Shown one piece after another: positions 1 to 64,000 of a DNA stretch of 64,000 nt (position 1 is its first letter; each line of letters begins with the position of its first letter). This DNA is from Staphylococcus phage SAC. Where the stretch lies: the sequence record OR234014.1. The stretch is one strand, 5' to 3'. Below the pieces are notes generated by a model. The model was not told where the DNA came from and ran no database searches. It saw nothing but the letters and a program-made list of their open reading frames with translations. The translations under genes and the position numbers were made by a program.

Positions 1-135
1 GTTTTTCAGGTTCTATAGGTTTTTCAGGTTCTATAGGTTTTTCAGGTTCTATAGGTTTTTCAGGTTCTATAGGTTTTTCAGGTTCTATAGGTTTTTCAGG
101 TTCTATAGGTTTTTCAGGTTCTATAGGGGGTAGTG
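1..135. repeat. Tandem 18-bp repeat (ggttctataggtttttca) x ~7.5, extending off the window start; it encodes (PIEPEK)n on the minus strand
   Basis: Perfect head-to-tail 18-bp units visible from position 1; the minus-strand translation gives EPEKPI hexapeptide repeats. Confidence 0.9.
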
Positions 136-700
136 GGTTAGGGGTAGGGATGTTAGGTTTAGGTAGAATAGGATTAGGGTTAATAGGATTAGGAATAATA
201 GGTTTAGGTATAGTAGGAGAAGATAAACTAGGTTCACTTGGTGGCTCAACAGGACTTACAACAGGAGGTACTACAACTGTACTGACACCATTATCTTCTA
301 TTATCTTAGGTCTAGTAACTTCATTACTTACAACAACCTTATTATTTACTAATACTAAATCTTTATCCTTATCATTACCATAAATACGTTCTCTTACACT
401 CTTATCCTCTTTATCTCTTTCTTTTTCTGTTTTATCATTATAACCTTTATAATTAGTTTCTTCTTTAACCTTTTTAAGTTCTTCCTCAGCCCTATTTAAC
501 TTCTCAACATACCTTTTTTTAGTTTTACCGTCATCATCATCTGCTTTTTGATAAATTTCTACTAGCTTTTGATATCTGTCCTTATCTTCTTTAGCAATTT
601 GGTACTTGTTAAATGCTACTGTAATTAATACTATAAATAGAGCAACTACAATAGTTATAAGTGTTATAGTAATCTCATTACTACTAAACTTACGTTTCAT
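1..700 (-). CDS. Membrane-anchored proline-rich protein with C-terminal PIEPEK tandem repeats (partial; C-terminus runs past window start)
   Basis: Hand translation from ATG at 700-698 (MKRKFSSNEITITLITIVVALFIVLITVAF...) is continuous to position 1: an N-terminal TM helix, a charged K/E/D-rich segment, then P-rich IPKPIIPNPINP and (PIEPEK)n. The ORF track missed it because it is edge-truncated. Confidence 0.7.
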   Translation of the reverse strand, partial: MKRKFSSNEITITLITIVVALFIVLITVAFNKYQIAKEDKDRYQKLVEIYQKADDDDGKTKKRYVEKLNRAEEELKKVKEETNYKGYNDKTEKERDKEDKSVRERIYGNDKDKDLVLVNNKVVVSNEVTRPKIIEDNGVSTVVVPPVVSPVEPPSEPSLSSPTIPKPIIPNPINPNPILPKPNIPTPNPLPPIEPEKPIEPEKPIEPEKPIEPEKPIEPEKPIEPEKPIEPEK

Positions 701-742
701 ATTATTTATTCCTACCTATCCATAAAGGTCTCATAATATCTA

Positions 743-1222
743 TTATAACTTATCTAGTTTTTCCTTTTCTTCTTCTTCAATACGTTTCTTTTCTTCATAG
801 TCTTTGCTTAACATAAATGTAATACTAACATTAAGCTCATTACTAGATAAAACATTACTTAAAGCTGTGTCGGTTACAACAACATCACCTAACTTAATAG
901 CTTCTCCATTTTGTACATCTTCTTTAAACTGCTTGTTAGCTTCAAAAATATCAATATTATAATCAAAAGCTAATTTAAAAAGTTTTTGGTGTTCTTCACC
1001 TGTTAATGTATCATCTAATCTACTTTGAAACACCATTAGAGAACCGTCTAATCTTTGTGTTTCATCAATAGGGTCTTGCCTTAATACATTGTAAGAACTA
1101 TATAGCTTATTAATCATCTCACATAATGTTTTACTAAATTCTTTAACTTTATTTTCTTTTTCTTCTGTAGAAATAGGTGTAATTAACTCTTCCAATGTTT
1201 TTGTATTATTATCTTTAATCAT
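743..1222 (-). CDS. Hypothetical protein (159 aa)
   Basis: Long ORF in the same orientation as its neighbours; start overlaps the upstream gene's stop. Confidence 0.6.
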   Translation of the reverse strand: MIKDNNTKTLEELITPISTEEKENKVKEFSKTLCEMINKLYSSYNVLRQDPIDETQRLDGSLMVFQSRLDDTLTGEEHQKLFKLAFDYNIDIFEANKQFKEDVQNGEAIKLGDVVVTDTALSNVLSSNELNVSITFMLSKDYEEKKRIEEEEKEKLDKL

Positions 1223-1397
1223 TCATATCTCCCTTTTTTAAGTTGTTTATAATATCCTTTTTTACTTGTATAAGCAACTTCCTAGTATTGTACATTCTTT
1301 TCTCTCTTATTACTACATTTACAACTACTAATATAATAATACTTATATATATAATTGTATAAATGAGTACAGTGCTAAATAAGCTCACTGTACTCAC
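1215..1397 (-). CDS. Small hydrophobic membrane protein (60 aa)
   Basis: Hydrophobic core IYTIIYISIIILVVVNVV; overlapping stop/start couplings with neighbours. Confidence 0.5.
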   Translation of the reverse strand: MSTVSLFSTVLIYTIIYISIIILVVVNVVIREKRMYNTRKLLIQVKKDIINNLKKGDMND

Positions 1398-2175
1398 CTA
1401 AAAATAACTTTATATCTTGTTTTTTTAATACATACTCATCTTTACATTTAATAAATCCTAAAGATTTTAAGAACTCTATGGCTTGAGGTAATTCTATATC
1501 ATAAACAACAGCGTTCTTGTTCTTCTTTATTGCTAAAGAAATTAACTCTAGAATAGACCTAGCACCTACTCCATTAGTTTCGAGGTCTGATACATACCCG
1601 TGTAATATAATGTCGGAATCTGTTTCTTTAAAAGAAGCTAACCCTATTGGGTTATTGTTATCGTCTACAAATTCTTTGTATACTGATGCGTTGCCATCTA
1701 TGTGGTCAGTGTTCACACCTTTATTCTTTAGTGTAGAAAGAGAACTGGCAATCTTTTTAGGATTAGGTTTTTCAGCATCACCATGAGTAAGAACCCTAGA
1801 ACCTTTAGCAGTTTTAGGTTCTTTTGATTCTTCACTATTATTCTCTTTAGGTTTATCATCATTTTTATTATCTTCATAGACTGTCATTTCAATTTCTTTC
1901 CCATTACGTACTACAGTTCTTTTTACTTTATTCAATGAGCCTATGTCTTTAGCTCCACCTTTGTATATACGTTCTGGTTCTCTTGCTATGTATAAATAAC
2001 AGTCCATGAAGTTATCAAAGCCTAGTGATTTATATATGTAATCATATTTATCATCTAAAAAGTCACTATGTTTAGAAACATAGGATAAAGTTAAAGGTTC
2101 TTCAATTAGTAAATTAAATGTCTCTTTACTTATATCATCTTCTTGTATTGTATCATAATTTAATATACTTGTCAA
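1375..2175 (-). CDS. Hypothetical protein (266 aa); C-terminal third weakly GNAT-acetyltransferase-like
   Basis: Long ORF immediately downstream of the terminase 3' exon; motif ...ETNGVGARSILELISLA... resembles the GNAT acetyl-CoA loop (weak). Confidence 0.55.
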   Translation of the reverse strand: MTSILNYDTIQEDDISKETFNLLIEEPLTLSYVSKHSDFLDDKYDYIYKSLGFDNFMDCYLYIAREPERIYKGGAKDIGSLNKVKRTVVRNGKEIEMTVYEDNKNDDKPKENNSEESKEPKTAKGSRVLTHGDAEKPNPKKIASSLSTLKNKGVNTDHIDGNASVYKEFVDDNNNPIGLASFKETDSDIILHGYVSDLETNGVGARSILELISLAIKKNKNAVVYDIELPQAIEFLKSLGFIKCKDEYVLKKQDIKLFLGEYSELI

Positions 2176-2190
2176 GTCGTCAGTCCTTTC

Positions 2191-2973
2191 TTAGTCATCA
2201 AAATAGAACTCATTAGACGAGTTGTTTTGTGTACTATTATAATCCGTTGGTATAAAAGTAGATGTGAAAGCTGTACCGTTGCCTTTGTCATATAATTCTT
2301 TTAGACGAGTAAGACCGATGTAACCAATACAGGCAGACTGAGAATAATGGTCGTCGCCTTTACGTTTAATAACTTGATAAAGTTCTCCTGTTTTTTCATC
2401 TTCTTCGTCCATGATTAGGACATTTTGCCAGTGCTTAAGATAAGTTTTTAATTCATCATCTACCTGTTGGTACATTCTTATACGTTTAGCTTTTAAATCT
2501 TGTATATATCGTTTATTATGCATTAATTTATCTACAGTTACTGTATTACTGTTTTCATTAAATTGTGCATATAATTGACCTGATGAACGTGGGCTAGACT
2601 TATAAGTACAACCAAATACTTTATCCTTACCAAAGAAATTAATTAATTTAAGTACGTTGTTACCCGAATCACCATTATCTGCAACAATAATATCAGGGTC
2701 ATATTTAGATATCTCTAATATTATAGCTTCTAAATCTGCTTCTACCATATCTGGTCTACTGTTTTTCTTAATAGAGAATAAACGTATTAAATCTACTTTA
2801 CCCTCCTCAGTCATACCATGTACAGTTACCCAGTGGAAGTTACCCCAGTCTATACCTACTGAAATAAATTTGTATTTATCTCTATTAAATAACTGTGTTT
2901 TTGCAATTTCTGACTTATTGTCAAAGATGTCTTCTGGTAAAACACGCATTTTAACATCTTCATAGGGCATCAA
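2191..2973 (-). CDS. terL: Terminase large subunit, exon 4 (C-terminal RNase-H-fold nuclease domain)
   Basis: ISVGIDWG...DIIVADNGDSG...motif pattern typical of the TerL nuclease domain; preceded by group I intron A. 5' boundary approximate (ATG at 2970 if the intron ends at the G of TTG). Confidence 0.7.
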   Translation of the reverse strand: MMPYEDVKMRVLPEDIFDNKSEIAKTQLFNRDKYKFISVGIDWGNFHWVTVHGMTEEGKVDLIRLFSIKKNSRPDMVEADLEAIILEISKYDPDIIVADNGDSGNNVLKLINFFGKDKVFGCTYKSSPRSSGQLYAQFNENSNTVTVDKLMHNKRYIQDLKAKRIRMYQQVDDELKTYLKHWQNVLIMDEEDEKTGELYQVIKRKGDDHYSQSACIGYIGLTRLKELYDKGNGTAFTSTFIPTDYNSTQNNSSNEFYFDD

Positions 2974-4272
2974 TTACTACCGTTACTTTCGTAATACTTT
3001 AACATTCATTTAAGAATCGGTTTAGACTATATCATAACCCTTATTTTTGGTTAAGGGCTCCTTGCTTTACACTAATAACTTTTTATTTAAATAATTTTCA
3101 ATGTCTTTATATTTTCTTTTACCATAATCTACTTCAAGAAGTAAATAACCGTTATCTTCTGCATAACTTCTCTTTAACTCATCTCTTAATTTTTGTTTTT
3201 TAAATGCCATCTCTCCACCAAAAGATTTTACTGGTTGATAATGTTGTATTCCTTGATACTCTATTAATGTATCATACTCAGGTAAATAAAAGTCATAAGA
3301 AAGTGACTTATTGTAAATTAAATCATCAAACTTTTTCTGTATTTCATATTTAATATTATTATTAATCAAATATTCTTCTACAATCTTTTCTCCAATAGAC
3401 ATTTTACATTTAGGACACATGTCTCTCTCCATAAGATGAGAAGCTCTTATTTCCCATGTTAAACCACATTTATGTCTAACTAAAACTTTAGATTTAGAAT
3501 TAATATACTCTGATAGAACTTCATAATCATTACCGTATTTTTTCTTAACTTCATCTAAAAATTGTTGATGGGTTCTTCTTTGTTTTAAATTATGTTCTTT
3601 CATTCTACAATGAAAACATCTGCTTTTCCTTGATATAAAATCATTAGGTTTGACTTCCCATTCTTTTCCACATACATTATGAATTAACTTTACTTTATTA
3701 GTGACTCCTGTATACTCACCAATTAAAGAATACTCATCACCGACTAAATCATGAAGTTCTTTTTTAAATTGCTTTGTAGTTTTAGATTTCCTACCTTTTC
3801 TTTTATTATTACAGGCAGGACATCTGTTACCATCTAAAAAAGATTTAGGCTTTACTAAGTATTCATTATTCCCACAAGTCTCAGAATTATGCCTCATAAG
3901 TATTTTTGTTTTATTATTTACATATTCTCCTAAAACTTCATATTCATTCGATACTCTATCGTATACTTTTTTCTTAAATTCTTCTGTAGTTATTTTAATT
4001 GCCATTTTAACACCCCCCCTTTCTTTATACATTTTTTTTATTAAAAGTTATTAGTTTTTATCTAGTTCTCACTATATCCATTTATATAGTTACCTAGGAA
4101 TTTAGTCGTTCGGCATTTACTATAATTTAATTATACCATATAATGTTATCTTGTAAATAATTAAATTATAGATTTAGCACAGGATTGCTTTATGCTTTTT
4201 ATAGCACTTAAGGTTTCCCTGTTTAACAAGGTTATTCGATATATATTACTATATAAAGGGGCTATACCATTA
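2974..4272 (-). mobile_element. Group I intron A (~1.3 kb) in terL with an intact homing-endonuclease ORF in a peripheral loop
   Basis: RC contains IA-type R element AACGACUAAAUU (about 4085-4100) and S element AUAUAGUCUAAAC (about 3020-3035). 3' region is homologous to introns B and C. Begins with in-frame UAA right after exon 3. Boundaries +/-10 nt. Confidence 0.7.
3067..4032 (-). CDS. Intron-encoded homing endonuclease: three ~50-aa zinc-ribbon (CxxC) repeats plus a C-terminal Vsr/DUF559-like PD-(D/E)xK nuclease domain
   Basis: Repeats KVYDRVSNEYEVLGEYVNNKTKILMRH / LHDLVGDEYSLIGEYTGVTNKVKLIHN / VKKKYGNDYEVLSEYINSKSKVLVRHK; C-terminus ...YDFYLPEYDTLIEYQGIQHY matches the DUF559 'DF..P....IE.DG.QH' signature. 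Confidence 0.65.
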   Translation of the reverse strand: MYKERGGVKMAIKITTEEFKKKVYDRVSNEYEVLGEYVNNKTKILMRHNSETCGNNEYLVKPKSFLDGNRCPACNNKRKGRKSKTTKQFKKELHDLVGDEYSLIGEYTGVTNKVKLIHNVCGKEWEVKPNDFISRKSRCFHCRMKEHNLKQRRTHQQFLDEVKKKYGNDYEVLSEYINSKSKVLVRHKCGLTWEIRASHLMERDMCPKCKMSIGEKIVEEYLINNNIKYEIQKKFDDLIYNKSLSYDFYLPEYDTLIEYQGIQHYQPVKSFGGEMAFKKQKLRDELKRSYAEDNGYLLLEVDYGKRKYKDIENYLNKKLLV

Positions 4273-4977
4273 ACCCAAAGAATAGTTATAAAATGCTTGC
4301 TTAGAATCTGTATTCATTTCTTTCTCTACTAATTGGCTTGCACTTATCCATACAGCATTCATCTGTGAAATGTAGTAACCCCTAATACCTGAATTATTTT
4401 TTGTTCTTTCTGGATACCTTACTTTCCAAATGCCATTATACCAACGGTCTAGGGGTTTTCCACATTTCTGACAAACGTATTGATATGTACCTTCTTGTAC
4501 TGTTTTAGCTTGTTCATCAATACCATCTGGGTTTAAAAGTAAAAGATTACCACTCTTATTTAAGTCATTAGGGTCATAATCAGCATATTTCATTTCGTTT
4601 TCATATTGACAATGTTGACACACATGAGCATAGTACCATTGGTCAGATTGTTGATATAATTTGTGTATACCTACCCCAGGTGCTGACGGAGTTGAGAATC
4701 TTCTTACTACTTTAAAAGGTGAACTTGACATAGACTCTAAAGCCGAACTTTCGGCTAGTGAGTTCACCCTCTCAAATTCGTCCATTGCGAGGAAGTCTAT
4801 GTCAACACCCTCAACTGAACCTGGTTTACTACTAGTTCTAAAAAACAAACTTGAGTTTCTAATTTGTTTATAGCCTAAGGAGTCTTTATCCCAATTCACA
4901 ATATCTCTAAAATAAGTTTTATCTAATACAGGATTAAGACGTGACTGTACAAATTTCTTTAACTGCTCTTGTGTCAT
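4270..4977 (-). CDS. terL: Terminase large subunit, exon 3 (Walker B / ATPase C-terminal part)
   Basis: VDIDFLAMDEFERV Walker-B-like motif; ends ...YSLG then an in-frame TAA that is the first triplet of intron A. An in-frame TAA sits 2 codons upstream of the ATG, so the true exon start is at or after 4977 (best model: 4974, intron ending at the G of ATG). Confidence 0.65.
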   Translation of the reverse strand: MTQEQLKKFVQSRLNPVLDKTYFRDIVNWDKDSLGYKQIRNSSLFFRTSSKPGSVEGVDIDFLAMDEFERVNSLAESSALESMSSSPFKVVRRFSTPSAPGVGIHKLYQQSDQWYYAHVCQHCQYENEMKYADYDPNDLNKSGNLLLLNPDGIDEQAKTVQEGTYQYVCQKCGKPLDRWYNGIWKVRYPERTKNNSGIRGYYISQMNAVWISASQLVEKEMNTDSKQAFYNYSLG

Positions 4978-5480
4978 TTTTTACCCTTGGTTTCCCGATA
5001 TTTATTAGGGGATTAGACTATATCATAGCTACTAATTTTGGTTAGTAGCTCCTTGCTTTACTTTTTTAACTAAATACGAAAGTATATTGTCTATTTCATC
5101 CATGTTATAATAGTAAGGTATTCGTATCAATGATATGTTGTTATCTTTGGCATATATAACAGTATACTCGTCACCTACTAGATTATACACATCTTGAACA
5201 AACTCTTTATGTGTTTTCTTTTTAGTCATTACAATATACCTTTTCTTTCTTACATGTTTAGTTAAAATTTTCTTATACTATTTTCACTATATCCGTTTAT
5301 ATAGTTATTAGTAAGTTTAGTCGTTAGGCTTTTAGCTAACTTTATAAATACAGTATAACATACACTACATATAAAGTCAACAGTTAGCACGGTTGGTTCC
5401 CACTGTCTGTGTATAGTCAGATTTAGGGTTTCTTACCAGTATATTGTTTTTTCTATACATTATTTTACTATGCCCGTTTA
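4978..5480 (-). mobile_element. Group I intron B (~500 nt) in terL carrying a degenerate homing-endonuclease remnant
   Basis: R element (RC of about 5300-5320 gcctAACGACUAAAcu) and S element (RC of about 5015-5030). 3' end ...aaauaucgggaaaccaaggg is homologous to intron C; starts UAAACGGGCAUAG like intron C's 5' end. Confidence 0.6.
5032..5229 (-). pseudogene. Homing-endonuclease remnant (65 aa) inside intron B
   Basis: THKEFVQDVYNLVGDEYTVIYAKDNN aligns to one zinc-ribbon module of the intron A endonuclease, but the nuclease domain is absent. Confidence 0.5.
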
Positions 5481-5672
5481 ACAAGGTTTTAATTCCCCCA
5501 CACTGTTTAATCGAGGGAACGTATAGAGGCACTTTACATTTCTGTAACTATACATGTCAGCAAAGTGTACCATTTCCATTACTGACATCTCACTGAGTCC
5601 TAATTGTCTACTCTTAATTACCGCTTTATTAGGGTGACTATCGTTGACAATCTTAACTTGCCCACTACTACC
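5481..5672 (-). CDS. terL: Terminase large subunit, exon 2 (deviant Walker A KSRQLGLS)
   Basis: Stop-free frame GSSGQVKIVNDSHPNKAVIKSRQLGLSEMSVMEMVHFADMYSYRNVKCLYTFPRLNSVGELKPC. KSxxxGxS is a lambda gpA-type deviant P-loop. Flanked by introns C and B; ends TGT then in-frame TAA. Confidence 0.55.
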
Positions 5673-5957
5673 CTCGGTTTCCCGATATTTATTAAGGGTT
5701 TAGACTATATTATAGCCCTTAGTTTTGGTTAAGGGTTCTCTGCTTTACTTCTCTATAAAGAGTTTTCTTATCTAGTTCTCACTATCTCCATTTAGATAAC
5801 TACCTAGAAATTTAGTCGTTAGAGTTTTTCCTCTACATGTTGTAGATTCTTTACTACGGTATCAGCTCTATCCATTAGGACTTAGCTTTTCTTACCAGGA
5901 TATTCTTTATTTTCCTATGACCGTTTAACAGAGTTTAAAGACCACAGCACTAGTTTA
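5673..5957 (-). mobile_element. Group I intron C (~285 nt, ORF-less) in terL
   Basis: RC has ctctAACGACUAAAUUUcuagg (R element, about 5800-5822) and AAUAUAGUCUAAAC (S element, about 5700-5715). Begins UAAACUAGUG directly after the exon 1 codon CCA. Confidence 0.6.
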
Positions 5958-6152
5958 TGGTCTATGAGCTTGTGCTTTACTTCTGTCCCTGTTTGGAATA
6001 CTAAAAGTTATCGGGTGACCTCGTAACGTATGATATTTTAGCATATAAGTACTAGGGTTTAACATGTTGATAATATGGTCAACTTGTTCTTGCGTAACAT
6101 TTTGTGTACCGAATGTTTCTTGTGTTATTTTTAATAATTCTTTACCATCCAT
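5958..6152 (-). CDS. terL: Terminase large subunit, exon 1 (N-terminus)
   Basis: MDGKELLKITQETFG...NRDRSKAQAHRP with SD AAGGTG 8 nt upstream; reading frame closed by the TAA that begins intron C. Confidence 0.55.
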
Positions 6153-6168
6153 TCATATACACCTTTCT

Positions 6169-6582
6169 TTAGAATGTATTTGAGTTCTCTTCGTTCATAA
6201 CCTTTTCTTTATCAATAATCATAGCAGTAATATCATCAGCAGATAGTTGAGATAACTTCTCTAAATCTACTTCTTTCTCACCTTTACTATTCTCATTTGT
6301 TATTTCATCAAAGAGCTCTTGTTGTGGTCTTGATAATTGCGGTATAGCACCGCCACCATCAGAACCATCTGTAATTAAGTTTTGCATTTGTTGGAAGATA
6401 ACAAACACTTTATACAAATCATTAGGGTCTTTTACTTCTATTTCCCCTCTGTCAATCTTTTTATTAAAGTCATACATAAGTTTAGTAATACCTGACATAA
6501 ATCCATCAGCTATATATTTACGTTTATCTTCGTCTTCAATTTTTTTCTTAGATAACATATCTCTTAAACTTTCAGCGCTCAC
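6169..6582 (-). CDS. Hypothetical acidic protein (137 aa) directly upstream of terL
   Basis: ORF in operon orientation; position would fit a small terminase subunit, but no motif support. Confidence 0.5.
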   Translation of the reverse strand: MSAESLRDMLSKKKIEDEDKRKYIADGFMSGITKLMYDFNKKIDRGEIEVKDPNDLYKVFVIFQQMQNLITDGSDGGGAIPQLSRPQQELFDEITNENSKGEKEVDLEKLSQLSADDITAMIIDKEKVMNEENSNTF

Positions 6583-6869
6583 TCTATCAATTCACCTACT
6601 TTCTTTAAATTCTTGTAACAGTTATTAATATCTGCGCACATGTCAAAATATAAGTACTTAGAGTACTGTAAATGAAAATGATTAACTTTAGCTATAGCTT
6701 TACCTTTAGTATAATTCATCCCTGAAAGAGATTGACCACATAAACAACACACTCTACTAGGACTTGCAATACGTTTATCTCCTTTTTTTGTTAAGGAAAC
6801 AGCAGTAGCATTATCTTTCAGCTCTTTACGTTGTTCTTTAATGTCCTTCTTCGTTTTCATTGACAGCAT
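6579..6869 (-). CDS. Hypothetical Cys-rich small protein (96 aa)
   Basis: CCLCGQ...C...C pattern; overlapping start/stop with neighbours. Confidence 0.45.
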   Translation of the reverse strand: MLSMKTKKDIKEQRKELKDNATAVSLTKKGDKRIASPSRVCCLCGQSLSGMNYTKGKAIAKVNHFHLQYSKYLYFDMCADINNCYKNLKKVGELIE

Positions 6870-7224
6870 CTCTCTTTTTATCTTTTAGTATTCGACGTTG
6901 TGCTTTTGCTCTTACTCTTACTTCCTCAGCAGAAACATTAGTTTGTGACTCTACAATTTTCTTTAGTACTTGTAATTCATTGTTATTTAGCTCTACTTCT
7001 TTTAGAATATAATCAGGTAAGGGGTCTTCTTTGTGTAATAATAATTTATCAGTTATTGTTAATGCCACATTAGAAACTATCCCACCGAATATAAAGTAAG
7101 TCATAACTGTACTAGGTCGAATAGAGTATATTAATGACAGTGAGTTAATAATAGACAAAATAAACAAAATAAAAATAATAATTATTAGAGTTTTAAATAT
7201 AAATACAGCTATGTTATTATTCAC
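6838..7224 (-). CDS. Membrane protein with N-terminal TM helix (128 aa)
   Basis: IFKTLIIIIFILFILSIINSL hydrophobic stretch; first gene of the leftward operon after the divergent promoter region 7225-7367. Confidence 0.5.
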   Translation of the reverse strand: MNNNIAVFIFKTLIIIIFILFILSIINSLSLIYSIRPSTVMTYFIFGGIVSNVALTITDKLLLHKEDPLPDYILKEVELNNNELQVLKKIVESQTNVSAEEVRVRAKAQRRILKDKKRDAVNENEEGH

Positions 7225-7367
7225 CCTATTAGTTCAGTCCTCCTAATTTAAAATATACCGTACACTATTAATGTAACATTGTTGATTTATAAACAGGTTT
7301 CAATGTTATATTAAAGTTGTATTATATAAGATTTTATTATCTAGCTAAAAGAAATTAGGTGTAATTA

Positions 7368-7631
7368 GTGGTTATACTAGCAGGCATTATAGCTATACCT
7401 CTTTTTATTTTTTATTTTTATTTTCTGTTTAGCTTATCTAAATCACTAGCATACGTAGTAGTATTAAAAGAGTGTAAAAACATTATGAAATATATAGGCT
7501 ACTTGGTGGTTGTTTATATACTATCTTGTTTTTCATTATGGTTAATAAGTACAGGTGGTTGGTGGTTGCTAATTTTATTAAACATAATACTTATATCTGC
7601 TACTGCAATAACTATTATAACACAAAACTAG
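7368..7631 (+). CDS. Small polytopic membrane protein (87 aa; the GTG start may really be the ATG at 7485)
   Basis: Three hydrophobic segments; first ORF of the rightward block. Confidence 0.4.
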   Translation: MVILAGIIAIPLFIFYFYFLFSLSKSLAYVVVLKECKNIMKYIGYLVVVYILSCFSLWLISTGGWWLLILLNIILISATAITIITQN

Positions 7632-7667
7632 TGTAGCTCAAAATTAATTATAAGGGGGTAAGTTGAT

Positions 7668-8000
7668 TTGACTAAGTATAAAGATATATTAAAATTAGAG
7701 TTTAAAGATGCCTTAGCTCACTTTAGACGAGATAGAAAATTCTTCCACGTCTATAGGATTGATAGGTTGCTTATCAACGGCTCTATTATATATTTTGATT
7801 ATTATTACATACCATCTGATAATCCTAATACCGTTATTAAAGAAATAGACCTCCATGAGTTTGGTAAGCTTAGGTTTGAAATAAATACTAAAACGTCATA
7901 CGGTGAGATAGTTACTGAGGATTATATGCAAATTATTAATAACTTTTTCGAAAACTATGACGTCCATTCAGAATCTGAAAAGTTAGACATTAAGAGGTGA
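7668..8000 (+). CDS. Hypothetical protein (110 aa, TTG start)
   Basis: SD AAGGGGG 9 nt upstream of TTG. Confidence 0.5.
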   Translation: MTKYKDILKLEFKDALAHFRRDRKFFHVYRIDRLLINGSIIYFDYYYIPSDNPNTVIKEIDLHEFGKLRFEINTKTSYGEIVTEDYMQIINNFFENYDVHSESEKLDIKR

Positions 8001-8006
8001 CTTTAG

Positions 8007-8339
8007 TTGAATGAAGAACTAAAAAACCTTGTAGGACAAGTAGATAAGATAAAAGATAAAATACAAGATGGTAGCTATATTGATAAAAATACGTATAAGG
8101 AATTAGAAAATGAAGTTGATGAACTAAGAAAAATGGTAGTTAGTTTAGACAAAGAAGTAGCTGTTAATAGTGAGAAACAATCGTCTATCTACATACAGCT
8201 AGATAGATTAGACGAAAAGATAAAAGAACTCACTAACAATACAGTTGTTAAGGACACAAGAAAGAAGGATACTACCGAGAAAGTACTATTACTAGTGTTA
8301 GGTTCTATTATAACTTTCATTTTCAATAAATTTAGTTAG
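8007..8339 (+). CDS. Coiled-coil protein with C-terminal TM anchor (110 aa, TTG start)
   Basis: SD AGGTGA; heptad-rich KELENEVDELRKMV; C-terminus VLLLVLGSIITFIF. Confidence 0.5.
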   Translation: MNEELKNLVGQVDKIKDKIQDGSYIDKNTYKELENEVDELRKMVVSLDKEVAVNSEKQSSIYIQLDRLDEKIKELTNNTVVKDTRKKDTTEKVLLLVLGSIITFIFNKFS

Positions 8340-8349
8340 GAGTTTTGAT

Positions 8350-8565
8350 ATGGTAAAACATGCTGAGGTAACAATGATTAGTGGAAAAAAATATTATTTA
8401 ATCTCTGACGATAGTATTGAGTATACACAAAGAGAGATAAATGGAACAATTAGAGGACATGGACAAGCATCAGTTAGAGTTAGAGTCTCTGAGGATATTA
8501 ATTCTGATACAGTATTCATTAACCCTTTATTCATAGAATCATTTAAGTTAGTATTTGAAAATTAG
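8350..8565 (+). CDS. Hypothetical protein (71 aa)
   Basis: SD TAGGAG; followed by terminator. Confidence 0.5.
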   Translation: MVKHAEVTMISGKKYYLISDDSIEYTQREINGTIRGHGQASVRVRVSEDINSDTVFINPLFIESFKLVFEN

Positions 8566-8593
8566 TGACTTTTAAGTAAGTCACTTTTTTTAT
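8564..8593 (+). terminator. Rho-independent terminator
   Basis: agtgactt-ttaagta-agtcact hairpin plus TTTTTTT. Confidence 0.65.
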
Positions 8594-8779
8594 TACTCTT
8601 TGTTGACTTTCCTATATATATTATTAATTATTATAACTAGTATTATTATTTTAGTATTTATAATTATTTATTATATATATAAGGAATCCTCCTTATTTTC
8701 CAAATAGGTAAAAAAATCTTTAAAACCCTTGATATAAAAGGATTTCTCAAAATAATTACATAAAATTTAACAAAAAGCA

Positions 8780-8808
8780 TTGACATTTATTAAGTCTTAC
8801 GTTAGAAT
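8780..8808 (+). promoter_or_regulatory. Sigma-A-type promoter, TTGACA-17-TAGAAT
   Basis: Exact -35 hexamer, 17-nt spacer, A/T-rich upstream; drives the BRO-N gene. Confidence 0.6.
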
Positions 8809-8843
8809 AAGAGTATCAATTAAAAGAAAAGGACTGATGTAAC

Positions 8844-9707
8844 ATGGAAAACCAATTAATGTTTAATTTTGAAGGAGAATCAGTAAGAACAGTAGTTAAA
8901 GACAATCAAACTTACTTTGTAGGTAACGAAGTAGCTAAGATATTAGGATATTCAAATTATCGAAACGCTATAAATAACCATGCAGAGGATGAAGATAAGC
9001 TACGTACCCAAATTAGGTACGCAGGTCAATTAAGGACTGTGACATTAATCAACGAATCAGGTTTATACAGTTTAATCTTTTCATCAAAACTAGAATCAGC
9101 TAAACGATTCAAGCGTTGGGTAACTTCAGAAGTTCTACCTGATATTAGAAAGTATGGAATGTACATGAATGATGATTTTGCTAAAGCTATTATAGATAAT
9201 CCTCAAGAAGCTAAAAAAGAAATGCTTAAGTACTTTGAGGAGTCAGAAAGATTAAATAAATTGGTGACTGATTTACAAAAAGAAAATGATAGGTTATCTT
9301 CAGTAGAGAACGAAGTTATGGAATTAGAAAATAAACTAGAGTTTTTACAAAAAAGACCTGAAAATAATGATTGGAAACAAGAAGCAAATAAAAGGGTTAG
9401 AAAATTAACACCTAAAATTAGTAGTATTATCAACCCCAACTTTGGTAAAACATGGAATGAGGTTTATAAAGAAATGCTATATTCTCAAAATCTCAATATT
9501 AAATCAAAACATACTCGAAGATTAAAGAAAATGAAAAGTAATAACGTTCCTCAAAGTACAATAGATAATACAAAAATTATTGACACTATAGGAACTGATA
9601 TTGAGTACGTTGATAAATTATTCAAAGCCCTAGATAACTTAGAAGATAAATATACTACTCCAGTATCAGAAGAATACCCATCTTGTTTCTTAAAGCTTGA
9701 GTATTAA
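8844..9707 (+). CDS. BRO-N domain protein (antirepressor-like), 287 aa
   Basis: N-terminus MENQLMFNFEGESVRTVVKDNQTYFVGNEVAKILGYSNYRNAINNH matches the Bro-N consensus (F.F....VR.V..D....F...DVA..LGY). Confidence 0.7.
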   Translation: MENQLMFNFEGESVRTVVKDNQTYFVGNEVAKILGYSNYRNAINNHAEDEDKLRTQIRYAGQLRTVTLINESGLYSLIFSSKLESAKRFKRWVTSEVLPDIRKYGMYMNDDFAKAIIDNPQEAKKEMLKYFEESERLNKLVTDLQKENDRLSSVENEVMELENKLEFLQKRPENNDWKQEANKRVRKLTPKISSIINPNFGKTWNEVYKEMLYSQNLNIKSKHTRRLKKMKSNNVPQSTIDNTKIIDTIGTDIEYVDKLFKALDNLEDKYTTPVSEEYPSCFLKLEY

Positions 9708-9804
9708 AAATTAACTAGAAACATTAAATAAAGGTGTTTACCTAATACTCAACACCTGATATAATATAAATATAAAACAAATTAAAAGAAAAGGATTGAT
9801 AATC

Positions 9805-10020
9805 ATGAAAAAAAGACAGAAAATGTTCCACAGTAATTTAGTTTGTTCAAAATGTGGTAATACTTTTACAGTACCAAGAAAAAGAGCTCAGAAAAGAGAA
9901 GAGGGACATATAAAGCATTTATACTGTATCAAATGTAAATGTACTACTGCTCACATTGAGGATAATAGAACAGAATCAGAAAAATATTGGGATAGAGTAC
10001 AAGAAGAATTATCAAGATAA
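9805..10020 (+). CDS. Zinc-ribbon small protein (71 aa)
   Basis: CSKCGNTF...CIKCKC pairs; SD AAGGA 8 nt upstream of ATG 9805 (the track start 9796 is a TTG). Confidence 0.55.
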   Translation: MKKRQKMFHSNLVCSKCGNTFTVPRKRAQKREEGHIKHLYCIKCKCTTAHIEDNRTESEKYWDRVQEELSR

Positions 10021-10036
10021 AAAAGTAAAAAATAAC

Positions 10037-10065
10037 TTGACAAACTCAAAATAGTATGTTATATT
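10037..10065 (+). promoter_or_regulatory. Promoter TTGACA-17-TATATT (no downstream ORF before the next promoter)
   Basis: Consensus hexamers; followed by a 170-nt noncoding stretch with hairpin agctcataaagagct. Confidence 0.5.
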
Positions 10066-10204
10066 ATATATAAGCTCATAAAGAGCTATAATTTCATTTT
10101 GCATAATAAACATTCTTCTCCTTATTTTTATTTGTCGAAACTAGGTCTTTTATTACGTTTTTACCCTAGTATAAAAAAACTATAAAACGTAACACATTTT
10201 TTAA

Positions 10205-10233
10205 TTGACAAATGAATGATAATATGTTATACT
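10205..10233 (+). promoter_or_regulatory. Promoter TTGACA-17-TATACT, start site about 10241
   Basis: Consensus hexamers; the transcript would begin at the left arm of the 27-bp inverted repeat. Confidence 0.55.
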
Positions 10234-10240
10234 TTAAATG

Positions 10241-10806
10241 TAGTATAATTAAACATACATACATAATGGCTGATTTAAACAGGGTGGTACCTGTAAGGCG
10301 TAAGATTGTCGAACGAATTAAAACTTATCGGTATACGTCGGTAAGGTAATTCGTCAATAGTAATGTTTATTACAATCGGAATGCTTAGCAGTAATGTATT
10401 AGGTTTATAAAGTATAGTATCCGATGGGCTTAATTTTTGTAGGGGGTTTTGGTGGTATCCTTTACAAATACACCTTAACAAGTACATGCAGTTGGAGCAT
10501 TGAAAAATGTTTGATAACATACGATACTAGTACGAGTAGCATAAACCTGCAAAATAATAATTGGTAAAAATATAAAGATGCCGTTAAAATTCTTCATACC
10601 ATGTGAAAGTTACTAATTAATATGTTAGTATCACATTACACTATTAAACGGACTCAACCCTATGGTTGTACTGCTTTAGTAGGTTACGTGAGATGGACTT
10701 AGGTTAGCTACCTAATAGAGTCAAGCGTAGTGATTAACTTAACAATAGGTCTAGTATGTTACTTACCAGTGAGACGGTTTATGTATGTATGTTTAATTAT
10801 ACTATA
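10241..10806 (+). ncRNA. Candidate large structured noncoding RNA / inverted-repeat-bounded element (~565 nt) immediately upstream of the lysis cassette
   Basis: No credible ORF; G+C visibly higher than flanks; 10241-10266 (tagtataattaaacatacatacataa) is the exact reverse complement of 10780-10806; own promoter; abuts the RBS of the first lysis-cassette ORF. Confidence 0.45.
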
Positions 10807-10823
10807 GAAGGGTAGATACTAAT

Positions 10824-11012
10824 ATGGCATCTGCAAAACAAATTTATTATACTGAAAGTTTAATCGGTAGAGCAATTATTAATGAAAAATTCACAACTAA
10901 AAAAGATATTTGGGATAAATTAGATTTACTTCCACACACTAAGTTAGAAGACTTAGATAATAAACAAATGTCAGAAGTAATCAAAACACTTTCTCAAATT
11001 AACGAACAATAA
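10824..11012 (+). CDS. Small protein (62 aa), first ORF of the lysis cassette
   Basis: SD GAAGGGTAG; ORF directly after the structured element. Confidence 0.5.
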   Translation: MASAKQIYYTESLIGRAIINEKFTTKKDIWDKLDLLPHTKLEDLDNKQMSEVIKTLSQINEQ

Positions 11013-11092
11013 CTTAAAATTTAATAACTAAAACCATTCTTTTTGTTATATTATTATTAGCTTTACAATAACAGAAAGGATGGTATTTTTTT

Positions 11093-11593
11093 ATGTCAAA
11101 AAAAGATAAAAAACCATTATTAATAGCAGGTAACAATATTACTGCAAAAGCAAAAAGTGCTACATTTTGGACAGGTTTTGTACCTGTTTTAGCTACGTTT
11201 ATTGTTAGTGTATGTAGTTTACTAGGAATCAAAGGTGCAGAAGATATTGTAAACCAAGGCACTGCAATTGCAGGTGTAGTTATTAGTTTCTTGACTGGTT
11301 TAGGTGTTCTTGTAAGTCATGACACTAAAGGTATAGCGGATAGCCCTATTGTACAGGACTTTAACAAACCTAGAGATTATAATGACCCAGATAAAGCTTT
11401 AACATACAAGAGTGAAGCAATGAATAGTACCTCAGAGTTACCTCCTACAAAGATGCCGATGGCTCCTGAAGGAGTTAATAATGAAGACATAGATACAAGT
11501 CATGCAGAACCATTAGAACATGGTAAAGTAGAAAAAGACTTAGTGTCTGAATTAGATAAAGAAGATAACCCAAAAGAAGTAGGTGAACAGTAA
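11093..11593 (+). CDS. Holin (166 aa)
   Basis: Two TM helices (FWTGFVPVLATFIVSVCSLLGI; AIAGVVISFLTGLGVLV) plus a long acidic C-terminal tail; directly upstream of two lysins; TAATG stop-start overlap with the amidase gene. Confidence 0.7.
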   Translation: MSKKDKKPLLIAGNNITAKAKSATFWTGFVPVLATFIVSVCSLLGIKGAEDIVNQGTAIAGVVISFLTGLGVLVSHDTKGIADSPIVQDFNKPRDYNDPDKALTYKSEAMNSTSELPPTKMPMAPEGVNNEDIDTSHAEPLEHGKVEKDLVSELDKEDNPKEVGEQ

Positions 11594-12510
11594 TGATAGA
11601 AATTTGGAAAGGTGTAAGTGTTAGATATGATTTACTACCTATTGGAACAAGACGCACAGGTCAAGCTATGGCGGTTAAAAAACCCGTTTTTATTGTAGCT
11701 CATGATACAGGGAATATTAATACTACAGCTCAAAATAATGTAGACTATTACAAAAATACATATAACATTGATTGGGCTTCCACTGCATCCGCACATATCT
11801 TTGTAGATGATAAAGAAGCTATTATATGTGTTCCTACTACAGAAAAAGCTTGGCATGTGTTGTATAACACTCCTATGGATGACCTATGGTACGGAATTAA
11901 CGCTAATGATGGTGCTATTGGTGTAGAAATTTGTTACTTTAGTGATAAAGAACGTTCTAAAAAATCATTAGACAATGGAGCTCGTGTCTTAGCTTATTTA
12001 GCTGAATACTGGGGTGTTGATTACAAAACAAATATGCCAGGTCACCAAGACATCCAAAACGACAAACAAGACCCAGGTAACTTATTAGAAGCATGTGGAT
12101 TAGGTAGAAACACTAGTAACTTAGATAAGGAAGTAGCTAAGTATTACAAGAAAGTTATTAAGTCAGTAGATGTAAAGAAATCAGGTAATGCTGAGCCTAG
12201 AGTAAAAACACAATCTACTAAAACTATGTGGAGCTGGAAAGGTACTTTTTATCCAGATAGAGCTATTAAAGTTAGAAAATCTCCAGGACTTAAAGGCACT
12301 ATAGTAAATAGAGATTCATGGCTATACGATAAGGATGATTGGGTTGAATTTGACCAAGTTATTAAAGTAGACGGCTATTGGTGGATTCGATTTAAATATC
12401 CAAAACCAGGCTCTAGTAAAAATTATTTCTATTGTGCTGTATGTGAGATAACAGATAAACAAGAGCGTATTAAGAAAGAAAAATATTTTGGAAAAATAGA
12501 TTGGAAATAA
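11593..12510 (+). CDS. Endolysin 1: N-acetylmuramoyl-L-alanine amidase (Amidase_2/PGRP-type) plus SH3b_5 cell-wall-binding domain, 305 aa
   Basis: AHDTGN...H...C amidase core; C-terminus ...FDQVIKVDGYWWIRFKYP is an SH3b domain almost identical to that of the next gene. Confidence 0.75.
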   Translation: MIEIWKGVSVRYDLLPIGTRRTGQAMAVKKPVFIVAHDTGNINTTAQNNVDYYKNTYNIDWASTASAHIFVDDKEAIICVPTTEKAWHVLYNTPMDDLWYGINANDGAIGVEICYFSDKERSKKSLDNGARVLAYLAEYWGVDYKTNMPGHQDIQNDKQDPGNLLEACGLGRNTSNLDKEVAKYYKKVIKSVDVKKSGNAEPRVKTQSTKTMWSWKGTFYPDRAIKVRKSPGLKGTIVNRDSWLYDKDDWVEFDQVIKVDGYWWIRFKYPKPGSSKNYFYCAVCEITDKQERIKKEKYFGKIDWK

Positions 12511-12523
12511 GGAGTGAAAACTT

Positions 12524-13282
12524 TTGAAAGCATCGATGACTAGAAGTGAATTTGTTCGATTTTTAAAAAGTCTAGAAGGCAAAGCAATAGACTTTGATGG
12601 TTGGTATGGTCAGCAATGTTACGACTTAGCTAACTATGGATTTAACAAGCTCTTCCCAGGTTATTCTTTAGGTGGAGCAAGTGCATGTAACATTCCATGG
12701 GATAATAAAGCTATGTTAAAAGATAAAGCTAGAGTAGTAGAAAATACACTATCCTACATTCCTAAACCAGGCACTATGGTTATCTTTAATAATTCATACG
12801 GGGGCGGTCATGGTCATGTCGCATGGGTACTAAGTGCAAACCAAAACCAAATTATAGTAATTGAAAATAATTGGTTAGGTGGAGGTTGGACTTGGGGAGA
12901 TGCTCAAGGAGGCGGTGGCTGGGAGAAAGCTACCGTTAGAGCCCATGGTTACGACTTTCCTATGTGGTTTATAGAACCTAATTTCAAAGACGAGGTACAA
13001 ACAACTTGGAATTGGGGAGGTAAATTTACTGCTGATAGAACGATTAAGGTAAGACGCACACCAGGTTTAAGGGGTTCAATAGTAGGTGCTGAATCATTTA
13101 TTTATAGTGGTCAATATGTAAACTTTGACCAAGTTATTAAAGTAGACGGCTATTGGTGGATTAGATTTAAATATCCTACAAACCCGTCAGCTGGGAACTT
13201 CTATATGGCAGTATGTAAAATCACTGACAAGTGGGAACGTATGCTAAAAGAGAAGTATTGGGGTCGTATTAACTGGAAATAA
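12524..13282 (+). CDS. Endolysin 2: CHAP-domain peptidase plus SH3b_5 domain, 252 aa
   Basis: DGWYGQQCYDLANY (catalytic Cys) ... GGHGHVAWV (His) is a CHAP signature; duplicated SH3b C-terminus; TTG start with SD GGAG (alternative ATG at 12536). Confidence 0.75.
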   Translation: MKASMTRSEFVRFLKSLEGKAIDFDGWYGQQCYDLANYGFNKLFPGYSLGGASACNIPWDNKAMLKDKARVVENTLSYIPKPGTMVIFNNSYGGGHGHVAWVLSANQNQIIVIENNWLGGGWTWGDAQGGGGWEKATVRAHGYDFPMWFIEPNFKDEVQTTWNWGGKFTADRTIKVRRTPGLRGSIVGAESFIYSGQYVNFDQVIKVDGYWWIRFKYPTNPSAGNFYMAVCKITDKWERMLKEKYWGRINWK

Positions 13283-13285
13283 TGT

Positions 13286-13315
13286 ACTAGGGAATTTTCC
13301 CTAGTATTTTTTTAT
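13286..13315 (+). terminator. Rho-independent terminator after the lysis cassette
   Basis: actaggga-att-ttccctagt plus T7. Confidence 0.7.
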
Positions 13316-13322
13316 TTTTAAG

Positions 13323-13352
13323 TTGACAATGTATTTATCATTATGCTACAAT
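13323..13352 (+). promoter_or_regulatory. Promoter TTGACA-18-TACAAT
   Basis: Consensus hexamers. Confidence 0.55.
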
Positions 13353-13384
13353 ACATATATAAGTTTTAAAGGTGGTTATAATAA

Positions 13385-13606
13385 ATGGAAAAATTAAAGA
13401 AATGGTTTAAACGTAATGTATTAAAAAGTGAGATTACGCAGTACAAAGTATATATTAAGCATACACGTTCAAATAAAAGTAATGTTTTCTATGTTAATAT
13501 GAAAGCTAAAGGTAAAGTAGAGGCTAAAGAAAAAACGCTTGACGTTTTAAATAAGTATGCTTATAATAAAAATAACTATAGTATTTTAAAAATTGAAGAA
13601 AGATAG
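13385..13606 (+). CDS. Basic small protein (73 aa)
   Basis: SD AAAGGTGG; K-rich. Confidence 0.5.
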   Translation: MEKLKKWFKRNVLKSEITQYKVYIKHTRSNKSNVFYVNMKAKGKVEAKEKTLDVLNKYAYNKNNYSILKIEER

Positions 13607-13619
13607 GTAGTGGTTTATT

Positions 13620-13835
13620 ATGGAAGAGACTAAAGTATTAAATTTAAAAAAAGTAAGAGAAGAAAAAGGTCATACAGTTAGAAGTTTAGCACAAGAGATT
13701 GGAGTTCACTACTCACTTATTTCTTATTGGGAGAGTGGTAAAAGAAAACCTAAGAGTGCTAATCTTATGAAATTAGAAAAAGCTTTAAATACTAATAGTG
13801 TAGAATTATTTAAAGAGGTTGATGTTGATGAATAA
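13620..13835 (+). CDS. XRE-family helix-turn-helix transcriptional regulator (71 aa)
   Basis: TVRSLAQEIGVHYSLISYWESGKRKP is a canonical HTH_XRE. Confidence 0.7.
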   Translation: MEETKVLNLKKVREEKGHTVRSLAQEIGVHYSLISYWESGKRKPKSANLMKLEKALNTNSVELFKEVDVDE

Positions 13836-14466
13836 ATTTACAAAATCTATTATTAACTTTGTTGAGCGTCATGAGATTGAGGATATGATTAATATTTTTG
13901 AACTTCAAGATGTTAATAAAGCAATAGGAGACAAAGCATTTTATACTATTATAGATAATATCTTAACCTTAGATAATATAGAAGATAGAGCTATTATTTT
14001 AACTTCTTTAGATAAGTTATTAAACACTAATAGGAGTTCTTTAGTTGATTATGATTCTAAAAACCCTAATATTAGAATTTCATATAGTACTGAAGAAAAA
14101 GGTAATACAATGCAAAAAGTAGTAGAGCATTTAAGTAATAAATTAGATAATTGTTTATATCAATCTTACCCTAATATATCTAAATATAGTATTATTAGAA
14201 GTACGGCTGAGTTATTAGGAGACCTATCGTATATCGAGGATTATTATACTGGTGATGACTTAACAAACATTATTAAAGACACACATCTAGAATATATACA
14301 CAACATCATTAATAGTAGTGAATTTGATAGTATCACATTATTAGAGCAGTTTGAACTTTTAGAAGAGTCATACAGACTTGAAGAAGTAAAAGAAAAATTA
14401 GAAGAGCTAGAACACTCAGAAAAGTACACTGAAATTGATTTAATTAAGTACCTTATTAAATTATAA
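13822..14466 (+). CDS. Hypothetical protein (~214 aa)
   Basis: SD GAGG 7 nt upstream of ATG 13822; overlaps the end of the HTH gene. Confidence 0.55.
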   Translation: MLMNKFTKSIINFVERHEIEDMINIFELQDVNKAIGDKAFYTIIDNILTLDNIEDRAIILTSLDKLLNTNRSSLVDYDSKNPNIRISYSTEEKGNTMQKVVEHLSNKLDNCLYQSYPNISKYSIIRSTAELLGDLSYIEDYYTGDDLTNIIKDTHLEYIHNIINSSEFDSITLLEQFELLEESYRLEEVKEKLEELEHSEKYTEIDLIKYLIKL

Positions 14467-14479
14467 AGGGGTTTTTTAA

Positions 14480-14668
14480 ATGTTTAAGAAATTGTTCGTT
14501 ATTTTAGTTGATGGTTTTGAAGTTAATGTTATTGCAGATGACTATATCGAAGCAGAAGAACATTGTTATAAGTTTTTTGATTTCTCTACTATAAAATTAC
14601 AAGACTACAAAGAGATTTATACAAGTGAGATGTTCCCTTGCTTTGTAGAAGGGCATAAATATGCATAA
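14480..14668 (+). CDS. Hypothetical protein (62 aa)
   Basis: SD AAAGGGG; overlaps the rnh start. Confidence 0.5.
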   Translation: MFKKLFVILVDGFEVNVIADDYIEAEEHCYKFFDFSTIKLQDYKEIYTSEMFPCFVEGHKYA

Positions 14669-15086
14669 GACTGCATTAATATATACAGATGGTAGCTCAT
14701 CTTATAATAAAGGTCTTGTTGGAGCAGGGGCTATTATTTTAGATAAAAATGAGAACATTGTAAAAGAAATCAGTAAACCTATTGAAAATAGTAGTTTAAT
14801 TAAGTATAATAATGTTGCAGGTGAAATACTAGCTTGTTGTTATGGTATTGAAGAGTCTATAAAACTAGGTTATAAGCAGGCTATTATTCATGTAGATTAT
14901 ATAGGACTTATTCAATGGTATGAAGGTTCGTAGAAAACTAAAAACAATTTAAGTAAAACATATATTAATATGCTAAGGGAATACTCAAAGTTTATAGATA
15001 TAAATTTTATAAAAGTAAAGGCTCATGATAATAACAAATGGAATGAATATGTAGATGCATTAGCAAAAAAAGCAATTGGAATATAA
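14661..15086 (+). pseudogene. rnh: Ribonuclease H (RNase HI family) interrupted by an in-frame TAG at 14931-14933; the uninterrupted length would be 141 aa
   Basis: IYTDGSS, GAGAIIL, GEILA, HVDY upstream of the stop; KVKAHDNNKWNEYVDALAKKA (the RNase H C-terminal helix with the last catalytic Asp) in the same frame downstream. Confidence 0.65.
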
Positions 15087-15097
15087 GGAGAAATATT

Positions 15098-15361
15098 ATG
15101 ATGAAAAAATTATCAAAGAAGTTTCAAAAAGGTGGATTTTGGGAAAAGTTGTTTTTATTTACAGTAACAACATTACTTGTAGTGGCTACATGGTTTTTAG
15201 TAGATAGTGTGATGTTTTTCTTGCAAACAGTGCTAACATTCTGGGGATTAGTATTATTAGCACCTATTGTAGCTCTAGGTATTATTGCTTTTAGTATTTT
15301 AAAGTACCCAAGAGTAAAGGATATTAATGATTACTCGGAACCAGTTAGAAAGTACTTATAA
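15098..15361 (+). CDS. Membrane protein, 2 TM (87 aa)
   Basis: SD AAGGAG; hydrophobic helices. Confidence 0.55.
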   Translation: MMKKLSKKFQKGGFWEKLFLFTVTTLLVVATWFLVDSVMFFLQTVLTFWGLVLLAPIVALGIIAFSILKYPRVKDINDYSEPVRKYL

Positions 15362-15374
15362 GGAGACTAAAATA

Positions 15375-15977
15375 ATGACAGAATTAAAAGTTAAGGTAGG
15401 AACAAATAAAGTTAAAACAAAAGATGTTAATAAAATTAGTGAGTACTTAAAGGATACCTACGAAAAACTAGATATGGAACAATCTATAGATTTTCAAAAT
15501 AGAACACCGTATTTAATTAGTGATGACGGTACTTTTATTGCACAGTATTTAGAAAAAGCAAATGCTGTAGGTTTTTATAAGGAGTCTATTATACAAGGAA
15601 AAGTTAAACAACTTGTTCATGTAACACCTGCAGATATAGAACATACAACTTGGACTATTGAAGAAGATGATATCGTAGATGTGTATAATGATGAACTACC
15701 TGTTGGAGACATTATCATTTATTTTAGTAGAAGTATCAGTAGTGAATTGAGTGCTTATTTATTACCTCATGTATCTTTTAGAGAATATATAGATGGTTTA
15801 GGATTACAGACCCTTAGTTGTATACCTAAAATAGTTTACACAGGTATTTCAAAAGGTAGAAGAGAAAATATTAGTTTTGATGTCTTATGTACTGTGACAG
15901 GTGATTTAGAGTTTATTAATCGTGATGGTGGTTGGAATAATGACACCTTTACTACAGCGGAGAGAAAACTACAATAA
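15375..15977 (+). CDS. Hypothetical protein (~200 aa)
   Basis: SD AGGAG 9 nt upstream of ATG 15375 (the track start 15327 is less likely). Confidence 0.55.
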   Translation: MTELKVKVGTNKVKTKDVNKISEYLKDTYEKLDMEQSIDFQNRTPYLISDDGTFIAQYLEKANAVGFYKESIIQGKVKQLVHVTPADIEHTTWTIEEDDIVDVYNDELPVGDIIIYFSRSISSELSAYLLPHVSFREYIDGLGLQTLSCIPKIVYTGISKGRRENISFDVLCTVTGDLEFINRDGGWNNDTFTTAERKLQ

Positions 15978-16016
15978 AATACTATAAATTTGGGTTAACG
16001 CAAAGGAGGGCTAATT

Positions 16017-16415
16017 TTGAACAATTACTTATTTAAAGACTATAACCATTTGTTAGATAATACAAGATTTAAAATAAAAGTAAAAGGAAAAACATATCAT
16101 GTTTATATTGCTACTTCCAATAAGTCAATAGGTGTACTAACAAGACGTAAAAGTTTTTGTGCTACGTACTTTGAGGATAAAGATTATTTTAGTAGATATA
16201 CAATTAAGGAATTTATTGATTTTATTAAAACACTTATTATTGAAGAGATGTCTTTTGATATTGAAAACACTATGACAAATAAAAAAACAGAAAAACAAAT
16301 TAAAAAAGAAATCATGAAAGATAATAAGTTAAAAGATGGAAATCTAGATGGTATAAACAGACATACCTCTAGCATGGATGTTCTTAAAAGTGACTTAAGA
16401 GTACTTGATAATTAA
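16017..16415 (+). CDS. Hypothetical basic protein (132 aa, TTG start)
   Basis: SD AGGAGGG. Confidence 0.5.
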   Translation: MNNYLFKDYNHLLDNTRFKIKVKGKTYHVYIATSNKSIGVLTRRKSFCATYFEDKDYFSRYTIKEFIDFIKTLIIEEMSFDIENTMTNKKTEKQIKKEIMKDNKLKDGNLDGINRHTSSMDVLKSDLRVLDN

Positions 16416-16555
16416 AATAAAGGAAAGGAATATTAAGAAGGAGACTTTTTATATAGTATAGGAGAGTATTTGTTTTGTCCTGCTATAGTATATAAAAGAA
16501 AAGGAAAAATGATGTATAAGCAATAACATATAAAATCACTCAAGGAGAATGAAAT

Positions 16556-18856
16556 ATGAGACAACTAATACTAATGAGAGGTGCTCCAGGCTCAGGTAAA
16601 ACAACGTATATAAAAGAAAATGGATTAGAGGGATATTCTCTTAGCCCTGATGTCCTTAGAATACAATACAGCTCACCTGTATATGATATAGAAGGAAACC
16701 TTAGAATATCACAAGAAGAAGACAACAAGGTATGGGATTTATTATTTAGCATATTAGAAAAGCGTATGGAAAATGGAGAATTTACTGTAATAGATGCTAC
16801 ACATTCTACGGCTAAACTAATTAAAAAATATGAGAAGTTATCAAAAAAATACGGATATAGAGTATATGTGGTTAACATAGAAGCAGAGCTAGACACTCTT
16901 TTTGAACGTAATAATAATAGACAAGAACTAAAGAAAGTTCCTGTGGATGTTATTGAAAATATCTATGAGCGTTTAAAACATGAGAATATCCCAAGTTTTG
17001 CAAAAGAAGTAGATAAAAATGATTTGTTAAATACTATTAAGTGGGACAAAAATCTCATGAATACTGATTCATATGAGAAAATTCATGTAATTGGAGATGT
17101 CCATTCTTGTTTTACAGCCCTTCATTCTCTTTTCCCTACTGATTACATTATAGATAATCAAAATGAACTCTTCATATTTGTCGGAGATTATTTTGATAGA
17201 GGATTAGAATCGAAGCAAATGTTTGAGTATCTTGAGATTATTTATAAATTAAAAAACGTCATTCTATTAGAAGGAAATCATGAAAGACACCTTCGCAGAT
17301 ATACTCAGTTAGAAAAAGAAGACTATGATAATATTTGTTTAGCCTATAGTTGGGTAGATATTAGTGAAAAAGATTTTTATAAACAAGCTTTAAAAATATT
17401 TCATGCAAGAGGATTTATACCTACCTTGAAATCCTTCATAGAGAACGGAATAACTCAAAATAGAGTAAAGTCTATTCTTAGAAAGTTACAGCAGGTGGCT
17501 TACTTTAGTTTTAAAGGTCAAGACTACATTGTTAGTCATGGCGGAGTCCTTCCTGAAGTTCTTGATAATTTAAATAAGATTTCAACAAGTCAGCTTATTA
17601 ATGGAATCGGGGGATATGATTTTAATGTTGATGACCAATGGGAACATTCTAATACAATACAAATACATGGACATAGGAATTTATATAGAGAGCCTTTAGA
17701 TACTACTAAAAATTCAGTTAATTTAGAAGGTCGTGTAGAAAAAGGTGGTTGCTTAAGAGCTATAACGATAAATAAAAACAACAGTATTGAGAAGAATGAA
17801 GTAAAAAACACTATTTACGACCCTAAATTCCTTTTATCAAACAGACGGAACGATAGTATTGACAAAGACCTCACTCCTAATCAATACCTAGATATAGCCA
17901 GAAAAGAAAATAAAACCATCAAAACCAATCAACAATATAGAGATGTGTTCTCAGTTAACTTTACAAAAAGAGCTTTTTCTAAAAAGAAATGGAACCAATT
18001 AACAGTGAGTTCTAGAGGTCTTTATATTGATGAAGATAGAAACACAGTACTAGGAAGAGGATATAATAAGTTCTTTAATATCAATGAAGTAGAAGAAACC
18101 AAATTAGAGAATATGCCAGACACTATCCAATTCCCTTTAACTGGATATAAGAAAGAAAATGGATTTTTAGGACTAATGTTCTATGACCCGTTAGAAGGAA
18201 TTATATATGCAAGTAAATCTAAAACCCATTTAAGTGGACATGGAAATAAATATGCACTACTATTTAAAGAGTTAGTAGAAAAAACTTTAACCAAAAGACA
18301 AATACAAATACTAGCAACATTCCTTGAAAACCATTATATTGCTGACGATAGTTTTACCCTAGTGTTCGAGGTAGTTGATATCGAAGAAGACCCTCATATC
18401 ATAAAATATCGAAAAAGCGATATCTTCTTACTTGATATTATTTCAAATACGTTAAATATGAAAAAGAAAGATTATGATTATTTGAAATATGTTGCTGATG
18501 AAGTAGGATTACAACTAAAAGAAAAAGAGTTGGAGTTTGCTAGCTGGGAAGAATTTTATAAATGGTATAAGGATAATAATGGCTCTTATAATATATTGCA
18601 TGAAGGGTATGTATTTGAAGATTTGAAAGGATTTATGTTTAAATATAAGTCTGACTATTACAAAGACTGGAAATATATGAGAGATATAGCTTACTCCTTA
18701 TCACAAAGAAGAGATGTAAGACCTAAGCAATATATTTTAACAAGAAACCCTGAACTTAGAGATTTTTATTATTGGGCTAAAATGAAAGACTCAGAAGAAC
18801 TGAATAAAGATATCATCACACTAAAAGATGAGTTTGAAAAAGAAAAGGAGAAGTAG
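16556..18856 (+). CDS. Trifunctional polynucleotide kinase / calcineurin-like phosphatase / RNA ligase (Pnkp-like RNA repair enzyme), 766 aa
   Basis: N-terminus GAPGSGKT P-loop with the T4-Pnk-like layout (TVIDATH...GYRVYVV). Middle domain has metallophosphatase motifs GDVHS, GDYFDRG, GNHE and GH.H. C-terminal domain has nucleotidyltransferase motif I YKKENGF (K-x-N-G). Confidence 0.65.
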   Translation: MRQLILMRGAPGSGKTTYIKENGLEGYSLSPDVLRIQYSSPVYDIEGNLRISQEEDNKVWDLLFSILEKRMENGEFTVIDATHSTAKLIKKYEKLSKKYGYRVYVVNIEAELDTLFERNNNRQELKKVPVDVIENIYERLKHENIPSFAKEVDKNDLLNTIKWDKNLMNTDSYEKIHVIGDVHSCFTALHSLFPTDYIIDNQNELFIFVGDYFDRGLESKQMFEYLEIIYKLKNVILLEGNHERHLRRYTQLEKEDYDNICLAYSWVDISEKDFYKQALKIFHARGFIPTLKSFIENGITQNRVKSILRKLQQVAYFSFKGQDYIVSHGGVLPEVLDNLNKISTSQLINGIGGYDFNVDDQWEHSNTIQIHGHRNLYREPLDTTKNSVNLEGRVEKGGCLRAITINKNNSIEKNEVKNTIYDPKFLLSNRRNDSIDKDLTPNQYLDIARKENKTIKTNQQYRDVFSVNFTKRAFSKKKWNQLTVSSRGLYIDEDRNTVLGRGYNKFFNINEVEETKLENMPDTIQFPLTGYKKENGFLGLMFYDPLEGIIYASKSKTHLSGHGNKYALLFKELVEKTLTKRQIQILATFLENHYIADDSFTLVFEVVDIEEDPHIIKYRKSDIFLLDIISNTLNMKKKDYDYLKYVADEVGLQLKEKELEFASWEEFYKWYKDNNGSYNILHEGYVFEDLKGFMFKYKSDYYKDWKYMRDIAYSLSQRRDVRPKQYILTRNPELRDFYYWAKMKDSEELNKDIITLKDEFEKEKEK

Positions 18857-18857
18857 A

Positions 18858-19487
18858 ATGACAAATTTAATGAAAGAACTTCAGGTGTATCATGCATCGG
18901 ATATGTTGATGCAAGGGTTAAAAGAATATAGAATCAAACAAAAAGAAGAGATGGAAAGTATTGTTGGTATTAAAGTTTTTGACCCTAGCTCACAATCATT
19001 TAACGATAAAAAGAATACAGACTCACATAAGTTGGCAGAACGAATTGTAGAAAACGACACGTGTGCTATTGAGGAATCTGATATTTATGTTATTGATTTG
19101 CCTATTAGCGGTAATGGAGGTTTAGGAACCATCACCGAGTTAGGTCAAATTTTTCAAATGAAAAGACAAGCACAAATTACTATTGACAGGCTAAACGACT
19201 TATATGATATTTATTACCTTGATGTAAATGGTGAATTAACAGATGTAGCAACAGTTTTAGATAAAGAGCTTGAAATTAACGAGAAAATACTAAATAAACC
19301 TGTTTTAATTTACTCTAGTGACATCAGATGGAACACAACAGATATGCATGATGATATGGATAGAGTTCCATATTCCTTTAACGCTTACGTATACGGAGTA
19401 GCTTTATCTTTAACAGACGGTAAAGGTGTTATTTCATGGGAAGAAGTTTTAGGGGAATTAGAAAAGTTAGGTGCATCTAATGTCTAA
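18858..19487 (+). CDS. Nucleoside 2-deoxyribosyltransferase-like protein (~209 aa)
   Basis: GTITELGQI resembles the NDT catalytic Glu motif (MELGYA); SD AAAAGGAGAAG upstream of ATG 18858. Confidence 0.4.
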   Translation: MTNLMKELQVYHASDMLMQGLKEYRIKQKEEMESIVGIKVFDPSSQSFNDKKNTDSHKLAERIVENDTCAIEESDIYVIDLPISGNGGLGTITELGQIFQMKRQAQITIDRLNDLYDIYYLDVNGELTDVATVLDKELEINEKILNKPVLIYSSDIRWNTTDMHDDMDRVPYSFNAYVYGVALSLTDGKGVISWEEVLGELEKLGASNV

Positions 19488-20103
19488 TTTATCTCATATA
19501 TTAAGCATCCTATATGCTATATTAGTTACTGTAGGATATATACCTGCTTTAGTAGGTTTGATAAAAGATAAGAATGTTAAAGGTGTAGATAGCTATTTTT
19601 GGTTTTATATTGTTGTTACAGTAAGTATTAGCTTAACAAGCTTATTTGTAACACATGCACCCCTATTTCAAATTATATCAGTAAGTATTAATTTATTACT
19701 AGGTATTATTTGTTTTATTATATACTTATTTAGAACAACAGAAGTTAGTCTTTTAGAAATGGTTATGTTTATAATTGTTATTTATATTGGCTATTCAGTA
19801 GCTAACTATAGTGTTGAATACGGACAAATAATGGCTACTATTAGTATTATCGTAGCTTATTTATCCCAAATAAATAAATTTTATAAAACTAAAAGTACAA
19901 ATGGAACTAGCAAATATTTATTTCTTATTATAGGTATTGCATTAGCTTGTTTAATTATTAGTATGTTAATAACAAATACGACACCACATGTAATATATAC
20001 AGAAGTAGCTAACTTTATTCTTATTATGATATGTTACCTACAGGCATCTTATTATGAATATAAAGGCGTAGATAACAATGAAAGACTTAATACAAAAAGG
20101 TAA
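19480..20103 (+). CDS. Polytopic membrane protein (6-7 TM), possible PnuC-like nucleoside / nicotinamide-riboside transporter
   Basis: Seven hydrophobic segments; genomic pairing with the NDT-like gene; SD AGGTG upstream of ATG 19480. Confidence 0.35.
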   Translation: MSNLSHILSILYAILVTVGYIPALVGLIKDKNVKGVDSYFWFYIVVTVSISLTSLFVTHAPLFQIISVSINLLLGIICFIIYLFRTTEVSLLEMVMFIIVIYIGYSVANYSVEYGQIMATISIIVAYLSQINKFYKTKSTNGTSKYLFLIIGIALACLIISMLITNTTPHVIYTEVANFILIMICYLQASYYEYKGVDNNERLNTKR

Positions 20104-20251
20104 TAAATTTTATTATAAGGTTAGAAATGGTGATACCTTATGGACTATAAGTAAGAAATATGATGTGTCTATTAAACAACTACAAGAACTTAATGATATG
20201 ACCTCGGTGTCTTTATCAGACAAAGATTGTATACTTGTTTATGTAGACTAG
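20078..20251 (+). CDS. LysM-domain mini-protein (57 aa), overlapping the 3' end of the transporter gene
   Basis: Hand translation MKDLIQKGNKFYYKVRNGDTLWTISKKYDVSIKQLQELNDMTSVSLSDKDCILVYVD; the GDTLW.IS.KY.VS...L...N motif is a LysM signature; below the 60-aa track cutoff. Confidence 0.5.
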   Translation: MKDLIQKGNKFYYKVRNGDTLWTISKKYDVSIKQLQELNDMTSVSLSDKDCILVYVD

Positions 20252-20264
20252 AAAGGACTTCTAT

Positions 20265-20528
20265 ATGGATTTAATAGATAATAAAGAAGTAACTAGTACC
20301 GATGAGATTATTTTTAAAAGTAAATCTAAAAATTTATATATTAGTGACATAGATATAATATCTAAAGTTACTATGTACACAGATGAGTTAGAGGAAGTTT
20401 TAGCAATGCCTAATACTATTAACTTTAAAAATTCTAAGAAGTACAAAGACTTAATGAGTAATCCCGATATTGTACCCGTAAGAAGAACTAAAAAAATTAA
20501 ATATGAAATTTATCTAGAAGAACTGTAA
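20265..20528 (+). CDS. Hypothetical protein (87 aa)
   Basis: ORF followed by a terminator. Confidence 0.5.
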   Translation: MDLIDNKEVTSTDEIIFKSKSKNLYISDIDIISKVTMYTDELEEVLAMPNTINFKNSKKYKDLMSNPDIVPVRRTKKIKYEIYLEEL

Positions 20529-20545
20529 AAAAGTTCTTCTTTTTT
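20513..20545 (+). terminator. Rho-independent terminator
   Basis: gaagaac-tgtaaaaaa-gttcttc plus TTTTTT. Confidence 0.65.
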
Positions 20546-20606
20546 GTTGACTATTAAATTTAACTATGTTATCATACTTATATAATAATAAATGAGGTGA
20601 TGACAC

Positions 20607-22646
20607 ATGTCAGTAGAATATAAAGAAACAGGATTAACGGAAGAAGAAATTCTTAAATTGTCTAAAGTAAATAGAAATAGTATATTTATAGGTGAAGAAA
20701 GAGTATATTTAAAAATAAATAATAAAAATATTGTAGATATTGGCTCTAAAGAATTATTAAGAGATATTAATAATACCTTTTGTTATTCTAGCGCTTTAAA
20801 TTTACTTTTATTTATAGCATTATGTGGAAATAAAAAACTTACTACGTTTAAGGGAGACCCATATAAAAAAGTACAAGAGTTAAGTAAAACAGTTACAGAT
20901 GTAAATACTGTATATAGTGAGTATATAGAAAGTGACGATAGGTCTGAATTTCCTTTATATAACAAAAGACACTATCGTAATAATATATACTGCCGTGCAA
21001 ACTATGAAAATGAACTAAAACAGTTTGACAATACGCAAAATAAGAATAGTAATAATTACCTTACAAAAAAAATAAGAGACTTAAAAAGACAAATAAATAC
21101 TACAACTAATGATATACTTGATGTATTATTAATGGGTGACTATAGTATATTTGGTATTAATATTGACCCTTATGCATTTGGTAAATCTTATGATAATAAC
21201 TACGAATACTACAATGAAGTTTTAAAAAATATAAAAATAGGGCTTAACAAATTAACACCTATAAAAGATAATAATACTCCGTTTTTAATTAAGACTTGTT
21301 ATTTAAAAGACATAAGTATAGTAACAACAGATTGGAGTATAGTAAACGGTGACTTTAATAATAAAAATGGAAATGTATACCTACACCTATCAAATACACT
21401 ACAACATAAAGAATTTAAATTTAATATGTATGAAGATGATTTTAATAAGGATAAACTAAAAAATAACATTACTTTACCTGTCCTTTTAAATATTATTTTA
21501 AGTAAATATGGAAAGGAAAATTTAGCTTTTAACATAATAATCCAAACACTAAAGAATAATGATTATTACTTAAATCTAAGTAGACTTAATGTAAAAAACT
21601 TTGATGTATACTCTATGATAGATAGACCTGATGGTTATCGCACAGTTAGTAAAGGTGAAAATGCTACTGATAATTTAAACAATCTGTTAAAATTAGTTGT
21701 GTCTAATATTGATAAAGTTTATAACAACGAAGATTGTGATATATTTAAAGAACACAAAGAGTTTCTAGTAATACCAAACAAAAATAAATGGAAATTACAT
21801 GAAGCTTTAAATTTAAGTAAACAAACATATAATAAGTTTATTACTCTTAGTAAAGAAGAGCAAGAAAATTACCTTAATATACTTCGAGTTATCATAAATA
21901 AATTTCCTAGTTTATATAATGAGTCTAACTTACACAAACTATTCGATGACGACTTTATAATGGTGACTAATTCATATTCAATAGGAAATGCTTTATCTTT
22001 TAAAGGTACTACGAAAGAAGTTCTTAACTTTTCATTTTCTGACTTTAGAAAAATGGTGAATTATATAAACTATGATGTCAGAAACAGACAACGTATACAT
22101 TCATACGCTGTTAATAATTTATATAGAGATTATATAGACTTTGCTTCAGACCTAGTACTTCTTGGATATAGAACTAAAGAAAGTATTAACTTAACACCAT
22201 ATTCTTTAAAACTAGAGCATGATATTGTTACTGATGAGTATTTAACAGTTAAAGATGAAGTCGATGACTTAAAGTTACAACAAAAATATGATAATAAATT
22301 AAATAATATCACAAATAAAGAATATAAGTTAAATGATGGCTCTAAAGTTAAATTTTTACCTGCGGATACTACTGAAAAATTAAAAAGAGAAGGTGAACAG
22401 CTATCTCATTGTGTCGGCAGTTATGCTTCGAATATTATAAATGACAGATGTTTAATATTACTAGCTAGAAAAGTTGACGATTTAGAAAAATCATGGTATA
22501 CTGTAGAAGTAAGGATAACAAAATATGGATATACGTTAGGTCAACAACAATCTTTAAAAAGTCATGAGTTACCTAAAGAATTAAAAGACGAATTAATAAA
22601 AGATATTAAAAATATAAATAAACAATTTAGTGAGGATGTTGCGTAA
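20607..22646 (+). CDS. Large protein (679 aa) with a PcfJ-like C-terminal domain
   Basis: C-terminus ...KLKREGEQLSHCVGSYASNIINDRCLILLAR... resembles the PcfJ-like (E..L.HCV..Y) signature; N-terminal 500 aa low-complexity N/K/Y-rich. Confidence 0.45.
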   Translation: MSVEYKETGLTEEEILKLSKVNRNSIFIGEERVYLKINNKNIVDIGSKELLRDINNTFCYSSALNLLLFIALCGNKKLTTFKGDPYKKVQELSKTVTDVNTVYSEYIESDDRSEFPLYNKRHYRNNIYCRANYENELKQFDNTQNKNSNNYLTKKIRDLKRQINTTTNDILDVLLMGDYSIFGINIDPYAFGKSYDNNYEYYNEVLKNIKIGLNKLTPIKDNNTPFLIKTCYLKDISIVTTDWSIVNGDFNNKNGNVYLHLSNTLQHKEFKFNMYEDDFNKDKLKNNITLPVLLNIILSKYGKENLAFNIIIQTLKNNDYYLNLSRLNVKNFDVYSMIDRPDGYRTVSKGENATDNLNNLLKLVVSNIDKVYNNEDCDIFKEHKEFLVIPNKNKWKLHEALNLSKQTYNKFITLSKEEQENYLNILRVIINKFPSLYNESNLHKLFDDDFIMVTNSYSIGNALSFKGTTKEVLNFSFSDFRKMVNYINYDVRNRQRIHSYAVNNLYRDYIDFASDLVLLGYRTKESINLTPYSLKLEHDIVTDEYLTVKDEVDDLKLQQKYDNKLNNITNKEYKLNDGSKVKFLPADTTEKLKREGEQLSHCVGSYASNIINDRCLILLARKVDDLEKSWYTVEVRITKYGYTLGQQQSLKSHELPKELKDELIKDIKNINKQFSEDVA

Positions 22647-22807
22647 TGGTAAAACCAGTTATAACTTTAGAACCTAAAGAAGTTAAGACATTAATAGAGT
22701 ATTTAAGTCATTTTGAAGAAGATGTACGAAAATATAAAGATATGGAGAAATTATATGAAGAATTACACAAAAAGTATCAGCTTGCTAAAGGAAACTACGT
22801 TGAGTAA
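22646..22807 (+). CDS. Small protein (53 aa), translationally coupled on both sides (TAATG)
   Basis: Hand translation MVKPVITLEPKEVKTLIEYLSHFEEDVRKYKDMEKLYEELHKKYQLAKGNYVE; missed by the track (<60 aa). Confidence 0.45.
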   Translation: MVKPVITLEPKEVKTLIEYLSHFEEDVRKYKDMEKLYEELHKKYQLAKGNYVE

Positions 22808-22992
22808 TGGAAAGGTATAGTAAAGAATATGTAGATATAGACATTACAGTTAGAGCATTAGTACAAACACCTTATAGAGACTCATATGATGTTACAAATA
22901 ATAGAAACGAATTAGTAGAAGATAATATCGTCGTTAATAGTTTATCAGATTATGTTAAAGTACAAGAAGTTAAAATAAATGATATAGATTAA
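22807..22992 (+). CDS. Hypothetical protein (61 aa)
   Basis: TAATG coupling with the upstream ORF. Confidence 0.45.
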   Translation: MERYSKEYVDIDITVRALVQTPYRDSYDVTNNRNELVEDNIVVNSLSDYVKVQEVKINDID

Positions 22993-23110
22993 AAGGCAAA
23001 GGAACTGTTATATTATATGTGTACTTTATAGTACACTTCCATAATATCTTTCCTTTTCCCTATCTATATTCTAGATAGGGTTTTTATTTTAGATACGAAA
23101 GGACACCAAT

Positions 23111-23527
23111 ATGGATACTAGAGAATTTATTGATTCACAAATTGGAAGTAACAAAGAGGCAACAGAATTAAAAGAATTAAAGATAAACATTGTTGAAGCA
23201 TCTTTAGATGTGACACATTCTTTAGATGACACATTATATTATGCTAAAAAGCTTATGAAAAATGTAGAACAACTGGAGTTATACTATAATGTCAACTCTA
23301 CCACTAATACACCGAACCATTATAAAGGTAAAAAAGATGTTATATCATTTTTAGAAGAATATTTCTACATTATTGGCTTTATAGACTGCATGCTATTTAA
23401 TATTGTTAAATATACAACAAGATTAGGAAGAAAAGACGATGAAAGAAAAGAAGTAGAGAAAATTAAAACCTATACCGAAAGGTTGTTAAACTTCATAGAA
23501 TATGGTAATAGTAATGGAAGAGGATAA
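23111..23527 (+). CDS. Hypothetical protein (138 aa)
   Basis: SD AAAGGACACC. Confidence 0.5.
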   Translation: MDTREFIDSQIGSNKEATELKELKINIVEASLDVTHSLDDTLYYAKKLMKNVEQLELYYNVNSTTNTPNHYKGKKDVISFLEEYFYIIGFIDCMLFNIVKYTTRLGRKDDERKEVEKIKTYTERLLNFIEYGNSNGRG

Positions 23528-23837
23528 AAAAAAGATACATAAATACTTTTGTTACCTATACTTTTCAGATTACTTACCATCAAAAGGTATAGTTGTTTTA
23601 AATCATAATGTTACCTCTCATGCTACGGAGAACGGAGTTAAAAATTATTACATAGGTAATATTCTAATAGATAACGCAGAAATAACAGTTGTTATAGACT
23701 TAACGGATTTACAAAAAGCAAGTAGTATGCAAAATATGTTAGAAATATTGAATAAAAATACAGAATCTTGTATCTTTAAAAGCAAAGAATTAACTACTGA
23801 GACGGTAAATACCTTCTTTAAAGGAGAAATTTTATGA
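23514..23837 (+). CDS. Hypothetical protein (~107 aa)
   Basis: ATG 23514 (MEEDKKK) preferred over the upstream ATG. Confidence 0.5.
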   Translation: MEEDKKKIHKYFCYLYFSDYLPSKGIVVLNHNVTSHATENGVKNYYIGNILIDNAEITVVIDLTDLQKASSMQNMLEILNKNTESCIFKSKELTTETVNTFFKGEIL

Positions 23838-23974
23838 AAAAATTAAATATATGTTTAACTATTATATCATTCTTTATCACATATAAAGTGTTAACAAAAA
23901 AGAAAAAGCATACACATGTCATTGTAGACTATTCAGTACAAGACCATATTCATCTAAATGATATCTGTAACTAA
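23834..23974 (+). CDS. Small membrane peptide (46 aa)
   Basis: MKKLNICLTIISFFITYKVLTKKKK...; SD AAGGAG; followed immediately by a terminator. Confidence 0.4.
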   Translation: MKKLNICLTIISFFITYKVLTKKKKHTHVIVDYSVQDHIHLNDICN

Positions 23975-23998
23975 AGGGCAATTTGCCCTTTTTTGTGT
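23975..23998 (+). terminator. Rho-independent terminator
   Basis: aagggcaa-tttgccctt plus TTTTTT. Confidence 0.7.
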
Positions 23999-24041
23999 TT
24001 TATGATATATTAACATTGACTAATAGTAAAGGAGATTTTCA

Positions 24042-27000
24042 ATGCCTCATTTAAAAGCATATGATAAATACGGTAATATATTGGCAATAGGTTACAATGT
24101 AGAGTTACATGAAGAAGTAGGGTCTGTAATCATACCTAACTTAGCTCCTCATACCCATTACCCTCAAGGTGAGTTCTATGTATCATGGGAAGCTGAAAAA
24201 TATGAAACCGATAAAGTAGTAGTTCCTGGTTTTACAACCCTAGAATCATCATTCAAAGAAATAACATTATATTTTAAAGACCATATACTTGTAAATGCTA
24301 AATCTGCTTATGATGTAGCAGTAGATAATGGTTTTGTCGGTTCTGAAGAAGAATGGGTTAAGTCTATTAAAGGAGAAAAAGGGGAGGAAGGGGAACAAGG
24401 TAAGCAAGGTTTAAGTGCTTATGAAGTAGCTGTAAATAACGGTTTTACAGGTTCAGCTACAGATTGGCTTAAAACAGGTAAAAGTCCTTATGTATACTCT
24501 AACGAGTATATAAAGCAAAAAGATGATACTTCGGATGTTCAAAGGTTAAGACGTGCTATTAAAGATACAAGTGAAGGTAATACCCTACACATTCCTTCTA
24601 GTGAATCACCTATTAAAATAGATGATACTTTGATAATAGATAAGAATATTAATATTGTATCTGATGCTAAGATTGTTTATAATGGTAGTAAGGATAAACC
24701 AGCTATTAAACTAGATAGTTTATCATATTCTAATGTTACAATTAAAGGTATTTATGATGATAGTTCTTATCCAACTTATGGTGGAGGCTATCATGGTTTT
24801 AAGAGTCAAAACTATATAGGACTAGAATTAGTTAACTGTAGAAATGTTAATACTAATATTAATGAAATTATTGGTTTTACAGTCGGTAATAAACATAAAG
24901 CTACTGGTGGTAAAGGTCATTGGTTTAATAATACTATTATTAATTTCTTTATTAATAATGAAACACATATAGAATTAAATACAGATGGTATAGGTTCTAA
25001 TGGTGAGCAATCTTGGATGAATAGTAATTACTTCTATAAATCAGCTTTTTCATATAGTGGCACTGAGTTTAATAAACACCCTAACACATACTATAACATC
25101 AAACAAACTCTAACAAATGCTAATACCTATGGAGGAAATAGCAATGTATTCGATTCACTTAAATTTGAAACTGCTTCCCCAACATCTGAAAATTATGTTA
25201 TGGTGTATCTTAAAAAAGCAGTAGGATTTATATTTAAGAATTACAGATTTGAATTTAATAACAAAGCTACCTTTGCTATTATAGATTTAGAAACACAAGA
25301 CATGACAAAATCTTATGTAACACATAGTAAAGATATTAAGTTTATTCCTGAATTTGTTTTAGGTAATGGACATAAACTAACGTTTACAAATATTAATACT
25401 GCTAAAATACCTAGAAGTAGTATTGCTAAAATAGTAGACGAATACAAAACAACATTATTGTATAAAAATAATGATTTTAGCAAAGACTATAGAAGATTAG
25501 GGGGTAACTATCACACAGTCAAAAATGTATTTAGAAAACCATTACAGTCAACTTCTCTGACAGATAAAGTATCTTATGACTATAGTACTACACCTAGTTT
25601 AGTAGATGATAAAGGACTACTTACCTTTACAGGCTCGTACCCTATGGCTTTATATGTTAATAATGTTAGTGTTGGTGACGAGCTAATTATTAACAAGTTA
25701 TCATTTATAGGTAATTCTAGTGGTATATTTATTAAATGTTTTGATAAAGACGGTAATATATTAGACAAAGTATCTAATAATTATGATACAATATTACTAG
25801 ATGGTTATTATAATGATAAATATAAAGCGTTCACTTTCAATAACGCCCAAAAAGATACTTTTACTGTTAATAGTGAAGATGTTAAGTCTATCGTTATTTT
25901 AATATCTGGAACTATGCAAGGTTTACTTGTAGGTTCAACTAATCCATCCAATATTATTAAGTCTTCAAACGATAGTAGCAAGAATAAAACTGATGTTTTT
26001 TATTCTCATGTTAAACCTTCTAGTGTTGAAGATTTTAAATATGATGAAAAAGTATACAACAATGGTACAACACAAGTATATGGTTGGGTACTAAAAGGTA
26101 ATGATTGGAAAGAACTAGGTAAAGACACTAATTCTAAGAGTAAAGTAATAGTTAATATAGAAGATTACCCAAGAATTAATGATGAAGATAATGACTATCC
26201 TAGATTCCAAAGAGCTTTAGATTATTTAACAAGTACTAAAGGTGGTACTCTTATAGTACCTAAAGGAGCAGAGGACTATTTATTCAAAACTAAGACACCT
26301 ACTGTACAAAACCCATCACGTGTAAAAGTAACAGGAAGTAATATACACATTAAAGGTGAAGGTAATCCTACATTTATTATGTCAGGAATCACTAAAAACT
26401 ATTTAGACTCTATAGATGATATTTCTTCTAGTGGTAGAGATATGTTTACAGGATTCTCATTTATCAACTGTGATAACATTCTTGTAGAAGGATTAACATT
26501 TAAAGGGGAATGGGATAGTAAAGGTGAATTTAGATATGCGTCACCTCGTTCTATTGGAGTAGCGTTTAAAGGAAGTAGAAACTGTAAAGCATATAATGTA
26601 CATGGCTATAATATCATGGGTAATGTTGTAAATGCAGTAAACACTATGCAAGCAGTAGATGGTGTTTATGGTTACTCAGACAACATTACTATAGATAGTT
26701 GCTCAGCTACACAATGTTTAGAGAATGGTTTTAACTTTATGGGTGGTACTAAAAATGGATATTATGTTAATAATATATCTACAGGAAATGGTTCAAGTGG
26801 ATTTGAATCAGGAACAGAAAATGTTATTATAAGTAATAATATACACACAAATAATAAGTACTCAGGTTTAAGTATATCTGGCACTAATTACACAATTACT
26901 AATAACGTAATTTATGGTAATAGTAATAAAGGAGAGTTAAGTAATAAACCATCTAATGGTATTGCTATTACAGGAGGTAGTAAAGGAATTATTAGTAACA

Positions 27001-27848
27001 ATAATGTATCAGGTAATGAGGGTTACGAGTTGTACCTTTATCCAGGAGTTAATAACATAGATATACAAAATAATGTATTAAAACAAGATACAACAAGTTT
27101 AAAAACAAGTATTATTTATGCCTCAGGAACAACTAGTAAACCTGTGTCAGAAATTAACTTTAAAAATAATACATTAAGAAGTACAAATACTGCTTTGGAT
27201 AAAGCTATGTTCTTAAATTTTGTTATGGATAGTACAATTACTAATAATGATATAAAAACAGATAAAGGTAATGATTCATTAAGTGTTCAAGGTTCTTGTA
27301 GTAATCTATTCGTATTAAATAACAATATGAATAAAAACTTAAGTATTTCTAGTAATGCATTTAATGTTATAAGTAAGGATAACATAGCTTATAATTTACC
27401 TAAAGTACTGAACGGTACTGCAATACCAACTACAGGGAGTTGGAGATTGGGAGATATTGTTGTTAATACTAGTAGAACCCTAACATCAGGTAGTCCTGAG
27501 AAATGGAGATGTACTAGCGATGGAGTTGCTACTAATATGAAGTGGACATCTAATACGGATTATACACAAGGTCAAATTGTTTATAATGGGAATTATGTAT
27601 ATAAAGCAGTAGCTTCAGGTACAAGTGGTGGAACACAACCTACTCATAATAACGGTGTTATATCAGATGGCTCTATACTGTGGGAATTTATATCCACAAA
27701 AGCTAATTTTGAAGTCATAAGCCAAATAGGTGTAACTGAAAGCATTAGTAATATACCTTTATACAAAGGTCAAATTGCTATAATAGGTTCATCTGTATAT
27801 GTAGCTAAAGGTACATCAAGCAATACTGATTGGATAATTTTAAATTAG
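24042..27848 (+). CDS. Giant fibre / receptor-binding-like protein (1268 aa): N-terminal FN3-like module, collagen-like Gly-X-Y run, right-handed parallel beta-helix (pectate-lyase-like) core, C-terminal beta-rich domain
   Basis: KGEKGEEGEQGKQG collagen triplets flanked by the fibre-repeat motif SAYDVAVDNGFVGSEEEWVKS / SAYEVAVNNGFTGSATDWLKT. Periodic N-x-ITNN, ISNN and GNSN beta-helix rungs (res 830-1020); strong SD AAAGGAGA. Confidence 0.6.
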   Translation: MPHLKAYDKYGNILAIGYNVELHEEVGSVIIPNLAPHTHYPQGEFYVSWEAEKYETDKVVVPGFTTLESSFKEITLYFKDHILVNAKSAYDVAVDNGFVGSEEEWVKSIKGEKGEEGEQGKQGLSAYEVAVNNGFTGSATDWLKTGKSPYVYSNEYIKQKDDTSDVQRLRRAIKDTSEGNTLHIPSSESPIKIDDTLIIDKNINIVSDAKIVYNGSKDKPAIKLDSLSYSNVTIKGIYDDSSYPTYGGGYHGFKSQNYIGLELVNCRNVNTNINEIIGFTVGNKHKATGGKGHWFNNTIINFFINNETHIELNTDGIGSNGEQSWMNSNYFYKSAFSYSGTEFNKHPNTYYNIKQTLTNANTYGGNSNVFDSLKFETASPTSENYVMVYLKKAVGFIFKNYRFEFNNKATFAIIDLETQDMTKSYVTHSKDIKFIPEFVLGNGHKLTFTNINTAKIPRSSIAKIVDEYKTTLLYKNNDFSKDYRRLGGNYHTVKNVFRKPLQSTSLTDKVSYDYSTTPSLVDDKGLLTFTGSYPMALYVNNVSVGDELIINKLSFIGNSSGIFIKCFDKDGNILDKVSNNYDTILLDGYYNDKYKAFTFNNAQKDTFTVNSEDVKSIVILISGTMQGLLVGSTNPSNIIKSSNDSSKNKTDVFYSHVKPSSVEDFKYDEKVYNNGTTQVYGWVLKGNDWKELGKDTNSKSKVIVNIEDYPRINDEDNDYPRFQRALDYLTSTKGGTLIVPKGAEDYLFKTKTPTVQNPSRVKVTGSNIHIKGEGNPTFIMSGITKNYLDSIDDISSSGRDMFTGFSFINCDNILVEGLTFKGEWDSKGEFRYASPRSIGVAFKGSRNCKAYNVHGYNIMGNVVNAVNTMQAVDGVYGYSDNITIDSCSATQCLENGFNFMGGTKNGYYVNNISTGNGSSGFESGTENVIISNNIHTNNKYSGLSISGTNYTITNNVIYGNSNKGELSNKPSNGIAITGGSKGIISNNNVSGNEGYELYLYPGVNNIDIQNNVLKQDTTSLKTSIIYASGTTSKPVSEINFKNNTLRSTNTALDKAMFLNFVMDSTITNNDIKTDKGNDSLSVQGSCSNLFVLNNNMNKNLSISSNAFNVISKDNIAYNLPKVLNGTAIPTTGSWRLGDIVVNTSRTLTSGSPEKWRCTSDGVATNMKWTSNTDYTQGQIVYNGNYVYKAVASGTSGGTQPTHNNGVISDGSILWEFISTKANFEVISQIGVTESISNIPLYKGQIAIIGSSVYVAKGTSSNTDWIILN

Positions 27849-27863
27849 TAAAAAGGGGATTTA

Positions 27864-28229
27864 ATGATGACAGAAGACAATTTATATTTATTTAAAGCAC
27901 ACGTGGACAAAGTAGTGGATGGGGATACTATACATGTAACTATTGACCACGGAATGAGAACATACTCTGAGCAAAGAATAAGATTACTAGGTGTCGACAC
28001 ACCAGAAAAGAAACAAAATAATTACCAAGAAGCTAAGGAATTTACAACAACTATGTTAGAAGGAAAAGATGTTTTAATTCAAACATACAAAGATGATTCT
28101 TTTGGTAGATATTTAGCTAAAGTGTTCTACAAAGAAAATAAAGAGTATAAAAATATTAGTGAAGAATTAATTAAAAAAGGATTACTAAAAGAAAAAAGTA
28201 AATGGAATAAAGAACTTGACAAACAATAA
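27864..28229 (+). CDS. Staphylococcal (micrococcal) nuclease family thermonuclease homologue (121 aa)
   Basis: VVDGDTIHVT...RIRLLGVDTPEK matches the SNase catalytic motifs (DGDT ... R.IG.DAPE). Confidence 0.75.
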   Translation: MMTEDNLYLFKAHVDKVVDGDTIHVTIDHGMRTYSEQRIRLLGVDTPEKKQNNYQEAKEFTTTMLEGKDVLIQTYKDDSFGRYLAKVFYKENKEYKNISEELIKKGLLKEKSKWNKELDKQ

Positions 28230-28243
28230 AATATATGCTATAT
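28215..28243 (+). promoter_or_regulatory. Promoter TTGACA-17-TATATT embedded in the 3' end of the nuclease gene
   Basis: Consensus hexamers; would start a transcript at about 28250. Confidence 0.5.
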
Positions 28244-28249
28244 TATTAT

Positions 28250-28510
28250 AGTAGTAGTTAACTAACGCCTCTTAACAATGCGAAACACAGTTAGCATTTT
28301 TTAACTTTATAATGAGAGTAACAGCCTAACTATATGGGTACTGTAAAATCATTATATTCTACCTATCTACCAAGCGTAGAAAAGGTCTACGGTAACGTTA
28401 TGACTCTATTTAGCGTTACTAGCAATCCTGAGTAATGGTATTGGCTAGTTGTAGCTACCTAGTCAAGGGGTTCGAGTCCCCTCTCAGGATTTTTTCCACA
28501 AGATACCTAC
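28250..28510 (+). ncRNA. Candidate ~260-nt ncRNA ending in a tRNA-like acceptor/T-arm minihelix
   Basis: Promoter-to-terminator unit with no ORF; relatively GC-rich; 3' part tcctgag...aggggTTCGAGTcccct-ctcagga-t has a perfect T-arm (GGTTCGAGTCC) and a 7-bp acceptor-like helix, but too few nucleotides for D and anticodon arms. Confidence 0.4.
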
Positions 28511-28511
28511 T

Positions 28512-28548
28512 AAAATATCTTACACCTACTTATTTTTAAAGTAGGTGT
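28512..28548 (+). terminator. Rho-independent terminator
   Basis: cacctactt-attttta-aagtaggtg plus TTTTTTT. Confidence 0.75.
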
Positions 28549-28555
28549 TTTTTTA

Positions 28556-28584
28556 TTGACTTCTATTTACTTATGTGTTATATT
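28556..28584 (+). promoter_or_regulatory. Promoter TTGACT-17-TATATT
   Basis: Consensus hexamers upstream of the MazG-like gene. Confidence 0.55.
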
Positions 28585-28617
28585 TACTATATACTAAAAA
28601 AAAAGGAATGATTATTA

Positions 28618-29403
28618 ATGACTAAAAAAATTAAAAATATTGAAATTGTTTTTGAAAACTTAGATAGTGCGGTATTAGAACCAGAAAATGTAGAGTTGAT
28701 ACTAGAAGGTATTAGTGAAGAAAAAACTATGATATATGGAAATAGTGAAGTAGATACAAGTAAATCAGCAAAAAAAGTTTCTATTGAGGTAAGTGGTATG
28801 AAGGATGAATACTTTGAAGAGTTTCATGGTTTCTTAGATGAGCCCTACAACATGACATTATATGATAGATTAAGTGGCAAAGATATTGTTTGTGTTTGTT
28901 TGAATTATGAGGATGGTACAGACGATACTGTATATGTACCTTATCCTGAGTATGGGCAGTATAATTATATGCAGAGAAATAAGTACGAAAAAGAAATAGA
29001 CACTTTATTTATTACAATAGAGGATAGAGAACAAGAAGAACATGTACCAAATGATGAAAAACCTAACTTTAATGAAGGTGAAACAGAAGACCGCACGCTA
29101 GATGGTTTAGTTAGTCAAGTAGAGGAATGGAGTAAAGATAAAGGATTGGACAATAACAATCCTGATAGACAAGCCCTTAAATTCTACGAAGAAGCAGGTG
29201 AAGTAGCATCGGCATTATCACGTGGTAACCTAGAAGCTCTTAAAGATGGTATTGGGGACACTGTAGTTACTTTAATTATTTTAGCTCAGCAACACGACAT
29301 GTCATTACAAGAGTGTTTAGAGTTTGCTTACGATGAAATTAAAGGTCGTAAAGGAAAAACAGTTAATGGTACCTTTATTAAAGAGGAAGATTTAAATGAG
29401 TGA
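28618..29403 (+). CDS. Protein with a C-terminal MazG-like nucleoside-triphosphate pyrophosphohydrolase domain (261 aa)
   Basis: ALKFYEEAGEVASA...DGIGDTVVTLIILA is the EE..E/D metal-binding helix pair of MazG/HisE-like NTP-PPases. Confidence 0.5.
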   Translation: MTKKIKNIEIVFENLDSAVLEPENVELILEGISEEKTMIYGNSEVDTSKSAKKVSIEVSGMKDEYFEEFHGFLDEPYNMTLYDRLSGKDIVCVCLNYEDGTDDTVYVPYPEYGQYNYMQRNKYEKEIDTLFITIEDREQEEHVPNDEKPNFNEGETEDRTLDGLVSQVEEWSKDKGLDNNNPDRQALKFYEEAGEVASALSRGNLEALKDGIGDTVVTLIILAQQHDMSLQECLEFAYDEIKGRKGKTVNGTFIKEEDLNE

Positions 29404-29620
29404 TAACTTTAGTCAATTTATAAGTAAAAAAAGCAATGAATTAAACAAAGCTACAGAAAAACAAAAAGATTTTATCTATAATCATATAGATTGTTTATAT
29501 GATGAGTCAACTTTTGATATAGAGTCATTAAGTAAAGATGAAGCTACTGAACTTATAAATGATATAACTATAGAGTTAAGCTGTTCAGATGATTTTCTTG
29601 ATTGGTATGATTATCAGTAA
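29396..29620 (+). CDS. Acidic small protein (74 aa)
   Basis: Overlapping start; followed by a terminator. Confidence 0.5.
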   Translation: MSDNFSQFISKKSNELNKATEKQKDFIYNHIDCLYDESTFDIESLSKDEATELINDITIELSCSDDFLDWYDYQ

Positions 29621-29628
29621 AGAATAAG

Positions 29629-29665
29629 CAGGTAAAGGCTTTCAAAACCTTTACCTGTTTTTTAT
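29629..29665 (+). terminator. Rho-independent terminator
   Basis: caggtaaagg-ctttcaaaa-cctttacctg plus TTTTTT. Confidence 0.75.
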
Positions 29666-29709
29666 ATGCTATATTATTAATGTATCATACAACAGAAAGG
29701 GATAACATT

Positions 29710-30033
29710 ATGTCTAAAAAATTAAAGGTCTACAACAAAGATGAACAGCTAATTTTAACTTCTGATGAAGTTACAGGTAGTTCTGTAAAAGTAACATTAA
29801 CAGATTTAAAACCTAATACTACTTATAATAAAGGTGATTTTAAAGTATCTTGGTTAGTAGATGGACAAGAATCTAATAAAACAGACGTGCCTAGTTTCAA
29901 AACATTAGAGAGTGAAAAAGAAGCTGTAGCTCAGCCTGTCATTGTAAACACACTAGATATGGGTACTGATGGATACACAATAAGTAATGAACCGCCTAAA
30001 AATACTAATAAGATATGGCTTAAATCAGAATAA
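29710..30033 (+). CDS. Small FN3/Ig-like domain protein (~107 aa), paralogous to the N-terminal module of the 1268-aa fibre-like protein
   Basis: VTLTDLKPNTTYNKGDFKVSWLVDGQESNKTDVPSFKTLES aligns with VIIPNLAPHTHYPQGEFYVSWEAEKYETDKVVVPGFTTLES of the 24042 ORF; SD AAGGGA. Confidence 0.55.
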   Translation: MSKKLKVYNKDEQLILTSDEVTGSSVKVTLTDLKPNTTYNKGDFKVSWLVDGQESNKTDVPSFKTLESEKEAVAQPVIVNTLDMGTDGYTISNEPPKNTNKIWLKSE

Positions 30034-30049
30034 GAAAGGATAACTCAGA

Positions 30050-30610
30050 ATGGCAAACTTATTACCACATTTTTACAACACAGAAACAAATAAATGGGAA
30101 GAACTATATACAAAACCTATTGCTAGAGAAGTATTTAATATCATGAAAGAAGATTATTTAGCTCACAAAGGTGAAATAGGCTATTACATTGCTAAGTACA
30201 AAGATGGAGACACAAGTATTGAGCAACCTAATGTTGTTGTTTTTTATGATGTTAACGATTATGAAACAATGACTTTAAATAAAGAGGAAATGACAAGACT
30301 ATTAAATGATTATATAGATAATAATTTACAAGGAAAGTTTAAACCCTTTTCTCTTACTAAATTCTTACAAAATTTAGAAGACCTTAATTACGCTTTACCA
30401 AAACAAGAAAAATTTCATGTAGATACAATCCAGTCGGATAAAAGAAAATTTTCATTTCCTGATACAAATGCAATTAACACAAACCCTGATATCTTAGATG
30501 CCCTTACGGCTACAGATAATCATGTATATATGGAAGTAAAATATTTATATAATGGTCATCCTATTGATGATAAAAAATTAATAAAAGGAAACCAAGATTT
30601 AAAAAATTAA
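30050..30610 (+). CDS. Hypothetical protein (186 aa)
   Basis: SD AAAGGATAAC; terminator downstream. Confidence 0.55.
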   Translation: MANLLPHFYNTETNKWEELYTKPIAREVFNIMKEDYLAHKGEIGYYIAKYKDGDTSIEQPNVVVFYDVNDYETMTLNKEEMTRLLNDYIDNNLQGKFKPFSLTKFLQNLEDLNYALPKQEKFHVDTIQSDKRKFSFPDTNAINTNPDILDALTATDNHVYMEVKYLYNGHPIDDKKLIKGNQDLKN

Positions 30611-30617
30611 TAACCCA

Positions 30618-30652
30618 GTAAAGAACCTGTAAAAAGGTTCTTTTTTTTTTGC
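30618..30652 (+). terminator. Rho-independent terminator
   Basis: aaagaacc-tgtaaaa-ggttcttt plus T9. Confidence 0.75.
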
Positions 30653-30678
30653 TTACTGAAAAAAGTGTATAGTATTAG

Positions 30679-30707
30679 TTGACACTATATTGATTATATG
30701 TTATAGT
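30679..30707 (+). promoter_or_regulatory. Promoter TTGACA-17-TATAGT
   Basis: Consensus hexamers. Confidence 0.55.
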
Positions 30708-30737
30708 TAACTTAACTTAAAGAAAGGTTTGATAGAT

Positions 30738-31277
30738 ATGAATAAGATATATGTTATATATGCAGAAGAAGATTCCTATTATGTTGAAGAACCTACCTTA
30801 GAAGTAATAGGGTACACTACTAATATAGAAGAAGCTAAGTATATTAAAAATAATTACGATGCATGGTGTCGTATTATAAGAGTATGGGAAGTTGAAAGAC
30901 TTACAAAAGAAATACTTGATAAAGAACAGAAACTATATAAACTAATGTCAACGGCAGTGATACAAAGAGAGCAACATTATTTTAAACCCATACAAGAGTT
31001 CAATACAATTGTAGATGAGGTGTTTAGTTTAAGTAAACCAGATATTGACTTTAATGAGAAATGTGAAATTAGCGTTTATTCATTAAATAAAAATCAAATT
31101 CAGGTAGATATAGGTTTACTTTTCCCTACTGAACCAACAGAAAAAGAAGTAAATAGTATTGTTAATGATGCTAAAAACAAAATTAACTTTATATTAAAGA
31201 ACTGTGAAAAAGCCGACATTAGAGGGACAGAAAAGATTGTAAAAATGATAAGAAAATTAAATAACAAGGAGACATAA
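30738..31277 (+). CDS. Hypothetical protein (~179 aa)
   Basis: ATG 30738 (MNKIYVIYAEED) with SD AAAGAAAGG. Confidence 0.5.
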   Translation: MNKIYVIYAEEDSYYVEEPTLEVIGYTTNIEEAKYIKNNYDAWCRIIRVWEVERLTKEILDKEQKLYKLMSTAVIQREQHYFKPIQEFNTIVDEVFSLSKPDIDFNEKCEISVYSLNKNQIQVDIGLLFPTEPTEKEVNSIVNDAKNKINFILKNCEKADIRGTEKIVKMIRKLNNKET

Positions 31278-31279
31278 AA

Positions 31280-31687
31280 ATGAAAATTAAAGTAAAAAAA
31301 GAAATGACGTTAGCCGAACTTATGGAATGGGCTTGGGAATATCCTGATTTAACAAAAGGAAAGAGATTTTACACAGAAAATCAAGATAATGAGAACTTTG
31401 TTTATTTTTCTTCGGAAGACGGAAGAAAATGTCTTGTTAGTGAATTTATATCAGCTGACGACACTTTTGAAGTCAAAGTTGAAGAGGAAATCACAGAAGA
31501 TACTAAGTTTGATAGGTTGTTTAAAGTATATGAGTTTCGAGAAAGAGCCTATATGTCAGCGATGCACACAAATACCAGTATCAAAGAACGTTTAGAGAAC
31601 GCGTCTTTCCCTACCAAAGCATTCTATATCTTAAACGATGACATGACGATGACATTGATTTGGAAAGATGGGGAGTTGGTAGAATGA
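31280..31687 (+). CDS. 'IWKDG'-family protein (135 aa), paralogue of 44686-45087 and 48320-48712
   Basis: Shared MKIK..E.T..EL N-terminus, EEEITEDTKF core and C-terminal TLIWKDGELV with the two minus-strand paralogues. Confidence 0.55.
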   Translation: MKIKVKKEMTLAELMEWAWEYPDLTKGKRFYTENQDNENFVYFSSEDGRKCLVSEFISADDTFEVKVEEEITEDTKFDRLFKVYEFRERAYMSAMHTNTSIKERLENASFPTKAFYILNDDMTMTLIWKDGELVE

Positions 31688-31878
31688 TGCAAACCTATAA
31701 AGTAAGTCTTTGTATCAAGTTCTTAGCATCTAAATGTGATTACAAAATAAAAAAGCATTATTTTGTGCAAAGTATAAATGAGGAAGAAGCTAAGAATATG
31801 GCATTAAAACTGACTCGTAAAAAGCTCTCATTCAAAACTGCAAGTATAAGGGTCGAAAAAGTGGAGGCAGTAGAATAA
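31684..31878 (+). CDS. Small basic protein (~64 aa)
   Basis: ATG 31684 with SD GGGGAG. Confidence 0.45.
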   Translation: MMQTYKVSLCIKFLASKCDYKIKKHYFVQSINEEEAKNMALKLTRKKLSFKTASIRVEKVEAVE

Positions 31879-32264
31879 TGTCTAAATTTAAAGCATGGAA
31901 AAAAGATGAGGAAATAATGTTATGAGATGGTAATTTTATTTTTTCTAAGGATATAAAGTTACTACAATACACAGGACTTAAAGACAAAAACGGTACTAAA
32001 ATATATGAGGGTGATATTATTGAGTTCGAAGATGAAGTGTTAGCAATACCAGGTGATTTTGAATCTGCAGTAGAAACAATTAACAGAGCAGTGATATCTA
32101 TTGATGTTGTAAGTGGCATTCACTTAAAAGACTTTATGTTTGAGAGCGCAATCTCTGAAAATGATTACTTTGAGTATACAGACAAAAAATCTTTCCTTAT
32201 GTACGACTGTGAGGTTAAAGGCAACGTATTTGAATCATCTCATTTATTGGAGGTAATAGAATGA
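31878..32264 (+). pseudogene. YopX-family protein interrupted by an in-frame TGA at 31923-31925
   Basis: MSKFKAWKKDEEIML*DGNFIFSKDIKLLQYTGLKDKNGTKIYEGDII... aligns over its whole length to the intact paralogue (MIPKFRAWDKESQRMFNIARF...QSTGLEDKNGTEIFEGDIL); TAATG coupling at the start. Confidence 0.55.
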
Positions 32265-32614
32265 TACCGAAATTTAGAGCATGGGATAAAGAATCACAAA
32301 GAATGTTTAATATTGCTAGATTTGACTTTGCAGACCATACAGTATATTCACACCTATTTGCTTGTGATGGTTACTTAGGAGAAAACCTTGTAATTATGCA
32401 ATCTACAGGACTTGAAGATAAGAATGGTACTGAAATATTTGAAGGTGATATACTTAGATATTGGGGGGATTGTAGACCTGTAATATTTAAAGAAGCTTCT
32501 TTTGGATGGGTTGAAGGGGGAGATTACATACCATTCTCTATGATGTGCATTTCAGAGATTGGTAATACTGAAGTTGTAGGAAATATCTATGAAAAAAGGA
32601 GTAAAAAAGAATGA
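32261..32614 (+). CDS. YopX-family protein (117 aa)
   Basis: KFRAW.K....M...TGL.DKNG..I.EGDI YopX signature. Confidence 0.6.
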   Translation: MIPKFRAWDKESQRMFNIARFDFADHTVYSHLFACDGYLGENLVIMQSTGLEDKNGTEIFEGDILRYWGDCRPVIFKEASFGWVEGGDYIPFSMMCISEIGNTEVVGNIYEKRSKKE

Positions 32615-32850
32615 AATATTACCAAGTAGAGCATGATAATTGTGAGCTATACGAAGACAGCTACTCTTATAGAGAAGATAAAATATATACTAGTAAAGAA
32701 CAGCTTGTTAAAGACATTAAATCTGAAGGATACAAAGAATTACAAGGCATGTCTAGAAATCATGATGGTATTGCTTACCTTAAACATATAGATGATTTTA
32801 GAGATGACATGATTACAATACATGAAATAGAAATCGTGGACAATAAATAA
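32611..32850 (+). CDS. Hypothetical protein (79 aa)
   Basis: Overlapping start codon ATGA. Confidence 0.5.
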   Translation: MKYYQVEHDNCELYEDSYSYREDKIYTSKEQLVKDIKSEGYKELQGMSRNHDGIAYLKHIDDFRDDMITIHEIEIVDNK

Positions 32851-32864
32851 GGAGGTATTAAAAA

Positions 32865-33431
32865 ATGTATACAAATGAATTTATTAAGAAGGTAAATAAT
32901 TTAGGATATGAAACCAGCCTCGCAAATAAAAATACTACCAAGAGAAAAGAAAAAATACTTATTAAAAAAGAAAACCAACAACCTATTGCTTGGGTATTTC
33001 TAAATGAACCATATTCTTTTCGAAGCTTAGGCACAGATAGTGAGTTATTTGATTTAATGGTAGAATATGCAAAAACACCTGTAAAAGAACGTAGTATAAG
33101 CAATATAGCAAAAGTAAAACCTTTAGACTTAGATACCCTTACAGATGACTATGCTAAAGTAAGAGAGTTTATGCTAAAAGTCTTAATAGACATGGAAGAC
33201 GTAGTAGAGTATATTCAGTACACAGGATATAATAAGAATATCATTAATCAATGGACAGATGGTCAGACATTTAGAGCGATAGACAAACAAGGATACAATA
33301 GCCTGTTTATTAATGCAACTTCAGGTATTGAAAAAGTTTTACATGGTAACTATATTATAAAAGATAAAAAGAAAGGTTTCGAACAAGTAGATAGAGAATT
33401 ATTTGAATATAGATATGATATGTCACATTAA
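32865..33431 (+). CDS. Hypothetical protein (188 aa), last gene of the plus-strand block
   Basis: SD AAGGAGG. Confidence 0.55.
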   Translation: MYTNEFIKKVNNLGYETSLANKNTTKRKEKILIKKENQQPIAWVFLNEPYSFRSLGTDSELFDLMVEYAKTPVKERSISNIAKVKPLDLDTLTDDYAKVREFMLKVLIDMEDVVEYIQYTGYNKNIINQWTDGQTFRAIDKQGYNSLFINATSGIEKVLHGNYIIKDKKKGFEQVDRELFEYRYDMSH

Positions 33432-33609
33432 ATACCTATTAATTTAGGTGTTTTTTATATTGTAAGAAATAGAGTAACACTACTACTATAATAGTAAAGG
33501 CAGTAGAGATAGACAGGACAATAATAACAGTAAAAGAAATCTTACCATGTTTACTTTAATAACAATAATAAAACTATGTTGACTTTTTATTATTATATAC
33601 TTTATAATG

Positions 33610-33638
33610 TTGACTTTTAATAATAAGTTATATAATAT
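33610..33638 (+). promoter_or_regulatory. Promoter TTGACT-17-TAATAT (copy 1 of a duplicated 45-bp promoter module)
   Basis: aatgttgacttttaataataagttatataatattactcact repeated at 33871-33915. Confidence 0.5.
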
Positions 33639-33874
33639 TACTCACTACTAATAGTACATAGTATAACTAGTTATTAAAATGGTATACTAAAGAATACCAT
33701 AGAAAACTATATATAAGGAAAGGCTCCTATATACTAAACTACTTATATGCTGTAATATACTAATACTCTAATTAAGTGTAAGGGAAGAGGGGGATATATT
33801 ACTAACTTTATTGTAAAATGAATACAATTAGTTATTAGTAATGTTGACATAGTTTAATAAAGTAATGGTTAATG

Positions 33875-33903
33875 TTGACTTTTAATAATAAGTTATATAA
33901 TAT
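33875..33903 (+). promoter_or_regulatory. Promoter TTGACT-17-TAATAT (copy 2)
   Basis: Identical 45-bp module; followed by a GC-rich 150-nt segment and a terminator. Confidence 0.5.
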
Positions 33904-33909
33904 TACTCA

Positions 33910-34062
33910 CTAATTAGGTTCCTTAGGTAGCCCCATAGCCCTGTCAGACCCACCCACTTTAGTGGCATTTTACCCCTGCCCCCGTATAATATATTTATAT
34001 TAACCTATTGTATACAATCCTAATAAATAATAAAAAAAAAGAAAGGGAGTTTATTCCCTTTC
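33910..34062 (+). ncRNA. Candidate ~150-nt small RNA (GC-rich) between promoter copy 2 and the convergent terminator
   Basis: ttccttaggtagccccatagccctgtcagacccacccactttagtggcattttacccctgccccc is far more GC-rich than its surroundings; no ORF; bounded by a promoter and a hairpin terminator. Confidence 0.35.
34028..34062. terminator. Bidirectional rho-independent terminator at the convergence of the plus and minus gene blocks
   Basis: A9-gaaaggga-gtttatt-ccctttc-aatttg hairpin with A-run 5' and a T-rich tract 3'. Confidence 0.65.
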
Positions 34063-34070
34063 AATTTGTT

Positions 34071-34415
34071 TTACATCATTTCTATAGCTTCTGATTTAAT
34101 TTGTTCATAGTCTTTAATGTGTTTATTAAACTCTTCAACACGCATATGTTCCAATATATAATCTGCTAACTCAAACACTTTATTATCAACTAGTCTTATT
34201 GTTGTATCGTCTGTAAAGTCTAGGTTAGACGGTATATATTCTAATGGTGTTATGTCTTTATTCTCTTTTAATTGGTTTACAATATGAATGTATTTGCATA
34301 GTAAATCGTGTTCAACAACATCTACCTCTATTGTTTCATAGATAGCTGTTAATAATAAGTCAAATTCAATTCCTTCAAGTTCTGCTGTTTGTTCCATTTG
34401 GTTAAGTAATTTCAT
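34071..34415 (-). CDS. Acidic early protein (114 aa), paralogue of 34758-35108
   Basis: Shared ...E..D.L.KY.H...QL....T..E..PSN.D... pattern with the 116-aa neighbour. Confidence 0.55.
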   Translation of the reverse strand: MKLLNQMEQTAELEGIEFDLLLTAIYETIEVDVVEHDLLCKYIHIVNQLKENKDITPLEYIPSNLDFTDDTTIRLVDNKVFELADYILEHMRVEEFNKHIKDYEQIKSEAIEMM

Positions 34416-34519
34416 AGTTTATCAATCCCTTTTCTTTTATTTGTATTTCCTTAATTACATTATATCAAATATACAGTTAATTGCAATAGTTTTAGTTAAT
34501 TATTTTGGGAAGTTTTACA

Positions 34520-34780
34520 CTAATGATTATTCAGTAATTCTTTTATTACGTCTGGTGCTAGTGTTGTTATGTCATAGTCTTGTCTTAACTCATCTAAACT
34601 ATTGTACTGTTTAATCGTTCCGCTGTCTTTGTCACTGCCTTTAATTGTTTGTTTGCTTACTGTTTCGTTAATAGCTTCATCAATATCAGTGAAGCTATTA
34701 ACGTTGTCCATTATATCTATAAGTTCTTTATCAGATAAGTTCATGTGTAATGTCTCCTTAGAATAGCATTTGTTCTGCAT
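34520..34780 (-). CDS. Hypothetical early protein (86 aa)
   Basis: ORF in operon orientation. Confidence 0.5.
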   Translation of the reverse strand: MQNKCYSKETLHMNLSDKELIDIMDNVNSFTDIDEAINETVSKQTIKGSDKDSGTIKQYNSLDELRQDYDITTLAPDVIKELLNNH

Positions 34781-35108
34781 TAAATTCTAGTGTTTCAATA
34801 TCCATAATCATTTGTTCAAATTGTTCTTTGTTCATGTGGTTTAAGATAACGTTAGTAAAGTGTTCTGCTTTGTCTTGTGCTAATATAGCTCCCTCGTAAG
34901 TGCTATAATCAATGTTAGATGGTTTACGTTCTGCTTGTGTTAATGCTTCCTTGTTTAATAACTGTTGTTCTAAGTGGTTGTATTTATCTAATGCATCATA
35001 TTCAACAAGCTCTGTCATAACCGCTTCCTCAATTGCTAAAACTAATAATCTTTCAAGTTTAGTGTTTCCGTTTGCCATTTCTTTTACTGTGTTTTTCATT
35101 ATAATCAA
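34758..35108 (-). CDS. Acidic early protein (116 aa), paralogue of 34071-34415
   Basis: See the paralogue; promoter about 45 nt upstream. Confidence 0.55.
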   Translation of the reverse strand: MIIMKNTVKEMANGNTKLERLLVLAIEEAVMTELVEYDALDKYNHLEQQLLNKEALTQAERKPSNIDYSTYEGAILAQDKAEHFTNVILNHMNKEQFEQMIMDIETLEFNAEQMLF

Positions 35109-35152
35109 TTCCTTTTCTGTTTGTTTTTTATTTGTTGTGTTCCTTACATCTA

Positions 35153-35215
35153 TTATATTACACTATCTTAGGTGTAGTGTCAACACTTTTTTAAAACTTT
35201 TTTAAGTTTTTTTTA
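35153..35215 (-). promoter_or_regulatory. Early promoter module (minus strand): A/T UP element, TTGACA, 17 nt, TAATAT. One of at least 6 near-identical copies (also about 35595-35675, 36030-36070, 36540-36580, 36990-37050, 37380-37430)
   Basis: RC reads aaaaaagtgTTGACActacacctaagatagtgTAATATAATagatgtaagg; a conserved ~70-bp block including the SD-proximal sequence. Confidence 0.6.
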
Positions 35216-35292
35216 GTGTTCTCTATAGTTACAATAGCATCCGTCTTTTGTGTTGAACGGTATTTCTTACCTTTGTATTTAAACTTAATCAT
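35191..35292 (-). CDS. Mini-ORF (33 aa) MIKFKYKGKKYRSTQKTDAIVTIENTKKNLKKF, paralogue of 36157-36303
   Basis: Hand translation; a near-identical DNA segment is duplicated 1 kb away. Confidence 0.4.
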   Translation of the reverse strand: MIKFKYKGKKYRSTQKTDAIVTIENTKKNLKKF

Positions 35293-35307
35293 GTTAATAA
35301 TCCCCTT

Positions 35308-35583
35308 TTATTTTGTTTGTACATTGCAATATAGTTTATATTCCAAGTAATCTTCTTTTTTGATGTATTCATTGAAATCCCCTATAACATTTGTTAGGTT
35401 TATCCATGAGTTTGTTGCCTTACTAAAACCTCTTAGTGTTATTAATCCAGTAGGCAATTTGAATTGTTCTCTTTTTAATCCTAATTCTTTTCCTATGCTG
35501 TCTTTGATGTATTTAACATCTTTTTTAATTTCTGTTATTGTTGTTTTTGGTTTAGTTTCTATTTTAATATTCATGTGTATCAA
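35308..35583 (-). CDS. Hypothetical early protein (91 aa)
   Basis: ORF plus promoter module upstream. Confidence 0.5.
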   Translation of the reverse strand: MIHMNIKIETKPKTTITEIKKDVKYIKDSIGKELGLKREQFKLPTGLITLRGFSKATNSWINLTNVIGDFNEYIKKEDYLEYKLYCNVQTK

Positions 35584-35700
35584 TCCTTTTCTGTTTGTTT
35601 ACTACATCTATTATATTACACTATCTTAATGATAGTGTCAACACTTTTTTAAAACTTTTTTAAGTTTTTTTATTTGTTTGCTGTTCTTTGTTGTGTTCCT

Positions 35701-35991
35701 TTATAGTCTTCCTGCATTAATAAATAACTCTAACTGTTTGTTTAACTCATCCATAATAAAGCTATCAAGTTCATGAGCAGTAATATTATATTTCTTGTTT
35801 CCTGATGTCATTGAAACTACATTGTACACGTTATCGAATTTGTTAAAGTAAATACCATATTGTAACAAACCCCAATCATTAACATAAATATCAGTAACAT
35901 CTAAGTTATTATGTTTGCTTGAAGCTTCGTTCTGTGTTCTAATAACTGTATAATCTTGGTTTAATTCTTCTAAAGTTTTATAGTTTTTCAT
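35701..35991 (-). CDS. Hypothetical early protein (96 aa)
   Basis: ORF in operon orientation. Confidence 0.5.
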   Translation of the reverse strand: MKNYKTLEELNQDYTVIRTQNEASSKHNNLDVTDIYVNDWGLLQYGIYFNKFDNVYNVVSMTSGNKKYNITAHELDSFIMDELNKQLELFINAGRL

Positions 35992-36156
35992 AAGTAATCA
36001 ATCCCTCTTCTTTTTTTGTTTGTTGTGTTCCTTACTACAATTAATATATTACAGTATAAGCTCGTATTTGTAAAGTATTATATCAAAGAAATAAGGGAAG
36101 TTTTACACTAATGTGAAGCGGTTATATAGGCATAAAAAAATAAGGGTGGTTAGCCC

Positions 36157-36303
36157 TTATCTAATAAATATATTAATATTCTCTTGTAATCTAATAAACC
36201 AGTCTATCAATGTGATTACTGCTGTACCACCTAGAATAGTTACAATAGCATCTGTATTTTGTGTTGAGCGGTATTTCTTGCCTTTATATTTAACTTTAAT
36301 CAT
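36157..36303 (-). CDS. Mini-ORF (48 aa) MIKVKYKGKKYRSTQNTDAIVTILGG... with C-terminal TM, paralogue of 35191-35292
   Basis: Hand translation; preferred over the antisense track ORF 36113-36334. Confidence 0.4.
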   Translation of the reverse strand: MIKVKYKGKKYRSTQNTDAIVTILGGTAVITLIDWFIRLQENINIFIR

Positions 36304-36355
36304 TGTGTATCAATCCCTTATTTTTATTTTTTAAGCCTATGTAATAGGCTTTTGG

Positions 36356-36502
36356 CTATGACCAATTTATATCTTGTCTTTCTTTCTCTAGTTTTACCAG
36401 TTGTCTACGTAAAAAACGTGCTAACTCTCTGCTATTCCTACCATATATTAAGGCTTGCTGTACCTCGTCAATTTCTCTTAAAACTATTCTTATATCTCTC
36501 AT
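36356..36502 (-). CDS. Mini-ORF (48 aa) MRDIRIVLREIDEVQQALIYGRNSRELARFLRRQLVKLEKERQDINWS
   Basis: Hand translation; SD AAGGCGGG. Confidence 0.4.
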   Translation of the reverse strand: MRDIRIVLREIDEVQQALIYGRNSRELARFLRRQLVKLEKERQDINWS

Positions 36503-36583
36503 TTTAATACCCGCCTTTTTTGATTTGTTTTTGTATTACATCTATTATATTACAGTATCTTAAATGTAATGTCAAACATTATT

Positions 36584-36817
36584 TTAACCTTTTTTAACAA
36601 GTTTTGTTTTTCCATTTTCAAGTGTTAGTTTCACGCATTTGTCTGTTGTTGTAATTTCTTTTACATTGCTATTGTAAAGAGCATGACAAGCTTTATTAAT
36701 ATGATAGTATAAATCATCACATTCTTCCATATCTGACCACAGTCTATAATCATTTGATATAGAACCTTGTGCTTTAATTCTGTTATAAGTTCCTTTAATG
36801 TAATATAAATATTTCAT
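36584..36817 (-). CDS. Hypothetical early protein (77 aa)
   Basis: ORF in operon orientation. Confidence 0.5.
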   Translation of the reverse strand: MKYLYYIKGTYNRIKAQGSISNDYRLWSDMEECDDLYYHINKACHALYNSNVKEITTTDKCVKLTLENGKTKLVKKG

Positions 36818-36819
36818 AT

Positions 36820-36975
36820 TATTTAACCTCCGTATAGTGTATTACAAGGCTATAACCTTGCTTTGTTGGTTCGTGGTATGCTCGTGTGATAATTACGTTG
36901 TTTTCTCTCTCGAATTGTTCCATTTCATAGCCGTAGTTCTTATATGGTTTACTGTTAGTAATTAGTGTTTTCATA
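36820..36975 (-). CDS. Mini-ORF (51 aa) MKTLITNSKPYKNYGYEMEQFERENNVIITRAYHEPTKQGYSLVIHYTEVK
   Basis: Hand translation; its stop is 2 nt before the next gene's ATG. Confidence 0.4.
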
Positions 36976-37046
36976 ATTAATCAATTCCTTTTCTGTTTGT
37001 TTACTACATCTATTATATTACACTATCTTAATGATAGTGTCAACTA

Positions 37047-37361
37047 TTATTTTAACTTTTTTTCTTTAATAATTTCTGCATTCTCATTCACTAGGTATAA
37101 CGTATTATCTAGCTCTATAAATAAGTGTTTGTTCACTACCTTAACATTAATGTTAATTGGTAATCTATTTGAATGTGATACGCTAAAGACTTTCGTTTCT
37201 TTAAATAGTTCTAATGTTTCATAACTACCATCAATGTAAGCTAAATATTTAACTTGATAATGTGTTGAGTATTTTAAGTCATTTCTATAGTAGTTATTGC
37301 TTTTGTAACCGTCCATGTCTAAAAGTTCTATTAGTATATCTCCAATTTGATTTACGTTCAT
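37047..37361 (-). CDS. Hypothetical early protein (104 aa)
   Basis: ORF plus promoter module upstream. Confidence 0.5.
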   Translation of the reverse strand: MNVNQIGDILIELLDMDGYKSNNYYRNDLKYSTHYQVKYLAYIDGSYETLELFKETKVFSVSHSNRLPININVKVVNKHLFIELDNTLYLVNENAEIIKEKKLK

Positions 37362-37914
37362 ATCTTATCAATTCCTTTCGGTTTGTTTACTACGCTTATT
37401 ATATTACAGTATCTTGTATTTAATGTCAATAGGTTATACGAAAGTTTTTCAAAAGAAATGATTTCTTACTATTATATAGAAGAAACTAGAAATTACAGCT
37501 TAAATTAATTATTATAATCAATCGATTTAATTGTATACAATGCAGTGTAAAAATAACCATTTAATTTGATTAAAGGTATTGCATTTATATGTCAGTCTAT
37601 TAAAAGAAATAATGATATAGAAACAATAAAAAAGTTAGAAAAAGAATTACAAGAATTATATAAAAGAATTATATAAAAGAGTTATAGATTAGGCTATTAA
37701 CCTAATCTTTTTTTATGTTGTTTGAAGCGGTTAATATAAAGGGAAAACAGCGCCTGCTACTTAGGAAAATCATAGATTTATACTTATGATGTTTATAACA
37801 GTAAGAGAGCATTAAGCTTATAGGTCTATATTCAACGGTAATACTTTTTAGGTAGTATTTATCCTATAATATTTACTTGCTTATATAAGGTAGTTAAATA
37901 GGCAATACAAGCAT

Positions 37915-37945
37915 ATGAAAAAGCTAGAGTAAAGCAACCCTAGCT
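37915..37945 (-). terminator. Rho-independent terminator (minus strand)
   Basis: RC agctagggttgctttactctagct followed by TTTTT. Confidence 0.5.
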
Positions 37946-38351
37946 ACTTAATTTGATTCAAAATATCCTTAACAGCTTCTAATGTTAAATCTGATAACTT
38001 AATATTCTTATCACTATTAGTATCAATAATTACAGTATAGTTATCTACATCATACTGTATAACTTTAAGTACTGAATAAGTAACTAACTCGTATTCTGTA
38101 TGTGTGTGATATTCTATCATTGCGTACCCTATACCTAATTCAGTTAAGATAGGTTCTAATGTTTTTCTTCTCTCCATAAAATCTTTAATAGTATATTGCA
38201 TACCGTCTTTACTTAAAAATGCAGGCTCGTCATTGTAAATATAAAATAAATTCTCAATAAGTTCTAGTAAATCTTCTTCTGTTCCCTCACAAAGACTTAC
38301 TGTATAAAGTAATTCATCGTATAATTTATCCTTTGCTTCTTGAATATTCAT
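37944..38351 (-). CDS. Hypothetical early protein (135 aa)
   Basis: ORF in operon orientation. Confidence 0.55.
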   Translation of the reverse strand: MNIQEAKDKLYDELLYTVSLCEGTEEDLLELIENLFYIYNDEPAFLSKDGMQYTIKDFMERRKTLEPILTELGIGYAMIEYHTHTEYELVTYSVLKVIQYDVDNYTVIIDTNSDKNIKLSDLTLEAVKDILNQIK

Positions 38352-38971
38352 TGATATTCCTCCTTTATCCTATCCTAAGTGTATCATAAGTTTTAGGTAA
38401 TGTAAAGTATTTTATTTTAACCAGTATCTAACTTATCCGCTTCATTAATCCAACCTTAATTTAATCCCTGATACTTATCTTTTATCATACATACCTGTAA
38501 TAATTACTTGTCTGCAGAAAAGGTCTAAAGCTTTCATATTCAATATATTGTAGTAACAAAACATACTTAGCAACTTGTAACATAACTGTAATATTATTAT
38601 AATGCTGTTGTAACTAAATTCTCATCTAATTCTCATAAACATATGTTATAATCTAAACAACAATTAATTAGTTGTTAGTATTTTAATACGAATAACTTAT
38701 TACAGGCGTTACCTTGTTGTAGCGTAGCGTAAAACAACAAGGTATACGCTGTTTTGTTCTTATCTTTTTAAAAAGATAAGTCGTACGGTTAGTACGAAAT
38801 ACAAATATATAAATAAGTAATAACAAATATTTATACATAACTAACAGATAAATATACAAATTATTAGATTAACTATGTTGAAACGGGCATACTATGCTCA
38901 AATTGATATACAATTATTAGCCAAGATTAAATACAACATAATTACTCAGAATATAAATATAATATAAAAAA

Positions 38972-39000
38972 GAAGCGGTTTAATACCGCTTCTACTTCTT
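38972..39000 (-). terminator. Rho-independent terminator (minus strand; bidirectional-capable)
   Basis: A6-gaagcgg-tttaata-ccgcttc; on the minus strand the hairpin is followed by TTTTTT. Confidence 0.65.
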
Positions 39001-39160
39001 CAATATGATATTATAAATACTGTTTATCTTCTTTAACTAACCTTAATAAAGCATACTCATTCTCAATGACACTATAACCCTATAAGATATCTTGTAATAT
39101 TAATCTAGTCCCTACAGGTGTTAGTGTACATACTGATGTTCATTAAAGTCAGCCTCTCTA

Positions 39161-39442
39161 TTATTTACCAAATCTTTCTTTAGCAATCTTTTTCATTTGC
39201 TCTTTGCGCTCATTACTTACCGGTTTTCTTAATGTAATTAAATCCTCATCTAATACAACTTTAACCAATACTGGTGTTTCATTTTCTAATTGTTCTAATA
39301 CTTCCACCTTATCAGGGTACTTTTTCATAATATCAGTAATATAAGGTTTTCTACTTGCATAAATAATCCATTGCCCTTGATTATAATTCATACTTACTTC
39401 TTGTTCTTCAAAACTATATCCTCTACTTACAACTTTAGTCAT
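39161..39442 (-). CDS. Hypothetical early protein (93 aa)
   Basis: ORF in operon orientation. Confidence 0.5.
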   Translation of the reverse strand: MTKVVSRGYSFEEQEVSMNYNQGQWIIYASRKPYITDIMKKYPDKVEVLEQLENETPVLVKVVLDEDLITLRKPVSNERKEQMKKIAKERFGK

Positions 39443-39568
39443 TCTAATACCCTCCTTTATATTTAAGACCCTTAAGCTAGGGACGTTATAGTTCTATATT
39501 AAACGATAATCATTTTCTAGTAGTATTTATCCTATAAAATAACTTAATCTTTAAGAGCCTAATAACCT

Positions 39569-39877
39569 TTATAATAAATTAGTGATTAACCTAACTGTTT
39601 CTAAGGTAATAGGGTTGCTTTTACTGTCTACATAAGACAGTTCACTATCGAAACCAGAACCACTTAAATAGATTTGATTACGTTCCACATTAAATACAAT
39701 TAATTTAGTAGGGTCTACTTTACTAAACACTACTACATATTCCTTGCCATTGGCTAAAGGAAGAATAGCTCCGCCTGTTATTTTTTGAATTTTTTTGATT
39801 ACAACAGAATCGTCTTCCATCATAGTTTCTTCTTTGTTCATACCTTCTTGTACTATTTTTCTTTTTATTGTTTTCAT
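39569..39877 (-). CDS. Hypothetical early protein (102 aa)
   Basis: ORF. Confidence 0.5.
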   Translation of the reverse strand: MKTIKRKIVQEGMNKEETMMEDDSVVIKKIQKITGGAILPLANGKEYVVVFSKVDPTKLIVFNVERNQIYLSGSGFDSELSYVDSKSNPITLETVRLITNLL

Positions 39878-39879
39878 TG

Positions 39880-40089
39880 TTATTTCCCCTTATCCATAAA
39901 TACAGTAACTATAATGTTTTGTAAACACTTAATAATCTTATCTCTTTGAGTGTCAGATACTTCATACAAGTCTTCTGTATTATCTAAGAAGCGGTTAAAT
40001 TCATCTTGATTAGTAAAATCTACACCTTTATTAGTCTCATCTAAAAATTTCTCAATAACTCTTTCTGCTATTTTTTTATTACTACTCAT
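39880..40089 (-). CDS. Hypothetical early protein (69 aa)
   Basis: ORF. Confidence 0.5.
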   Translation of the reverse strand: MSSNKKIAERVIEKFLDETNKGVDFTNQDEFNRFLDNTEDLYEVSDTQRDKIIKCLQNIIVTVFMDKGK

Positions 40090-40103
40090 TATCTATTCTC
40101 CTT

Positions 40104-40406
40104 TTATTTTTTAGTAACTGTATAATACTCGTCATTAGTAAGTTTACTAATATCTATATCTTCTTCAGAAAAATATAGATTTTTATCATCTTTACTTAAT
40201 TGTTTTAATACACTATCAATGTATATAGGTAATACCTTCCCATCATTAAAAACCACATCAATACTATCTTTTAAGTATATATGATTCTCATCTATGATTG
40301 TATAAATATTATAATCTTCTAATACCTTACTCCCAATTAACGCTACTTTTCCGTTACTCATATTAAGAACTCCTTTTATATAATATTTGAAGTGGTTATA
40401 CTTCAT
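40104..40406 (-). CDS. Hypothetical early protein (100 aa)
   Basis: ORF. Confidence 0.5.
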   Translation of the reverse strand: MKYNHFKYYIKGVLNMSNGKVALIGSKVLEDYNIYTIIDENHIYLKDSIDVVFNDGKVLPIYIDSVLKQLSKDDKNLYFSEEDIDISKLTNDEYYTVTKK

Positions 40407-41133
40407 TCATAGGATATTCCAGATAATACTTAATTGTTTGTAAAGGTTTATGTACATTAGTGCCATAACCATAGGAATAAATTCCATAAGTATCAGAGTA
40501 AAATTTCTTTATATCAATTAACTCAACTTCTCTATATACTACAACATTATATGGAGATACTACAAACTCATAATCTCCTCCCATAAAAGTATTATATAGT
40601 ACTTGTTTTAACTCAAGACCACTAGTGACTATATCCTTATAGAAGAAGTTGAGATAGTTATCTACTGTATTAAGAAAGTCTTTTACACCTGTATACTCTT
40701 TATAAATATTAATCCAACCTAATTCTAATTCATAATATAGGTTACCCTCTTCATCAAAACTTAGTTTAAGTTTAACCGTATCAATATCTTTACGATGTAT
40801 ATTAAAAGATTGCTCTAAGAAACCTACATCCCAAATATGCTTAACTCCATTAAAATTCTTTAAACCTTTGATACTTAACTGAGCAATAGCTTTGGACATT
40901 AACTTTTCTTCTTTGGTATTTAACTTATGTCTTGATAAGTATTCATAACCATTAAAGTCATATACATATTGGTTATCATCTTTACCTACGCTAATTGACT
41001 TTAAATATTTTTTATTAGTTTCTACATAGTATAAAACACCACCAAGACCAAATAATCCTAAAAAACCACCAATATAATCAACAGAGTAACCTTGTTTCTT
41101 ATACTCTTTAATTTCTTTTCTCTTACTAAACAC
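40396..41133 (-). CDS. Hypothetical protein with N-terminal TM segment (245 aa)
   Basis: GGFLGLFGLGGVLYY hydrophobic segment. Confidence 0.55.
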   Translation of the reverse strand: MFSKRKEIKEYKKQGYSVDYIGGFLGLFGLGGVLYYVETNKKYLKSISVGKDDNQYVYDFNGYEYLSRHKLNTKEEKLMSKAIAQLSIKGLKNFNGVKHIWDVGFLEQSFNIHRKDIDTVKLKLSFDEEGNLYYELELGWINIYKEYTGVKDFLNTVDNYLNFFYKDIVTSGLELKQVLYNTFMGGDYEFVVSPYNVVVYREVELIDIKKFYSDTYGIYSYGYGTNVHKPLQTIKYYLEYPMNEV

Positions 41134-41152
41134 TATAGCACTCCCTTATACA

Positions 41153-41512
41153 TTATTCTACTTGCTCTTCCATAGATTGAATTGTATGTAGTACCATAGT
41201 AGCTAAATCTCTAATTATCTCAAGTTCATCACTATCTTCATATACATTAGTTAAAGTATCACAGAAAGAGCATGAACCGTAAAAATCACTAACAGTGATA
41301 TCTGGAACACCCTCTACCTTTGATTTAAATTTAGATATAATAGTACCTGAGTAACCATCACCATCATTAATAACAATAGGGTTTGTGTCATGTGTATCTT
41401 TCAACACTAACTCCCCTGCTAACTTGTGTAAGTCTTCATAGAAATAATGCTCATGTTCATCAATAAATTCCATAATATAATCTGTAGTTATACCTTTAGC
41501 TTGTTCTAACAT
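41153..41512 (-). CDS. Hypothetical acidic protein (119 aa)
   Basis: ORF. Confidence 0.5.
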   Translation of the reverse strand: MLEQAKGITTDYIMEFIDEHEHYFYEDLHKLAGELVLKDTHDTNPIVINDGDGYSGTIISKFKSKVEGVPDITVSDFYGSCSFCDTLTNVYEDSDELEIIRDLATMVLHTIQSMEEQVE

Positions 41513-41537
41513 TATATTTTCCTCCTTATTTTTACAA

Positions 41538-41939
41538 TTATTTTAAATTATCTATCGTACTCTTAATCAAATATCCTTCTGGATTAAAAATCTCTTGAAT
41601 AGCAATAGGCAAGCCTATTAATAGCACTAAAAAAGAAATAATAGACAGAGTAACAGCAAATATAATTACTGTGCATCCTGCAGCAGAAAGCTCTTTTTCA
41701 TTCTTATAAACAAACTCAAATAATAGGGTACTATGACCTTCATTAGACTTTTTATCTGACTTATACAAAGCCACCCATAAGATAGCTGTTATAGATAATA
41801 ATATACTTATTGAACATAAATCTATAATACCTTGAGTAACTGTGTATTTAATTAAGGATTCATAACCATGTGTACCTGCTTGCTCTAACTTACCACCTAA
41901 ACTATCTAAACGTTCTAATACTTCTTTATTCATATCCAT
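41538..41939 (-). CDS. Membrane protein, 2 TM (133 aa)
   Basis: IDLCSISILLSITAILWVALY and CTVIIFAVTLSIISFLVLLIGLPIAI helices. Confidence 0.55.
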   Translation of the reverse strand: MDMNKEVLERLDSLGGKLEQAGTHGYESLIKYTVTQGIIDLCSISILLSITAILWVALYKSDKKSNEGHSTLLFEFVYKNEKELSAAGCTVIIFAVTLSIISFLVLLIGLPIAIQEIFNPEGYLIKSTIDNLK

Positions 41940-42089
41940 ATTATATTCACTCCTTTAATCTTTATATACTAAGTATAAACCTTAACACACATAAAATCAA
42001 CACATTTATGTAAGAGATATAAAAAAATACCTATAGTTATAATAGCTATAGGTATAAATTTTCATATAGAAGCGGTTATATATAATACT

Positions 42090-42398
42090 CTACTTACCTA
42101 GGAACGTACGAATTTCCTTTAGACGCTCTTTTTCTTTTCTGCACTTTTCATCTAAAGATTCCTCATAGTAATCAATAAGACTATAGATACTACTGAATCC
42201 TTTAGGTAGTAATGTGTCACTGTTAATAACCTCTTTTACTACTCTACCATTTTTGATAAACTTCATGTTATTATAATGTTTATCATCATTAACTTTAATA
42301 CAGTAACCTTCACCTAAGTCATAAGTATACCAATCCCCACTACCAAAGTTACAATGACCTAATATATACTCAAATAATTCACTTACCATAATATCCAT
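42090..42398 (-). CDS. Hypothetical early protein (102 aa)
   Basis: ORF. Confidence 0.5.
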   Translation of the reverse strand: MDIMVSELFEYILGHCNFGSGDWYTYDLGEGYCIKVNDDKHYNNMKFIKNGRVVKEVINSDTLLPKGFSSIYSLIDYYEESLDEKCRKEKERLKEIRTFLGK

Positions 42399-42745
42399 TA
42401 TTCTAACCTCCCATACTCATACATAACTTTATTTTCATATTCTGTATATAAATACCCTAGTAATATATAGATATTAGTATACAAACCTTCTAGCTCCTCT
42501 AAGTCTTTAATTGTTCCCACCTCAAGCGTATCACTCAAAGGAAATACTATATTATCCGCTTCCTCAAACCTAGCAATGATATGGTTGTCTTTATATACAA
42601 GAATATAAATAAGGCTATTACCTACTCTACACCTTACTTTATAACCCCTACCTAAGTACACCTCATAATCTGTAATATTCTCCATTATGCCAGTAACTTC
42701 TCCATACTTCCTACAAAACTTAGCTAATTTTGACATAGTAACCAA
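42398..42745 (-). CDS. Hypothetical early protein (115 aa)
   Basis: ORF; ATGA overlap with the downstream gene. Confidence 0.5.
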   Translation of the reverse strand: MVTMSKLAKFCRKYGEVTGIMENITDYEVYLGRGYKVRCRVGNSLIYILVYKDNHIIARFEEADNIVFPLSDTLEVGTIKDLEELEGLYTNIYILLGYLYTEYENKVMYEYGRLE

Positions 42746-42870
42746 CTCCTTTTTTACCTTTTAAACTTTTCTTCTAGGGAAAACCTATCTAATTTTACCT
42801 AAATGTCAACCATAGAATGCGGGTTCAAGCCCTATTTTTACCTTTGACTACTTTTTCCTAGAGAAAAACT

Positions 42871-43209
42871 TTAGTTATACTGTTCTACTTGTTCTCCAAA
42901 TATATTATACATATATTTTTGATAAGCACTATCTTTTAAATACTTATCATACTCATCTACTAGTATCTTATACATATTACTAACTACATCTTTCAATAAG
43001 GAAACATACACCTTACCTGTACCTTGTACTACTACTTCATACTCACTCATATCATCATATACCATAATAGCACAACCAAAATAAGTATCTTCCAGAAAGA
43101 ACCTATAAATATACTTATCATCACTTGTTCTTATACAATTTGTATACTTAAACTCACCTATACCTGATTTATTATGTAACACTCTATCTAGTATATCTAA
43201 TTCTTCCAT
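42871..43209 (-). CDS. Hypothetical early protein (112 aa)
   Basis: ORF. Confidence 0.5.
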   Translation of the reverse strand: MEELDILDRVLHNKSGIGEFKYTNCIRTSDDKYIYRFFLEDTYFGCAIMVYDDMSEYEVVVQGTGKVYVSLLKDVVSNMYKILVDEYDKYLKDSAYQKYMYNIFGEQVEQYN

Positions 43210-43222
43210 AATAAGCCCCTTT

Positions 43223-43366
43223 CTATTGTGTTAATAAAACACCTACTCCATATATAAACATAATCAATATAAGTATAGTTAAAAACACTGCTAACTTAAA
43301 TCTATTACTATTACCTTCTTTACTATATACTCTATAACATATATCTATATCTATAACTAAATACAT
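43223..43366 (-). CDS. Small membrane mini-ORF (~47 aa)
   Basis: Hand translation MYLVIDIDICYRVYSKEGNSNRFKLAVFLTILILIMFIYGVGVLLTQ; coordinates approximate. Confidence 0.3.
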   Translation of the reverse strand: MYLVIDIDICYRVYSKEGNSNRFKLAVFLTILILIMFIYGVGVLLTQ

Positions 43367-43414
43367 TAATGATAAACTTACTACAAAGTAACCTATACTA
43401 ATACCCTCTTTCTA

Positions 43415-43615
43415 TTACATACCTAACATATGTAGTATTATAGAAGCAAAAACTAAAACAGTTAAAACAAAAGAAACAATAAGATATATACTAAAAAACA
43501 CTTCTTTCTGCTTAATAGATTTAACTATATCAGTAATTAAAGCACTAAGCATACCAACTATAATACTAATACCTAAAATACTAACCGCAATATACATTAA
43601 AGTTGAACTTATCAT
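43415..43615 (-). CDS. Small membrane protein (66 aa)
   Basis: Two hydrophobic helices. Confidence 0.5.
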   Translation of the reverse strand: MISSTLMYIAVSILGISIIVGMLSALITDIVKSIKQKEVFFSIYLIVSFVLTVLVFASIILHMLGM

Positions 43616-43855
43616 CTACAACTCTCCTATATAATAAAGTACTCTACTTACTATGTAACCTAAACTCAAAACAATAGAAATAGTACCAATACAAATACTC
43701 ATAAATAATAAACCAAACACACAAGCTGATTCTAAATCACTAACACTATCATAATTATCAAGTACATGCTTATAATACTTCTTACCAAACCTTATACTTA
43801 GTACAATACCAATAGTAGCTAAAAATATAGCAACGATACTTATAAATATACTCAT
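43616..43855 (-). CDS. Small membrane protein (79 aa)
   Basis: Hydrophobic helices; adjacent to three other TM mini-proteins. Confidence 0.5.
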   Translation of the reverse strand: MSIFISIVAIFLATIGIVLSIRFGKKYYKHVLDNYDSVSDLESACVFGLLFMSICIGTISIVLSLGYIVSRVLYYIGEL

Positions 43856-43920
43856 AAACTAATCCCCCTTTTTATTGAAGCGGTTTTTATTTCCATTACT
43901 TACCTTACAAAAACCGCTTC

Positions 43921-44106
43921 CTAAATACCAAATAAAGCTAATATACTTGATACCAGTACAACCGTCATAACTGTAAATGATACGATATTAGTCCACTTAT
44001 CAAACCTATCATACTTAATTGACTGAACCATTTCTACTAGAATAAAGGTATACATAAACAAAACCATTACAGCTACTATTGTAAGTAACATTGTTAGTCC
44101 TATCAT
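43921..44106 (-). CDS. Small membrane protein (61 aa)
   Basis: Two TM helices. Confidence 0.5.
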   Translation of the reverse strand: MIGLTMLLTIVAVMVLFMYTFILVEMVQSIKYDRFDKWTNIVSFTVMTVVLVSSILALFGI

Positions 44107-44108
44107 AT

Positions 44109-44303
44109 CTATCTCTCCTTCCTATCAGACATATGATGTAATACAGAGAGTATAAAAGCAAGTACAAAAGCAAGTACAAAAGGAATTAAACATGTAATAG
44201 GAATTACCTCTTCCCCTATGATTAAATTCCCTACCCACATACCTAAAATTACTCCTGCTAAACAAAATATATAACGTAAAATAAACTCCAATGCTTTACT
44301 CAA
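44109..44303 (-). CDS. Small membrane protein (64 aa)
   Basis: Two TM helices. Confidence 0.5.
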   Translation of the reverse strand: MSKALEFILRYIFCLAGVILGMWVGNLIIGEEVIPITCLIPFVLAFVLAFILSVLHHMSDRKER

Positions 44304-44350
44304 CTTACTTCCTCCTTTATAATTATTCTCAAGTATAACTTAACAAAATA

Positions 44351-44560
44351 CTACTTTAATAACCTTTGTTTAAAGAATCTTACTACGTCTTCACCATAAC
44401 ATACAGATAAAAATACATTATCCCCTGTAACCCTAAAACCACTATCTATACATCTATTTTCGATGTAGTAGTCATTAACTTTTAATGTACTCATGTCCCC
44501 TAAAACTTCTATTTTATATCCTAACTGATTTAAATGTACATAAATATCTGATAAACTCAT
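44351..44560 (-). CDS. Hypothetical early protein (69 aa)
   Basis: SD GAGGAG. Confidence 0.5.
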   Translation of the reverse strand: MSLSDIYVHLNQLGYKIEVLGDMSTLKVNDYYIENRCIDSGFRVTGDNVFLSVCYGEDVVRFFKQRLLK

Positions 44561-44685
44561 AATACAACTCCTCGTTACTAAGTCTTTATTGAAGCGGTTA
44601 TTTAACCCCTCTATATACTAGTACTACACATAATAATACAAGTGCTGTACATATGTAAGTATACTGAATATTACTATATACCAAA

Positions 44686-45087
44686 TCACAATACGTTACC
44701 ATCTTTCCATATAGTAACTAACTCATTATCTACAACAGTACTAACAGACAATAACCATGTATTTTTACCTTCGACATAGTAGTCAATAACTTCATTAATA
44801 CTACTTCTATACCATACTGAGTTTAATACACTGTTACCTTGCTTATAAGTAACTACTATACTACTTAACTCAGTAGAAGCATCTATAACCGCTTCTACAA
44901 TAAACTTAGTGTCATTAGGTATAGTAATAGATTTATTAGGATACAATGCATTATAAAACGATATATCATCAACAGTTATAACAACAATAAACTGACTATC
45001 AGTAGAATAGTGTCGACCTTTTTTTATATCACCTTTATAATACATATACATTAATTCTATAAACGAAACTTCTCTTTTAATCTTCAT
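44686..45087 (-). CDS. 'IWKDG'-family protein (133 aa), paralogue of 31280-31687 and 48320-48712
   Basis: MKIKREVSFIELM...C-terminal LVTIWKDGNVL. Confidence 0.55.
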   Translation of the reverse strand: MKIKREVSFIELMYMYYKGDIKKGRHYSTDSQFIVVITVDDISFYNALYPNKSITIPNDTKFIVEAVIDASTELSSIVVTYKQGNSVLNSVWYRSSINEVIDYYVEGKNTWLLSVSTVVDNELVTIWKDGNVL

Positions 45088-46119
45088 AATAAATCATCTC
45101 CTTTAACTTTATATACTTAGTATAAACCATAAGTAATATACTGTCAACACATATGTGTAAAATAGTTAAAATTTCTTTATTGTTCGGAAATTACTAAATA
45201 TATTAAACTTTTACTCTAGGGAAAATTAAGTCAATACTACCACAGAAACAAACTATATATATATATTAAATAAGCAATGTTCAGAATTATAGTATACCAT
45301 ATACACAATATCTGATACTAAATATACCTTTATACACAGTAAATACTACTTCAGCTTAGTTTAACTACACATTAGAATAGTTTAGCATATAATCAGCATA
45401 GTTTAATACTACATAAGCATAGTTCACAGTAGTTAAAACTATATAAAAATAAATAGTTAGATGTCTAATAGTTAGATACCTAACTATTTATACACTATGA
45501 AGGTGGGAAGCAAAGAAATTCCTAGGTAACTGTTCTTACTTGCTACTTGCTACTTAGTATATAGGTATACCATGTACCTGTTTTCTTTTAATTACTTACT
45601 AGCTATTACTTAGTATCTACTTATTTATCTATCTAGAAGATGTAAAGAAATTACTAGGTAACTGTTCTTACCTAACCTAAGTGATAGTGGTAGCTACTTT
45701 CTTTTAGCTACTTTCTTTTAGTTACTTACCTATTACTTAATATCTATTACTTACTATTAGAATATTTATTAATACTTAAGTTACTTAATAATTCTTTCTT
45801 CTTATTATTCATATCTTCAAACTGTTATACAGTATTTATTTACTTATTTATTTACTTATCTATTTAGCTATTACTTATACACTACCTACTACCTACTGCT
45901 TATCTATGTGCTATCAATTATTGTTTTTTTATCTATTATTTATTTCCTTGATATATAGGTACTTATAATATCAGTTGTTTCTTTATGTGTTACTTATCTG
46001 ATTTCTTTATCTACTTATATATATTGCTTTCTTTTACCTATTACTTACTTATATAACTTCTACCTACATCAATCTCTATACCTATTTGTTTGTCTGTTTG
46101 GTTGTTTACTCTTCTACAC

Positions 46120-47154
46120 TTACCTATATACATGTCTATATCTTTTAATTACTTCTTTACTATCTATATTAGAGTATTTAAATGTTCTTTGTAGGTTACT
46201 TAATATATGTTTAAAGGTAGATTTTCTAGCATCAATCTCTATATATTGTATACTATTTTCTTTACAATATTCTCTCTTTTCTATGTCTGATAATTTTGTT
46301 TTCTGGTGGTTCATGTATCCACTGACTTCTTGGTAATGTTGAACACCGTGTACTTCTATAACGGTATTATACTTAGGTAAGAAAAAATCAAATCTTTTTT
46401 TACCTAATTCTTTAAATTTATATTCTCTAATATACTCTATGTTTGCAATATCTAAATAACTTTGTGTTAATCTTTCTCCGAAGCTAGAGTATTGTTTAGA
46501 GCATTGACAGCTATAGTTATCTTTAATTAAATCTGTAATTCTAATATCTTTTTTTCTTTTACAATTAGGACAAATCGTTTCTATCTTTTTCTTAGTTGTA
46601 TACTTATATTTAAATAAGTCTTTATATTTAACATACTTATGAATATGTTTCTTATGGTATAACATCTTAGATTGAGGAATAGTACCATATGGTATATAGT
46701 TATCAGTTTTATATTTTAGTAAATTTTGTTTACTTACTTTACCATAGACTTCTTCCTTTATGTTATATACATAAAGTTGTGTACCTAAATGAGTGTCTAC
46801 TACTTTTAGTACTTCGCAATTTTTAATAATATCTCCTTGTTTTATATTATGAACAGTATAAGACTTCTGACCTTGGGTAATAAAGTTGAATTTAACCTTA
46901 TAGACATTAGCTACTTGGGTAGCTTGGGTTTTATTGTTGTAAGTTATTTCTACTCTAGATTCTTTTTTAGTTGGTGTAAGGTATTTAATATAGAGCTTAC
47001 CTTTCGTGCTATGATACTCAAAGGGTATATAATGGTTTACATTTACCCAATCAATACGAGACTTCTTTTTAGGTAAGGAAGATAAGTCTATATAGCTTAT
47101 AACACCTTGTTTTGTTTTTGAATAATATATGTCTTGTTCTTTCCAGTACTCCAT
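46120..47154 (-). CDS. Free-standing homing-endonuclease-like protein (344 aa) with zinc-ribbon and a Vsr/DUF559-like nuclease domain; paralogue of the intron A endonuclease
   Basis: CPNCKRKKD...C.C zinc ribbon; C-terminus RFDFFLPKYNTVIEVHGVQHYQ aligns with YDFYLPEYDTLIEYQGIQHYQ of the 3067-4032 ORF. Confidence 0.6.
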   Translation of the reverse strand: MEYWKEQDIYYSKTKQGVISYIDLSSLPKKKSRIDWVNVNHYIPFEYHSTKGKLYIKYLTPTKKESRVEITYNNKTQATQVANVYKVKFNFITQGQKSYTVHNIKQGDIIKNCEVLKVVDTHLGTQLYVYNIKEEVYGKVSKQNLLKYKTDNYIPYGTIPQSKMLYHKKHIHKYVKYKDLFKYKYTTKKKIETICPNCKRKKDIRITDLIKDNYSCQCSKQYSSFGERLTQSYLDIANIEYIREYKFKELGKKRFDFFLPKYNTVIEVHGVQHYQEVSGYMNHQKTKLSDIEKREYCKENSIQYIEIDARKSTFKHILSNLQRTFKYSNIDSKEVIKRYRHVYR

Positions 47155-47175
47155 AATAAGTGCTCCTCTTACTCT

Positions 47176-47448
47176 TTATTGAACCTGTTCTCCTGTATCT
47201 TGATTAAACACTTTAGCATTTGGGTTATGTGTTTCACCTTCTTGATACTCTGTACCCCATAATCTTTTACGTTCTTCACTAACGTCTTTATGCTCTCCGT
47301 TATTCTCAGGTACGTATGAAGTATGGTCATCTGCATCATTATTTTGAGATTCTTGGTTACTTTGTTCTACTTGCTCTTGGTTTTTCAACACATTGATTAT
47401 TGTTAGTACAATTAATACGGATAAAACTAAACTTAATATTTTTTTCAT
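47176..47448 (-). CDS. Secreted small protein with signal peptide (90 aa)
   Basis: MKKILSLVLSVLIVLTIINVL signal-like N-terminus, then a polar Q/E/N-rich mature part. Confidence 0.55.
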   Translation of the reverse strand: MKKILSLVLSVLIVLTIINVLKNQEQVEQSNQESQNNDADDHTSYVPENNGEHKDVSEERKRLWGTEYQEGETHNPNAKVFNQDTGEQVQ

Positions 47449-47588
47449 GATTAATGTCTCCTCTATAATTATTTAACTTATATACTTATTATAAACCTTA
47501 CACTTATTCATGTCAACACTTATATATGAAAAAAGTAGGATATTTTATCCTACTTATTACTTACTAAGAAATACTCATACTTAAATTA

Positions 47589-48320
47589 TTATAGCTGGTT
47601 TTTAAAGAACTGATAAGCTAGTACAATGTTGGTACGCTCTTTATTATCTCCTTCATTCATTTCTAATCCTTTTTTTAGAAATTCTTCTAAATTTCCTTCC
47701 CAACATCCTACAAATACTTTATTATATTTAGGTAGGTACGTTACTTTATTTTTAAAACTACCAATATTATCTATAGAATACATTTCTAAACCTCTAATAC
47801 CTTGAGTACTTGCCCAAGACAGCTCAGCACCTGTTAAATCAACATAGCTTAAGTTAACATCTAATAAATTAGCAGACCTTAAATCAGCGTTTGTTAAATT
47901 AATACCTGATAAGAAGGCACGCTTTAAGTCAGCCTCTATTAAAGTAGCATTTGTTAAATCACTATCTAATAAATCAACACCTGTTAAGTTAGCTTCTTCT
48001 AAAGAAGCATATCTTAAGCTAGAACTTAATATATCAGCATAGTTTAAATCCGCATATGCTAAGATAGCTTCTGTTAAATTAACTTCTATTAGTTTAGCAC
48101 AACTTAAATCAGCATGCCTTAAATCTGCTCCTGTTAAATCTACATAACTTAAATCAGCACCTATTAAGGTAGCTTCTCTTAAATCAACATCCTTTAAATC
48201 TAGGTCACGTAAGTCTGTAAAACTTAAATCTGCTCTTTTACCTTCTTCCTCATTGCTTTCTATCCATAATTTATGTTCTTCTAGAGCTTTATTTAATTCT
48301 TCTTTTGTTATTGTTTTCAT
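47589..48320 (-). CDS. Pentapeptide-repeat protein, copy 1 (243 aa)
   Basis: More than 20 consecutive A(D/N)L.. pentapeptides (ADLSYVDLTGADLRHADLSCAKLIEVNLTEA...). Confidence 0.75.
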   Translation of the reverse strand: MKTITKEELNKALEEHKLWIESNEEEGKRADLSFTDLRDLDLKDVDLREATLIGADLSYVDLTGADLRHADLSCAKLIEVNLTEAILAYADLNYADILSSSLRYASLEEANLTGVDLLDSDLTNATLIEADLKRAFLSGINLTNADLRSANLLDVNLSYVDLTGAELSWASTQGIRGLEMYSIDNIGSFKNKVTYLPKYNKVFVGCWEGNLEEFLKKGLEMNEGDNKERTNIVLAYQFFKNQL

Positions 48321-48712
48321 TATTCTCCTCCTCTATTAAAATAATCATCATTTCTCCATACATTAATAAAGGTACCATCGATTAAGATACTGATAGTTAA
48401 TAATTCATCTCCGTATATTTCTATACAATCATTAATACTCACATTACCTGTGTTATCCATGAATAGTTCTTTTGCATGACTATTTAATAATACCCAGCAG
48501 TTTTCTAGTTTTGTGTCATTAGTAATTTCTTCTTCTACTATAAAACTAGCGTCCAAAGGTACTTGATATCCAATAGTCATACGGTTATTTTCTAACAGAA
48601 GGTAATAAGTATCTAAGCCATCGGATGTACCTGTGTAAGTACCTTCTTTTAAATAACCATTAAAGTATTTTTCTATTAATTCTTTACAAGTATATGTCTT
48701 TTGAATTATCAT
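48320..48712 (-). CDS. 'IWKDG'-family protein (130 aa)
   Basis: EEEITNDTKL core and C-terminal FINVWRNDDY variant; ATGA overlap with the upstream pentapeptide gene. Confidence 0.5.
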   Translation of the reverse strand: MIIQKTYTCKELIEKYFNGYLKEGTYTGTSDGLDTYYLLLENNRMTIGYQVPLDASFIVEEEITNDTKLENCWVLLNSHAKELFMDNTGNVSINDCIEIYGDELLTISILIDGTFINVWRNDDYFNRGGE

Positions 48713-48909
48713 TATTCTCCCACCTTATAAAATTTATTTAGAATAAGATACAACTCTTTTAATGTCTCTCTTTTCTCTTTGTTTTCGATAGGTAAATCTA
48801 AAAAGTCTTTAATCATTCTATGTGCATTTACATATGATACATCATCAATATCTTTATTCAACACCCTGTTTGCTTCATTATATAATTGTTCTAATTGTTT
48901 ATTATTCAT
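48712..48909 (-). CDS. Hypothetical small protein (65 aa)
   Basis: ORF; overlapping start. Confidence 0.45.
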   Translation of the reverse strand: MNNKQLEQLYNEANRVLNKDIDDVSYVNAHRMIKDFLDLPIENKEKRETLKELYLILNKFYKVGE

Positions 48910-49012
48910 TTTGTTTATCTCCTTTAACTTTGTATACTAAGTATAACCCACACTTATAACAATGTCAACACTTATTTATAAAAAAAGTAGGGAAATTCCC
49001 TACTTTCCACCT

Positions 49013-49537
49013 TTACTCAATAGTTCCAATACATACTTTTGATTCAGGTAATAAATCTTCTGGAATGTCTTCTACTAAAACTACATTACTTACAATATTA
49101 CCTACTTCACTTAAAGTAAAAACATCTGCCTCAACCAACCCATAAAAGTCTATAATATGTTGTTTATATTTATGATTACATACTACTAAAGGTACATTGT
49201 ACTCAAACGCTAAGAGTTTAACAGTAAATGAATTAATACTATTTTTATCAGTCCCTATTTGTAAAAGAGATTCATATGATTCTACCTCTAAATCATATGT
49301 GTCTACTTCTCGTGAACTTAACACTAAAGATTCTCTCTTTTTTAATGCCTCTAGAAAAGTGTCATAATAGTACTTTGATAACTCTTTATCTCTTTCTAGT
49401 ATACGTTTTAGCGTACTAATTGCTTTATTTCTACCTTGTTCAACTTCATTATAATAAATATCTGCCAAATATTCTCTATCTATGTTAATATCCCATTCTC
49501 TTTCAATAATATTTATAATTTTACCTAAATTTTTCAT
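49013..49537 (-). CDS. Hypothetical early protein (174 aa)
   Basis: ORF. Confidence 0.5.
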   Translation of the reverse strand: MKNLGKIINIIEREWDINIDREYLADIYYNEVEQGRNKAISTLKRILERDKELSKYYYDTFLEALKKRESLVLSSREVDTYDLEVESYESLLQIGTDKNSINSFTVKLLAFEYNVPLVVCNHKYKQHIIDFYGLVEADVFTLSEVGNIVSNVVLVEDIPEDLLPESKVCIGTIE

Positions 49538-49554
49538 TATTCATACCCCTTTTT

Positions 49555-50451
49555 TTAAAATACCACAGTATTATTATTCAATGTTTCCTCTACTATTTCC
49601 TGTATATCAATTGCTTTTTGCACATACCTGTTAGTTAGTAGTATACCATCTCTATATACCTTAACATTAGATACATCATTACTCACTACAAATTCGTATT
49701 TACTTGTTTTAGTAGCAGTAATTTTAAAATAAGGTTTAATATCTACCTTTAATTTATACCCATTAATAGTTCTTACTTCTTTTACCCAGTCGTATAAATC
49801 AATTCTAACAAATCTACAGTAAGCTTCATACTTATCACAAAAATCTTCTAGTGTACTAAAGTTTTGTACATAACCATTCTTTGTAATTTTAGCAGTTAAA
49901 TCACCATAAATATATATTGTAATATAACCTAACACATATTCATTCCTATGATTAAGCAATTCATTTTTAAATGTATGCTTAGCTGTGACAGGTACTTTAT
50001 TAAGTATATCTTTTAATTTATTTACTTCATCTTGTTTTAATAAGATACTCGACTCATATGTTACATTATTAATAATGTATTGGTATTTTGTATTAGAATC
50101 GTAGATGTATTCATACGTATCTTTATACACTACCTTTTTTAAGTACTTATCGTTAACATGTAAGATAATTTTGTCTTCATTACTAGAAGAGTCAATAGTT
50201 ACAGTAGAGACAGTATACTCTTTCTTTATGTTTTCAATTACCTCTTCTACTTTAGTTTGAATAATGTGTTCAGTAGGTGTTATATACTTTTCATAGTACT
50301 CAGAAGCCATGTCTTTAGTATATTGACTATAGTTAATATCTGCGTCTTCTTTACGTTTTTTTGCTTTGCTTAAATCTGGTATAACAATAATTAGTACACT
50401 TAGCAATATAATACCTAAAACAATTAAAAATGTAATCACCATACCTACCAT
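49555..50451 (-). CDS. Membrane-anchored protein (298 aa), N-terminal TM
   Basis: MVGMVITFLIVLGIILLSVLIIVIPDL TM. Confidence 0.55.
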   Translation of the reverse strand: MVGMVITFLIVLGIILLSVLIIVIPDLSKAKKRKEDADINYSQYTKDMASEYYEKYITPTEHIIQTKVEEVIENIKKEYTVSTVTIDSSSNEDKIILHVNDKYLKKVVYKDTYEYIYDSNTKYQYIINNVTYESSILLKQDEVNKLKDILNKVPVTAKHTFKNELLNHRNEYVLGYITIYIYGDLTAKITKNGYVQNFSTLEDFCDKYEAYCRFVRIDLYDWVKEVRTINGYKLKVDIKPYFKITATKTSKYEFVVSNDVSNVKVYRDGILLTNRYVQKAIDIQEIVEETLNNNTVVF

Positions 50452-50702
50452 TCCCCTTCCTCCTCTATATCTCTTTTTATTGCATATTCAATTAAATCTT
50501 CTTTGTCATATGGTATCATATACCAACTACCATAACTATAAATCATTATACCTAGTTCAGTAAGCTCATAATGTGTCCTATTTAATACGCATAAAAAGTC
50601 AGCACCTGACTCACCATCTACAGTATCTAACCAACAAATATATGGTAATCTATCCATAACATTAAGTATATGTTTATGTTCGTCTGAATTAAATTTTATC
50701 AA
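50445..50702 (-). CDS. Hypothetical early protein (85 aa)
   Basis: ORF overlapped by the pentapeptide copy-2 gene's end. Confidence 0.45.
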   Translation of the reverse strand: MIKFNSDEHKHILNVMDRLPYICWLDTVDGESGADFLCVLNRTHYELTELGIMIYSYGSWYMIPYDKEDLIEYAIKRDIEEEGEW

Positions 50703-51408
50703 TTTCTTTCACTCCTTTAAAGAAATCGTAAGCTAATTTAATTTTCTTTGAGACTTCTTTTATTCTATCTTCTTCGTACTCAAGTGTAGGTTCTAGTTTA
50801 CCAAACTCTTCAAGGGTATATTCATTATAATTACTAATAATTCTATCATAATCAGGTAAATAAGTTACATGCTCGTCAAAATCAAGTACATTACTTATAG
50901 TATATATACTTATTCCAAATACGTCAAGAGTATTAGCATAATATAATGTTGTATTAGTTAGGTTTGTACCACCGAAATCTGCACCTTTTAAATTAGCCTT
51001 ACTTAAGTTAGCATTTTTCATATTAGCCCACCTAGCGTCTGCTTCACTTACATTAGCTTCAGCTAAGCAGGCATTTTCTAAGTTTGCTTTTACTAAATTA
51101 GCCCCCTCTAAGTTAGTATGATACAACTCAATATCATTCATTCTAGCATGTGTAAATCTCGTAGATATACACTCATTGTAACTTAAATCAGAATAACTTA
51201 AATCACAATAACTTAGGTTAGCATCACTTAAACTAGACATTACAATAGTTGAATATTGAAGGTCAGCGGAATGAAAGTCAAGATTTCTTAAATCTACACA
51301 CTGTAAAAAAAGCTTTTCTCCTTCCTTTTCATTTGTAGCTAGCCATTGTTCATGCTTTTCTATCAATAAATCTAATTCAGGTTGTGTTATCCTTTTTAAG
51401 TCTTGCAT
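50689..51408 (-). CDS. Pentapeptide-repeat protein, copy 2 (239 aa)
   Basis: ANLSYCDLSYSDLSYNE...ANLVKANLENACLAEANVSEADARWANMKNANLSKANLKGADF repeats. Confidence 0.7.
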   Translation of the reverse strand: MQDLKRITQPELDLLIEKHEQWLATNEKEGEKLFLQCVDLRNLDFHSADLQYSTIVMSSLSDANLSYCDLSYSDLSYNECISTRFTHARMNDIELYHTNLEGANLVKANLENACLAEANVSEADARWANMKNANLSKANLKGADFGGTNLTNTTLYYANTLDVFGISIYTISNVLDFDEHVTYLPDYDRIISNYNEYTLEEFGKLEPTLEYEEDRIKEVSKKIKLAYDFFKGVKEIDKI

Positions 51409-51614
51409 TATTCCACGTCCTTTAATACAATTTGCTCTATATTAAATCTATTAAATCCATATACATAAGCTTTTAAATCGTCAATATCAATTTTACTTTT
51501 AGGTAAACAAATAACATCATAGTCTGCCTCAATAATTACTTTAGTACTTGTAACTGTTATAATTATTTCTTTATCTTGATTTATATAATCTTCAATTAAA
51601 TCTTTTAAACACAT
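51408..51614 (-). CDS. Hypothetical small protein (68 aa)
   Basis: ORF. Confidence 0.45.
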   Translation of the reverse strand: MCLKDLIEDYINQDKEIIITVTSTKVIIEADYDVICLPKSKIDIDDLKAYVYGFNRFNIEQIVLKDVE

Positions 51615-51619
51615 TATTA

Positions 51620-52171
51620 TCAGTCCTTTAATCTTTTATGAATGTCTTTTAATTCTACATAATACTTATGTGCTGTTTTCTTTACACCTTCTATACTATT
51701 TAATAGTAAAGATTTATTTCTTTCAAGTTCAACAATATTTTTGTTAATTATATCTTTTGTCTTAGGGTTTCTTGTTTTAATCATGCTGATATGTGCTTCA
51801 TGGATACTAATATCTATTCTATCTAATTTAGTAAATAGAGGTGTAACAGTTCTTTTTAGCTTACCTTTAATATACGTATCTATTTGTTCTCTTGCTTCTT
51901 TTATACCTTCCCAATTATCATCTTCAGTATCTATAACTGTAATAATAGTTAGATGCTTATCAATAACAATTCTATAATTTTTAAATACATATACTTCATT
52001 ACCGCCTTTTTGTGTATGTTCAAAAGTAGCTTGCATTAAAGCACTAGCAAACCACTGACAAGCACGTTCTTTACTATCGTTACTAACTCTTAAAGTATAA
52101 CGTTCATACGCATGTTTAGTTAGGTTAATATGCTTACTCTTTATGGGTTTTCGTTGTTCTACAATGTTCAT
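51620..52171 (-). CDS. Hypothetical early protein (183 aa)
   Basis: ORF. Confidence 0.5.
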   Translation of the reverse strand: MNIVEQRKPIKSKHINLTKHAYERYTLRVSNDSKERACQWFASALMQATFEHTQKGGNEVYVFKNYRIVIDKHLTIITVIDTEDDNWEGIKEAREQIDTYIKGKLKRTVTPLFTKLDRIDISIHEAHISMIKTRNPKTKDIINKNIVELERNKSLLLNSIEGVKKTAHKYYVELKDIHKRLKD

Positions 52172-52189
52172 AATTAATCATCCTTATAT

Positions 52190-52846
52190 CTATTTACGTT
52201 TACTAAAAAAGCAGTAAGCATCTCTTATTTCCTCAAGTTTACTATTATTTCCTTCATTCATCTCTAATCCCTTTTCTAAAAACGCTTCTAAACTACCTAT
52301 CCAACACCCTGCGTATACTCTATCTAAGCTAGGAATATAAGTCACTTTACCATTAAAAGTTCCAATATTATCTATAGAGTATACTTTTAGTCCTTTGATA
52401 TTTTGAGTACTTGCTTGGGATAATTTAGCATCTGTTAAATTGGTATTTGTTAAGTCTGCATATTCTAAATTAGCCTCATTTAATCTGGAATCTGTTAAAT
52501 TAGCTTTTCTTAAATCAGCATAATATAAATCAGTTCCATATAAAACAGAACCTTCTAAGTTAGCATCATCTAAATCAACACAGCTTAAGTTAGCACGTGT
52601 TAAGTTAGCTCTTGTTAAATCCGCACCTTTTAAGATAGCACCTCTTAAATTAGTATCCTCTAAATCAGCATACCTTAAGACAGCACCTCTTAAATTAGCA
52701 CTCCTTAAGTCAGCATCTACTAAATTAGCATTTCTTAAGATAGTATAACTTAAATCTGCTTTAGCTCCTTCTTCACTATTACTATCTAACCATAATTTAT
52801 GCTCTTCTAAAACTTTATGTAGTTCTTCTTTTGTTATTGTTTTCAT
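52190..52846 (-). CDS. Pentapeptide-repeat protein, copy 3 (~218 aa from ATG 52846)
   Basis: MKTITKEELHKVLEEHKLWLDSN... is nearly identical to the copy-1 N-terminus; SD AGGAG 7 nt upstream; the track start 52984 is a GTG in an upstream extension. Confidence 0.7.
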   Translation of the reverse strand: MKTITKEELHKVLEEHKLWLDSNSEEGAKADLSYTILRNANLVDADLRSANLRGAVLRYADLEDTNLRGAILKGADLTRANLTRANLSCVDLDDANLEGSVLYGTDLYYADLRKANLTDSRLNEANLEYADLTNTNLTDAKLSQASTQNIKGLKVYSIDNIGTFNGKVTYIPSLDRVYAGCWIGSLEAFLEKGLEMNEGNNSKLEEIRDAYCFFSKRK

Positions 52847-52868
52847 TGTTATTCTCCTATACCCTTTA

Positions 52869-53384
52869 TTAATTTGCTTGTACTCCAGCCTCAGCCTTTT
52901 CTTGTTGCGAGCGTTGTAACCATTGCTCAAAGCTCTCATTAGCACCTGCATAATTCCATGAGGCTCCTCCGCCTCCACCGCCACTAGCTTTATCTACTTC
53001 AGTTCTGTTTTCTAATTCTGCTTGTGCTTGTTGAGCTTCTCTATACTGATTGTATTTGTCCGCATACTCAGCATTAGATAGTCCATTATGTTCACTTCTG
53101 CTTGCCTCTTGCATTTGTTCGTTCTGTTGTGCTTGGTTACCTTGTACTTGGTTATCTTGTTGGTTATTTTGAACAGTGTTGTCTTCTTGAATTTGTTTAT
53201 TTTCTTGTTCTTCTACTTTAGATGAACCATCTTTCTTATTTTCTTTCTTATTTTCTTTCTTATCTTCTTTATAATCATGTGTTGGTGTATCTTCTTGTGA
53301 GTAGTAAGCACAACCTCCTAATAATAGTGTAGTGCTAAAGAATACTCCTGTTAAAATTTTATATAAGTTTTTCATATTTATCAA
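52869..53384 (-). CDS. Lipoprotein with low-complexity Q/N-rich and Gly6 segments (171 aa)
   Basis: Signal peptide with lipobox LLLGGC; KKENKKENKK and NNQQDNQVQGNQAQQNEQ repeats; GGGGGG. Confidence 0.6.
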   Translation of the reverse strand: MINMKNLYKILTGVFFSTTLLLGGCAYYSQEDTPTHDYKEDKKENKKENKKDGSSKVEEQENKQIQEDNTVQNNQQDNQVQGNQAQQNEQMQEASRSEHNGLSNAEYADKYNQYREAQQAQAELENRTEVDKASGGGGGGASWNYAGANESFEQWLQRSQQEKAEAGVQAN

Positions 53385-53509
53385 TCTCCTTTTTCTTTGT
53401 TAAGTTAATTATACAACTTGTTATTTAGTAAGTCAACATTTATTTTTTCTTTTTTGTCATTTTATTTTGATACTCTTTTAATTGTGTTCTTTGTTCTGGC
53501 GTTAGCATG

Positions 53510-53755
53510 TTATACATCTCCTTTTAAAATTAATTCTAAATACTTAAATAATAAATCTAATGACTCAGTACTTTTTAAACTTTTCATATTAGTAAGTTCT
53601 AAACCTTTTTTAGTTCTTATATACACTTTTCTATTTGTAAAGTCTTTTATACTATAATCTACAAGACTAACCGATGTATTTAAGTTATGTTGTGTATTTA
53701 GATTATCACTAATCAATTCCAACGTCAAGCGTTTTTGTTTATTTAAATTTTTCAT
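53510..53755 (-). CDS. Hypothetical early protein (81 aa)
   Basis: Preferred over the overlapping plus-strand ORF 53418-53657. Confidence 0.45.
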   Translation of the reverse strand: MKNLNKQKRLTLELISDNLNTQHNLNTSVSLVDYSIKDFTNRKVYIRTKKGLELTNMKSLKSTESLDLLFKYLELILKGDV

Positions 53756-53757
53756 TT

Positions 53758-54072
53758 TTACTGTCCTCTCTGTAATTTATAATACGTATACATATCTTTA
53801 CATACTAGTTTAGCAAAATAATTTATCATGTATTGTGCTGTCGTTTTTTTAATTCTATCATAATGAAAGTCAATAATAGGAGTTGCTACACTAAACCTAC
53901 CTATATAATTACCGTTATCTCTAACTTCAAATACTAATGTATCTTCTTTCCAGTTAATAATCTTAAATGTTTCTGTGGTACTTAATTCTTTTGGAAAAGA
54001 CCACCACTCTTTGTAAGTTGCTAATATTTCTATAGCATTAGATAGCTGTCTATGAACTTTTTCTTTACACAT
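53758..54072 (-). CDS. Hypothetical early protein (104 aa)
   Basis: ORF. Confidence 0.5.
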   Translation of the reverse strand: MCKEKVHRQLSNAIEILATYKEWWSFPKELSTTETFKIINWKEDTLVFEVRDNGNYIGRFSVATPIIDFHYDRIKKTTAQYMINYFAKLVCKDMYTYYKLQRGQ

Positions 54073-54135
54073 AAAAAATCACCTCTAACGTTTTGTTACT
54101 CTTAGTATAAAGCAACATGTTAAAGGTGTCAACAC

Positions 54136-54438
54136 TTATTTTTGATTTTCTAAATCTTTATTTGATTCTGATATTGTAAACTGTAAACTTTTTGCTAAAT
54201 GACCAAGTGCAATACGTTCAGGCACTTTTAAACCTACCTTATCAAAATAGGTGTATACTAATCCTCCCTCAACAATTAACATAATAATACCATCTACAAC
54301 ACATAAATACTTATTTTCTTTTGTAACTAGTTTTACTTCTTTATTTAATAAATTACTTGCTAATTCTTGAATACTAACCAAGATACTATGTGTAATATGG
54401 ATTAAATTTCTATATTTTTCTGTATACATACTAACCAC
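54136..54438 (-). CDS. Hypothetical early protein (100 aa)
   Basis: ORF. Confidence 0.5.
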   Translation of the reverse strand: MVSMYTEKYRNLIHITHSILVSIQELASNLLNKEVKLVTKENKYLCVVDGIIMLIVEGGLVYTYFDKVGLKVPERIALGHLAKSLQFTISESNKDLENQK

Positions 54439-54441
54439 CCT

Positions 54442-54726
54442 TTAGAATATAATATTTGTTATGCCTTTATTATATAAATCTTTAGTAAACTTGTCAAGCG
54501 CAATACGTGCTACTTTTAATTCTTGCATAAAACTTTCTACTTCACTAGCATTTACATATGTACATGGTATTTTTAATTCCAAGAGTAACTTTTCTGTAGT
54601 ATACCCTATAATTTCAGGGGTATATTTGTTTACTGATTTTTTAAAAGATGATACTTCATACTTACCTTCATTATCTATGACACAAATATAATATCCTCTA
54701 CATTCATTCTCATATACTACTTCCAT
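54442..54726 (-). CDS. Hypothetical early protein (94 aa)
   Basis: ORF. Confidence 0.5.
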   Translation of the reverse strand: MEVVYENECRGYYICVIDNEGKYEVSSFKKSVNKYTPEIIGYTTEKLLLELKIPCTYVNASEVESFMQELKVARIALDKFTKDLYNKGITNIIF

Positions 54727-54990
54727 TTAGTAACCTCCTATCAAATACTTTATCATTATATAACTAAGTATAAAAGGTACTAATACTAGAGTAGCCCAAA
54801 CTAACGTAATAATAACTTGATGAATCAAATAAGGTAATAAACCTTTAACCCATCCCTTACGAACATAATACTTAATAACTATATCAGATATTAAAGAAGT
54901 TAATTTCCAGACTTCCCATAAGTACCAAATAAATACACCTACATAAAACAATAAAATAAAACCTAACATGAGTTTATCTACTATATCCAT
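54727..54990 (-). CDS. Membrane protein, 2-3 TM (87 aa)
   Basis: LMLGFILLFYVGVFIWYLW and VIITLVWATLVLVPFILSYIMI helices. Confidence 0.55.
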   Translation of the reverse strand: MDIVDKLMLGFILLFYVGVFIWYLWEVWKLTSLISDIVIKYYVRKGWVKGLLPYLIHQVIITLVWATLVLVPFILSYIMIKYLIGGY

Positions 54991-54999
54991 TTATATCAC

Positions 55000-55251
55000 C
55001 TACCTATATCCTTTTGTAGCAAGGTCTACAATTTTATGTTGCAAGAACTTGTAATTATCTTTAAATATTTTTAATTCATCTTTACCAAATGTATGTTTAA
55101 TTTCTTTCTTAACTGTCCATGTAGTTTTACCTTCTAATACTTTACTTAGTACATCTAAACCAATTGGAATTATACGCTCATCAGGTAAAACACCGTTCTT
55201 AATACTTACGACCACAATATGCAAATTATCTAAATCACTTTTTTTCATCAT
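55000..55251 (-). CDS. Hypothetical early protein (83 aa)
   Basis: ORF. Confidence 0.5.
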   Translation of the reverse strand: MMKKSDLDNLHIVVVSIKNGVLPDERIIPIGLDVLSKVLEGKTTWTVKKEIKHTFGKDELKIFKDNYKFLQHKIVDLATKGYR

Positions 55252-55391
55252 TTATCATCTCCTTATATTTAAACTATAACACAGCATAAAAAAAGAGTCA
55301 AGCATAAACTTGACTCAATCCTTGTTAAATAAATAATATATAATAGCAAAACATACTAGTATAATTACTACTGTCATAGACTATCATACCT

Positions 55392-55790
55392 TTACTTTTT
55401 ATTTAGTACTGCTTCAAACCTATACTTATGTACTGGATTATTGTCATTATCCTCCGTATACACACGAATAAGTTTAAAGTTTACACCTTCTCTAAATTTA
55501 CTAGTCCTATAATATCTCATATCAATACTTTTATCACTTGTTCTTCCTGGTAAATAGGTAGGTAGTTTTTCCATAAAGTATGCTTTGTTGTCTACTACTT
55601 TCTTAAGCGTGTAATCTCCTACGTACTCTACATTCTTATCTTTTTTTAGTTTACCATGATGTGTTAATTGGTCTGTAACTTGTGATTTGGTTTTTTCATG
55701 ATATAAGTATGAGGACACGTAATAAGTAGATATAGATAAAGCTAACATAACTAAGATAATTACATAAGCAATTATTGCTTTTTTACTCAT
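55392..55790 (-). CDS. Signal-anchored / secreted protein (132 aa)
   Basis: MSKKAIIAYVIILVMLALSISTYYVSS N-terminal anchor. Confidence 0.55.
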   Translation of the reverse strand: MSKKAIIAYVIILVMLALSISTYYVSSYLYHEKTKSQVTDQLTHHGKLKKDKNVEYVGDYTLKKVVDNKAYFMEKLPTYLPGRTSDKSIDMRYYRTSKFREGVNFKLIRVYTEDNDNNPVHKYRFEAVLNKK

Positions 55791-55825
55791 AGCGCACCAT
55801 CCTTTACTACTTATAATATAATAAC

Positions 55826-56461
55826 TTAGTCTATAACTTTAATACATTTTAACAGTAAAGGACAATATATCATTCTATTGTCTCCGACAAGTTCTTTTAG
55901 TTTAAGAAAATGTTTTAAATAATAGTCAGGATTTTTTAACTCATAATACTTTAGTAGTGCTTCTTCCATACTACTATCAAAGTAGTGCTTATCAACAATT
56001 TCTAAATGTGTAATAAGATTATTTGACATTAAACTTAATTTATCTTTAATCTTTACATCACTAATACTTGTACCTACTTTAATGTCATTAATCATATCAG
56101 CCTGAGTATAATCTATATCAGTATTTTCTATCTTAATTAGTGGTTGCATAACATGCGCTTTCTCATACACACTCCTAGGAACTTGACCTATTAGATGGTC
56201 GAAAGCAGGGTCTTCAGATACATACCCTACATCTATACCTATATACTGACCACTTTCTATATGGTCGGAGTTATAATCTTCTGGTATTGTACATAGGTAT
56301 AAATTACTTTCATTAATCTCTTTACTAGAAGTATCAAAGTCAGGTACTAAGTCTTGTAAAGATTCTTTGTTAAATAAACTATTTTCTATTCCTTGTATAG
56401 TTAAATTATTATCAATGCTCTTTACATTATACAAGTAATCTACAATTCGTTCTTTGCGCAT
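55826..56461 (-). CDS. Hypothetical protein (211 aa)
   Basis: ORF. Confidence 0.55.
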   Translation of the reverse strand: MRKERIVDYLYNVKSIDNNLTIQGIENSLFNKESLQDLVPDFDTSSKEINESNLYLCTIPEDYNSDHIESGQYIGIDVGYVSEDPAFDHLIGQVPRSVYEKAHVMQPLIKIENTDIDYTQADMINDIKVGTSISDVKIKDKLSLMSNNLITHLEIVDKHYFDSSMEEALLKYYELKNPDYYLKHFLKLKELVGDNRMIYCPLLLKCIKVID

Positions 56462-56471
56462 ATGACACCTC

Positions 56472-56915
56472 TTATTCTACCTCGATAGTATCTTCTAAGG
56501 CTTTCTCTTTTAAATCTGATTTTCTTTCAATATTATACAAATCTAAAATATAATATAAACCATTCTTATGAATGTTATACTTTTTATAGATACTTTGTAA
56601 ATCCATATATTGATAATCTTTAATTAAGGCTTGTACTTTATTCTTATCATTAGTAATATGTTTTACACGTTTTGCTACTCTAGATTTCTTATGTTTCTTA
56701 GGTACTTTATAGAAGTTTAACACTGTATAAATCAAACCCATACTTACTTTAGCTTCCTTAGCAATATCAGTCACAGGTACACCTTTATTATAACTTGTAA
56801 CAATATATTCTTCTTTTGGTGTATTGAACTCTTTATTCTTACTTAATGGCGTATAGTTGCTTTTATTTTCTAATAATGCTTTCTCTTCTTCATTTAATGT
56901 AATAATCATAATCAA
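56472..56915 (-). CDS. HTH DNA-binding protein (147 aa)
   Basis: VTDIAKEAKVSMGLIYTVLNFYK helix-turn-helix, followed by a basic KKHKKSRVAKRVK tail. Confidence 0.5.
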   Translation of the reverse strand: MIMIITLNEEEKALLENKSNYTPLSKNKEFNTPKEEYIVTSYNKGVPVTDIAKEAKVSMGLIYTVLNFYKVPKKHKKSRVAKRVKHITNDKNKVQALIKDYQYMDLQSIYKKYNIHKNGLYYILDLYNIERKSDLKEKALEDTIEVE

Positions 56916-56973
56916 TTGCTCCTTTTATTGTTTGTAATAAAAGAATAACACACCCATATGAGTGTGTCAATCA

Positions 56974-57432
56974 TTAATTTTTAATTTTATTAAGTTTATC
57001 TTCATTATATAAAGATGTTTCTCCTGAAAGTGCATAGAAATAATTACCTTTACTATCTACTAAAATATCTTTAACCTTAGCTACATCTGATTCTTGATTA
57101 TCTCTTACATATTCTACAATTGTGTTCTTAGGGAACTTAACTTTTGTAGATTCTACATAATCGTCTTCTAAATAAACATCAAAAGTTAGTAAAGAATTAA
57201 TAGATACATTATACAGTACCCAATACCTTTTATAGAACATGGTTTCTTTATCTAAGTCTCTTGACACTTCAGTAAACTTATGTTTTCCAGTACTTAGTCT
57301 AAGTAATATATCTCCTTGGTTCTCTTGTTTAACTCTAAGTACATCACCTTTATGTAGGTGTGTTATAATATCTACTATATCTGTAAGTGGTTTAACATCT
57401 TTTATTGGAATTAAACTAATTTCTTCTGTCAT
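56974..57432 (-). CDS. Hypothetical protein (152 aa)
   Basis: ORF. Confidence 0.55.
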   Translation of the reverse strand: MTEEISLIPIKDVKPLTDIVDIITHLHKGDVLRVKQENQGDILLRLSTGKHKFTEVSRDLDKETMFYKRYWVLYNVSINSLLTFDVYLEDDYVESTKVKFPKNTIVEYVRDNQESDVAKVKDILVDSKGNYFYALSGETSLYNEDKLNKIKN

Positions 57433-57449
57433 ATGTATTACCTCATTAT

Positions 57450-58181
57450 CTATATTGTATAGCCTACTCTATCTAATGTATCTTTTAACTTTCTTCCTTC
57501 TTCATCTAAATCTAAGTTTTTATAGAACTCTTCTTGTAATTGCTCCATTCTTTGAAGAACTTCTTCATGTTTATCTTCAGGAATAAACTCAAGCATAACT
57601 TCTGTCATAGCAGTATCTTGTGCTTGTTGTTTAATCATTAGTTCTCTTAGTCCTATGAATGACATACCTTTTAGTTGGTTACCCGTAATTCTATCTTTTG
57701 TTTCCATAGCTTTAATCATTAAAGCAGGGTCTAATGTTTCTACAAAGTTTAAACCTTTAGCACCTTTTTGAATAATCATATCTAGTATTTGAATATCATC
57801 ATATATTGTTTGTACATTCTGTGTAGCCAGTTCAAAAGGTGTATAATTTTCACTATCTAATTCTTTCATAGGGTTTTCTTTTTTTTGTATCTGAGTAGCA
57901 CTAACTTTCTTTCTTTTATCAATAAGTTCACCTAAGTCCCATCCATTTTCAATAGCTTCTTTACGTTTACTCTTATATCTTGTAATAGCAGATTTGGATA
58001 ACTCTAAGTCATACTCTTTACATAGGTCTATAATATCATCATAGCTAACATCTTCATCTATAGCATTATCCACTTTAGACCTTAATAGTTTATTATTATA
58101 TAATTTAGATAGAATACTTTCCTTATCTGGAACTACCTTTATATCAGATTTTTTATTTCTTAAATTCTTTTTTCTAGCCAT
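57450..58181 (-). CDS. Hypothetical basic/acidic bipartite protein (243 aa)
   Basis: Long ORF after a 370-bp promoter region. Confidence 0.55.
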   Translation of the reverse strand: MARKKNLRNKKSDIKVVPDKESILSKLYNNKLLRSKVDNAIDEDVSYDDIIDLCKEYDLELSKSAITRYKSKRKEAIENGWDLGELIDKRKKVSATQIQKKENPMKELDSENYTPFELATQNVQTIYDDIQILDMIIQKGAKGLNFVETLDPALMIKAMETKDRITGNQLKGMSFIGLRELMIKQQAQDTAMTEVMLEFIPEDKHEEVLQRMEQLQEEFYKNLDLDEEGRKLKDTLDRVGYTI

Positions 58182-58553
58182 TATATGTTCCCTTCTTGTC
58201 TCAAGTGTCTTTACATATGTGTGAACTAAAATAAGGAGTATGTATATTTACATAACCTTATCAAATCAACTGTTTTATACTTTACACTATATAATATATC
58301 ACAATTTCTGCACCTATTTTATTTTCATAATAGATACTCTAATTTTTTACACTACATTGTAAATATTTTAAGCAATATAAATCTTTTTTCTAAAACCCTA
58401 TACCTAAAAGGTATTTTAATGTTTTATAAATATAATTTTAAAATAAGAATAATACCTTTTAAAAATTAACTAACTACTTGAAAAAATATGTATAAAAAAT
58501 CCCTTATATACGTATATTTATACCTTAGTATACATATTTAAGGGAGTATTATA

Positions 58554-59408
58554 CTATAAGAGAATTGTTAGCTCATCATTACTAACAAGATTAACAACCA
58601 TCTTATAGTTATTATCACTAACTTTCTCTACCTTACTACTAACAATATCTTTATATCTAACTTTTACATAGGATTGACCACAAGCAATAATTAAGTCTTT
58701 ATCATCATCTAAAAAGAAAATACCGGTCTCATATGTATTATATAAACTATAATGATATTTATTCGTATCTAACTTAACAGAAAACACACTTCTATTTATT
58801 AAATTATTACCCTTAAAGAATGTAAGAACTTTTATGGTATCTAACTTATTCAGTATACCCTGATTACACAATGTCCCTATAAAAGATTGACCATCATATT
58901 GCTTATCAGTTACTAGTAAGTATACAACATGTGTGTAATCATTTAAAGGAGATACATCTTCGATAGTGTATAATCTAAGTTTTAATTCTTTATTAATAGT
59001 AGTATCTTGGTACATAATAGTAGGTTCAATAAAAGTTGATACAATGTCTACTTTCTTTGTTGAAGTTAATTCTGTTCCTTTAGATAATAAATCTGTCATT
59101 AATCCAGTATTTTCTAATCTTTTATTTAACTGCTCTGTTTTAACATAACCTAGTCCTGAATCACTTATCATATTATTCATACCTACAATAGCAGGTTTTA
59201 AGTTCTCAGTAACTATTACTTTATTCGTAAATTCTATACCATCTTCTACTTGTGATATATCCTCTAAATAAGGTATTATTGTTACACCGCTAGGGAAATA
59301 ATCACTATCATAGGATACTCCTAACAGTGTAATATCTTTACTTTGTAGTTTCTTAAATAAAGTACTTACATTTGTTTTTTTAGCTTTTGTTCTTAAGTAT
59401 TTAACCAT
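58554..59408 (-). CDS. Hypothetical protein (284 aa)
   Basis: ORF. Confidence 0.55.
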   Translation of the reverse strand: MVKYLRTKAKKTNVSTLFKKLQSKDITLLGVSYDSDYFPSGVTIIPYLEDISQVEDGIEFTNKVIVTENLKPAIVGMNNMISDSGLGYVKTEQLNKRLENTGLMTDLLSKGTELTSTKKVDIVSTFIEPTIMYQDTTINKELKLRLYTIEDVSPLNDYTHVVYLLVTDKQYDGQSFIGTLCNQGILNKLDTIKVLTFFKGNNLINRSVFSVKLDTNKYHYSLYNTYETGIFFLDDDKDLIIACGQSYVKVRYKDIVSSKVEKVSDNNYKMVVNLVSNDELTILL

Positions 59409-59914
59409 TATTTACCACCTTTATATATCATTTTCTTTGGTGTTCTTTTCTTATCTAATCTACTATTTTTGCGTACAGATATTCTATGTCTAGTACTAAA
59501 AATGTAGATTAAATGTGTACCTCTAAATGTACGTTGTTCACGAATGCTACATTTACCTATTAATTTCTTACCTCTATAAACATAATAAACTCTATCCGTA
59601 TGTAGAATAGTTTGTGTTAATTTACCTTTTTGCTTCATTACAAGATATTTCTTCTTTATATTCACAGCTTCACTAATTAAGTCTAACGCATACTTCTTTT
59701 GTATTTTAATGTCTGTAGCAGTAACATTATCAAACCTTTTAACAAACAAAGGTTTGTATTTAACAACAATACTTTCATCTGGTATATCTTTTCTTTTTTT
59801 ATTAAAAAAAGAAGTACTTCTACCTGATAAGTTACCTGTAGGAGCAAAGTTAACAGGTTGATGTTTATATCCGTTAGATTTAGGTTTAAATGTATCAGGT
59901 TTCCTCTTTGCCAT
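59408..59914 (-). CDS. Highly basic protein (168 aa)
   Basis: K/R-rich throughout. Confidence 0.5.
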   Translation of the reverse strand: MAKRKPDTFKPKSNGYKHQPVNFAPTGNLSGRSTSFFNKKRKDIPDESIVVKYKPLFVKRFDNVTATDIKIQKKYALDLISEAVNIKKKYLVMKQKGKLTQTILHTDRVYYVYRGKKLIGKCSIREQRTFRGTHLIYIFSTRHRISVRKNSRLDKKRTPKKMIYKGGK

Positions 59915-60656
59915 ATAATACCCTCACTCCGTTCTGTATAACTTTAAAGAAATCATCTTCTAATATCTGCCATCTATTACTATAACCATAGATAACACCT
60001 CTAGTAAATATCTTATAAGAGTTCTCTACACCTAAATAATGAATAACTTGGTTAATAATAGCTGACTTTTTCATTCTCATACGTTGTGTTCCTTCTATAT
60101 AACTGCCTTCATTGTTAGTATTTTTACCGTGCTCCCTATAGTTATATCCAGTTAGGTATGTATTATAATCTCTTAACTGTTTAAGTATAGTCATTAAATG
60201 TTGCTTCCATAAAATATTTAATGTATGATAAGGACTTCTTAGTGGTGATGGTGTAGCTTCTTTATACTTACCTACTACAGGACTACCCTTGAAGTTAATA
60301 TAGCTCATAATACCTACATGATGGTGTTTATACCTTTTTAGTATTTGCTCTACTTTAGGTACATGCTTATCATGACACATCACATAAACATACTTACATA
60401 CTAGACTATAATAGTATAACTGTTTATTAAGTCTTTGTGTAGAGTCTCGTTCTGTTTTTATCTCTATACCCATAACAGTACCATTTCTATCAAGAATTAA
60501 ACAGTCAGTTCTACATTTACCTTGACAAATAGCTTTTTCATTAAATATTCTAATATCTTGTATATTACTTGTTATCTCATCATCTTTAAACATATGTCTC
60601 TTAGTTCTAATTAAATCTTTAATGTCCTGCTCATAGAATTTAGTTATCTCAGACAT
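59895..60656 (-). CDS. PD-(D/E)xK-fold nuclease-like protein (253 aa)
   Basis: CLILDRNGTVMGIEIKTE fits the D...(D/E).K restriction-endonuclease-fold motif. Confidence 0.4.
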   Translation of the reverse strand: MSEITKFYEQDIKDLIRTKRHMFKDDEITSNIQDIRIFNEKAICQGKCRTDCLILDRNGTVMGIEIKTERDSTQRLNKQLYYYSLVCKYVYVMCHDKHVPKVEQILKRYKHHHVGIMSYINFKGSPVVGKYKEATPSPLRSPYHTLNILWKQHLMTILKQLRDYNTYLTGYNYREHGKNTNNEGSYIEGTQRMRMKKSAIINQVIHYLGVENSYKIFTRGVIYGYSNRWQILEDDFFKVIQNGVRVLYGKEET

Positions 60657-61185
60657 TTATTCTATCCCCTTTAATACGTTGATAATATTGTAATATACTG
60701 TCTAAAGGAGTATAGGACTTAATCCATTTAATATTAGATAAACATATAAATACTCCTGTATATTCACCATGTATAACTTTAGTGCCTTCTTTTTGTGTAA
60801 TAGTTACTCTATCTTTTTCTCTTTCGAAAAACCCTTTACCTACAGCACCTGTAGTTGTATCTGTACCTAAAGGTATAATATTAGCTAAAAAGATAGGAGG
60901 TTCATATACCTTTTTATACTTCTTATTATTAGGTAGCATTGACTTAATTGTATTACTTAATATCGTACCACCTCTAATAGTTTTACTTACTGTTTCTATT
61001 TTATATTTCTTTTGTGGTACTTCATCATCAACACTATGTATGTTATATACTAATACATACTCAGAAGTTTCATCTTGGACATGTTCTATATAGTAATAAG
61101 GAACACCTCTAAAAGAGTAAACACCTTCACTTACTTTTGTCTTAATAATTTCATTATCAAATTTACCAAAATTTAATTGCAACAA
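60649..61185 (-). CDS. Hypothetical protein (178 aa)
   Basis: ORF. Confidence 0.5.
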   Translation of the reverse strand: MLQLNFGKFDNEIIKTKVSEGVYSFRGVPYYYIEHVQDETSEYVLVYNIHSVDDEVPQKKYKIETVSKTIRGGTILSNTIKSMLPNNKKYKKVYEPPIFLANIIPLGTDTTTGAVGKGFFEREKDRVTITQKEGTKVIHGEYTGVFICLSNIKWIKSYTPLDSILQYYQRIKGDRINV

Positions 61186-61254
61186 AAATCACCTCATATC
61201 TAATATACCACAAATAATAAAAGGAGTCAAGTATAAACTGGACTCCCTTCTTTA

Positions 61255-61584
61255 CTATTCTTTATTTTTTGTTACGAAACTCAATACTAATAATACTAAC
61301 GCTGTTAACAATACATCTATTACAATAAGCGCAATAATAGCAAAAAGAACTTCTATCCTTGTTGTAATTTTATAAATCGAATCCCCAAAATAAACAACAA
61401 TACCTAAGAGGATAATACCACATAAATTAGGTAATAGCACATTATAGTACTGCCAATTGGGTAGAGGGTTACCTCCTTTTTTTACTAAATCACGCTCACC
61501 ACGTAACATACCTACAAAGTTCATTGTGGTATTAACAATAATAATGATAAGCAATGTTAAAGCTATAATTGATAGAGTGTCCAT
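61255..61584 (-). CDS. Membrane protein, 3 TM (109 aa)
   Basis: Three hydrophobic helices. Confidence 0.55.
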   Translation of the reverse strand: MDTLSIIALTLLIIIIVNTTMNFVGMLRGERDLVKKGGNPLPNWQYYNVLLPNLCGIILLGIVVYFGDSIYKITTRIEVLFAIIALIVIDVLLTALVLLVLSFVTKNKE

Positions 61585-61595
61585 ATTATCTCTCC

Positions 61596-62849
61596 CTAAT
61601 CTAAGAATACAGTTTTAATGTCAATGTCTTTATTTTTTTTATTTAAAAATAGTAGTTGTTGTGATGGTTTTGTTCTAGATAAATGTAGTTCTTTAGCATA
61701 ATTATTATATCCCATAGGACTACTTGCTACAATATGCATTCTATTGTAATCTTCTTGTGTTACTGAGAAGTGGTGTACATGACCTGTAATTAACAAATCA
61801 ATGTGAGTGTTCTCAATAAATTTAGGAATATGCTTACCTTTACCTTTAAGTCCATCTCCATGGTTTATAATAATATTTAAGTTACATACTGTGTCTTTAA
61901 TAGTATATACATCTTTTCTATTGTCGATAATCTCAATACCTTCTAATACACCGTTTTCTTTTAACAGCAGTAAAGAATCCAATACAATATAAGCTACACT
62001 ATCATTGTATACTTTTTGGTTCTTATTACCCTGTACACGGTCGTGGTTACCTGCTATCATGCCGAAACGTAAATTACCCCATACATATGGAGATAATTCT
62101 GTTAAGAAGTCAATTAATAGTCTAGTTCCTTTTGCTACCTGCTCTGCCATAGTGAACTCAGTATCAAAAGCTTGGTTAACATCTCTCATATTAATATGCT
62201 CTATTAAATCACCTACAAAGTATACTGTAACATTACTAATACCACGTTTACTAATATCCTTAATAGTTTCCTGTAGTAGCTGATTTAATCTTCTTTTTAG
62301 TACCTCAAAGTTATACTCATTAGTTAAATCTTGAAAAGAACAACCTACATGGAAGTCCGACAGTAAGATAACCAGCTCTTCTTCTTCCTCAGTAGAAGCA
62401 TACTTACTTACTTTATGGTCTAGTAACTTATTCCCTTTGAGCTCATTAACCATAGTACGCTTTAATTCATCAAACAAAATAGTAGGGTATGCATTTTGTC
62501 TATTAATCTTTCGTAATTCCCTTAGTCTAGATAGTTCTTTTTCATGGGCTACTACATAAGATGATACTTCTTCATGATAATCATTACCCTCAAATACTTG
62601 TTTATCTTCTACATCTCTTAAGTCCTCTAATAACACTTCACCTTTAACTGCTTTATTTTTCAAGTCATTTAAGTATGTGTCTTTCCTAATATTATCTACA
62701 ATATCTTTTAATTCATTGCGATTTACTCTATCAATACCAAAACTTGCTAATACTTTATTAAATTTAGAGGTAACTACTTTACCTTCATCTTTAAGAAACA
62801 CACCTACAATAACTGCTTGTAACTCTTCTACTGTTTTATAATTACTCAT
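61596..62849 (-). CDS. Calcineurin-like metallophosphoesterase (Mre11/SbcD-like or protein-phosphatase-like), 417 aa
   Basis: Motifs SDFHVG, VGDLIEH, GNHD, NHGDG, GHVHH in canonical order in the C-terminal 270 aa; 150-aa N-terminal extension. Confidence 0.6.
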   Translation of the reverse strand: MSNYKTVEELQAVIVGVFLKDEGKVVTSKFNKVLASFGIDRVNRNELKDIVDNIRKDTYLNDLKNKAVKGEVLLEDLRDVEDKQVFEGNDYHEEVSSYVVAHEKELSRLRELRKINRQNAYPTILFDELKRTMVNELKGNKLLDHKVSKYASTEEEEELVILLSDFHVGCSFQDLTNEYNFEVLKRRLNQLLQETIKDISKRGISNVTVYFVGDLIEHINMRDVNQAFDTEFTMAEQVAKGTRLLIDFLTELSPYVWGNLRFGMIAGNHDRVQGNKNQKVYNDSVAYIVLDSLLLLKENGVLEGIEIIDNRKDVYTIKDTVCNLNIIINHGDGLKGKGKHIPKFIENTHIDLLITGHVHHFSVTQEDYNRMHIVASSPMGYNNYAKELHLSRTKPSQQLLFLNKKNKDIDIKTVFLD

Positions 62850-63615
62850 AAATACTTCCTTCCGTTATTAAATACTTATTCATATTCTCACCTAACACAT
62901 GAATATGGCTATCAATAAATATACTAAATATGTTAGAATTTTCATTATAAGATGCTCCGAATGTTTTAGCAACACTATTAACATCATAACCTTTTACATA
63001 GAAAGTAAGGATATCACTAGTACCTCTTGTTTGTGAACCTATAACAACAATACCTTTTTCTTTATCCTTAAGACATTCATATGCTAAAGGTAATTTATAC
63101 TCAGGTGCTACTTCATATAGTACATACAAATCATTTACGTTGTAAAACTTGTCAACCATAATAGGTAATACTATATCTGCAGGGTAACCTACTAGACCCC
63201 TTTCTTTTGCTTCCTCATAAGTAGATTTAAAGCTAAACAACTCAGTATACTTATGAGCAATGTCTTTTGGATAACTACTGAAATTAATATTTAAACCTCT
63301 ATCATCTAGAACCACAAGTTGCTCTAATAAGGACAGGTACTTTAAATCATCACCTACTGTAATAAAATCTTTGTTATCAGGTAAGTTTATATTAGAAACA
63401 AAGTATAATTTTGTACCTTTTAATAATTCTTTATATTTTAAGTAATCCTCATTATTGTATATAAAACCTAAAAAAATAACAGAATCATACGTATTATCAC
63501 TAGCTAAATGTAATGCCGAGTCAAAAGATATCACACTTTCAACGTCGAACATATCTATACCTTCGGATAAATGTTCTGTATGTGAAGCTACTTCATTTAA
63601 AATAAATAACATCAA
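62842..63615 (-). CDS. Hypothetical protein (257 aa)
   Basis: ORF. Confidence 0.55.
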   Translation of the reverse strand: MMLFILNEVASHTEHLSEGIDMFDVESVISFDSALHLASDNTYDSVIFLGFIYNNEDYLKYKELLKGTKLYFVSNINLPDNKDFITVGDDLKYLSLLEQLVVLDDRGLNINFSSYPKDIAHKYTELFSFKSTYEEAKERGLVGYPADIVLPIMVDKFYNVNDLYVLYEVAPEYKLPLAYECLKDKEKGIVVIGSQTRGTSDILTFYVKGYDVNSVAKTFGASYNENSNIFSIFIDSHIHVLGENMNKYLITEGSIYE

Positions 63616-63866
63616 TCCTCAATCCTTTCTATTAAATACCCTACCTTTTCATTTTCCTTATCATTATTAGATAATCCATACTCAACAATTTTATACCTAT
63701 ACATATGCACTAGGTCTTTAATAACATTAATAACCATAATGATATTGACCTTACTTACTGATTTATTATCATACGCAACTGCAATATACTTTTCCTTATT
63801 TTCCATTAATTTTTTAACTTTCAAATGGTCGTTATCTGAAGTTAAGTGTACTGTTTTAATATCCAT
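63612..63866 (-). CDS. Hypothetical protein (84 aa), first gene of the leftward early operon in this window
   Basis: SD AAAGGAGG; upstream terminator from a gene beyond the window. Confidence 0.5.
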   Translation of the reverse strand: MDIKTVHLTSDNDHLKVKKLMENKEKYIAVAYDNKSVSKVNIIMVINVIKDLVHMYRYKIVEYGLSNNDKENEKVGYLIERIED

Positions 63867-63934
63867 ATAGTACCTCCTTTATTAATTCTTGTTTAACTAT
63901 AGCATATAAATAAATATAAGTCAATAAAAAAAAG

Positions 63935-63962
63935 CCCAACAATTAAGTTGGACTTTAATTTA
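63935..63962 (-). terminator. Rho-independent terminator (minus strand) for a gene to the right of the window
   Basis: RC gtccaac-ttaatt-gttgggc followed by T8. Confidence 0.55.
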
Positions 63963-64000
63963 TTATAGCTCACTATGTGGTGCTGTCTTAAATTCAGGTA

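Follow-up and report, generated by a model that had tools for sequence, protein, structure and literature searches.

A large structured RNA of Twort-like Staphylococcus phages that is probably a divergent member of the ROOL class

ROOL RNAs have a mean length of 581 nucleotides, and their original consensus contains six junctions and three pseudoknots (PMC5737381, Weinberg et al. 2017), whereas a later description gives five multiway junctions (PMC12990946). Cryo-EM structures of the env-120, Efa and Lsa representatives have been solved, and both ROOL and GOLLD RNAs form protein-free RNA cages larger than the ribosome (PMC12286853, PMC12990946). Within the ROOL cage, a symmetric kissing loop has been described (PMC12286853, PMC12990946), and the linker is disordered and located inside the cage (PMC12286853).

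Phages of the genus Kayvirus carry an abundant long noncoding RNA (lncRNA) between gp191 and the tRNA-Asp gene gt004 (PMC9241854; reviewed in PMC10383478). In phage K this RNA yields the highest read count on its strand and has its own early promoter (PMC9241854, Finstrlova et al. 2022). As published, the feature takes in all 1154 nt of the intergenic interval and comes without boundaries, structure or a model match, and its authors' comparison with ROOL and GOLLD was a loose one that drew only on proximity to tRNA genes and on abundance (PMC9241854).

The DNA analysed here, which we call the window, is a stretch of 64,000 nt whose genome is that of Staphylococcus phage StAP1 (Silviavirus). 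A preliminary description had drawn attention to a noncoding element bounded by an inverted repeat and had offered three readings of it: a large structured RNA closed by a terminal helix, an RNase III processing stem, or a miniature inverted-repeat mobile element. The element and its surroundings comprise the following features.

9796–10020, plus strand: gene for a 74-aa zinc-ribbon protein (phrog_1257, labelled 'ribosome associated inhibitor A; zinc finger domain').
10205–10233, plus strand: sigma-70-type promoter, TTGACA (10205–10210), a 17-nt spacer and TATACT (10228–10233).
10241–10266, plus strand: left repeat arm, the 5′ strand of P1 (helix 1), corresponding to the ROOL terminal helix P1.
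10779–10804, plus strand: right repeat arm, the 3′ strand of P1 and partner in helix 1.
10824–11012, plus strand: 62-aa ORF of unknown function (phrog_987), with its ATG 19 nt past the P1 right arm.

The inverted repeat is real and perfect, but it comprises 26 base pairs rather than the 27 first claimed, and its right arm occupies 10779–10804 rather than 10780–10806. The arms enclose 512 nt, giving an element of 564 nt. The proposed promoter and the placement of its start at the left arm hold up well: the promoter is near consensus (11 of 12 matches), TG precedes the −10 hexamer to give the extended form TGnTATACT, and the usual 7-nt spacing predicts a start at about 10240–10242, at most 1 nt from the first base of the left arm. 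The same promoter is aligned in 10 of 14 homologues, and the database record for phage Romulus annotates a promoter at the equivalent site. Although the element had been called GC-rich, its G+C content is raised only modestly, at 0.33 (0.348 in the interior) versus 0.287 for the window and 0.217 for flanking intergenic DNA. This value lies in the top 8% of 564-nt windows and near that of the holin gene (0.349).

As first described, the element has the BRO and zinc-ribbon genes on its upstream side and the holin-lysin cassette on its downstream side, where the 62-aa ORF comes first, then the holin gene (11093) and two genes for lysins. A spacing of 17 nt between the right arm and the ribosome binding site, as first proposed, is inexact, since the Shine-Dalgarno-like run GAAGGG (10808–10813) starts 3 nt past the arm and the ATG at 10824 follows 19 nt past it. 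The element occupies the same syntenic site in all 17 loci of the family and is fixed in every Twortvirinae genus examined, and the zinc-ribbon gene stands directly upstream in 17 of 17 loci. No association with the zinc-ribbon or 62-aa gene was found in the limited flanks of canonical ROOL loci.

The element encodes a structured RNA on the plus strand. An alignment of 14 homologues from Silviavirus, Kayvirus, Baoshanvirus, Sepunavirus and unclassified Twortvirinae, representing at least four lineages, supports 135 consensus base pairs, with 97.6% of cells paired and 84 pairs changed on both sides. The covariation score of this structure is 0.506 as compared with 0.06–0.08 for slid controls, and none of 500 shuffles reached it. 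Strand assignment follows from the many conserved G-U pairs and from the lower alifold energy of the forward strand (−121 kcal/mol versus −84 kcal/mol for the reverse complement). The single StAP1 sequence has a minimum free energy z-score of −4.6, and family members range from 523 to 584 nt in length. The composite structure contains about five multistem junctions by our own count and one loop-junction tertiary contact; the consensus line of the Rfam ROOL family marks no pseudoknots. Its parts between the strands of P1 are as follows.

10269–10299, plus strand: P2 (helices 2 and 3), in which an asymmetric internal loop separates an outer helix of 3 bp from a 5-bp hairpin (10279–10283 with 10290–10294) with a 6-nt loop.
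10301–10387, plus strand: P3 multi-branch (helices 4–7), with a base helix (10301–10312 with 10376–10387), the long hairpin P3a and the short hairpin P3b (10360–10373).
10390–10413, plus strand: 5′ strand of a long P4-like helix (19 + 4 bp; helices 8 and 9), pairing with 10737–10763.
10408–10746, plus strand: inner domain, to which positions 185–523 (of 574) of the Rfam ROOL model align.
10451–10454, plus strand: loop segment GGUG of hairpin 11, complementary to CACC at 10471–10474.
10471–10474, plus strand: junction segment CACC, partner of the loop at 10451–10454.
10496–10511, plus strand: conserved GAAA-tetraloop hairpin (helix 13), matching ROOL consensus GccgaGAAAucggC.
10539–10604, plus strand: linker-closing helix, GCAU (10539–10542) with AUGU (10601–10604), enclosing a variable A-rich linker (10543–10600).
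10640–10675: extra 36-nt hairpin insertion, present in StAP1, K and PG19-type members.
10699–10715, plus strand: hairpin equivalent to ROOL L18/L15, with loop UAGCU (10705–10709) containing the self-complementary AGCU (10706–10709).
10737–10763, plus strand: 3′ strand of the long P4-like helix (helices 8 and 9).
10765–10778, plus strand: P19-like hairpin (helix 19) of 3 bp with a GUGAGA-type loop, directly before the P1 3′ strand.

Covariation is spread over the whole element. P1 has 25 consensus pairs, 98.9% of whose cells are paired and 12 of which have changed on both sides. In P2, whose layout is identical in the Rfam ROOL consensus, six of eight pairs covary, and P3 is 90–100% paired with 16 of 25 pairs covarying. 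The P4-like helix, which has its counterpart in the long 9+4+3-bp helix of the ROOL consensus, shows covariation at 15 of 23 pairs. Similar support comes from the GAAA hairpin (98.8% paired, four of six pairs covarying), the L18-type hairpin (helix 18; five of six) and the P19-like hairpin (three of three), the last corresponding in position to a 4-bp hairpin in ROOL. No other block of the alignment varies as much or has as many indels as the linker, and the pair that closes it (10542/10601) is U-A in eight sequences and C-G in six, the clades differing.

Transcription of this RNA would be initiated by a host-type RNA polymerase at the promoter at 10205–10233, and the transcript would begin at the left arm. 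The two arms form P1, tying the 5′ and 3′ ends together, and P2, P3, the P4-like helix and the inner domain fold between them.

A search of the window with the Rfam ROOL model (RF03087) yields a score of 51.3 bits (E = 3.4e-9). Homologues from Golestan101 (49.2 bits, E = 4.6e-7 in a 42-kb search) and L140 (69.2 bits, E = 9.6e-14, model positions 1–574) are matched by the same model. These matches, from the kind of covariance-model search proposed with it, support the first of the three original readings together with the covariation over the whole element, in P1 and in pairs transferred from the ROOL model. The class is ROOL specifically, with no match to GOLLD, HEARO, OLE or raiA. At Rfam gathering thresholds the whole window gives no match, tRNAs included, and no tRNA genes were found in it; Rfam matches to group I or II intron families are also absent. 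When the region 10000–11000 was searched with E values up to 10, only ROOL and four chance-level matches to short RNAs were obtained (preQ1-II, mir-787, PreQ1 and tmRNA; E = 2.9–5.6). GOLLD, too, is a large and ornate RNA that occurs beside tRNA genes in phages and prophages, and it builds a cage made solely of RNA (PMC12286853), but it is larger (700–830 nt) and unrelated in sequence and secondary structure, and a GOLLD identity was rejected because its model matched neither the window at the gathering threshold nor the 10000–11000 region.

Likenesses to ROOL extend from general properties to fine detail. The RNAs are similar in size (564 nt versus a mean of 581), are phage-borne in Bacillota, often lie beside tRNA genes and are abundantly transcribed, for the phage family in the phage K relative that has been studied. 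In both groups P1 joins the two ends, P2, the P3 multi-branch, a long helix and an inner multi-junction domain follow in order, a variable A-rich linker is closed by a conserved helix, and a hairpin immediately precedes the P1 3′ strand. This order, from P1 through the linker to the P19 hairpin, is identical to that of bona fide ROOLs scoring 125–360 bits, five of which were obtained by filtering 120 mostly chance loci recovered from viral contigs with the pattern AGTAGC-N(35-65)-GTGAAAGTT. This pattern is too loose. The phage family combines the ROOL core helices, a terminal P1 with a hairpin before its 3′ strand, a closed variable linker and the loop-junction contact. Conserved junction motifs also coincide: GUAcaAGUAGC and UUCU..GUGAAAGUU, which flank the linker and align to the model, UUGgAGC..GAAA..GAUAAcA, and the hairpin loop GGUnGCUCC.

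Helices of the ROOL model can also be carried over to the phage alignment. Among 66 pairs transferred from the Rfam ROOL model rather than derived from the phage sequences, 28 show double changes in the phage alignment, and their covariation score of 0.350 compares with 0.06–0.11 for slid controls and was reached by none of 500 shuffles. Among these helices, support is strongest for an inner one of 12 bp, the long and GAAA hairpins, the helix that closes the linker and the hairpin of L18 type. Some of the short transferred helices, few in number, are out of register.

Several differences set the phage RNAs apart from canonical ROOLs. Their P1 spans 25–26 bp versus about 16 bp in ROOL, their P3 has two hairpins versus three in the ROOL consensus, and they lack one small inner hairpin and the conserved ACAAUAGACG segment of ROOL. 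The members that the model matches score 49–69 bits, and none of those tested reaches the Rfam gathering score of 99.1 bits, which points to a subfamily, carried by more than 300 sequenced phages, that escapes the Rfam ROOL model. This subfamily was found only in lytic Twortvirinae, and a pattern scan did not detect it in bacterial chromosomes. Taken together, the evidence makes it probable that the StAP1 element is the gene, on the plus strand, for a large ornate noncoding RNA of about 564 nt that belongs to the ROOL class as a divergent and slightly reduced member.

In phage K the homologue occupies the minus strand at 38010–38590 of NC_005880.2, inside the reported lncRNA interval of 37679–38832. 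It is about 70% identical over the whole element and has the same type of promoter and the same neighbours: as in StAP1, the zinc-ribbon gene precedes it and the lysis cassette comes after it. Given this published lncRNA, the view that nothing had been annotated here holds only in part. By analogy with the phage K homologue, the StAP1 RNA would be made early and in very large amounts. For this abundant early lncRNA of Twort-like phages, the present analysis supplies exact ends, a structure backed by covariation and candidate contacts for assembly.

The 3′ flank differs among relatives. Three tRNA genes and about 330 nt of sequence come after the RNA in phage K; in StAP1 it is the 62-aa ORF, which begins after 19 nt. 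Downstream tRNA genes start 2 nt after the RNA in Romulus (tRNA-Ser), 111 nt after it in CF5 and 330 nt after it in Kayvirus-like phages. As judged from the phage K homologue, the 3′ end is probably set by processing rather than by termination. In Romulus, RNase P cleavage at the abutting tRNA-Ser would set the end, while in StAP1 the transcript might be trimmed back to P1 or cut by RNase III, P1 shielding the two ends.

No terminator-like site follows the element, and the 62-aa ORF, starting so close to P1, has no separate strong promoter between P1 and its start. The perfect 26-bp duplex is, moreover, a plausible RNase III substrate. These features fit the second original reading, taken here as a mainly cis-acting role: the element would be a long structured 5′ leader, and RNase III, by cutting its stem, would separate or stabilise the mRNA of the 62-aa ORF and the holin-lysin genes or set its timing. 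However, the link to the lysis genes is not conserved. Most relatives have tRNAs or other sequence between the RNA and these genes; in Kayvirus-like phages the interval holds about 330 nt, tRNA genes and another promoter, and in Romulus it holds tRNA-Ser and an IS element. The timing in phage K is also discordant, since the lncRNA is early and abundant but holin and endolysin are expressed last (PMC9241854). Furthermore, the consensus pairs, most of them covarying, and the conserved tertiary-contact motifs exceed what a processing stem needs, P1 contains G-U wobbles and a single conserved position left unpaired in 12 of the 14 members aligned, and the stem is already explained as the P1 of a ROOL RNA. 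We therefore regard a primarily cis-acting role as unlikely, although RNase III cleavage may be a secondary maturation step.

A harder question is whether the resemblance to ROOL reflects homology. The RNA could instead be a structured RNA peculiar to Twortvirinae whose matches to the ROOL model arise from AT-rich composition and convergent motifs such as GNRA hairpins. Consistent with this, every score falls below the gathering score, the composition bias terms are high (13.5 bits for the window and 16.3 bits for L140), and the outer 5′ domain of the window RNA (10267–10407) is left unaligned by the ROOL model. Four divergent loci, from CF5, SEP1, IPLA-C1C and MSShimriz1, gave no ROOL match in a 13.8-kb search, which shows that ROOL detection depends on the search filters. 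A reciprocal covariance model built from the inner 5′ half of the family (R1) recovers true ROOLs at the correct sub-positions, but weakly (E = 0.1 and 3.6) and alongside non-ROOL matches of similar score, and an nhmmer profile of the family finds no sequence-only similarity in the bona fide ROOL loci. Against these points stand E values of 3e-9 to 1e-13 across three independent members (Golestan101, at 4.6e-7, being included among them), and long-range helices of the ROOL model that covary in an alignment the model never saw. The identical domain order and the identical positions of the linker, the P19 hairpin and P1 also argue for homology, as do coinciding junction motifs and a loop-junction contact that is common to both groups and covaries in each. 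On balance, an origin independent of ROOL appears quite improbable.

The loop-junction contact is paired in all 14 sequences and switches between GGUG/CACC and AGCG/CGCU, with few independent switches. At the equivalent place, canonical ROOLs carry UGGCA/UGCCA and UAGCA/UGCUA, and this contact constitutes intermolecular bridge B4, a strand-swap kissing loop, in the ROOL cage (PMC12286853). The L18-type loop is a second candidate. It reads GGUAGCUCC in K-type relatives and GGUCGCUCC in L140, as compared with the ROOL consensus GGUcGCUCC, and the StAP1 tetranucleotide AGCU is replaced in MSShimriz1 and L141 by UGCA, which is also self-complementary. This switch is suggestive of a symmetric kissing loop. 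It falls short of proof because L140 and canonical ROOLs carry the non-palindromic UCGCU. The palindrome argument rests on one clade switch, from AGCU to UGCA.

If the StAP1 RNA behaves like the ROOLs of known structure, monomers would assemble without protein into a closed homo-oligomeric cage, either a hexamer or an octamer. The contact of 10451–10454 with 10471–10474 would act within a half-shell, the self-complementary loop at 10706–10709 would join half-shells, and the variable linker would lie inside the cage. Such assembly is proposed here by homology, with indirect backing from the conserved contact motifs, and the missing hairpins could change or abolish oligomerisation.

As to biological role, we tentatively suggest a part in the early takeover of the host, linked to translation or to the handling of tRNAs. 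A bolder and doubtful proposal is that these RNAs form a reduced ROOL subclass of their own, limited to the lytic Twort-like phages of staphylococci and marked by a lengthened P1, the absence of two hairpins and an inter-shell loop with a palindrome of 4 nt, and that they build a cage of different stoichiometry that serves as a natural display scaffold. The 3′ end of the RNA would be fused in different phages to a tRNA (Romulus, 2 nt after P1) or to the small-ORF and lysis mRNA (StAP1, 19 nt after P1), and together with the zinc-ribbon protein that is always encoded next to it the cage would sequester or deliver translation components early in infection. Conservation of the RNA in Twort-like Staphylococcus phages offers a tractable system for the ROOL class, and it brings the question of ROOL function to culturable lytic phages of S. 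aureus that are under transcriptomic study and are used in phage therapy.

The third original reading, a MITE or other mobile insertion with terminal inverted repeats, finds little in its favour beyond the perfect 26-bp repeats, the short noncoding character of the DNA and an IS transposase about 180 nt downstream in Romulus. The element is single-copy in the window: allowing up to three mismatches, the arm matches only its two known places in the 64 kb, and none of 100 shuffled controls gave any match. Other copies of the termini, proposed as a check, were likewise not found in a plasmid search, and a scan of 185,579 bacterial and archaeal genomes gave no instance of the family pattern. The flanks lack a target-site duplication, the synteny is fixed, and the interior is as conserved as the arms. 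The arms themselves differ between phages by compensatory changes and G-U wobbles, a pattern that fits selection for a helix in RNA and not for sites bound by a transposase. A mobile element is thus exceedingly improbable.

Equally remote is a small protein, either the minus-strand SAP1_018 or the plus-strand RP15_gp178: GenBank records do annotate hypothetical ORFs across the element, but these vary in strand and position between phages, variable columns show no periodicity by codon position (122/122/132), and indels are mostly not multiples of three, most being of 1–2 nt. The original judgement that there is no plausible ORF is correct in substance. The longest open stretch (81–83 codons, minus strand) is that annotated as SAP1_018, and outside the StAP1/RP15 pair nearly every frame of it contains 3–10 stops and none is open throughout. 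The protein-coding reading was rejected on these grounds, with no conserved ORF found in the homologues, and spurious hypothetical ORF annotations in many deposited genomes are thereby corrected.

The 564-nucleotide element at 10241-10804 (+ strand) is a promoter-driven, strand-specific and evolutionarily maintained RNA fold, with its ends locked by helix P1 and its core homologous to ROOL, the ornate cage-forming RNA class of Rfam family RF03087. It is a divergent new member of this known class; a transcript had already been observed for its Kayvirus homologue. The window sequence matches that of Staphylococcus phage StAP1 (KX532239; Herelleviridae, Twortvirinae, Silviavirus) at 100% identity, and the observation made in the preliminary description was confirmed overall. 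The inverted repeat reported there is present and perfect, but its arms are 26 nucleotides long, at 10241-10266 and 10779-10804 (512 nucleotides apart), with coordinates shifted by 1-2 nucleotides. The element, described as GC-rich, does exceed the window in G+C content, but only modestly (0.33 versus 0.287; adjoining intergenic DNA, 0.217). A promoter of its own had also been claimed and was found, with a predicted start that agrees with the proposed one at the first base of the left repeat. The right arm ends 19 nucleotides from the next start codon (10824).

Promoter and upstream gene of the element (window coordinates)
10205-10233: near-consensus sigma-70 promoter with extended -10 (TTGACA, 17 nt, TGnTATACT); predicted start within 1 nt of the left arm's first base
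9796-10020: 74-aa zinc-ribbon protein, phrog_1257 "ribosome associated inhibitor A; zinc finger domain"; weak Pfam A2L_zn_ribbon match

BLAST homologues of the element are present in about 300 Twortvirinae genomes (Staphylococcus, Mammaliicoccus). An alignment was made of 14 non-redundant copies, which are 67-94% identical to StAP1 and represent Silviavirus, Kayvirus, Baoshanvirus, Sepunavirus and unclassified lineages. RNAalifold predicts 135 pairs from these copies, 82 of which show compensatory double changes. In a composite structure 97.6% of cells are paired and 84 pairs carry double changes, giving a covariation score of 0.506 versus 0.06-0.08 after shifting the partners by 1-3 columns; none of 500 shuffles reached this value. 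The inverted repeat forms P1, with 25 consensus pairs (98.9% paired) and double changes in 12, as when StAP1 ACAUACAU/AUGUAUGU is replaced by AUCUAAGCAU/AUGCUUGGAU in PG19 and by GCACUUGUU/AACAGGUGC in Golestan101. The repeat is both conserved and compensatory among related phages. Many conserved pairs are G-U, which on the opposite strand are A-C mismatches, and the alignment folding energy is -121 kcal/mol forward versus -84 kcal/mol for the reverse complement.

No match to Rfam was obtained at gathering threshold across the whole window. With permissive filters applied to 10000-11000, RF03087 matched 10408-10746 (51.3 bits, E = 3.4e-9; positions 185-523 of the 574-position model), which form an inner domain with a closing helix of its own. 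Golestan101 scored 49.2 bits (E = 4.6e-7, 42-kb search), and stricter filters gave no ROOL match in four other relatives. L140 is a new, divergent IMG/VR member that shares the family's gene order (nhmmer E = 2e-95 versus the family); its match spans the whole ROOL model and takes in the long helix, P19 hairpin and P1 3' strand (69.2 bits, E = 9.6e-14). All three scores are below the Rfam gathering score of 99.1. Because model evidence alone is weak, an independent covariation test was made in which the 66 base pairs assigned to the window by the ROOL model were counted on the phage alignment. Double changes occur in 28 of these pairs, and the score is 0.350 versus 0.06-0.11 for slid partners (0/500 shuffles). 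Supported pairs include long-range helices, which are not expected from a chance alignment. One of these, the helix closing the variable linker, alternates between clades (GCAU/AUGU versus GCAC/GUGU). Of the readings offered earlier, that of a ROOL-class RNA proved right on both the model match and the covariation of model pairs. A reciprocal covariance model built from the phage family matched true ROOLs weakly, at the correct sub-positions, and a sequence-only family profile found none. The top match of this family-derived model (R1) is at 178-303 (minus strand) of locus L034, from a 163-kb IMG/VR contig (22.8 bits, E = 0.024); it carries AAGUAGCCUAAAUC and a GAAA hairpin and may be a further ROOL-like variant, one overlooked by the regex filter for canonical ROOLs.

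The full consensus was read from five bona fide ROOLs, which score 125-360 bits. It begins with an AU-rich terminal P1 (~16 bp), a P2 hairpin with a 5' internal loop, a multi-branch P3 and a long interrupted helix; next come the inner domain, a variable linker rich in A and, immediately 5' of the P1 3' strand, a small hairpin. All of these elements recur in the phage family, and their order is unchanged. However, its P1 is 25-26 bp long, its P3 has two hairpins instead of three, and it lacks one inner hairpin and the conserved ACAAUAGACG segment, whereas some members, StAP1 included, have an extra 36-nucleotide hairpin at ~10640-10675.

Two candidate assembly contacts are found in the family. 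The long inner hairpin loop GGUG (10451-10454) is complementary to the junction segment CACC (10471-10474), 17 nucleotides downstream; the two switch jointly to AGCG/CGCU in other members and are paired in 14 of 14 sequences. In canonical ROOLs the corresponding position reads UGGCA/UGCCA and UAGCA/UGCUA. This covarying loop-junction contact is a ROOL hallmark, seen in the ROOL cryo-EM structures as intermolecular bridge B4, a strand-swap kissing loop (PMC12286853; PMC12515178). The second candidate is the hairpin loop at 10705-10709 (GGUAGCUCC in K-type relatives versus ROOL consensus GGUcGCUCC), whose ROOL equivalent makes a symmetric kissing contact between two half-cages (PMC12286853; PMC12990946). 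The AGCU loop is self-complementary, as is UGCA in MSShimriz1. Since L140 and canonical ROOLs have UCGCU here, a symmetric contact in the family is suggestive only.

A protein-coding reading of the element was rejected. Its longest open stretch, on the minus strand, is annotated as SAP1_018, but outside the StAP1/RP15 pair this stretch has 3-10 stops in nearly every frame and no frame open throughout. Indels are mostly of 1-2 nucleotides, variable columns fall evenly on the codon positions (122/122/132) without periodicity, and GenBank ORFs over the element vary by record in identity and strand. The earlier statement that the interior has no plausible ORF holds in substance, and the following annotations are very likely spurious.

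Mutually inconsistent GenBank ORFs annotated across the RNA as "hypothetical protein"
Window 10275-10520, minus strand: SAP1_018
RP15 (locus L012) 1823-2014: RP15_gp178
MSShimriz1 (locus L133) 1404-2139: four small ORFs

The proposal of a miniature mobile element (MITE) was wrong: the element is single-copy at one syntenic place, its arm has no further copies in 64 kb with 3 mismatches allowed (shuffles gave 0 matches), target-site duplication is absent, and neither the plasmid search nor a family-specific pattern run on 185,579 representative bacterial and archaeal genomes gave a match. In IMG/VR this pattern gave four matches, on contigs 73-149 kb in length: three share 96-99.8% identity with members already known, and the fourth (L140) has the family gene order.

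The placement described earlier is the same in all 17 family loci, with the zinc-ribbon gene directly upstream and a 62-aa ORF, holin and lysin downstream. The zinc-ribbon gene was not found beside canonical ROOLs in the flanking sequence examined; its product may be a partner of the RNA, or the gene order may simply be conserved. CF5 has tRNA-Asn at +111 nucleotides, and Kayvirus-like phages have tRNA-Asp, Phe and Trp at about +330. No tRNA lies 3' of the element in StAP1, RP15, SEP1, IPLA-C1C, Golestan101, MSShimriz1 or L140; the 64-kb StAP1 window has no tRNA gene anywhere, whereas related Twortvirinae have one to three beside the RNA. In phage K (L003, AY176327; 2531-2861) and equivalent loci L005-L009, the ~330 nucleotides between the ROOL-like RNA and tRNA-Asp are unannotated and ORF-free; they fall within a published lncRNA interval and are absent from StAP1.

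The phage K homologue (NC_005880.2, 38010-38590, minus strand) is preceded by the gp191 zinc-ribbon gene, an annotated terminator and a TTGACA promoter, and lies within the reported lncRNA interval 37679-38832. Finstrlova et al. reported that this lncRNA has an early promoter of its own and tops its strand in read count, and likened it to ROOL and GOLLD by position and abundance only (PMC9241854). A promoter directly precedes P1 in 10 of 14 homologues; SEP1, IPLA-C1C and Golestan101 have a hairpin in its place, and strong promoters lie further upstream in the two scanned (SEP1, 148 nucleotides; Golestan101, 89). Because no terminator was found 3' of the element in StAP1 and a tRNA-Ser gene begins 2 nucleotides past P1 in Romulus, the 3' end is probably made by processing. 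As cited in PMC12515178, Ling et al. found that fusing a tRNA precursor to the 3' end of ROOL leaves cage assembly undisturbed.

Judging from phage K, the RNA would be highly expressed early; P1 would protect its ends, and RNase P, RNase III or exonuclease trimming could mature it. Solved ROOL structures suggest that it would self-assemble through the two conserved contacts into a hexameric or octameric cage, with the variable linker inside. Its context prompts a guess, held with low confidence, of an early function related to translation or tRNA. The element is valuable chiefly because it offers a tractable system and corrects annotation, not as a new kind of element.

Romulus (L002, JX846613; 3707-5140) has a ~1.4-kb insertion relative to StAP1, directly 3' of the P1 3' strand, containing the tRNA-Ser, an IS transposase gene and an Rfam RAGATH-18 RNA (63.8 bits, above gathering score); the BLAST match between Romulus and StAP1 breaks at the right arm's last base. 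In the window, within 10037-10204 (+ strand), a second strong promoter (TTGACA-17-TGnTATATT, 11/12) lies 168 nucleotides upstream of the RNA's own, and the two have a common 35-nucleotide repeat (74% identical). It is followed by ~140 ORF-free nucleotides with two hairpins, each then followed by T-runs; its transcript may be either a small RNA or a long, alternative 5' leader. The sole strong promoter of SEP1 is at the equivalent position.

A second ORF-free intergenic stretch of ~390 nucleotides lies at 28230-28617 (+ strand), with a promoter (TTGACA-17-TATATT, ~28216-28244), a hairpin and T-run terminator (~28524-28556) and a tRNA-like T-arm, GGGGTTCGAGTCCCC (~28468-28482; ARAGORN reports no tRNAs in the window). 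Positions 28303-28362 give a sub-threshold Rfam match to the S. aureus sRNA TEG147 (36 bits versus 56, E = 1e-5). The 31 nucleotides at 28491-28521 share 90% identity with the 3' portion of phage K's second lncRNA (13595-14229), of which this stretch may be the Silviavirus counterpart.

Follow-up and report, generated by a model that had tools for sequence, protein, structure and literature searches.

A private amber codon in the RNase H gene of a Silviavirus phage

We have found that the ribonuclease H gene (rnh) of Staphylococcus phage SAC (sequence record OR234014.1) is interrupted by an in-frame amber codon at a site where all of its close relatives encode tryptophan. The analysis covers a stretch of 64,000 nucleotides of this record, which we call the window. 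In the window, rnh differs from the gene of the relatives, a conserved residue is lost, and TAG is a normal terminator. Quite probably this is a real and private nonsense mutation which knocks out rnh and which is tolerated because the gene is dispensable for plaque growth.

The rnh reading frame

The rnh frame, of the RNase HI type, lies on the plus strand at 14661..15086. It starts with an ATG at 14661, in overlap with the stop of the preceding ORF (14480-14668), and ends with a TAA at 15084-15086. It comprises 141 codons plus the TAA and is broken at codon 91 by the amber codon TAG (14931..14933, plus strand). According to the ORF list, the part that is actually translated is an N-terminal ORF of 90 aa (14661..14933, plus strand), which ends at the amber codon. 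The rest is an untranslated C-terminal remnant of 50 codons plus TAA (14934..15086, plus strand), which is recognised from its translation and from its match to the Pfam profile PF00075. A preliminary description of this DNA had proposed that a TAG splits an RNase H frame here and that the reconstructed protein has 141 aa. The translation and the ORF list bear this out, the length being the sum of 90, 1 and 50 residues.

The motifs named in that description are all present as well, with TDGSS, GEILA and HVDY on the 5' side of the stop and KVKAHDNNKWNEYVDALAKKA on the 3' side. Three of the four catalytic carboxylates sit in the 90-aa part, namely D10 (TDGS), E55 (GEILA) and D79 (HVDY). The remnant encodes KVKAH(122)...N128...D132ALAKKA, that is, the His and the fourth catalytic Asp. 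The downstream part had further been described as having neither an ATG nor a ribosome-binding site of its own, and only the latter half of this statement holds. An in-frame ATG at 14970 does open a 38-aa ORF inside the remnant (14970..15086, plus strand, from the ORF list), and there is no Shine-Dalgarno-like sequence ahead of this ATG (AAAACATATATTAAT). This small ORF is probably not expressed. In the annotation of phage V1SA20, where rnh is broken by a 1-bp deletion, the same ORF appears as a separate 'RNaseH' CDS.

Upstream of the gene, a consensus scan has revealed a terminator-like hairpin (13284-13307, plus strand) and a strong promoter-like site (13323-13352, plus strand; TTGACA-18-TACAAT with TG). 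The annotation of phage Romulus has a terminator and a promoter at the position equivalent to 13284..13352, and the hairpin and promoter-like site are likely to be the start of the early operon that holds rnh.

The amber allele and its relatives

Compared with the intact ribonuclease H gene of phage StAP1, the rnh of the window is identical at 425 of 426 positions. The sole difference is a G to A change at 14932, which turns TGG, the codon of Trp91, into TAG. We have searched 50,697 phage records with a 55-mer centred on 14932, whose design is such that any 28-base megablast seed has to span this base. The TAG version gives 0 matches, versus 44 for the TGG version. Since 44 is also the exact count of records at least 95% identical to rnh, all the 44 close relatives have Trp at this codon, i.e., every relative carries G at 14932 where the window carries A, and TGG is the ancestral codon.

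Intact rnh is 98–100% conserved elsewhere among the close relatives. The genes of StAP1 (APC42874.1) and Romulus (Romulus_170, AFV81213.1) are the same gene at the same position of the early left-arm operon, and their nucleotide identity to the window is 98–99.8% over all 426 bases. Their codon 91 is TGG and their product has 141 aa, as against TAG and 90 aa in the window.

The TAG allele itself is new to the databases that we have searched. It has no match in IMG/VR, where the TGG control has none either, and the JGI metagenomes and GTDB genomes contain no match to the pattern of either allele. These scans carry little weight, because the controls are empty and the Silviavirus group is absent from these collections. 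In addition, the exact 90-aa product has no entry in the gene-position index.

Family membership and the part that is lost

With Trp restored, the protein matches the Pfam family RNase_H (PF00075) with E = 1.5e-13 and 51.6 bits, over profile positions 3-140 of 141; the cut-off of the family is 25.8 bits. Scored singly, the two halves of rnh reach 24.8 and 24.9 bits, both just under the cut-off. The lower score is that of the 90-aa fragment, which does not hold an uninterrupted complete domain, and the C-terminal remnant covers profile positions 97-140. As for the active site, we have looked for the equivalents of E. coli D10, E48, D70 and D134. The reconstructed frame encodes all four catalytic carboxylates, as D10, E55, D79 and D132, the last of which lies 3' of the stop.

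A protein search returned 35 homologues, most of which are 138–220 aa long. The shortest has 116 aa and is located on a 912-base contig, so that it is probably a fragment, and none of the 35 is an orthologue of naturally about 90 aa. Twenty-two of them, with lengths of 138–220 aa and identities down to 34%, were aligned. In this alignment Trp91, E55, D79, H122, N128 and D132 are invariant, and D10 is nearly so. Among the options raised in the preliminary description, an amber mutation is thus the one supported by the comparison with orthologous rnh, since TGG is found in 44 of the 44 close relatives, an invariant Trp is replaced, and the orthologues are not naturally short.

The reconstructed protein also aligns end to end with the solved structures 2kq2 (E = 1.4e-20) and 3h08 (E = 1.5e-07), and Trp91 falls within the conserved G-x-W-K motif of this alignment. 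The phage segment KVKAH...N..VD.LA, which contains the last catalytic Asp as well as the conserved His, matches the C-terminal segment KVKGH..N..ADELA of 3h08, and it matches 2kq2 as well. That is, the G-x-W-K motif and the C-terminal H...N..D.LA are common to the reconstructed phage protein, the RNase H-related 2kq2 and 2kw4, and the RNase HI 3h08. The phage protein as encoded differs from all of these in that it ends before the C-terminal third, and its role as an RNase H is a predicted one. Judging from these alignments, the 90-aa product should be missing the C-terminal helices as well as one strand of the central sheet, and of the four catalytic carboxylates it would keep three. Because this strand and these helices, together with His122 and the fourth catalytic Asp132, would be removed, the 90-aa fragment is predicted to be inactive.

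Phage context and the quality of the sequence

By megablast, the window groups with Silviavirus (Herelleviridae, Twortvirinae), i.e., with the group of Romulus, Remus, Stau2 and StAP1. In a comparison of phage records that leaves out the newer Silviavirus records Pelagios (PX842708) and SAP02, the nearest one over window positions 6000-30000 (24 kb) is V1SA20 with 99.4% identity, and none is identical. The relation to StAP1 is that of a mosaic, in which long blocks of 97–99.7% identity are separated by short segments that are divergent (83–92%) or missing. As there is no identical record and the relation to StAP1 is mosaic, the window represents a separate isolate.

The TAG allele is unique among 45 genomes, its truncated 90-aa product is matched in no other assembly, and the change strikes an invariant residue, as a random error could also do. 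These observations would agree with the explanation that the phage really has TGG, and that the A at 14932 is an error of the consensus, caused for instance by shallow coverage, by a systematic error of long reads or by a minority variant that was taken for the consensus. However, a phage consensus sequence of normal depth rarely contains isolated substitution errors. In the comparison with StAP1, Romulus, LJLAME001 and V1SA20, 26 substitutions and no indels are private to the window. Checked against ORFs of at least 60 aa, the private substitutions besides 14932 are synonymous, missense or outside these ORFs. Since such changes resemble natural variation in a clean assembly, an isolated substitution error at 14932 becomes less likely. 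Furthermore, inherited nonsense mutations are real in this genus, as a TGA codon in a YopX gene (described below) is identical in two independent records. Overall, we regard a consensus error as unlikely, and the reading as a real private mutation is kept in what follows.

The decoding of TAG

On the other hand, the sequence could be correct and the codon could still be decoded as an amino acid. A suppressor tRNA, encoded by phage or host, or programmed readthrough would then keep up the synthesis of full-length RNase H. The preliminary description had listed this among its options. The frame 3' of the TAG is perfectly intact, which would fit with readthrough but is equally expected of a very recent mutation, and UAG is always misread at a low level by near-cognate tRNAs.

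The evidence against this explanation is of several kinds. First, the stop is conserved in none of the 44 relatives. Second, TAG is in ordinary use as a terminator. Of 61 ORFs that have 100 codons or more and do not overlap, 44 stop with TAA, 10 (16%) with TAG and 7 with TGA, and the TAG-terminated ORFs include those of a 766-aa and a 1268-aa protein. Efficient suppression would extend many of the proteins of the phage. When the ORFs of four relatives are placed on the window by tblastn, the stop in rnh is the only in-frame TAG.

Third, ARAGORN finds no tRNA in the 64-kb window nor in the complete 135.5-kb genome of StAP1, and in Romulus it finds a single one, tRNA-Ser(GCU). Silviavirus VL10 has also been reported to be without tRNA (PMC11035597). 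By analogy with StAP1 and VL10, a phage-encoded suppressor outside the visible 64 kb would be unlikely. Fourth, the RNA of 100 nt around and after the stop has a folding energy of -12.2 kcal/mol with z = -1.76, which is no better than shuffled controls, and no Rfam family has a match anywhere in the window. We therefore consider decoding of the TAG as extremely improbable.

Reassignment of TAG is rejected on the stop-codon usage and the single in-frame TAG of the window. Programmed readthrough finds no support in the non-conservation of the stop among the 44 relatives, the insignificant fold and the missing Rfam element.

Compared with recoded phages, the window shows only one likeness, which is an in-frame TAG within a conserved gene. 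In recoded phages, many genes contain in-frame stops, the codon is avoided as a terminator, and a suppressor tRNA is usually encoded, whereas the window has one in-frame TAG, ends 16% of its long ORFs with this codon and has no tRNA. Actually, TAG in the window follows the standard bacterial code, with no sign of recoding.

The tRNA gene of Romulus has a position of its own: within 4653-5941 of the Romulus genome, tRNA-Ser(GCU) adjoins a transposase gene, with the early genes on one side and the holin on the other.

Other broken genes in the genus

The rnh gene of V1SA20 is inactivated independently within the same genus. It carries a 1-bp deletion at gene position 138 (alignment column) and is annotated as two CDS (UVT34783.1 and UVT34784.1). 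This lesion is a frameshift which keeps TGG at codon 91, whereas the lesion in the window is a nonsense substitution.

A second in-frame stop in the window had also been pointed out in the preliminary description, and it does exist: the YopX paralogue I (31878-32264, plus strand) has a TGA at 31923-31925. StAP1 holds the identical TGA, with 100% identity over 390 bases. The codon is GGA in MR003 and GAA in EW41, KSAP7, phiRNIID and Romulus, and the gene is intact with 128–129 aa in the latter four phages. Judging from these alleles, the opal is an older GGA to TGA nonsense mutation inherited in one lineage. The inference that the amber in rnh is therefore not isolated does not follow: because the YopX stop is a different codon, arose by a different substitution and is inherited with StAP1, it gives no evidence of a shared decoding mechanism. 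What it does show is that accessory genes of the region undergo decay. Directly after YopX I there is an intact YopX II at 32261-32614 (Pfam YopX, 6.6e-21).

Further broken genes are found among the relatives. The Bro-N antirepressor-like gene (8838-9704, plus strand) is intact in the window with an open frame of 289 codons. In V1SA20 and Romulus the homologue is interrupted by an in-frame stop, and the Romulus annotation gives it as two CDS. In V1SA20 (13999-14601), a Gln codon of the ORF070 homologue (15327-15977), two genes downstream of rnh, is changed to a stop. Of the genes broken in V1SA20, the window has the rnh frame without the deletion and ORF070 without the stop.

In the sister genus Kayvirus, loss-of-function mutants of phage K gp102, nonsense mutants included, are readily isolated in the laboratory (PMC9861931). 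Like classical amber mutants, they arise by one base change which creates a premature stop in a phage that stays viable, as is the case here. The example concerns a gene different from rnh, and it illustrates that Twortvirinae stocks readily fix such mutations. Unlike for laboratory amber mutants, nothing in the data of the window points to selection or to a suppressor host. The rnh amber fits the pattern of a sporadic loss of dispensable early accessory genes.

Such cases also bear on the explanation that the loss of RNase H was positively selected, for instance while the phage adapted to a production host or because it let the phage evade a host defence that detects the enzyme or relies on it. 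The same 426-bp gene being inactivated independently in V1SA20 would favour it, and so would the strong selection of the gp102 nonsense mutants on certain hosts (PMC9861931). If it were true, the rnh product would be counter-productive on some Staphylococcus hosts, e.g., by triggering or feeding a defence or by slowing growth on production strains, and rnh would determine host range or fitness in the Silviavirus phages used for therapy. However, two lesions in about 45 genomes are no more than what is observed for other accessory genes of the region, and elsewhere rnh is intact and 98–100% conserved. The literature that we have searched gave no link of rnh to host range or defence, with nothing specific found on Silviavirus rnh in connection with nonsense mutations, phage training or defence escape. 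A selected loss seems very improbable to us.

Proposed explanation and its meaning

The explanation that we prefer, a tolerated nonsense mutation, would start from a G:C to A:T transition at 14932 that changed the invariant Trp91 codon TGG into amber TAG. Under the standard code, translation would halt at codon 91 and leave a 90-residue fragment without the last beta-strand, the C-terminal helices, the fourth catalytic Asp (Asp132) and His122. In this way the phage RNase H would be knocked out, and rnh would be a fresh pseudogene. The loss would be tolerated if this early accessory gene is dispensable on Staphylococcus, where host enzymes may cover the removal of RNA-DNA hybrids. The mutation should be recent, having occurred either in nature or during plaque purification or laboratory passage, and its fixation may have come about through a bottleneck or under weak selection.

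The dispensability of rnh in Silviavirus is suggested by two broken alleles among about 45 genomes, as the amber allele and the frameshift of V1SA20 together give a hint that the gene may not be needed for growth in culture. At the same time, since the 44 intact and highly conserved copies show normal purifying selection, the loss of rnh may carry a cost.

A premature amber in a well-conserved, known phage gene is a known kind of event, and nothing in it is mechanistically new. Its biological weight is small, for it concerns a single private point mutation, in an accessory gene, of one isolate from a genus that has been well sampled. For annotation, 14661-15086 should be treated as a disrupted rnh pseudogene, and neither as two genes nor as a recoding event. 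As this genus is used for therapy, users of the phage may want to know that the stock would be without RNase H.

Mosaic segments and two long proteins

Window positions 2351-5959 match StAP1 only in short pieces, with 83–98% identity. Its equivalent in the relatives is the large terminase gene, whose annotation is divided into several parts that surround a homing endonuclease gene. Rfam families, and hence intron models, have no match in 2351-5959 or elsewhere in the window.

The segment 23986-27750 is found in neither StAP1 nor Romulus and is thus a mosaic insertion in the early region. The 1268-aa ORF at 24042-27848 (plus strand) has a right-handed beta-helix region (PF13229) and is named 'autotransporter adhesin' in V1SA20.

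The 766-aa protein is encoded at 16556-18856 (plus strand) and has a T4-type RNA ligase 1 domain (PF09511, 6.4e-34) in addition to a P-loop kinase (AAA_33) and a calcineurin-like metallophosphatase. The V1SA20 annotation calls it merely a 'putative serine/threonine protein phosphatase'. Window positions 16507-17900 are absent from StAP1, and in LJLAME001 the locus is occupied by a PhoH-like gene and a separate RNA ligase. The architecture of the 766-aa protein is like that of kinase-phosphatase-ligase RNA-repair enzymes.

Follow-up and report, generated by a model that had tools for sequence, protein, structure and literature searches.

A dispensable, probably virion-borne fibre carrying two tandem tailspike-type bodies in the non-structural arm of Silviavirus genomes

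The 1268-residue protein described here is a modular fibre in which an FN3-like adaptor and stalk are followed by two complete tailspike-type β-helix bodies in a single chain. Its gene is dispensable, and is under purifying selection in the phages that keep it. We consider it probable that the protein is an accessory fibre borne on the virion, where it would bind or degrade glycopolymers of the cell wall. The window, a stretch of 64,000 nucleotides, belongs to a Silviavirus genome resembling those of Stau2, SSP49 and MR003; the phage that carries the fibre ORF is a Staphylococcus aureus phage of therapeutic type. The ORF is real and intact, as originally predicted, with the same length in Stau2, SSP49, MR003, SA11 and others. 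The features discussed are collected in Table 1.

Table 1. Features of the fibre locus and its neighbours (positions in the window)
Feature	Position	Strand	Details
Intrinsic terminator	23973..23991	+	Ends upstream operon; terminator scan
Promoter-like site	23983..24012	+	TTGCCC, 17-nt spacer, TATATT; TG upstream
Deleted segment, 3.77 kb	23987..27752		Missing in Romulus, Remus, KSAP7/11, phiRNIID, EW-series, others
Fibre CDS	24042..27848	+	1268 aa, 140 kDa; Stau2 ORF156 = SA11 I7DMU2
FN3/Ig-like β-sandwich, aa 1-78	24042..24275	+	Conserved head MPHLKAYDK...; AF2 strands
Stalk/linker, aa 85-147	24294..24482	+	Two SAY(D/E)VAVxNGFxGS..W helix-pair fibre repeats around G-X-Y run
G-X-Y run, 5 triplets, aa 111-125	24372-24416	+	Within stalk
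Body A, aa 148-693	24483..26120	+	β-helix (about aa 150-450), then β-sandwich C-terminal domains
Body B, aa 704-1268	26151..27845	+	β-helix (Beta_helix/NosD), then C-terminal domain of widely shared tail-fibre type
SNase promoter	27775..27803	+	TTGCTA, 17-nt spacer, TATGTA; within 3' end of fibre ORF
SNase homologue, 121 aa	27864..28229	+	Pfam SNase PF00565, 57.2 bits vs 21
FN3-like protein, 107 aa	29710..30033	+	phrog_4178; Romulus_152; Stau2 ORF152 'major tail protein'

As the original prediction held, the gene is not part of the structural module: a terminase exon (2191-2973) is on the opposite strand, and endolysins (11593-13282) are found on the same strand, about 11 kb upstream. The distance to the terminase, first given as 15 kb, measures about 16-21 kb, and the terminase is on the other arm. 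Orthologues and family members share this non-structural arm; the location is thus not the result of a simple rearrangement out of the baseplate module.

Within Silviavirus the gene is polymorphic, being intact in at least 21 records and missing from near-identical sister phages. We found at least four deletion alleles, several of them independent; other truncated alleles exist. The breakpoints of the Romulus type sit at an imperfect microhomology, AAAGGnCAA(A)TTGC; the junction sequence places the left breakpoint in the right half of the upstream terminator, and a 3' remnant is kept, about 85-96 nt from the end of the ORF. The gene is not needed for plaques on S. aureus, and so is readily lost. 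As Romulus and Remus lack it and still infect S. aureus, it is not a primary or essential host-range determinant. The original description of it as accessory or exchangeable is borne out, both by its presence or absence in near-identical Silviaviruses and by the occurrence of its N-terminal module with unrelated heads in other Twortvirinae. Repeated deletion, and the degeneration of one truncated allele, which stops prematurely and has Trp and Arg residues replaced, would also suit a relic or selfish cargo with no present role in infection that is in the course of being lost. We regard this as highly improbable, given that the 3.8-kb ORF is intact not only in those Silviavirus genomes but also in Twort, whose homologue has 66% amino acid identity, and that the dN/dS ratios, 0.12 in comparison with CIFT28 and 0.23 with Twort, stay below 0.35 in each of the three parts of the protein. 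These ratios indicate purifying selection where the gene is kept.

A promoter and terminator of its own had been expected for the gene. A terminator and a promoter-like site do lie upstream, but the scan finds no terminator between the ORF and the following nuclease gene, the next being at 28522-28548. At 24003-24012, the -10 region TGATATATTA agrees in 9 of 10 positions with the late -10 box TGTTATATTA that experiments have defined in Kayvirus. This motif shows no enrichment in the window (44 matches vs 39.5 expected), early host-sigma-type promoters predominate in this arm, and the site could be assigned to the late class only without any confidence.

The staphylococcal-nuclease homologue adjoins the fibre gene as predicted, starting 15 nt past its stop codon, and its catalytic residues are intact (D21, R35, D40, T41, E43 and R87, with DGDT, R-LLGVDTPE and GR aligning to thermonuclease). 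The term 'secreted-type', however, fits the name of the family only, because the protein has no signal peptide: it starts MMTEDNLYLFKAHVDK and passes directly into the OB fold. The nuclease is moreover retained, with its own promoter (annotated in the Romulus record and mapped onto the window), in phages that have deleted the fibre gene, and it is also found in Sepunaviruses that have no fibre gene. On these three grounds it is not a partner of the fibre, and the proposed pairing of the two is unsupported.

The fibre itself comprises three parts, an N-module (aa 1-147) and bodies A and B. The N-terminal domain is predicted by AF2 to be a β-sandwich (pLDDT about 80). It superposes on a 105-residue protein of phage ISP with an rmsd of 1.4 over 75 columns, and aa 1-78 have 65-85% identity to other Twortvirinae fibres. 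The Ig/FN3-like character assigned to it earlier is compatible with this predicted fold, but by sequence FN3 membership stays below threshold: FN3 (PF00041) gives no hit for this domain and 19.8 bits against a cut-off of 25 for the small 107-residue paralogue only, while a profile search of the PDB reaches fibronectin at E about 0.008, on an NLxPxTxY motif. The 107-residue protein is homologous to the fibre domain, as had been noticed (BLASTP 38% over 66 aa, E 7e-6; PHROG cross-hits). It is not a recent duplicate, however, but an ancient conserved paralogue, kept in essentially all Twortvirinae including those without a fibre gene, and the fRuSau02 annotation lists its Kayvirus orthologue as a structural protein. 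Domains of FN3 type occur inside siphovirus major tail proteins and are thus of a kind displayed on virions; in siphovirus tail proteins they serve as decoration, and are not among the known anchors.

The collagen-like run in the stalk counts five G-X-Y triplets, not the seven first reported, and has no match to Pfam Collagen (PF01391). Five triplets are too few for a collagen helix by themselves. The surrounding repeat occurs with longer collagen runs in relatives and in many tail-fibre proteins. Long runs are present in the relatives P0003, P0007 and P0019, and collagen-like runs in relatives imply trimers.

Where a single long β-helix spanning aa 200-1268 had been envisaged, structure prediction does show β-helix, but as two separate bodies, each with its own C-terminal β-domains. 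The body A helix (aa 150-450) is modelled with pLDDT 75-95, and aa 691-1268, covering body B, with pLDDT 91.9 and a regular rung pattern. Body B is recognised by Pfam (Beta_helix PF13229, 36.5 bits against a cut-off of 25.9; NosD PF05048, 24.8 against 23.6); body A has no Pfam match. Foldseek matches both to β-helix structures with probability 1.00, the best being phage tailspikes or depolymerases and polysaccharide-active β-helix enzymes, in keeping with the tailspike/depolymerase-like fold originally proposed; for body A they are Fri1 gp49, Depo32, K2-2 TSP, Sf6 TSP, a pre-neck appendage and pectate-lyase-superfamily proteins. Pairwise BLAST marks the bodies as units. The C-termini of five homologues (P0003, P0004, P0115, P0116 and P0117) fall exactly at the end of body A, and B-type homologues likewise end at the boundary of body B. 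Two homologues join a BppU_N domain to body A (P0117) or body B (P0118), and the P0118 gene closes a siphophage tail module, the holin following directly. The fibre shares only its bodies with these two proteins; BppU_N (PF10651) is absent from it, and membership of the BppU family was rejected. We also rejected the label 'autotransporter adhesin', carried by several GenBank records because of β-helix and collagen-like composition only: there is no hydrophobic N-terminus, and Pfam finds no autotransporter, YadA or Hia domain.

Do these bodies cleave glycans or simply hold them? β-helix spikes can be binding-only, and the fibre might be a virion-borne adhesin in which two lectin-like β-helices recognise two surface glycans and so broaden reversible adsorption. 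Non-enzymatic β-helix adhesins such as PfbA are among the structural neighbours, the protein shows no recognisable catalytic motif of any defined CAZy family, and the C-terminal domain of body B is an end module that many tail fibres share. Against this, most of the nearest matches by structure are active depolymerases, epimerases or lyases, and sister fibres bear bona fide enzyme domains. Two glutamates of body B, at aa 894 and 922, are invariant on adjacent rungs across a family of 32-49% identity, which is no more than suggestive of polysaccharide cleavage or modification. We therefore think a binding-only role quite unlikely.

The N-module belongs to a wider set of proteins. At 57-85% identity, it is found fused to NAGPA (a phosphodiester glycosidase), SGNH (an esterase), CE4 deacetylase, M14 (a peptidase), S74 (fibre) and other β-helices, and the fibres with these other heads are always encoded in the non-structural arm of Twortvirinae genomes. 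N-module fibres with interchangeable cell-wall-acting heads are an undescribed family, of which the Silviavirus and Twort version mounts two tailspike-type β-helix bodies in series. Two members have been detected by LC-MS/MS in purified Kayvirus particles. Stab22 g028c, whose N-module is 72% identical, gave 6 peptides and 18.6% coverage, compared with 9 peptides each for sheath and portal in the same sample; Stab21 g038c, an FN3-like N-domain with SGNH, was covered to 45% by 16 peptides. The proteomes of Stab and fRuSau02 particles are permissive, listing 46-100 proteins, with polymerases and NrdE among them, so that these detections are suggestive rather than proof that N-module fibres are in virions. 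The Romulus/Remus virion proteome is uninformative on the 1268-residue protein, its gene being missing there.

Is the fibre, then, mounted on the particle or released at lysis? The original prediction offered a released depolymerase as one reading. A soluble, non-virion enzyme of this kind, depolymerase or receptor-destroying, would strip neighbouring cells or debris of wall polymers or biofilm matrix, aiding the spread of progeny or sparing them dead-end adsorption. The position of the gene in a lysis-proximal arm, downstream of the endolysins and on their strand, is consistent with this, as are the alternative heads of the family, nearly all envelope-acting enzymes, and dispensability in the laboratory, which suits an environmental role. 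Tgl, too, is encoded in the Kayvirus arm, and this lytic enzyme works outside the virion (PMC7150955). A conserved N-terminal adaptor with a collagen-like or helical stalk would, on the other hand, be of no obvious use to a free enzyme, and no signal peptide or transmembrane segment is present in the sequence. Elsewhere both bodies form the C-termini of BppU baseplate proteins, and the two family members in purified particles are at levels comparable to portal or terminase. A released enzyme is accordingly unlikely in our judgement, and a virion-borne fibre is better supported by those two detections.

For the virion-borne fibre, we envisage that the FN3-like sandwich and the helical or collagen-like stalk repeats would act as an adaptor and stalk common to Twortvirinae, with bodies A and B each a unit of the sort that elsewhere gives baseplate proteins their receptor-binding or enzymatic end. 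The fibre would be trimeric, and would bind, and might cleave, glycopolymers associated with the staphylococcal wall (wall teichoic acid, PNAG or capsule, for instance). The outcome could be a reversible first contact, or a local clearing of envelope or matrix, before the receptor-binding proteins of the structural-module baseplate act.

A more tentative extension, which we regard as possible but doubtful, is that one FN3-plus-stalk adaptor on a conserved Twortvirinae virion site mounts heads that act on the envelope and can be exchanged for one another: glycosidase, esterase, deacetylase, peptidase and β-helix depolymerases. The neck-whisker density of phage 812 is a candidate docking site. 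The Silviavirus and Twort fibre would then be a single-chain, double-headed depolymerase directed against two staphylococcal glycopolymers, and whether a therapeutic Silviavirus has it or not would account for differences in host range or biofilm activity between these phages.

Among known systems, the tailspikes of P22, Sf6 and HK620, of the Acinetobacter phage Fri1 (gp49), of Klebsiella phages (Depo32 and K2-2 TSP) and of the cyanophage Pam1 are alike in the fold of both bodies, for which they are the best structural matches, and in domain order, with an N-terminal adaptor, a β-helix and C-terminal β-domains; the Pam1 tailspike (7eea) also has a C-terminal sequence stretch in common with body B. 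The fibre differs in having two complete spike bodies in tandem, in an N-terminus that is an FN3-like and fibre-repeat module rather than a known particle-binding domain, in being encoded outside the tail module and dispensable, and in its Gram-positive host.

Another parallel is φ29 gp12, the pre-neck appendage of a Gram-positive phage, a β-helix spike for which action on teichoic acid is reported. Like the putative appendage here, gp12 is a β-helix structure that a Firmicute phage has besides its tail tip, and the pre-neck appendage protein of Bacillus phage DLc1 is a top-ranking viral structural neighbour of body A. Homology with gp12 at the sequence level is absent, and Pfam finds no peptidase-G2 or autochaperone domain in the fibre; gp12 is a fixed structural component, whereas the Silviavirus fibre is optional. 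In this last respect the fibre recalls λ Stf, the L-shaped fibre pb1 of T5 and Ig-like decorations of the T4 Hoc type. The virion can do without these appendages, which use surface glycans to make reversible adsorption faster or broader and are easily lost when stocks are propagated. The pattern in which near-identical genomes either have or lack the appendage is common to them and the fibre, although kinship in sequence or fold does not go beyond the Ig-like theme, and a role in adsorption is for the fibre a putative one.

The BppU baseplate proteins of staphylococcal, lactococcal and Bacillus siphophages share their C-terminal parts with bodies A and B at 36-49% identity (P0117 and P0118), the adaptor of the fibre being instead the Twortvirinae FN3-type N-module. 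That same or a related N-module is found in the Kayvirus particle-associated proteins Stab22 g028c ('putative tail fiber protein'), Stab21 g038c/JD007 ('lipase acylhydrolase domain protein') and MCE-2014 gp017 ('tail fiber' or 'beta-N-acetylhexosaminidase'). These match the fibre in genome arm and in patchy distribution, and carry unrelated C-terminal heads of putative function, one on each protein compared with two on the Silviavirus fibre.

The product of the fibre gene, an ORF with zero internal stop codons whose 1268 codons (140 kDa) are constant in number across full-length Silviavirus records, is built from three modules, two of which are β-helix bodies. The original prediction of one long β-helix is thus borne out as to the fold, but not as to a single helix. 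Searches for relatives with three queries (the whole protein, residues 160-1268 and residues 701-1268) returned three non-overlapping sets. In pairwise BLAST comparisons the N-module (residues 1 to ~110-147) has 57-85% identity with the N-terminal parts of proteins encoded on other ~140-kb staphylococcal myophage contigs, the rest of those proteins being unrelated. Body A (residues 148-693) shares 36-53% identity with the homologues P0003, P0004, P0115, P0116 and P0117, and body B (residues 704-1268) shares 32-49% with P0118-P0130. For body A the match ends 2-3 residues or less from the homologue's own C-terminus in five of five cases, and the body B matches likewise reach the C-termini of their partners, implying that A and B are each self-contained C-terminal units. 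Their tandem arrangement is found only in Silviavirus and in Twort, whose protein (1380 residues) is 66% identical. Across 50,697 phage records, body A is confined to Silviavirus, Twort and phage 184DA and body B, distant partial matches aside, to Silviavirus and Twort; searched exhaustively with HMMER, body B gave 36 cluster representatives at E < 1e-30. HMMER also identifies the final ~100 residues of body B as a tail-fibre end module of wide occurrence, and these residues align as well to the tailspike of cyanophage Pam1.

Structure prediction gives both bodies tailspike-type folds. Pfam places the right-handed β-helix in the C-terminal half only (Beta_helix, residues 925-1048; NosD, residues 851-1021; both above threshold), and the AF2 model of residues 691-1268, from a 16-sequence alignment, is a long regular β-helix followed by β-domains, with a mean pLDDT of 91.9. 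Foldseek matches for body B in the PDB (E 1e-8 to 1e-11) comprise the Pam1, Dettilon and HK620 tailspikes, the mannuronan epimerases AlgE4 and AlgE6, GH110 galactosidases, the lyase RbmB and the adhesin PfbA. The model of residues 1-712 is weaker (mean pLDDT 68); its confident parts are a β-sandwich at residues 1-78 (~80), a β-helix at residues 150-450 (75-95) and a second β-sandwich at residues 525-635 (~80), with residues 451-520 disordered. Its top PDB matches, with TM-scores kept low by the multi-domain nature of the model, are the capsule and O-antigen tailspike depolymerases Fri1 gp49, Depo32, K2-2 TSP, Sf6 and CBA120, and its neighbours in a viral structure library are pectate-lyase-superfamily proteins, a phi29-type pre-neck appendage and RaK2 fibres. 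In the N-module, FN3 membership falls below threshold by sequence, and superposition within the viral library places the domain on a 105-residue 'major tail protein' of phage ISP (rmsd 1.4 over 75 columns). WD40 matches of the N-module profile were discarded as a short-repeat artefact. A collagen-like run had been predicted here and is present, but with five G-X-Y triplets (GEK GEE GEQ GKQ GLS, residues 111-125) rather than seven; it is flanked by two SAY(D/E)VAVxNGFxGS..W repeats, which AF2 models as helix pairs.

Each module is also found in other company. P0118 joins body B to BppU_N, the N-terminal domain of a siphophage baseplate protein, and its gene closes a staphylococcal-type siphophage tail module, in the order Tal, RBD propeller, BppU, CHAP/glucosaminidase, P0118, holin, endolysin. 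P0117 joins BppU_N to body A, so that both bodies serve as the distal ends of baseplate proteins. P0117 is an orphan gene of the Peribacillus frigoritolerans chromosome (locus L006, 8001-10244) with housekeeping neighbours (MgsA-like AAA ATPase, Rrf2, a cysteine desulfurase-type aminotransferase and MnmA) and no prophage visible within 8 kb on either side. For this reason it was dropped as a tail-module context for body A, and it looks like a domesticated or orphan phage baseplate protein.

The N-module, for its part, carries quite different heads: a phosphodiester glycosidase (P0008; Mammaliicoccus phage PMS3, 864 residues; MCE-2014 gp017, 697 residues, 'tail fiber'), an SGNH hydrolase (P0016), a polysaccharide deacetylase (P0030, P0031), an M14 peptidase (P0033), a long collagen run with an S74 chaperone fibre (P0007) or other β-helices (P0019, P0021). 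Wherever the context is visible, these fusion genes lie in the same non-structural arm. Related domains occur at the end of the tail module of SEP9-type siphoviruses, inside a 188-residue 'tail protein', and, at 48% identity, as part of the major tail protein of temperate staphylococcal siphoviruses, hence the misleading label 'major tail protein'. This label and 'autotransporter adhesin', 'minor head protein' and 'hydrolase domain protein' were assigned automatically or transitively, and were not used as functional evidence. N-modules of the 'MPHLKAYDK' type are 65-85% identical between Silviavirus and Kayvirus fibres, against an overall DNA similarity of only ~25% between the two genera, and the adaptor itself therefore seems to have been exchanged horizontally. 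The FN3 domain of Twort ORF001 (locus L002, 6205-6450) is nearer to the small free-standing paralogue type (KVSWL...VPSF) than to the 'MPHLKAYDK' type.

Is the protein needed for infection? Phage Romulus has no fibre gene. It matches the window up to 23986 and again from 27753, with 97% identity on either side, and the two matches overlap at an imperfect microhomology, AAAGGnCAA(A)TTGC, with its left copy in the upstream terminator and its right copy near codon 1240. The last ~85-96 nt of the ORF survive in Romulus, and the difference is therefore a deletion rather than an insertion in the other lineage. A survey with a 5-kb query found the full-length gene in 21 records and the Romulus-type deletion in Romulus, Remus, KSAP7/11, phiRNIID, SapYZU04/15, SAP6, EW15/20/22/27/41, PM56/93 and two StAP1 records; V1SA19 has a larger deletion. 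Since the gene-minus phages are well known and infect S. aureus with a broad host range, infection does not require the protein. An intermediate allele in HM01, qdsa001, SAP_01 and DELF3 joins residues 1-48 in frame to residues 1035-1223 and ends prematurely (in SAP_01, locus L011, 1144-1851), with conserved Trp and Arg positions substituted. The remnant has diverged to as little as 75% amino acid identity, in DELF3, implying that the mini-ORF persisted for some time; it might retain function as a small C-terminal lectin-like protein. The name StAP1 covers both forms, PV172160.1 having the full 1268-residue gene and KX532239.1 and OQ025229.1 the Romulus-type deletion; these are either different isolates or a case of gene loss in propagation. 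Where intact, the gene is under purifying selection, with a dN/dS of 0.12 against CIFT_MFB_MRSA28 (61.5 synonymous and 30.5 non-synonymous differences) and of 0.23 against Twort (N-module 0.35, body A 0.22, body B 0.21).

Association with the phage particle is supported through homologues. LC-MS/MS of purified Stab phages detected g028c (64.8 kDa), a 'putative tail fiber protein': in the sample of lowest depth it was covered to 18.6% by 6 peptides, against 9 peptides each for sheath and portal (PMC7077315). According to its GenBank record, g028c (570 residues, 64.9 kDa) begins with MPHLKAYDKEGN... and shares 72% identity with the N-module over 109 residues; the record of g038c (616 residues), a second family member detected in the particles, shows an FN3-like N-domain (40% over 67 residues) followed by SGNH. 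Such particle proteomes are permissive (46-100 proteins), and for virion association of the homologues they are supportive, not conclusive. The neck study of phage 812 describes neck-whisker density not assignable to any gene product, which could, speculatively, be a docking site.

The 107-residue FN3 protein encoded downstream is, as predicted, homologous to the N-terminal domain of the fibre (38% over 66 residues, E 7e-6, with reciprocal PHROG matches). It had been read as a local duplication of that module. Its presence in 461 staphylococcal phage records, Romulus (Romulus_152) included, marks it as an old paralogue instead. The Kayvirus orthologue is listed as 'structural' in fRuSau02, where it fits RS_033 (105 residues) of the 78-protein table; that proteome is permissive, and no protein of this size (~11.8 kDa) appears in the stringent ISP list of 22 proteins, so we do not treat the small protein as a proven virion component.

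The nuclease homologue does start 15 nt past the fibre stop codon, and it has the full set of catalytic residues and Ca2+ ligands of staphylococcal nuclease; though called secreted-type, it has no signal peptide. The suggested pairing of fibre and nuclease fails on several counts. The nuclease gene is kept in every deletion phage, and its own promoter, annotated in Romulus, maps inside the 3' end of the fibre ORF. Homologues are found in Sepunaviruses lacking such a fibre gene, and in Twort another ORF separates the two genes. Adjacency is therefore no sign of a functional pair, and an intracellular role, in nucleotide scavenging or host DNA degradation, is more likely.

As to expression, a promoter region and terminator had been ascribed to the fibre gene itself. 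A terminator followed by a promoter-like site (23983-24012) does lie upstream, but there is no terminator between the fibre ORF and the nuclease gene. The Kayvirus late promoter has a long -10 box, TGTTATATTA, and no -35 box (PMC7698491), and TGATATATTA, 30 nt upstream of the fibre ORF and right after the terminator, matches that box at 9 of 10 positions. The late-promoter argument was nevertheless set aside, because the motif at one mismatch is no commoner than chance (44 matches, 39.5 expected) and is accompanied here by a 4/6 -35 box (TTGCCC). The intergenic element that follows the nuclease gene may be a phage sRNA. Its match to the S. aureus sRNA TEG147, at 36 bits, stays below the gathering score of 56, and an Rfam scan at gathering thresholds came back empty. 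In Twort and Stab21 the fibre genes have a tRNA-Met as neighbour, and the element contains a tRNA-like T-arm (GGGGTTCGAGTCCCC, about 28445); a tRNA reading was rejected, ARAGORN being negative and alignment to either tRNA-Met unconvincing.

Features of the fibre-gene region and its surroundings (window positions)
Feature	Position	Strand	Remarks
Large-terminase exon	2191-2973	-	with homing endonuclease
Two endolysins	11593-13282	+
Pnkp/RNA-ligase	16556-18856	+	766 aa; polynucleotide kinase/phosphatase-like and RNA-ligase modules; phrog_8238
PcfJ-like protein	20607-22646	+	679 aa; Pfam PcfJ, E 3.5e-18
Small ORF directly upstream of fibre gene	23834-23974	+	46 aa; hydrophobic N-terminus; Romulus_156
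Upstream terminator	23973-23991
Fibre ORF	24042-27848	+	Stau2 ORF156; SA11 I7DMU2
Promoter annotated in Romulus	27775-27803
Staphylococcal-nuclease homologue	27864-28229	+	121 aa
Intergenic element between nuclease and MazG-like genes	28216-28548	+	~300 nt; no ORF
Promoter of intergenic element	28216-28244		near-consensus: TTGACA, 17-nt spacer, TATATT with TG
TEG147 match	28303-28362
Terminator of intergenic element	28522-28548
Gene widely annotated 'DNA binding protein / ArpR'	28618-29403	+	C-terminal MazG-type nucleotide pyrophosphohydrolase domain
Small FN3 protein	29710-30033	+	107 aa

The window has a G+C content of ~29% and strand switches at ~8 kb and ~34 kb, and over the 6-kb fibre-gene region it shares 99.2-99.7% identity with Staphylococcus phages SSP49, LSA2308, StAP1, MR003 and Stau2, of the genus Silviavirus (Twortvirinae, Herelleviridae). 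The endolysins, the Pnkp/RNA-ligase and PcfJ-like genes and the fibre-gene region share the plus strand, and together belong to the lysis-proximal 'reverse' arm of Silviavirus genomes. The Pnkp/RNA-ligase fusion is likely to be a tRNA-repair enzyme. In Stau2 the 'RNA ligase' of this arm is annotated as only 120 residues, and the region thus varies among close relatives. The PcfJ-like gene is intact in the window, Stau2 and Romulus, and is annotated as two CDS in StAP1 PV172160 (20607-22019 and 22053-22646). Some records call the 46-residue ORF a 'RinB-like transcriptional activator'; its stop codon sits at the terminator of the left deletion breakpoint. The MazG-type domain is just over Pfam thresholds with strong PHROG matches, and the DNA-binding label of that gene is probably wrong.

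What is new here is the presence of two complete spike bodies in tandem on one chain, a family of FN3-type adaptors that bear interchangeable enzymatic heads and, across Twortvirinae, have their genes outside the structural module, and a presence/absence polymorphism among therapeutic Silviaviruses. We found no description of any of these in the searchable literature, and the fibre gene goes unmentioned in that on Romulus evolution, epsilon2-phages, KSAP7/11, VL10, the CIFT phages, Evangelion and the neck and baseplate of phage 812. The fibre is useful and testable, if in principle unsurprising to a phage specialist.

For phage therapy of S. aureus, Silviaviruses (Romulus, Remus, Stau2, MR003, SA11 and relatives) rank among the leading candidates, and usually no distinction is made between them. 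They differ, nonetheless, by a 140-kDa putative surface-active protein that has apparently never been characterised. If it binds or degrades teichoic acid, PNAG or capsule, then adsorption rate, activity on biofilms and encapsulated strains, and immunogenicity could change, and easy deletion of the gene would matter for stock production. To our knowledge, β-helix depolymerases are hardly known for S. aureus phages; the N-module family points to candidate anti-staphylococcal wall-polymer enzymes, and a conserved N-module with swappable heads is a natural scaffold for engineering staphylococcal phages.

How would such a protein act? We propose a mode of action like that of a tailspike or an accessory tail fibre. 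The N-module and stalk would trimerise and dock on a conserved virion site, and bodies A and B would bind, and possibly cleave, two wall-associated glycopolymers, giving faster or broader reversible adsorption, or local clearing of matrix, ahead of the baseplate receptor-binding proteins. By Pfam and fold the protein belongs to the β-helix superfamily. It is neither a BppU protein nor an autotransporter adhesin, and by the Pfam criterion it is not a collagen-repeat protein. The precedents are phi29 gp12, a β-helix appendage reported to act on teichoic acid, and, for frequent loss, optional fibres such as lambda Stf and T5 pb1.
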